20,463 nucleotides of DNA, from the NCBI GenBank assembly GCA_034660555.1, contig JAYEJL010000031.1:1-20463 (forward strand), given 5' to 3'. The position numbers were made by a program, and so were the translations under genes. The notes under the pieces are model-generated. The model had not been told where the DNA came from. It did no database searches and was given only the letters and a program-made list of their open reading frames with translations. This stretch comes from Thermotogota bacterium. Lineage in GTDB: Bacteria > Thermotogota > Thermotogae > Petrotogales > Kosmotogaceae. This document shows, one piece after another, positions 1-20,463 of this stretch; within the stretch, counting starts at the first letter, position 1, and each line of letters opens with the position of its first letter.

Positions 1-370
1 TCGTATATACAGGGAGTATCTACAAGGAATGTAAAAGAAGTATTATCCAGATTGGGAATCAAAAAAGTTGATTTCAGCAACCTTTAAAAGGATTCTTTTA
101 CAAATCATTCAGTTTCAAAGTTTATCCAAGAAATCACTGGAGAAGAATAAGAACAACCAATATGAATATGATGGAAAGACTAAATAAAGAACTTAAGAGA
201 CAATCAAAGGTAGTTGGTGCGTTTCCCAATGATGATTCACTCTTAAGATTGGTGGTATCTATACTAATTAACATAAATGAAAAATGGACAACTTCAAGGA
301 GATACCTAACTATGTAATATAACCTATTTTAGGATTCAGGTCATTTTTACAGCAGGTACTTGACACAACC
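1..370 (+). mobile_element. IS256-family element remnant (internally deleted transposase pseudogene plus right end); left part is outside the window
   Basis: Frame 1 (1-87) reads SYIQGVSTRNVKEVLSRLGI, an IS256 N-terminal-region motif, then TAA. Frame 3 (~120-317) reads YPRNHWRRIRTTNMNMMERLNKELKRQSKVVGAFPNDDSLLRLV...RRYLTM*, the IS256 C-terminus. TTTTACAGCAGGTACTTGACACAACC ending at 370 resembles an IS256 terminal IR. Confidence 0.85.
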
Positions 371-519
371 TTTTGCTCTCTTTTTTTATTTACCAAGTCG
401 TTTAAGATATTGGTGTAGATTTTTCTAAGTTATTTGAAAGATAGTTGATCGAATTTTCAACGGGCAAAGAAAACAACACAATCCCACCACAAAAACCATA
501 TATTAAAATGGACTACTCA

Positions 520-1482
520 TTAGTTAATTTTTTTAAAAAATTTCTCAAGTTCTTCTTTGTATGGCATTGATTCTGCGGCACCAACACGTGTTGCAACCAT
601 TGCTGCAGAGGCGTTCGCTCTTCTCAAAATCCTGCTGAGTGATTCCTCGTCCAAAGATCCTGGCTCATCATATTCAAGTAATCCTGAGATCAAGGCTGAC
701 ATGAAAGAGTCTCCACAACCGGTGGTTTCTGCCACATCAACGCTGTAACCTTGTTCAAATAGTTCCATACCTTTATAGAACAGTTTTGCCCCCTTTGATC
801 CCATTGTTAAGACAACAATAGTATTATCTTCAATTTCAAGAGTGCTTTTTGCACTTGTAAAACCTTTTGTTCCCGCAAGATATTGAAGATCGTCATCACT
901 CAATTTCAAAAGATCTACATTTCTTATTAGCCTTACAACAAGATCAGTGAATGACTCTTTGTTTTTTATTAATGAAGGTCTTACATTGGGATCAAAGGAA
1001 ACAAAGACATTTTCTTCTTTCATTTTCTTTGATAAATACTCCATTGTTCTGGCGGTCTTACTTTCCAGTACGGTGGTTGAACCAAAATGAAAGAGATCAT
1101 ATCCTTCACATGAAATTTCCGAAACATCTTTAATATCAACCTGCGCTATTTCCCTTTTATCTTTATGAAAATCGAAAGAAGGCTTTCCTTCATAATCAAC
1201 TGAAGCGAAAGCAAGAGTGGTGTTTAAACCTGCTACTTGAGATATCCATTTATCGTCAATATTTTCTTCCTTTAAAACGTTCTTTAGATACTTACCAAAT
1301 TCATCGTTGCCTACTTTTGCCAGGAATGAAACCCTGTTACCCAATCTTGAAAGCCCAACAGCAACATTGAATATTGAGCCACCTGCCCTTTTTTCAAATA
1401 AATCAGACTCAGCTACTGTTTTTCCTTTATCTTTTGATATGAAGTCTATCAGAATATCTCCAAAACACAGTATCTTTTTCAT
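520..1482 (-). CDS. PfkB-family carbohydrate kinase, fructokinase-like
   Basis: ILCFGDILID, AGGSIFNVAVGLSRLG, GNDEFG, SFDPNVR, LKLSDDD and ETTGCGDSF PfkB motifs; GAGGTG RBS upstream. Confidence 0.9.
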   Translation of the reverse strand: MKKILCFGDILIDFISKDKGKTVAESDLFEKRAGGSIFNVAVGLSRLGNRVSFLAKVGNDEFGKYLKNVLKEENIDDKWISQVAGLNTTLAFASVDYEGKPSFDFHKDKREIAQVDIKDVSEISCEGYDLFHFGSTTVLESKTARTMEYLSKKMKEENVFVSFDPNVRPSLIKNKESFTDLVVRLIRNVDLLKLSDDDLQYLAGTKGFTSAKSTLEIEDNTIVVLTMGSKGAKLFYKGMELFEQGYSVDVAETTGCGDSFMSALISGLLEYDEPGSLDEESLSRILRRANASAAMVATRVGAAESMPYKEELEKFFKKIN

Positions 1483-1539
1483 CGGATCACCTCATTGAAA
1501 ACAATTAATGAGAATTAACAGTAACATATCTTTGGACAT

Positions 1540-3015
1540 TCAATAACTGAACATATCTAATACACTATCAAATCTTTCACGTAAATCATTATATAGTTCA
1601 GTGAATTCAGGATAAATCTTCCTATAGATTTCAGCTGACTCAACATCGGGTTCTACAACTCTATCCACTTTTATCCAGGAAAGGACGTCGCTTAAATCCA
1701 TTCCATCGCCCATCGCAGATAGCATGGCTGCACCATAGACACCACCTTCGTCCATTTTAGGGACTTCAACAGGATATTCAAATATTGAAGCTAAGATTTT
1801 ACACCATACAGGATTTTTAGCTCCTCCTCCGACAACCCTTACCCTACCGACTTCCGTTTTTTCTTTTATAAGTTCAAATGAATCCTTTAATCCGAAGGTA
1901 ATTCCCTCAATCACTGACCTCATAACATCGCTGTTGTTATTCACAGAAGAGAGTCCAAAAAGAACACCACGCGCATTGGGATTTCTATGTGGAGTTCTCT
2001 CACCGTTTAGATAAGGTAAAAAGATGAGTCCTCTTGATCCTGGGACACTGTTCGTAATCATCTCTTCTATCTCTTTCCAGGATCTTCCTTCAAAAAATTC
2101 ATCCTTGAACCAATTTGCTGAATGCGCTGCAGAAAGCATAACCCCCATAAAATATGACTTTTCAGGAAGTACATGATTGAAATAATGAATTTTTCCCGAC
2201 TCATCGGGTTTATTAGAATCCGTCACGGTAAGTACTGTCCCGGAGGTACCTATGCTTACCATAGTATCACCGGTTCTGGCCACTCCAATTCCCAAAGCTG
2301 CTGAAGCATTATCAGCACCTCCGGAAATTACCGGAACCTTTTTCCACCCAAGTTCCTTTAGAATTGAATCTTTTAAAAAACCTCTAATAGACTTACTGGA
2401 AAAAATCTTGGGAAACAATGTTTCCGGAAGGTCAAGTTCTTTTATTAATTCTTTGTCCCATTCACGTGTTTTGACATTGTATGCAGCTGTTCCCGAAGCG
2501 TCTGACCACTCAATACCCTTTACTCCCGTTAATCGATAAATTACGTAATCCTTCGCAAGCAGAAAACTGCTCATTTTTTCGAATTTCAACGGCTCATTTT
2601 TCTTAAGCCAGAGAATTTTTGGGAGGGTAAATCCTTCAAGTATTGGGTTCCCAATCCTTTCAATAACTCTCTTTTCTCCACCAAGGATCTTTGTTGCCTC
2701 TTTACATTCAGCTGTCGTCCTCTGATCACACCAGAGAATAGCCGGTCTAATTACTTTATCATTGTTGTCAAGGGAAACCAGACTGTGCATTTGTCCTGAG
2801 AAGCTCATCGCATTTATATCGTGTCTGCATGAAATCTTTTCAAGTAACTTCATTGTTCCACTAAACCAATCCTCTGGATCCTGTTCAGCCCAGGCCGGCT
2901 TTGGTGCGTTTAATCGCAAACTTTTGCTGAACATATCAAGCACAGAACCAGCTTCATTTACAACCAGTGCCTTGATCGCAGTTGTTCCAATATCTATTCC
3001 AAGGTATTTTTTCAT
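1540..3015 (-). CDS. xylB: Xylulokinase (FGGY family)
   Basis: LGIDIGTTAIK, SGQMHSLV, RPAILWCDQRT, GFTLPKILW, SIGTSGTV and FLPYLNGERTPH motifs typical of XylB; GGAGG RBS. Confidence 0.9.
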   Translation of the reverse strand: MKKYLGIDIGTTAIKALVVNEAGSVLDMFSKSLRLNAPKPAWAEQDPEDWFSGTMKLLEKISCRHDINAMSFSGQMHSLVSLDNNDKVIRPAILWCDQRTTAECKEATKILGGEKRVIERIGNPILEGFTLPKILWLKKNEPLKFEKMSSFLLAKDYVIYRLTGVKGIEWSDASGTAAYNVKTREWDKELIKELDLPETLFPKIFSSKSIRGFLKDSILKELGWKKVPVISGGADNASAALGIGVARTGDTMVSIGTSGTVLTVTDSNKPDESGKIHYFNHVLPEKSYFMGVMLSAAHSANWFKDEFFEGRSWKEIEEMITNSVPGSRGLIFLPYLNGERTPHRNPNARGVLFGLSSVNNNSDVMRSVIEGITFGLKDSFELIKEKTEVGRVRVVGGGAKNPVWCKILASIFEYPVEVPKMDEGGVYGAAMLSAMGDGMDLSDVLSWIKVDRVVEPDVESAEIYRKIYPEFTELYNDLRERFDSVLDMFSY

Positions 3016-3052
3016 GTAAACCTCCTAAAATGGCGCTTTTGGTGTCTATTTA

Positions 3053-3835
3053 TTAAAAGCTTATCTTATGTAGATTTAGACATTTATTGAAAGCTCCTCT
3101 AATATTTTTTGTCATATTCTGTGAAATTTTTACAGCATTAGAAAGGCTTTCTTTTTGTGTTTTTCCTTTAAGAAGCGATGCAATGAGTACAACATCAAAA
3201 ACATCTCCAGTTCCAACAGTGTAAGGATAATTTTTTCCATCACCTTTAACCTGTATGTCGTTCCAGGTAGCTCCAAATGGACCATTTTTAACAATATCAA
3301 AGTCTTCAATTTCTCCTAAATCATGATTACCAATAAAAATTGCATCAGCATTATTGTTGATGTCGATGTCCGCCCTTCTGATATTGAACAAAGGTCCCAT
3401 ATCAATAAATATTCTCCCAGTAAAACTGCTGCATATTTCCTTGAAGGAATGCATAGCTATCTCTGTATTTATAATAACAATATCTGCCCTTTCAATTGAA
3501 TCTTTTGTTATTCTTAAAGGTAATTTATTAACACCACGATCAATCGCAATAGGAACGTCTTCTTTTGAAATATGGTAACCTGTTCTTTCTTCAAGAACAT
3601 TTATTCCATGGATATTAAATTTATACTCCCTTAACCGTGAAAGAATCTCCTTTCCCTTCCAATCATTTCCAATATTAGAGATAAACTCAACATCGAAACC
3701 GAGTCTGAACAAACCAAAAGCTACGTTTAAACCCGAACCTCCGGGAGACTCAATTATTTTTGTATCGTGAGGTTCATCGCCATATATAAATACATCAAGA
3801 AAGGTTCCTCCAAATACGACAATCTTTTCATTCAC
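3053..3835 (-). CDS. Short, divergent PfkB-family carbohydrate kinase
   Basis: VVFGGTFLD, PGGSGLNVAFGL, GNDWKG and TVGTGDVF motifs. Start moved from 3895 to GTG at 3835, which has a GGAGTG RBS upstream (about 260 aa). Confidence 0.8.
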   Translation of the reverse strand: MNEKIVVFGGTFLDVFIYGDEPHDTKIIESPGGSGLNVAFGLFRLGFDVEFISNIGNDWKGKEILSRLREYKFNIHGINVLEERTGYHISKEDVPIAIDRGVNKLPLRITKDSIERADIVIINTEIAMHSFKEICSSFTGRIFIDMGPLFNIRRADIDINNNADAIFIGNHDLGEIEDFDIVKNGPFGATWNDIQVKGDGKNYPYTVGTGDVFDVVLIASLLKGKTQKESLSNAVKISQNMTKNIRGAFNKCLNLHKISF

Positions 3836-3859
3836 AGTAATCACTCCAGTTATCCAGCT

Positions 3860-3881
3860 TAATTGTATGATACAACAATTA
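3860..3881. promoter_or_regulatory. Candidate operator between the divergent sugar genes
   Basis: Perfect palindrome TTGTAT-G-ATACAA (3863-3875) overlapping TAATTGT-N8-ACAATTA (3860-3881), in the 81-bp divergent intergenic region. Confidence 0.4.
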
Positions 3882-3916
3882 TATACACCATTCATTTCAT
3901 TTTTAGGAGTGATTTA

Positions 3917-4468
3917 ATGGATAAGCAAACAGTAACTAAATCCCGAAATAGAGCCGTTGAGTACTTAAGTAATGCCTGTATTGCAGTCAAGGAAAAAGAA
4001 ATAAATAATATGGAAATAACAGATTTTGGACTTGGTTGTCATGAAAAATAGGATTGCAATTACTCGTGTATATCAATACAGAAAGAGTGTGAGCCAAAGA
4101 AATCATTCTTTTTCCCGGTCAGGTATGCCCTGAACACAAACACTCCTTTTAAAAACGAAATGGGAAAAGAAGAAACCTTCCGCTGCCGCTGGGGAACTGT
4201 TTATCTTTACATCCCCGAAAAACCTTGTAAAAGCCCGAAAGCATCTATCCCTGAAGTATTCAGTAAATATTTCACAGTATTTCACAAAATAATTCTTAAT
4301 CCCGGTGATCAATATACGCTAAAGCCTGAAACTCTACACTGGTTTCAAGCTGGAAATGAAGGAGCCATAATATCTGAATTCTCAACAACAAGTAGAGATG
4401 AGTACGACATATTTACAGACCCCAGAAAGAAAGTAACATTAAACTGCTTTGATTCATGTGTTGACTAA
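3917..4468 (+). pseudogene. D-lyxose/D-mannose ketol-isomerase (cupin) pseudogene
   Basis: Stitched frames give MDKQ...EITDFGLG / [30 protein letters not shown] / GKEETFRCRWGTVYLY...LNPGDQYTL..HWFQAG..GAIISEFSTTSRDEYDIFTDPR. Lesions: 1-nt loss in the A-run at 4044-4048, in-frame TGA at 4090-4092 and a frameshift near 4144. AGGAG RBS precedes ATG 3917. Confidence 0.88.
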
Positions 4469-4489
4469 CTATAAATATTATTGTAGAAT
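4461..4489 (+). promoter_or_regulatory. Sigma70-type promoter of zur-znuACB
   Basis: TTGACT (4461-4466), 17-nt spacer, TAGAAT (4484-4489). Confidence 0.7.
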
Positions 4490-4493
4490 ATAT

Positions 4494-4519
4494 GCAAACA
4501 ATTTGCGCAAATCATTTGC
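4494..4519. promoter_or_regulatory. Tandem palindromic Zur/Fur-family operator boxes
   Basis: Two abutting GCAAA-N3-TTTGC palindromes (4494-4506 and 4507-4519) between the -10 box and the GAGGTG RBS of the Fur-family gene. Confidence 0.7.
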
Positions 4520-4531
4520 GAGGTGTATTGA

Positions 4532-4915
4532 ATGAAAGGTTTTACTCCTTTAAGGAAAAAAATCTATAAAATGATAAAAGATAATGATTCTCCTATAAAC
4601 GCTGATACAATCCACAAAAAATTGGACATCAAGCCTGATCTATCTTCAATCTACAGAGCTTTGAATTACCTTGAAAAAAAGGGTATGGTCAAATCTTTGA
4701 CATTCAATACAAAAATAAACTATTATTACACTCCAAAGAAGCATCCCCATCATTTTCTTTACTGCAAGAAGTGTGGAAAAACGGAAAGTTTTGACGTTTG
4801 TCTCGCAAATGAAATACAGAATAGGATTGAAGATACACACAACTTTAAAATAACTGGCCATGTATTTTACTTCATTGGTATTTGCAAAGAATGTATGAAA
4901 AGGGGTGGAAAATGA
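4532..4915 (+). CDS. zur: Fur-family transcriptional repressor, Zur by context
   Basis: TPLRKKI, LSSIYRALNYL HTH, HPHHFLYCKKCG and CKEC zinc motifs; first gene of a znuACB operon. Confidence 0.85.
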   Translation: MKGFTPLRKKIYKMIKDNDSPINADTIHKKLDIKPDLSSIYRALNYLEKKGMVKSLTFNTKINYYYTPKKHPHHFLYCKKCGKTESFDVCLANEIQNRIEDTHNFKITGHVFYFIGICKECMKRGGK

Positions 4916-5769
4916 TGCGAGCAAAAATCTTGTTAACAATATTCATTATGCTACTATATTCAGTCTTTTCAATAAACATCGCGACCACAATTAATCCATA
5001 CTATCTTATAGTTAAGGAGCTTGTTAATAATAGCGCAAACATCAGTGTGATTATAGAGCCTGGTGAAAACCCACATACGTATTCACCCACAATAAATGAT
5101 ATTAAAAAATTAAGATCTGCTGATCTAATATTGGCCAACGGTCTTTCGCTTGAACTCTATCTGGAAGATACATTGAAAGATATAAATAATCAAAATTCAA
5201 ATGTGCTCTATGTTTCTGACCTTATAGAAAATCTCGCTAATGACGTTCAAAAAGAAAATTCGTCTCATATAAACCCACATATATGGCTAAGTCTTGACTT
5301 TATGATTGAACAAATTATCCCCGGGTTAACAGATAAACTTATTGAAGTGGACTCCGCTAACAAGGCTTTTTATAGAACCAGTTCGGAGAAATTGATCGAG
5401 GACCTAAGTAAAATTAGAAATAGTGCTTCCACTCTTCTAAAGGATTATAAAGGTACAAACGTGTTACTTTCACATCCCAGTTTCAAATACTTTTTTACCG
5501 ATTTCGGGATAAAAGAATATGCAATATTTGAAGGTCACGGTGATGAACCAACCATAAAAGAATTGAGATCATTTATTGAAAAAGCCAATAATGGTGAATT
5601 CATAGCTATTTTTGGAGAAAAACAGCAAAATATTGAACCCGTACAGGTAATTGTAAAATCAACTAACCTAAACATGGGTATTCTAGATCCATTAGGTGTT
5701 GCCGCTCAAAACATTGTTGAACTTTTTATATACAACCTCAAGGAAATAGAGGAGGCATTGAATGAGTAA
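4912..5769 (+). CDS. znuA: Zn/Mn ABC transporter substrate-binding protein
   Basis: Signal peptide; PGENPHTYSP, NPHIWLS, SHPSFKYF and LDPLG metal-ligand motifs. Start placed at ATG 4912 (ATGA overlap with the zur stop). Confidence 0.88.
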   Translation: MMRAKILLTIFIMLLYSVFSINIATTINPYYLIVKELVNNSANISVIIEPGENPHTYSPTINDIKKLRSADLILANGLSLELYLEDTLKDINNQNSNVLYVSDLIENLANDVQKENSSHINPHIWLSLDFMIEQIIPGLTDKLIEVDSANKAFYRTSSEKLIEDLSKIRNSASTLLKDYKGTNVLLSHPSFKYFFTDFGIKEYAIFEGHGDEPTIKELRSFIEKANNGEFIAIFGEKQQNIEPVQVIVKSTNLNMGILDPLGVAAQNIVELFIYNLKEIEEALNE

Positions 5770-6505
5770 TGATAAATTGCTCGAAGTAAAGAATCTTTCC
5801 TACAGCATTGGTGAAAACATAATTTTAAAGAATGTTTCCTTTGACGTATATCGAGGAACCATGCTAGGAATAATCGGTCCAAACGGTGCTGGGAAAACAA
5901 CTTTGGTTAAAGCTATCGTAGGAGATCTTGAGGATTTTGAAGGAGCTATAAAAAGTAGCGGAAAAATAGGTTATCTTCCTCAAAGGACCGAGTTTGAACG
6001 ATCTTTTCCCATTAATGTAAAGGAAATTGTTGCCATGGGACTGTATGAAAAAAGAGGTACTTTACGTTATTTTAAAAAAGAGGACTGGAAAGAAATTGAA
6101 GCACTTCTTGGAAATGTTGGAATAAAAAAGCTTAAAAACAGGAGAATTGGCACACTCTCAGGTGGTGAATACCAGAGGGCAATGCTGGCAAGAGCACTTG
6201 CGAAACAACCTAATCTTTTGATACTCGATGAACCTGAAGCGGGGATAGATGAAATGGGAAAGGCTTCATTCTACAATCTCCTTGATAATCTGAAAAAATC
6301 AAAAAATATTTCTATACTTATGGTTAGTCATGATATAGGAATGGTTTTTGACGCCTGTGATAGTATTCTTTGTCTGAACAAAACTCTGCACTGTCATAAA
6401 GCCTCGGAAAATGTTTCTCCCGAGGATTTAACCAAAATATTCTCACCTGACTTTGACCTAATTCTCAGGGGTAAAGAACACGCAAAAAGGGAGCACAAAC
6501 TATGA
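5762..6505 (+). CDS. znuC: Zn ABC transporter ATP-binding protein
   Basis: GPNGAGKTT, GYLPQR, LSGGEYQR, LILDEP, VSHD and C-terminal CLNKTLHCH. Confidence 0.9.
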   Translation: MSNDKLLEVKNLSYSIGENIILKNVSFDVYRGTMLGIIGPNGAGKTTLVKAIVGDLEDFEGAIKSSGKIGYLPQRTEFERSFPINVKEIVAMGLYEKRGTLRYFKKEDWKEIEALLGNVGIKKLKNRRIGTLSGGEYQRAMLARALAKQPNLLILDEPEAGIDEMGKASFYNLLDNLKKSKNISILMVSHDIGMVFDACDSILCLNKTLHCHKASENVSPEDLTKIFSPDFDLILRGKEHAKREHKL

Positions 6506-7323
6506 ATTTTTTTTCAGATATATTCGCACTTGATTTTCTTTTTCTGGCATTTATTGCAGCATTGTTGGTCAGTTTTGTGACAGGTCTCTTTTCAACCGTA
6601 GTTGTACTAAGGAAAATCGAATTTATTGGTGATGGCGCTGCTCACGCAGCTTTTGGAGGTCTGGCTTTAGGATTTTTAATTGGCGTCAATACCAGATTGA
6701 TAGCCATATTAACAGCCATCATCTTTGCGGTTGTAATCAATCTGTTCAGCAAAAAAGGTTATTTGAGTGAAAATAGCATGATAGGAATCCTTTTGCCTTT
6801 ATCAATGGCATTGGGTATAATATTTCTATCATTCGTTGAAGGGTACACTCCTGATGTTATGAGTTATCTATTTGGAAATATTCTGCTAGTTTCAATGACA
6901 GACATCTGGATCCTTGCCATAATTGCAATAGTTTCAGGAATTTCCTTTTTGCTATTTCATAGAGAAATACTTTATTACTCTTTTGATGAAACACTTGCGA
7001 GACATTCCGGGATAAATGTTCCCCTTGTAAATTTTTTCGTTCTAATAGGTGTGTCAGTGAGTATAGTGGCTTCGGTAAAAATCGCTGGAATAATACTTGT
7101 AACAGCTTTTCTGGTAACACCTGCGGTAATAGCAAAAAGGCTTGCGAAAACCTTTAAAGGAATAGTATTCACTGCAATTACCTTCAGCCTTTTGTCATCA
7201 GTACTGGGATTATGGGGTGCATATGAATTTGAAATATCCCCCGGTCCATCAATAGTTGTGGTACTATTTATAGCATTTGTATCTGTTTATTTAATTACGT
7301 TGAAAAGAAAAGATATTCAGTGA
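6502..7323 (+). CDS. znuB: Zn ABC transporter permease
   Basis: GDGAAHAAFGG, SYLFGNIL, FDETLA..SG and PGPSIV ABC-3 permease motifs; multiple TM segments. Confidence 0.9.
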   Translation: MNFFSDIFALDFLFLAFIAALLVSFVTGLFSTVVVLRKIEFIGDGAAHAAFGGLALGFLIGVNTRLIAILTAIIFAVVINLFSKKGYLSENSMIGILLPLSMALGIIFLSFVEGYTPDVMSYLFGNILLVSMTDIWILAIIAIVSGISFLLFHREILYYSFDETLARHSGINVPLVNFFVLIGVSVSIVASVKIAGIILVTAFLVTPAVIAKRLAKTFKGIVFTAITFSLLSSVLGLWGAYEFEISPGPSIVVVLFIAFVSVYLITLKRKDIQ

Positions 7324-8387
7324 ATGTGAGGTACTCTCTCTGACATATCCTCATCATCTTCAATATTTTCAACTAACCAATCGATAGTTAAAATATATTG
7401 ATCATCTGGAATGACTTCCTGTCCGATTTTGACTTCGCCCGATTGGCTTTTTAAAGGACCTTCAAATACGTGAAAACTTTTTAGAATCATGTCAATACGA
7501 TATTTTTCTATCAATCTTCTGGTTTCCGAACTAACAACACTATTTAGTGGAGCCAGTTCAACAATACCTGATTCAATACCGGGCCATAGCACTTCACTTT
7601 TCCAGTTTCCATGAATTACACTTTCAACAATGTCTAGATATAGTTGCCCCCAATATCATACGGGAGCTGTCAGGTGGGAATCAAAAGCATATTTTGACAT
7701 ATCATGGTTATAACCTATTGACCAGACTCCGTATTCATCAGCAGTTATATTTACTGTTGCCGTATCCATACAATAAGCAATAACATCTACTCCATGTTCA
7801 ATAAGTTTTTCAGTTGCTTCTACTTCTTTTTCTTTATCAGTCCATTCCCCTATCCATTCTGTTAAAACTCTTGTATTATTATTGGCTTTCATGACTCCTA
7901 TCGCAAAGGCATTGATCCCCCTCACTACTTCTGGAATTTTCACAGGTGCACCATAACCCACAAGATTTGTTTTACTTATCTTTCCAGCAACAAGTCCGGC
8001 AAGAAAATCAGCCTGGTACATTCTACCGAAGTATGTCCCTACATTTTCAGAACGTTTATAACCGGAACAGTGCATAAAGATTACATCAGGGTATTCAGCT
8101 GCAACTTCAAGCACGGAATCCATATAGTCATAACTAGTTGCAAATATTAGATCGCATCCATCTTCAGCCAGTTTGCGCAATTTTTCAGCTGATTCTTCTC
8201 CTCCAGGTACATTTTCGTAGTATTCAGTGTCAAGGTCTGTGAACATCATTTCAATATACTGTCTTCCTAATTCATGGGCATAAGACCAGCCACAGTCTTC
8301 TATCGGACCAATGTAGATAAATCCAACCTTAAAACAAAATGCAGTTGAAACCAAGATTATAGATAAAAACATGAATCTTCTCTTCAT
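7317..8387 (-). pseudogene. BMP-family (purine/nucleoside-type) ABC substrate-binding protein with one internal TGA
   Basis: KVGFIYIGPIED.GWSYAHELGR, IFATSYDY, FGRMYQ..FLAG and RGINAFAIG motifs. The frame continues past TGA (7656-7658) as HLTAPV*YWGQLYLDIVESVIHGNWKSEVLWPGIESG and joins ORF 7317-7592 in frame. Confidence 0.85.
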
Positions 8388-8470
8388 TTCTCACAGCACC
8401 TTTGAGAAATCAAACCATTACAAAATAATATAGCAGTTATTTTTCAGTAAAATCAATTAGCGCAGCCACA

Positions 8471-8499
8471 TTGACAAAAATTGTACTATTTGATATAGT
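8471..8499 (+). promoter_or_regulatory. Sigma70 promoter with extended -10 for the ABC/GntR operon
   Basis: TTGACA (8471-8476), 17-nt spacer, TG at 8491-8492, TATAGT (8494-8499). Confidence 0.8.
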
Positions 8500-8502
8500 A
8501 CA
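8482..8502. promoter_or_regulatory. YtrA-type GntR operator
   Basis: Perfect inverted repeat TGTACTAT-N5-ATAGTACA overlapping the -10 box; fits the TGTA-N13-TACA layout of YtrA-subfamily sites. Confidence 0.75.
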
Positions 8503-8532
8503 GATAAACAGTTTTATTTTGGAGGGATTGCT

Positions 8533-9303
8533 GTGTTCTGGAAAGAGTGGTATGACTTAAGATTGAGGTTTTTTATCATTCTTATTGTGTTTATATTTAT
8601 GCTTATTATGACCATAGCTATGAGACCCTACACATCTACTATGATGGATCAAATATCCGAAGAATTTAATAATCTGCCTGATTTCTTAAAAAACCTAATC
8701 GGTGACCCAAAATTACTGAATAAACTTGAGAACGATGATTTTTATCTTCTCAGCCAGTGGTTCGGTAAAAATCTTGGTCAATTTCTTCCAATCATTGCAC
8801 TGATAATAGCATTCCCGATTTTTGCACGGGAAACAGAAAAGAAGACTATATATTTTATTCTATCTCGAATGAAACGTGAGAAAGTATTCTGGTCCAAGTA
8901 CATAACGGGACTCTCTTTTACCAAAATACTTATTGGTACTCTTACTTTACTTGCTCCGCTGGGGATGAGAATTGCAGGTTACGACGTTCATATATGCAAA
9001 CCACTTTTGATACTTGTTCATGAAGTAATTGCTATGCTATTTCTTTACTCACTCTATATAATGTTTTCAATCATTTTCAATGACCAGGTTAAACCAATAT
9101 TAGCTGGTCTGGTTACGGTATTTATCATGCCTATTTTCTCTTTTTTTCAATCACTTTCGTTTCTCAATATCTATCCATATCTTATGGGACAGAGTGTCAT
9201 TAACAATCATGGGATAGACTGGAATTATTCAATTGTCCTTCTTGCATTAAGTACTGTTCTAATATTTATCGACAAAAAACTCTTTATGATCAAAGAATTT
9301 TAA
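8533..9303 (+). CDS. ABC-2-type exporter permease
   Basis: MFWKEW start, about 6 TM segments, FARETEKKTIYFILS...REKVFWSK motif; GGAGGG RBS. Confidence 0.8.
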   Translation: MFWKEWYDLRLRFFIILIVFIFMLIMTIAMRPYTSTMMDQISEEFNNLPDFLKNLIGDPKLLNKLENDDFYLLSQWFGKNLGQFLPIIALIIAFPIFARETEKKTIYFILSRMKREKVFWSKYITGLSFTKILIGTLTLLAPLGMRIAGYDVHICKPLLILVHEVIAMLFLYSLYIMFSIIFNDQVKPILAGLVTVFIMPIFSFFQSLSFLNIYPYLMGQSVINNHGIDWNYSIVLLALSTVLIFIDKKLFMIKEF

Positions 9304-9316
9304 ACAGGTGATATAA

Positions 9317-9694
9317 ATGTGGTTCAACATAAATATGCGTTCTCCGGTACCCATATACAAACAAATCAAAAGAAACATTTATAAATCGCTTTTAAGAGGA
9401 AAAATCAAGGATGGAGAAATGCTCCCCTCTATTAGGGACTTGGCTTCATCCATCAGGGTAAATCCAAATACTGTCGCTAGAGCATACCGGGAAATGGAAT
9501 CGGAAGACATTGTTGTGGCACGACAGGGTTTGGGGTACATAATTATTACAGATAGAAACCAGATTAGAAAAATAATTCTTGAAGAACTAAAGAAAGATCT
9601 GTTTGATCACTTAATTAAATACCAAAAGCTTGGACTTACTCTTGACGAAGTTCTGGAGGTGACAAAAACACTATGGAAAGAGAACAAAGTTTAA
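9317..9694 (+). CDS. GntR-family regulator, YtrA subfamily
   Basis: PIYKQI, LPSIRDLA..IRVNPNTVARAYREME wHTH with a short C-terminal domain; 125 aa; embedded in an ABC operon. Confidence 0.9.
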   Translation: MWFNINMRSPVPIYKQIKRNIYKSLLRGKIKDGEMLPSIRDLASSIRVNPNTVARAYREMESEDIVVARQGLGYIIITDRNQIRKIILEELKKDLFDHLIKYQKLGLTLDEVLEVTKTLWKENKV

Positions 9695-10572
9695 TACTTG
9701 AGGTTAATAATCTTAAGAAGACTTACAGAAACGGTGTAGAAGCAGTAAAAGGAATAGATATTCACCTGGATTCTCAGGAGGTGTGTGCACTTCTTGGTCC
9801 AAATGGTGCTGGAAAAACAACAACCTTGAAGTCTATTCTTGATTTGGTGAACTACGAAGGCGAAATAAAAGTGTTTGGTAAACCTGTACGTGAAGTAAAA
9901 GACAGGATTTCCTTTGTACCAGAAGAAAAGCTTTTTTATGAAAATATGGATGTAAATCAATCTTTGAAGGTTCTTAATAAAATACTGACAAATTTCGACA
10001 ATACAAAAGCTGAAGAACTGATTAAGTATTTTGATTTGCCAAGAAATAAGAAAATAGCAGGTTTCTCAAGTGGAATGAAAACCAGCGCATATTTAAGTTT
10101 TGCTTTTGCTCAGAACGTTGATCTATACATTTTGGATGAACCTACATGGGGACTGGATCCAATAAAACGTGATGATGTTCTCGAAATGATAAGACAGCTG
10201 GTCATTGAAGGGAAGAGTGTCCTCTATACATCACATATAATTCCGGAAGTTCAAAAAATAGCAGATAGAATGTATATAATGCACAAAGGAAAGATCCATT
10301 ATTCCGGTTCAATTGATGAATTAAAAGAGAAGTATAAAGTATTCTACATGACAGGAGACGTATATGATGAATTAGGAGATGAATCATTCTATACAGTTGT
10401 TAAAGAACAAAACAAAATTTCTGTTATCTCAAATGACCAGAATCAGTGGAACAGATTATCAAAAATAAATGAAATAGAAGTAGATAATTGCGATCTTGAA
10501 AAGTTCTTCCAGATAATCATACGCGGTGGATTGAACTCAGGTGTATTTTCAAATTCCATGAAGGAGAGATGA
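9673..10572 (+). CDS. ABC exporter ATP-binding protein
   Basis: GPNGAGKTT, FSSGMK, ILDEPTWGLDP, TSH; GGAGGTG RBS. Confidence 0.9.
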   Translation: MEREQSLILEVNNLKKTYRNGVEAVKGIDIHLDSQEVCALLGPNGAGKTTTLKSILDLVNYEGEIKVFGKPVREVKDRISFVPEEKLFYENMDVNQSLKVLNKILTNFDNTKAEELIKYFDLPRNKKIAGFSSGMKTSAYLSFAFAQNVDLYILDEPTWGLDPIKRDDVLEMIRQLVIEGKSVLYTSHIIPEVQKIADRMYIMHKGKIHYSGSIDELKEKYKVFYMTGDVYDELGDESFYTVVKEQNKISVISNDQNQWNRLSKINEIEVDNCDLEKFFQIIIRGGLNSGVFSNSMKER

Positions 10573-11876
10573 ATATGAAAAAGTCTTTAGTTATATTCCT
10601 AATTTTAATCGCTTTTTCATTTGCTTTTGCTTCAAGTGAAGATTTACAGATAGTCAGTCAGTACATCAACGCTTTTTTTGGAAAGGATTTTTCTACAGCT
10701 TATGAATTACAGAATGATATGGTAAAGGCTCAACTTGATGAAAAGGCTATGGAACAAACACACCAATATATCGTTAACAACTACGGAAATCCTGTCAGCA
10801 TTATTGAAATCAAACAGGATACACAGGATGTGTATAAAATTTTCGTGTTTTACATGCACTTTGATAATGCATATCTCAATGTAAATGTTGTTCTGGATCA
10901 GAACAAAAAGGTTGCTCAATTTCTAATTCAGCCAGCTCCGGCACCATCGAGCAAACCGAATTATGCAAATCCTGATAATTTTGTTGAAAGCGAAGTTTCA
11001 TTTGGTGAAGAGCCCTGGAAAATTCCCGGTACATTAACCATACCAAAAAACACCGAAAGCTTCCCAATGGTAATAATTATCGGAGGATCGGGACCAACCG
11101 ATAGAAATGGTACTGTAGGTCCAAATCAGCCCTATCGGGATATTGCCTGGGGTCTGTCTACCAATGGAATAGCAACATTAAGATACGATAAACGCACAAA
11201 GGTATATGGGGAAAAGATCATAGAAGAAGAGATAGAACCTACAATGCAATTTGAATACATCGAAGATATTTTTCAGGCTATAAATTTTGTTTCAAAAATG
11301 GAAACAGTTTCTGAAATTTATCTTGCAGGTCATAGTTTGGGAGGTATAGTGACACCTTACTCCGGAAAGAAGTCAGAAAGCGTTGATGGAATAATACTTT
11401 TGGCTGCGCCCGCCAGAAAACTGGCACAAATCAGTCTGGATCAGAACAAATATTTTGCCCCCATCTCCGGTATAACCGAGGAGCAATTAGGACAAATTGA
11501 AAAAATGTTCAAAGAATTGCTCGATCATAAATTGCCTCCTGAAACAATCATAGATCCCAATGCTAATCTAAAGGCTTCATATTACTATGATACAGATAAA
11601 TACCAGACACTCGTCTCACTTGAAGACTTTAAAAAACCTGTATTGGTACTTCAGGGAGAAGAAGATTTTCAAACCCTTATGGATAAGGATTTCAATGTTT
11701 TAAAAGAGAAGTTCTCTGATAAGAAAAACTTCACATTTAGATCCTTTGAAAGGCTCAATCATTTATTTATCGAAACTGAGACAGACATCTTCCATACGAC
11801 AGAAGAATACACAAAGCAGGGTTTTGTCAACAAAAGGGTAATAGAAACGATCATTAATTGGATAAAAAGCAATTAA
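10569..11876 (+). CDS. Secreted alpha/beta-fold serine hydrolase with N-terminal DUF3887-like domain
   Basis: Signal peptide ending AFA; N-terminal domain ending VVLDQNKKVAQFLIQP; PGTLTIP, GSGPTDRNG, LRYDKR, GHSLGG (Ser), QGEEDFQ (Asp) and LNHLF (His). Confidence 0.85.
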   Translation: MNMKKSLVIFLILIAFSFAFASSEDLQIVSQYINAFFGKDFSTAYELQNDMVKAQLDEKAMEQTHQYIVNNYGNPVSIIEIKQDTQDVYKIFVFYMHFDNAYLNVNVVLDQNKKVAQFLIQPAPAPSSKPNYANPDNFVESEVSFGEEPWKIPGTLTIPKNTESFPMVIIIGGSGPTDRNGTVGPNQPYRDIAWGLSTNGIATLRYDKRTKVYGEKIIEEEIEPTMQFEYIEDIFQAINFVSKMETVSEIYLAGHSLGGIVTPYSGKKSESVDGIILLAAPARKLAQISLDQNKYFAPISGITEEQLGQIEKMFKELLDHKLPPETIIDPNANLKASYYYDTDKYQTLVSLEDFKKPVLVLQGEEDFQTLMDKDFNVLKEKFSDKKNFTFRSFERLNHLFIETETDIFHTTEEYTKQGFVNKRVIETIINWIKSN

Positions 11877-11900
11877 ATTTGTATATATGAGGTGTTTGCG

Positions 11901-12659
11901 TTGATCAATTTGAAAAACATAACAAAGGTTTACAGTGGCGGAATAACAGCTGTGAAAAACGTGTCCTTGAATGTAAAAAAGGGTGAAATCTTTGGATTTC
12001 TTGGACCCAATGGTGCAGGGAAAACAACAACAATCAAGATGATTGTTGGCCTGTTGAGTCCCAGTGAAGGTGAAATATTCGTCGGGAACCACAATGTTTT
12101 AAGAGAACCTGAAAAAGCCAAATCAACAATGGGATACGTTGCTGATGAACCGCTTATAATGGAGAAGCTGAAGGGGATAGAATATCTTAAATTCATAGCT
12201 GATATGTTTGAAGTACCCGCAGAGAAAAGAACAGAACGAATTGAAAGGCTCCTAAAAGACTTCAAATTAATTGATGCTATAAATGATCCTGTTTCATCTT
12301 ATTCACACGGAATGCGACAGAAGCTTTCATTAATAGCTGCTCTGGTTCATAATCCTGATTTATGGATCCTCGATGAACCCATAGTAGGGCTTGATCCGGA
12401 ATCTGCATATATACTCAAGCTTATGATGCGCAGGCATGCAGATGCTGGGAATACTGTCTTCTTTTCAACCCATGTCATGGAAATCGCAGAAAAAGCATGC
12501 GACAGACTGGGAATAATAAGTAAAGGAAAACTTGAATTCGTAGGCACATTTGATGAACTAAAGGAATTGAGAGGTAAAGGTTCTCTTGAAAAATTATTCT
12601 TAGAGGTGACGGGCAGTGAAACTAAAGAAATGGATTTCTCTTACCTGGACGCTGATTAA
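11901..12659 (+). CDS. ABC exporter ATP-binding protein
   Basis: GFLGPNGAGKTT, YSHGMRQK, ILDEPIVGLDP, FSTH. TTG 11901 preferred over GTG 11892 because GAGGTG lies at 11889-11894. Confidence 0.9.
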   Translation: MINLKNITKVYSGGITAVKNVSLNVKKGEIFGFLGPNGAGKTTTIKMIVGLLSPSEGEIFVGNHNVLREPEKAKSTMGYVADEPLIMEKLKGIEYLKFIADMFEVPAEKRTERIERLLKDFKLIDAINDPVSSYSHGMRQKLSLIAALVHNPDLWILDEPIVGLDPESAYILKLMMRRHADAGNTVFFSTHVMEIAEKACDRLGIISKGKLEFVGTFDELKELRGKGSLEKLFLEVTGSETKEMDFSYLDAD

Positions 12660-14295
12660 TTCTCATTACGGGTTATCAAAAAAACACTATTACTACATTG
12701 AAAAGAAGGAACGAGTCTGGGAACCACTGATTATAATTTTCGCTTTTGGAATGAGTGCTATCGGGTTGATTCCTCTGTATGGAATGCTTATTACCCGTTC
12801 TTTTCAACAATATTCGCAGCTCGGTGCTCCTGAACTTTTTCTACTGCAGTTCATGGTTGTAACTGGACTTCTTGGTTTCTTTTTTGGAATCTTTTTAATG
12901 ATCGGAGCAATGCTTTTTTCAAGAGACATGAGGATTCTCATCCCTCTTCCCTTAAAACCTGAAGAAGTCATGGCAGCAAAATTTAGCACTGTTATCCTTG
13001 ATCAGATGATAATCTCTCTGGTCACACTTTTGCCACCTCTTATATATTTTGGGATTCAGACATCTGCAGGATTATCATTCTGGATCTACGGAATAATCAT
13101 TTTCCTGTTATCACAGATTCTACCTGTTACTATAACAGCGTTGGTGGTATTCCCACTGGCAAGGGTTTTCAGATTTAGCAAGCACCGTGACTTCCTTATA
13201 TATTTTATAAGCTCACTTTTACTTGTGGCAATAGTAATCTTTGTGGCATTAGTTAATTCCCAGGGAATGTCCGGTGATATGACGCCAGCTCGCATAATGG
13301 AAATGTTTTCCGACCCGGAAGGCTTACTAGTAAGAATTGGTAAAGTATATCCACCTGCAATACTGGCTTCAAAAGCGCTAATTAGTAACGGATTACCTGG
13401 ATTTCTTTGGCTTCTTTCATACATTTTGTTGCATGTTGTTTTATTTGGAGCGCTGCTATTGATAGGAAAAAAATTGTACTATAACATGTACAATCAGCTC
13501 CAGGAACATTTCGCTGGAAAAAAGGAATATAAAACAGAGGAACTGGCACTTTACCTGCAAAAACAAAAAACTAGATTCTCTGCGCTTTATTCCAGAGAGT
13601 GGAAGTACTTCCTTAGAGTACCATCGTTTACATTCAATGGTTTTGGTAATGTAATAGTGTTTCCTGTTATGATCATCATACTACTCAGTACCTATAAAAC
13701 AGGGCAACTGGCGCAGTTTGAAAGTTATTTACAGGCATTAAGATCATATTTCATTCCTATCGCTACACTCATGGGTGTTTTAAGTGGTGGAATAAATGGA
13801 CTTGCCTCATCAATTTTCAGTAGAGAGGGTGTGTACTTACCAGAATTAAAGATTGTTCCGGTAAATGCTGAAACCATTTTAACAATAAAGCTTTTGCATG
13901 TTAGTATCATTAGTTTTATTGGACCTCTTATAGGGACTATAGCCATAGGAGTAATTCTAAATGCAGGTCTTTTTGAAATTATTCTTGCCTTCATAATTTC
14001 AGCGTTAACTATAACTTTCCTTAATATCATACAGTTCATTATAGATGCGATTAGACCTATGCTGGAATGGGACAATCCTCAAAAAGCAATGAAGCAAAAT
14101 CTGAATGTTCTATTTTCGATACTGATAACTTTTGGTTATGTTGCAGGAATGGCTGCAATTGGATATTTTACAAGGGATTATATTCAGCCATGGTTAATGA
14201 GTCTTTTACTTTTTTTGGTCAGTTTAGCAGGATCATTTTTTATGTGGAAGATTGCTGTTTACAAAACCCGCAAGCTTCTCTCTGAAGATATGTAA
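12616..14295 (+). CDS. Large putative ABC exporter permease
   Basis: 559 aa with many TM segments in two halves; LFSRDMRILIPLPLKP, REWKYFLR.P, FSREG and RPMLEWDNPQKAMKQN motifs; overlaps the ATPase gene. Confidence 0.8.
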   Translation: MKLKKWISLTWTLINSHYGLSKKHYYYIEKKERVWEPLIIIFAFGMSAIGLIPLYGMLITRSFQQYSQLGAPELFLLQFMVVTGLLGFFFGIFLMIGAMLFSRDMRILIPLPLKPEEVMAAKFSTVILDQMIISLVTLLPPLIYFGIQTSAGLSFWIYGIIIFLLSQILPVTITALVVFPLARVFRFSKHRDFLIYFISSLLLVAIVIFVALVNSQGMSGDMTPARIMEMFSDPEGLLVRIGKVYPPAILASKALISNGLPGFLWLLSYILLHVVLFGALLLIGKKLYYNMYNQLQEHFAGKKEYKTEELALYLQKQKTRFSALYSREWKYFLRVPSFTFNGFGNVIVFPVMIIILLSTYKTGQLAQFESYLQALRSYFIPIATLMGVLSGGINGLASSIFSREGVYLPELKIVPVNAETILTIKLLHVSIISFIGPLIGTIAIGVILNAGLFEIILAFIISALTITFLNIIQFIIDAIRPMLEWDNPQKAMKQNLNVLFSILITFGYVAGMAAIGYFTRDYIQPWLMSLLLFLVSLAGSFFMWKIAVYKTRKLLSEDM

Positions 14296-14303
14296 ATAAA
14301 AAA

Positions 14304-14325
14304 AGGCCTCTCACCTGAGAGGCCT
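14304..14325. terminator. Intrinsic terminator hairpin, probably bidirectional
   Basis: AGGCCTCTC-ACCT-GAGAGGCCT just after the permease stop, with an A-run on the left and AATTTATT on the right. Confidence 0.75.
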
Positions 14326-14346
14326 AATTTATTAAATATGATTACT

Positions 14347-14656
14347 CCCGACTTTGTCAGATGAAATTCTAAAAGGAGCCAATAGAGCAAAAAAAAGAAA
14401 AAGAAAATCAGAATATTGCCACTACCATTCTCTTAGAAGCTTAATTCATACGGTTTAGAGACGTTTTTTAGTGAAGCCATCTTCATTGCAGATAGTATTT
14501 TGTTGCTAAGTGGATCACCTGGTATCTTTAAGTAAAGTTGTTCACCTTTGTGATTGAGTTTTACAATCTTCATTGAGTTGAGTGAATCTTTTATCTTGTT
14601 TGGAGAAGCTTTTATTCCTTTGTTCTTCAATCTGAATTCCAATTCTCTCTAGAAGG
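14347..14656 (-). mobile_element. IS1634-like element 3' remnant (transposase C-terminus plus right IR), cut by an IS21 insertion
   Basis: Minus frame LLERELEFRLKNKGIKASPNKIKDSLNSM...ELSF* (stop at 14433) has no upstream part beyond 14656. Terminal CTGACAAAGTCGGG on the minus strand (14347-14360) resembles the IRs of the neighbouring IS1634. Confidence 0.7.
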
Positions 14657-14807
14657 TGTCGACCTCAATTGTAAAATGAGAAAAACATCAAAAAGAATTG
14701 TGAATAAACATCAGGGAAAATTGTGAGTTAATATTTGGATATCTTAGAAAAGAATGGAGGTATCCGGATGTTAACCAAAGAACAGGTTCTTGAAATAAGA
14801 ATATTAA
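14657..14807 (+). mobile_element. IS21-family left end with the first codons of istA, truncated
   Basis: Begins TGTCGACCTCAATTGTAAAATG; 23-nt periodic AAACATCA-N5-AATTGTGA repeats; GGAGG RBS; ATG 14768 gives MLTKEQVLEIRIL, an IstA-like N-terminus. Identical to 20337-20463 over 127 nt. Confidence 0.75.
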
Positions 14808-15904
14808 CTCAACTTTGACAGCAAAAGGTGGAAAAAAGGGAGAAAAAGCTCGGAAAGAGGCATAAATATGTGAGAAAAAAGAGAATTGTTTTCGAAATGT
14901 GGTAATCGGAGTACTAATGACAAAGGATGGTTTTCCTGTGGCCCACCAGGTATTTCCTGGAAACACAGCAGACATAGAAACCTTCAGGATAGCACTTGGG
15001 GATATAAAAAAGAGATTCAACATAGACAGGGTAATGGTAGTAGCCGATCGTGGAATGATAAGCAATAGACTAATAGAAGAAATAGACAAGGAAGGAATAT
15101 CGTACATATTCGGAATGAAGATGAGAAGGAATAAGAAAACGGAATATGTACTGAATCAGCCAGGTGAATACGAAAAAGTCCAAGAAAATCTGAAAGTGAA
15201 AGAAGTACAGTATGAAGGAGAAAGATATATAATCTGTTTCAATCCTCTCCAGAAAGAAAGAGACAGGATCAAAAGAGAAGAGATAGTAAAAAGCTTAAAA
15301 AAGAAACTCAAGCAGGGGCCAAAGAGTATAGTGAGTAACCGTGGATACAAAAGATATCTCAATATACAGAAAACAAATGTAACTATAGACGAGAAGAAAA
15401 TAGCTTCAGAAAGCAAGTACGATGGAAAATACGTACTCAGAACGAATACAAAACTTACGAACAGAGAGATAGCCCGATCATACAAGACACTCTGGAAAGT
15501 AGAGAGAGACTTCAGGGAACTGAAGAGTGGACTTGATCTACGTCCTATATACCATTACACAGATACGAGGGTAAAGGGGCACATAATGGTTTGTTTCCTG
15601 GCGCTTGTAATGGAAACAGCTTTGTATAGAAAGTTGAAAGAAATAGGGAGCGATTTCTCTTATGCAGACATCCTGGAAGACTTGACAGAGATAAGAGCTG
15701 TAGAGATAACCATAGAGGGCAAACGTTATCTTGCAAGGACTGAAATGATAGGTAATGCATATGACGCTTTCAAAGCACTTCGAATAAGACCGCCTGATTT
15801 AATTAAAGAGATCCCCCAATAGACAACTGCGGTGGTACGTCTGTTTTTCTTTTCGTTTTTTCCCTTATTTGGCTGTTTTCAGATTTCTTGTTGTCAAAGG
15901 TGAG
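14808..15904 (+). mobile_element. IS1634-family element with both IRs and an internal deletion
   Basis: Left end CTCAACTTTGACAGCAA versus reverse complement of right end CTCACCTTTGACAACAA (15/17 match). The transposase C-terminal half starts only about 90 nt inside the left end. Confidence 0.75.
14899..15822 (+). pseudogene. IS1634-family DDE transposase, N-terminally truncated
   Basis: VIGVLMTKDGFPVAHQVFPGNTAD, VVADRGM, YDGKYVLRTN, YKTLWKVERDFRELKS.LDLRPIYH and RVKGHIMVCFLAL. The N-terminal region with the first catalytic Asp is absent. Confidence 0.85.
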
Positions 15905-16058
15905 TCTGACGAAGTCGCAAATCCAAGCTCGCATATCCTGAGCTCTGCTCAGCATATCCGATTGCTTCCCAAATCGCACATCAATTGTTTTGCTTCTTAA
16001 CTTTCGAACAACTGACAAAGTTATTTTGTTTTCTTAAAAATAGTGTCTGTTTCTAATA

Positions 16059-16190
16059 ATGCATTTTGGCACAAAAGGGTTGACGCCGGAGGAGAAATTG
16101 GACAAATTTAGATTAACGGAACATAAACCTCATATCCAGAAAGATGAGGTTAAAAGTGAGAAACCGTTACTTATGTGTTAACAACTTACA
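16059..16190 (+). mobile_element. IS481-family 3' tail remnant
   Basis: Encodes HFGTKGLTPEEK...PHIQKDEVK, which aligns with QFSIDGLTPREK...PHIQKYEVK of the element at 19672-20336. Both end ...ACTTACA. Confidence 0.7.
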
Positions 16191-16212
16191 CCTAATATTT
16201 TATCCTTTGGTT

Positions 16213-17103
16213 TCAAATCCTAACAACTTCGTATTTCTCAAGATATCTTTTAAGTTTATTATAACCTATTAGCTGAATATCGGAATACTTATAAATTGAT
16301 ACTTTATCGTGTTTAAATTCTTTCTTAATCTCTCTGGCATAGTCCTGTTTCTTCACTTTGTTTATTATTATTCTGTTTAATTTTAGATCTACAGAATTTA
16401 ACTTTTTTTCCATACGCTTTGATTCTCTAAGTGAGAGCATATCACAATTTAAAATCATATTTATATTTGTATTTTCATTCTTGAAATTTTTGTTTATTTT
16501 TTTATATCTTTCAAGTAGAATATTTAATTTATTTTTGATTTTATCCCTTTCAATTTCTTTTTTTCCAAATTTTACTTTTGAAATTATCTCCTTTTTTTCG
16601 AGAATTTTATTTCTTAGATTTAATAACTCCTCGAGCCATAACATAGATACAGAAGGGAGCAAAAAAAATTTTATTGTTAAAGCCGTTGGGGGCATATCAA
16701 AAATATAGTAATCATAACCTTTATGATTATTTAAAACATCCACATAGCCCAGAATAAGAGCATGCTCCTCTATTCCCGGAGAATACCGAAGTACATTGAA
16801 ATATTTGCTTAAATTAAACGCGCTTTCGTAACTATAATTACTTTTAATATCTTCCTCTGTTTCATTTAAATATTTTTCTTTCCAGTACTTTTCATCAACT
16901 TCAATAACATCCAAGCAATCATCAATTTCAGTAACTTTTTGACTGAATTTTCTTTTAAAAATATCACTTTGATTATGTGCCGGATCCATGGAAACAAGAA
17001 GAGTTTTTTTACCTTTTAAAGCTTTTTCTGTACTAAACAGCGATGAAACAGTAGATTTTCCTACACCGCCTTTACCTATAAAGAAATGACGCTGTTTTTG
17101 CAT
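16213..17103 (-). CDS. Single-domain ArsA/GET3-family ATPase
   Basis: FIGKGGVGKST deviant Walker A, VSMDPAHNQSD switch I, SPGIEE, IFDMPPT switch II, IIINK; AGGAG RBS. Confidence 0.9.
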   Translation of the reverse strand: MQKQRHFFIGKGGVGKSTVSSLFSTEKALKGKKTLLVSMDPAHNQSDIFKRKFSQKVTEIDDCLDVIEVDEKYWKEKYLNETEEDIKSNYSYESAFNLSKYFNVLRYSPGIEEHALILGYVDVLNNHKGYDYYIFDMPPTALTIKFFLLPSVSMLWLEELLNLRNKILEKKEIISKVKFGKKEIERDKIKNKLNILLERYKKINKNFKNENTNINMILNCDMLSLRESKRMEKKLNSVDLKLNRIIINKVKKQDYAREIKKEFKHDKVSIYKYSDIQLIGYNKLKRYLEKYEVVRI

Positions 17104-17110
17104 ATTGCTC

Positions 17111-17386
17111 CTAATCTATATCCAGAATGGAAAACAATTCACCTAAAGGATCGTGTGCAATGGAAACTTTATCAAGCATTAAATTCAACTCATCTTCCAT
17201 AAGCGGAAGCATATCCAGGGTAATTTGAATCGGAGGAGAAGGGTACCCAATAAACATACCAAAAATAATAACTGCAAATATATTTTCCAACTCTTCTTCT
17301 TCCTTCTCGACCATTTCCAGGACATTTTCTCTTTCAATTTTATCAATATCTTTAAAAAACTTTTTTATTCTTTCAAACATATTCAT
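17111..17386 (-). CDS. Small acidic conserved hypothetical protein of cstA-arsA operons (cory-CC-star-like, without terminal Cys-Cys)
   Basis: EKEEEELENIFAVIIFGMFIGYPSPP..ITLDMLP pattern; overlaps the upstream gene by 4 nt and ends 7 nt before the ATPase start. Confidence 0.75.
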   Translation of the reverse strand: MNMFERIKKFFKDIDKIERENVLEMVEKEEEELENIFAVIIFGMFIGYPSPPIQITLDMLPLMEDELNLMLDKVSIAHDPLGELFSILDID

Positions 17387-17817
17387 TCTACTTTAAAAAT
17401 CCTTTTTTCCAGGTTAATCCTTCTGACAGAAGGATAATAATAATAAACAGAATAAAGTGATAACAATATTATTATAATCATTGGAATCCTATCCACACCA
17501 ACAATAAAACTAAGAATCATTATATATGGTGTCAATAAAGGCATTATTAAAAAATTTTTTTCAAATAAAAAGGCCTTTTCTTCGTACTTTTTGTCTTCTA
17601 CAAGTTTTTTCCATTTATTTATAAATGTTAATCTGTACCAGAAGGGAATAACAAATGCGAAAAGCAATGCAACAAACATCAAAATAAAAGAAAATATTCT
17701 GCTGCAGTTAAATAAACGAATACTTGCTACTATTTTATCAATACCAAACAAAATAGCTATTATCAAAAAAGCAGGTATTGTAAGCTTAAAATATAGATTT
17801 AAAAGCTTTTTCCTCAT
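17383..17817 (-). CDS. Hypothetical membrane protein with about 4 TM segments
   Basis: 144 aa with four hydrophobic stretches and a C-terminal YYYYPS.RRI..EKRIF; co-oriented in the operon; AAGGA RBS. Confidence 0.75.
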   Translation of the reverse strand: MRKKLLNLYFKLTIPAFLIIAILFGIDKIVASIRLFNCSRIFSFILMFVALLFAFVIPFWYRLTFINKWKKLVEDKKYEEKAFLFEKNFLIMPLLTPYIMILSFIVGVDRIPMIIIILLSLYSVYYYYPSVRRINLEKRIFKVE

Positions 17818-17842
17818 ATACTAATCCTTTTTTAAAAAATTA

Positions 17843-17873
17843 GGAGAAACACACCACCACAGGTGGTTTCTCC
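17843..17873 (-). terminator. Bulged hairpin after cstA (partial terminator or mRNA stabiliser)
   Basis: GGAGAAA/TTTCTCC and CCACC/GGTGG stems with a 4-nt bulge, followed by TAATTTTTT on the minus strand. Confidence 0.55.
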
Positions 17874-17890
17874 AGGTAGTAATTAAAACT

Positions 17891-19639
17891 CTACTTTTCT
17901 AAATCTTCGGTAAGCTTCCCTGGTTCATCTCCAGGTTTAATCTTAAAGAATTTTCTTACTCCTTCAAATACTATTCCTACCACCAAAAGAATAACAATAG
18001 TATTAATTGTTATTAGAAGCAGGTTCATAGCATTTATAAAGTTCTGCTCGTTCAACAGTGTTGCCCAGAATGTCATAACTACCATAAAAAGAGCAGGAAT
18101 TCCGGAAACAAGCCATTTCAATCCACCCTTGTATTTTAGATAGATCGTAATCACTATTAATGTAAGCCCTGCAAGAGTCTGATTTACAGCCCCAAATAAA
18201 GGCCAAAGCGTAAGAGCACCTTTTCCCCCTGCACCTGTTGCAAATGCAAGAATTGCAGCTGTTAAAACAACAAAGAGTGTTGAGATGTATCTATTCTGGA
18301 ATATTTTTACTTTGATATCTGTGAATAATTCCGTAACAACATATCTTTGTATTCTTGTAGCAGTATCAAGGGTTGTACCCGCAAAAGACGCCACAAACAC
18401 TCCCATAATAGCAATTGCAAACTGTCTCGGGATTCCAAGTTTTGCTATAATGTTAGCCGAACCAACCACGAATGCACTAATTTTGGATCCCAGTCCGGCT
18501 GCAACTGCCCATGATGAATAGTGGGCTGTCCATGCAGCGGTGCCTGTTATCATTTCTCCTCCGGATTTATAACCTAATCCTATACCTGCCGCAACAGCAA
18601 TTACAGCAATAGTAGCAAGGGCACCTTCCATTAACATGGAACCGGCACCTACAAATAAAGAATCCTCTTCATTTGCCACCTGTTTAGCAGATGTTCCCGA
18701 GGATACAAGTGAGTGAAACCCGGATATCGCCCCACAAGCTATGGTAATAAATAAGAACGGCCACATTGGTGGTGCCTCCGCCGGAGTTAACTGTACTGCA
18801 GGAGCAACAATTTCAAGCCCTCCACTAGAAAATGATGCAGCAAATACTCCCAGTGTCAACAATCCCATAGCTACCAACAACTGGTGGGAATTTATAAAGT
18901 CTCTTGGCTGTAAGAGAGTTGTTACCGGTAAGATTGAAGCAATGAAAGCATAGATCAAAAGGATAATAACCCATACTCCTGTTGCCGGAATACCAAATAA
19001 TGCCAGCATATTAATGGGAATAAATACCCCAATAAAAACTGTTACATACATTACAATTAAAGCAAAAATAGACCAGGTAGTAGCATTTTTACCCTTTTTA
19101 TAAATCAAATACCCAAGAAATATCGCAATCGGAATTTCCATCCATACCGGAAAAACTGACTGCGGAAACATATCAAAAACAATTGCAATTACAAGTCCAA
19201 ATATCGCAACTACAATCCACAGTTCCAAAAATACTAAAATAAAAAAGAAAAACCTGGTTCTTGAATTAATATATCTTGAGGTGTATTCAGAAACTGATTT
19301 TCCTTTATTCCTCATGGATATAATCAATGAACCAAAGTCATGGGTAGCTCCCATAACTACTGAACCTACGAAGATCCAGATTAGAGCAGGAACCCATCCC
19401 CATATAATAGCTATTGCAGGTCCAACTATAGGGCCTGTACCAGCTATAGAGGTAAAATGGTGTCCAAAAATGATCTCTTTCCTGGTAGGTACATAATCAA
19501 TACCATCTTCATATTTTTTCGATGGAACTTCGCTGATTTTTGAAAGCTTAAATATCTTACTCCCGAGGAACTTATCGTAAAGTTTGTACATGACAATAAA
19601 GCCTACAAACACAGCAATCATGATAATTAATGCTTCCAT
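17891..19639 (-). CDS. cstA: Carbon starvation protein A family transporter
   Basis: DGIDYVPT, FGHHFTSIAGTGPIVGP, HDF, LLQPRDFIN, FITIACGAISGFHSLVSSGT, TTLDTATR and LWPLFGAVNQ; many TM segments; GAGGGG RBS. Confidence 0.95.
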   Translation of the reverse strand: MEALIIMIAVFVGFIVMYKLYDKFLGSKIFKLSKISEVPSKKYEDGIDYVPTRKEIIFGHHFTSIAGTGPIVGPAIAIIWGWVPALIWIFVGSVVMGATHDFGSLIISMRNKGKSVSEYTSRYINSRTRFFFFILVFLELWIVVAIFGLVIAIVFDMFPQSVFPVWMEIPIAIFLGYLIYKKGKNATTWSIFALIVMYVTVFIGVFIPINMLALFGIPATGVWVIILLIYAFIASILPVTTLLQPRDFINSHQLLVAMGLLTLGVFAASFSSGGLEIVAPAVQLTPAEAPPMWPFLFITIACGAISGFHSLVSSGTSAKQVANEEDSLFVGAGSMLMEGALATIAVIAVAAGIGLGYKSGGEMITGTAAWTAHYSSWAVAAGLGSKISAFVVGSANIIAKLGIPRQFAIAIMGVFVASFAGTTLDTATRIQRYVVTELFTDIKVKIFQNRYISTLFVVLTAAILAFATGAGGKGALTLWPLFGAVNQTLAGLTLIVITIYLKYKGGLKWLVSGIPALFMVVMTFWATLLNEQNFINAMNLLLITINTIVILLVVGIVFEGVRKFFKIKPGDEPGKLTEDLEK

Positions 19640-19671
19640 ATAACCCCCCTCCCCTCATTTATTGTTTTATT

Positions 19672-20336
19672 TGTAAGTCATTAACCTATGGGTAACGATT
19701 CTCACTTTAACCTCATATTTCTGTATATGAGGTTCAACATTTATTGGCGCAATGTTAACACATTTCTCTCTCGGTGTCAACCCGTCAATACTAAATTGCA
19801 TCCTGTACTTTCTAAACATGCGTAGATAATCCTTTAGGACCATCTCTCCATTCTTGTGGCAATCAAAGTGATACCTGTCGTGTAATTCATCATCTATGGT
19901 CCGAAAAAACTGTTCTACCTTGCCGTTAGTCTTCGGCCTGGCCACCTGGGTTCGTCTGTGTTTGATATCCAGTTTCTTGCAGCGCCTCTCGAAAGTATGT
20001 TTCTTTCTTTCACTTTCTGTATGATAGGTGTATTCTTTTCTGTTGTCGGAAAGGAGGTCTTCAAACTAGATATCATAATTGCGGTCAAACCACTTGGTTC
20101 CTCTTTAAAAGAAGTCTGCTGACGTCTTTGCCTTCTTGTTCGGTATTACTTCCACGTTTGGCAATTTCCTGATGTCGATAAGAGCTAACTCTCCCGTTTT
20201 TTCCTTCTCGTAGTGTACGGGCCCTTCTTTATCTTCTTTTTCGTACTTTGCCCCGCGTCTGTACCTTCCCCAGATGCAGCGTATACAGTATTGGGATTAA
20301 CTACACTTGCGCTTCAGGTAGACGCTAATGTGAAGC
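19672..20336 (-). mobile_element. IS481-family transposase pseudogene with right end, interrupted by IS21
   Basis: Minus frame HYEKEKTGELALIDIRKLPNVEVIPNKK...FF*...DI*FEDLLSDNRKEY...LDIKHRRTQVARPKTNGKVEQFFRTI...GLTP has two internal stops and an apparent deletion. It terminates ...ACTTACA at 19672. Confidence 0.8.
19752..19780 (-). promoter_or_regulatory. Candidate outward-facing promoter inside IS481, pointing at cstA
   Basis: Minus strand TTGACA (19780-19775), 17-nt spacer ending TGT, TAACAT (19757-19752). Confidence 0.5.
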
Positions 20337-20463
20337 TGTCGACCTCAATTGTAAAATGAGAAAAACATCAAAAAGAATTGTGAATAAACATCAGGGAAAA
20401 TTGTGAGTTAATATTTGGATATCTTAGAAAAGAATGGAGGTATCCGGATGTTAACCAAAGAAC
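20337..20463 (+). mobile_element. IS21-family left end and istA start, running off the window
   Basis: 127/127 nt identical to 14657-14783; TG terminus, subterminal repeats, RBS and ATG at 20448 (MLTKE). Confidence 0.75.

Follow-up and report, generated by a model that had tools for sequence, protein, structure and literature searches.

The question raised by this locus is what an ATPase of the Get3/ArsA fold does in an operon with a CstA carrier, as members of the CstA family are ion-driven importers of small carboxylates or peptides that are able to work alone. The window, the whole 20,463-nt stretch of Thermotogota DNA that was analyzed, carries four ORFs of 582, 144, 91, and 296 aa on its minus strand, as first described, and the features discussed below are laid out as follows:

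16059..16190, plus strand: second, inverted IS481-like right-end remnant, recognized by similarity to 19734-19672
16213..17103, minus strand: Get3/ArsA-fold ATPase gene, 296 aa; matches PF02374, and TIGR00345 above its cut-off
17111..17386, minus strand: cstX, 91 aa; weak NF041419 match
17383..17817, minus strand: gene for a protein with four predicted transmembrane segments (4-TM), 144 aa; no family match, four hydrophobic segments
17843..17873, minus strand: strong RNA hairpin with a U-rich stretch after it, in the spacer that separates cstA from the accessory genes
17891..19639, minus strand: cstA, 582 aa; PF02554, 436 bits
19672..19945, minus strand: IS481-family 3' remnant with its right end; NF033577, E 1.7e-8, and alignment with the other flank

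The earlier note described four co-oriented genes with the last three tightly coupled, and this arrangement was confirmed: the 144-aa and 91-aa genes overlap by 4 nt, the 91-aa and ATPase genes are 7 nt apart, and 73 nt separate cstA from the 144-aa gene. A purine-rich stretch precedes the ATG of each gene. Positions 15954-20366 are covered by a single contig of a public run that is possibly the source of the window itself, and this coverage argues against a chimeric join only. The identical gene order was found again in other genomes and in metagenome contigs, indicating that the clustering is not due to chance and that the genes form a conserved unit, as had been proposed.

Part of this operon has a history. 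Castillo and Saier (2010; PMC2963123) described a cstA-cstX-arsA-homolog operon from genome sequences and proposed that the ATPase energizes CstA through CstX; as far as their text was available, they report that the three proteins co-evolve and that CstX was "never present without CstA" in their survey, and the only accessories named in the main text are CstX and CstY. The description of this locus as uncharacterized thus stands experimentally, as no experimental test of the core was found in the literature searched, which consisted largely of openly accessible papers, but the core itself has been known from comparative genomics since 2010. To judge from these same sources, in which no account of the 4-TM gene was found, what is new is the 144-aa membrane gene. 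We favor, at a probability of roughly 40%, a reading in which the ATPase would act on CstA as an ATP-driven switch, with CstX and the 4-TM protein docking it there.

The ATPase is a single domain of about 300 aa with one P-loop, as initially noted (TIGR00345, 161.9 bits against a cut-off of 135), and is the only ArsA/Get3-family match over cut-off in the genome. A role in arsenic or antimony resistance, suggested by the PF02374 match and the ArsA name, is very improbable: the protein lacks the second domain of ArsA, it scores 72 bits against the ArsA model TIGR04291 (cut-off 650), it has no Cys at the positions aligned to residues 113 and 172 of plasmid ArsA and so does not reproduce the metalloid ligand set Cys113/Cys172/Cys422, and it is placed apart from four ArsA domains in a quick tree. 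The window was also correctly said to be free of other ars genes, with no match to these families among the 20 main ORFs scanned. The best fold matches are instead Get3/TRC40 proteins (TM 0.76 to archaeal TRC40, 3zq6), in agreement with the original assignment as Get3-like. Helices 7 and 9 are extended as in Get3, the Walker A lysines, switch I Asp40, and switch II Asp136 are invariant, and the catalytic residues are intact in 47 of 47 sequences. Switch II reads D-x-x-P-T-A-L rather than DTAPTGH, a fixed change in the one ATPase clade that the 4-TM gene marks.

This resemblance brings in a second, less probable explanation, in which the genes would serve dedicated biogenesis or quality control: the ATPase would shield hydrophobic helices of CstX or CstA and pass them to a membrane receptor, making the system a small bacterial counterpart of GET and PAT in which the receptor is the 4-TM protein here and a CCDC47-like CstY elsewhere. 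In addition to the fold itself, an insert of about 20 residues behind helix 7, missing from arsenic ArsA, speaks for such a role. However, the insert is modeled as a beta-hairpin (176-185; pLDDT about 82, monomer) rather than a helical lid, and helices 4-9 hold a median of 2 Met; Met is not required for the Get3/TRC40 lid (PMC6593721). The CxxC zinc hook, typical of Get3/TRC40 from fungi, animals, and many archaea, is found in 0 of 52 clade ATPases, the region being deleted relative to 3ug6 and 3zq6. Yeast Get3 residues F246/Y250/E253/Q257, which we take to be those that bind Get1, Get2, and Get4, align to M222/R226/K229/K233 of the window protein, positions that vary within the clade.

The 91-aa CstX is acidic (pI 4.2), has no Cys, and contains a central hydrophobic stretch, G-x-F-x-G-x-P-x-P-P. 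It matches NF041419 (cory-CC-star) at E 8.5e-5 and 22.5 bits against a cut-off of 80, identifying it as homologous only, and all 47 members of the CstX alignment show the same weak match. The Atlas assigns it to PF25952 (DUF7990; score 0.95); no match was found in the Pfam library scanned, and hence none to a YbdD family. A homologous CstX is present in Thermococcus cstA-cstX-ATPase-cstY loci. The charges of CstX and the 4-TM protein are opposite, with median pI values of 4.6 and 9.9, which we count in favor of the switch reading. The proposal that CstX is an adaptor or client is likely to be right.

The 144-aa 4-TM protein is basic (pI 9.9) and has no match to a Pfam family. Its homologs fall into 184 clusters at 50% identity (E <= 1e-10), with at least two of the listed matches being long repeat proteins, and P58, Y122, Y125, and P129 are invariant. 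The structure model is confident (pLDDT 93), and a fold search with it gave no match at E <= 0.001; the best Z was 7.5, to generic helical bundles, and no higher than 6.1 in a second search, and Get1, TMCO1, EMC3, and YidC chains, representing a superfamily (Get1/Oxa1) characterized by three core TM helices, a coiled coil in the cytosol, and a hydrophilic groove, were absent from the best 50 fold matches listed. Structure matches in the Atlas were all below TM 0.5, and feature matches were to unnamed clusters. The suggestion that this protein is a Get1/2-type receptor so far lacks support, as no fold match is significant and the yeast Get3 helix residues are not retained in the ATPase, and the biogenesis explanation is weakened with it. 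By analogy, the protein may still be a membrane anchor. It does not appear to be a detached part of a once longer CstA, given that it has no CstA Pfam match; a longer, fused form was also absent from 7999 candidates, which is weak evidence on the same point. One candidate (P0157), in which the N-terminus of an ATPase is joined to the C-terminus of a 4-TM protein, lies on a single 954-nt contig in an order reversed from that of the operon and was rejected as a chimera. Three genomes (G039, G025, and G317) gave weak 4-TM matches, at E 6e-5 to 4e-4, with no other genes of the module nearby.

Neighborhoods establish the 4-TM gene as a true and conserved member of the operon, as the earlier note held. 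Among loci fetched by the 4-TM protein alone, the gene is upstream of cstX in all 66 loci with room, the ATPase gene comes next after cstX in 55 of 56, and cstA precedes the 4-TM gene in 57 of 60. CstY occurs in none of the 80 4-TM loci (36 of which have room after the ATPase gene). Of 41 CstX loci, 4 contain the 4-TM gene, 36 contain CstY, and none contains both. In a set of 401 genomes from a single phylum, strong 4-TM matches are confined to four genomes, and it is these four that supply the best four CstA matches. The 4-TM protein is therefore best described as an accessory subunit of an unnamed family standing in place of the usual CstY. The 80 loci all belong to one clade and reduce to 28 at 80% identity and 10 at 60%, so that one past event could account for the absence of CstY from all of them. 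A weak match to PF07946, CCDC47, is seen in four of seven CstY proteins (best E 2.9e-5), and this resemblance to a chaperone subunit favors a biogenesis role.

The tight coupling is confined to the last three genes, which could mean that their products work as an independent unit on other clients and share no more than a transcript with cstA. Three loci (L097, L103, and L104) have the 4-TM gene without cstA or the ATPase gene in the available sequence; L103, with room on both sides, pairs the 4-TM gene with cstX, but its 2.9 kb of upstream sequence contains no cstA, and in L085 the upstream position is taken by a gene other than cstA. Loci without cstA are Bacteroidota-like. These four loci, and the fact that all 80 form a single clade, also count against the switch reading. 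We consider this improbable in view of the 57 of 60 loci with cstA upstream and the reported absence of CstX wherever CstA was missing in the 2010 survey. Also against it are 32 CstA positions specific to the 4-TM clade in comparison with 18 solo relatives, a pattern that shared ancestry may explain.

The carrier bears most directly on whether the ATPase energizes, gates, or assembles CstA, as originally suggested. Trees nest the window CstA clade among CstA proteins without adjacent accessory genes. Its nearest relatives, at 48-59% identity, are the next 21 CstA matches; none of them has an accessory gene within 1.5 kb, and two queries found no CstX match in any of the 21 genomes, for which there are no completeness figures. 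Within the host phylum, CstA was found in 46 of 150 other genomes and CstX in 0 of 150. The three accessory genes thus look like an add-on to a self-sufficient carrier, and obligate energizing or assembling is weakened; the biogenesis explanation suffers from the same carriers. Against our preferred switch, we count that 11 of the 21 solo genomes carry other, distant ATPases of the superfamily, in one case (G434) about 2 kb upstream of cstA. A sequence search found no solved CstA structure.

The proposal of Castillo and Saier, with the ATPase as a stoichiometric subunit hydrolyzing ATP in each cycle, coupled through CstX and joined by the 4-TM protein in a structural role, would make CstA a primary pump. 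It draws on the reported co-evolution, the intact catalytic residues, and the four genes traveling as one cassette here, yet it seems unlikely, as close solo CstA relatives share the core motifs of the clade, the CstA and ATPase trees conflict, and a strong hairpin parts cstA from the other genes in most loci. The CstA tree rejects grouping the 4-TM clade with bacterial CstY-type systems (p-AU 3e-8), whereas the ATPase tree favors it, marginally (p-AU 0.045, with one long-branched CC-star row); this conflict fits a module that moved onto another CstA. In the window, the 81-nt spacer folds at -23.1 kcal/mol (z -3.6), and a spacer hairpin with z <= -2, from 12 crude shuffles each, is present in 50 of 52 spacers of the 4-TM clade and 29 of 33 of CstY type. 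It is probably a partial terminator or an mRNA-stabilizing stem and, on the biogenesis explanation, could hold the helpers below CstA in amount.

The four genes are flanked by two IS481-type ends facing inward. The remnant at 19672..19945 stops 32 nt before the cstA start and the other stops 22 nt past the ATPase stop; the two share 83% identity over 65 nt (E 3.9e-10) and both terminate in ACTTACA, and no further copies of the end were found in the genome. We infer that 16059..16190 is an IS481 terminus because both remnants carry the transposase-tail reading frame and in view of the ends typical of IS481 elements. A promoter-like site (10 of 12) lies at 19780-19752 inside the remnant; with 21 such sites against 17 expected, it is within chance and was not retained as a promoter.

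Under the reading of an ATP-driven switch docked on CstA, the carrier would remain an ion-driven importer and the three downstream genes would supply an add-on module. The ATPase, judging from its fold and catalytic residues, would dimerize like Get3 and cycle between open and closed forms, and a hydrophobic or amphipathic CstX helix would probably be held in its helical groove. The basic 4-TM protein may keep acidic CstX at the membrane and dock it on CstA, filling the place of CstY in other lineages, and the ATP cycle would switch or boost CstA much as ArsA optionally boosts ArsB. More speculatively, and with rather doubtful odds, CstX and the Get3-like ATPase could be a portable, ATP-driven module that grips membrane helices and is used on different CstA proteins through interchangeable membrane adaptors (CCDC47-like CstY in one lineage, the 4-TM protein in this one). 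If so, bacteria would have a GET/PAT-like machine reserved for a single transporter, and the fold of its receptor would match none known. Hardly any function has been assigned to those Get3-like ATPases of bacteria that have a hydrophobic groove, and the variant brings a fourth subunit family to the 2010 core. Very similar carriers, some having the three accessory genes and some lacking them, provide a natural control, and the four-gene form in cultured Desulfosarcina widdelii (complete genome; locus L003) makes the effect of an ATPase on a secondary carrier directly testable.

A comparison with known systems places the window at varying distances from each. E. coli CstA requires the small protein YbdD (PMC5847655), which we regard, together with ArsA-ArsB, as a precedent for the switch reading, and is likewise a CstA-family carrier with a small neighboring protein, but the system as described in the available text includes no ATPase, and the window carrier is shorter and distant from this type (NF011590, pyruvate/proton symporter; 219 bits, cut-off 1188). 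The ArsA-ArsB arsenite pump has the ATPase superfamily in common and a carrier that can also use an ion gradient, as ArsB can be driven by the proton gradient and also operates together with ArsA (PMC2963123); unlike ArsA, the window ATPase lacks tandem domains and metalloid cysteines, and the carrier and partners differ. Archaeal (3zq6, 3ug6) and yeast Get3/TRC40 share its fold, extended helices, and catalytic motifs, whereas the window protein has neither CxxC nor CxC, few Met, a beta-hairpin modeled at the position of the helix-8 lid, and no conserved receptor helix. The cstA/cory-CC-star/ArsA-family operons (NF041419) have the same three-gene core and a homologous small protein, the window CstX lacking their terminal Cys-Cys; the example on a Paracoccus aestuarii plasmid has no 4-TM gene, and its ATPase is about 25% identical to that of the window and has DTAPTGH. 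Closest are the operons of Castillo and Saier, which, in the text available, have the same short CstA, CstX of about 90 aa, and single-domain ATPase of about 300 aa, and are defined by having neither ars determinants nor ArsA cysteines, as is the case here. Relative to these operons, the window lacks CstY (optional there, about 210 aa with one TM), carries an ATPase with the switch II sequence DxxPTAL, and adds a 144-aa four-helix gene between cstA and cstX.

The four minus-strand ORFs claimed in the earlier note were recovered in the window, as listed here with the insertion-sequence features that lie around them:

19639-17891, minus strand, CstA ORF, PF02554 match
17817-17383, minus strand, 144-aa 4-TM (four-helix membrane) protein, no family matched in profile scans
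17386-17111, minus strand, 91-aa protein (CstX), weak match to cory-CC-star NF041419
17103-16213, minus strand, ATPase, TIGR00345 at 161.9 bits against a cut-off of 135
14652-15822, IS1634-family element, NF033559 at 274.6 bits
20332-20463 (contig end), first 132 nt of a second IS1634 copy, direct orientation, 99% identical

The reported coupling of the last three genes also stands, with a 4-nt overlap between the 144-aa and 91-aa genes and a 7-nt gap before the ATPase gene; the gap from cstA to the 4-TM gene is 73 nt, and each of the four genes is present once in the host genome. The 91-aa protein is CstX, which Atlas places in DUF7990. The portion of Castillo and Saier 2010 (PMC2963123) consulted describes 26 operons pairing CstA with a single-domain ArsA homologue; 24 of these also encode a 90-aa CstX, and five archaeal operons a 210-aa CstY. 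It proposes that ATP hydrolysis is coupled to CstA via CstX; no experiments following up this proposal were found in the literature searched. The 41 CstX loci that we fetched all contain the ATPase, with the 4-TM gene in 4, CstY in 36, both in none and neither in one, at a contig end; the Thermococcus loci among them show the order cstA-cstX-cstX-ATPase-cstY. While the same portion of PMC2963123 reports CstY in archaea only, the fetched loci include bacterial CstY, which is common in Desulfobacterales and Syntrophales (L005-L041), often in two copies.

The 4-TM protein has no Pfam match. A search profile built from nine relatives retrieved 85 clusters at 90% identity, mostly named "hypothetical" in their sources, and 184 clusters at 50% identity (E <= 1e-10), mostly 140-160 aa long. 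Linkage was assessed in loci fetched by the 4-TM protein alone, avoiding bias: of 148 confirmed metagenome matches, the best 80 were taken. These loci are related rather than independent, collapsing to 64 at 95% identity, 28 at 80% and 10 at 60%. In loci with enough flanking DNA, cstX follows the 4-TM gene in 66/66, the ATPase is then present in 55/56 and cstA lies upstream in 57/60, confirming that the four genes recur together; CstY occurs in 0/80, of which 36 have room past the ATPase. That the 4-TM protein, CstX and the ATPase instead form an independent unit is quite improbable. The linkage exceptions are L085, L103 and L104, with L097 similar to the latter two. L097, L103 and L104 carry divergent 4-TM genes, and their available DNA contains neither cstA nor the ATPase; a DUF4907 protein and cstX follow the 4-TM gene in L097 and L103, and haem-binding-domain genes precede it in L103 and L104. 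The taxa named among the carriers are Desulfobacterales, Desulfosarcina widdelii and one spirochaete. In the phylum of D. widdelii (401 genomes) the 4-TM protein matched strongly in four genomes and weakly in one, and those four hold the top four CstA scores among the 176 with CstA. The spirochaete's phylum (301 genomes) gave two matches, both in the four-gene order.

The ATPase is Get3-like, as the earlier note held: its best model match is an archaeal TRC40/Get3 (TM 0.76), and in the family-model scan it scored far below the arsenic ArsA models. Compared with arsenic ArsA, it lacks the ArsA cysteines and has an added insert of about 20 residues, modelled as a beta-hairpin. A quick tree (57 rows, redundancy cut 85%) unites the 4-TM-type ATPases in a single clade (SH-aLRT 99) whose sister group is the bacterial CstY-type ATPases; ArsA falls elsewhere, and a role in arsenic resistance is extremely improbable. 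Unlike Get3, the window ATPase lacks a CxxC, and the yeast Get3 helix F246/Y250/E253/Q257, presumably the Get1/2-binding positions, is not conserved in the clade. The suggestion that the 4-TM protein could be a Get1/2-type receptor has gained no support so far, as this helix is not kept and the confident 4-TM model (pLDDT 93) has no significant fold match in structure searches. Under the classification of Farkas et al. 2019 (PMC6593721), as far as consulted, the ATPase fits among prokaryotic homologues that have a single domain and a groove but no Get1/2/4 residues. It is likely active, judging from sequence, because the two Walker A lysines, Asp40 and Asp136 are unchanged in 47/47 sequences, and the part of PMC12415280 consulted describes these as catalytic positions of ArsA and Get3. 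Switch II reads Ala-Leu in 47/47 4-TM-clade ATPases, at the Gly-His position of Get3 and ArsA, and Gly-Leu in all 37 CstY-type ATPases. Small CC-ending proteins repeatedly adjoin ATPases of this family; in a haloarchaeal arsenic operon (L138:4788-5335), two other small Cys-Cys-terminated proteins (halo-CC-star) directly follow arsA.

The 4-TM-clade CstA proteins share 76% identity with each other, 56% with 18 solo CstA (those without adjacent accessory genes) and 35% with CstY-type CstA, and are nested among solo CstA in the tree. The 21 genomes with the next-best CstA have no accessory genes within 1.5 kb of cstA, and neither the clade profile nor NF041419 found CstX in them (positive control: G300). 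Eleven of these genomes encode distant ATPases (<= 129 bits vs 465), in one case near cstA: at L185 (G434:C1:1311300-1316000), the gene for a 393-aa Get3-family ATPase, whose switch reads DCAPTAES, is two ORFs upstream of the solo-type cstA. In the host phylum, CstA occurs in 46/150 other genomes, several closed with scores near 730 bits, and CstX in 0/150. The CstA data reject a group made up of the 4-TM clade and the bacterial CstY-type systems (p-AU 3e-8). For the ATPase data, rejection of CstY-type monophyly is only marginal (p-AU 0.045; 19 rows, among them one long CC-star branch). These tests conflict, suggesting that the CstX-ATPase module was grafted onto a solo-type carrier; repeated loss of the module in solo lineages is the alternative. 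By either route, close relatives of the window CstA live without CstX.

CstA was matched in 0/4 same-genus and 1/24 same-family genomes. Two inverted IS481-like right ends (83% identity over 65 nt) flank the 3.5-kb operon, one 32 nt ahead of the first start and the other 22 nt past the last stop, and thus the four genes seem to have travelled together as a single cassette. Outside these remnants, two IS1634 ends in direct orientation bracket the operon, and a contig of another run extends from 20336 into IS1634 sequence. An element of about 90 nt at 15908-16018 resembles 18 stretches in other parts of the genome (72-100% identity). Two other regions look ordinary: 9317-14295 encodes a GntR regulator together with ABC ATPases, a permease and an EstD-like esterase, and 4532-7323 a Zn/Mn ABC importer and a regulator of the Fur family.

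Our most likely reading, at a probability of roughly 0.4, is an ATP-driven switch or booster on an ion-driven CstA, with putative docking through CstX and the 4-TM protein. CstA would be the ion-driven importer and the ATPase dimer would grip CstX; the basic 4-TM protein would anchor acidic CstX and dock it on CstA, taking the place of CstY, and the ATP cycle would switch or boost transport. A dedicated biogenesis role for the accessory genes is possible, if doubtful, and is favoured by a weak match of CstY to CCDC47 of the PAT complex (4/7 proteins, best E 2.9e-5). The part of PMC5847655 consulted reports that E. coli CstA requires the small protein YbdD, which sets a precedent, within the CstA family, for dependence on an accessory protein. 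The 81-nt spacer past cstA has a predicted folding energy of -23.1 kcal/mol (z -3.6), with comparable hairpins in 50/52 4-TM-clade and 29/33 CstY-type spacers (12 crude shuffles each, one duplicate dropped); a T-rich tail follows in only 15 and 3, respectively. This predicted hairpin may keep the accessory proteins scarcer than CstA, and a stoichiometric primary pump is an unlikely arrangement.

In conclusion, the papers searched yielded no mention of the 4-TM family or of its exclusion of CstY, nor of the fixed change in switch II or the control that solo carriers provide. The core trio and the energising idea are shared with the operons in the consulted portion of PMC2963123 and are 15 years old, and the four-gene operon is a variant, with a 4-TM gene, of a system that comparative genomics had already described.
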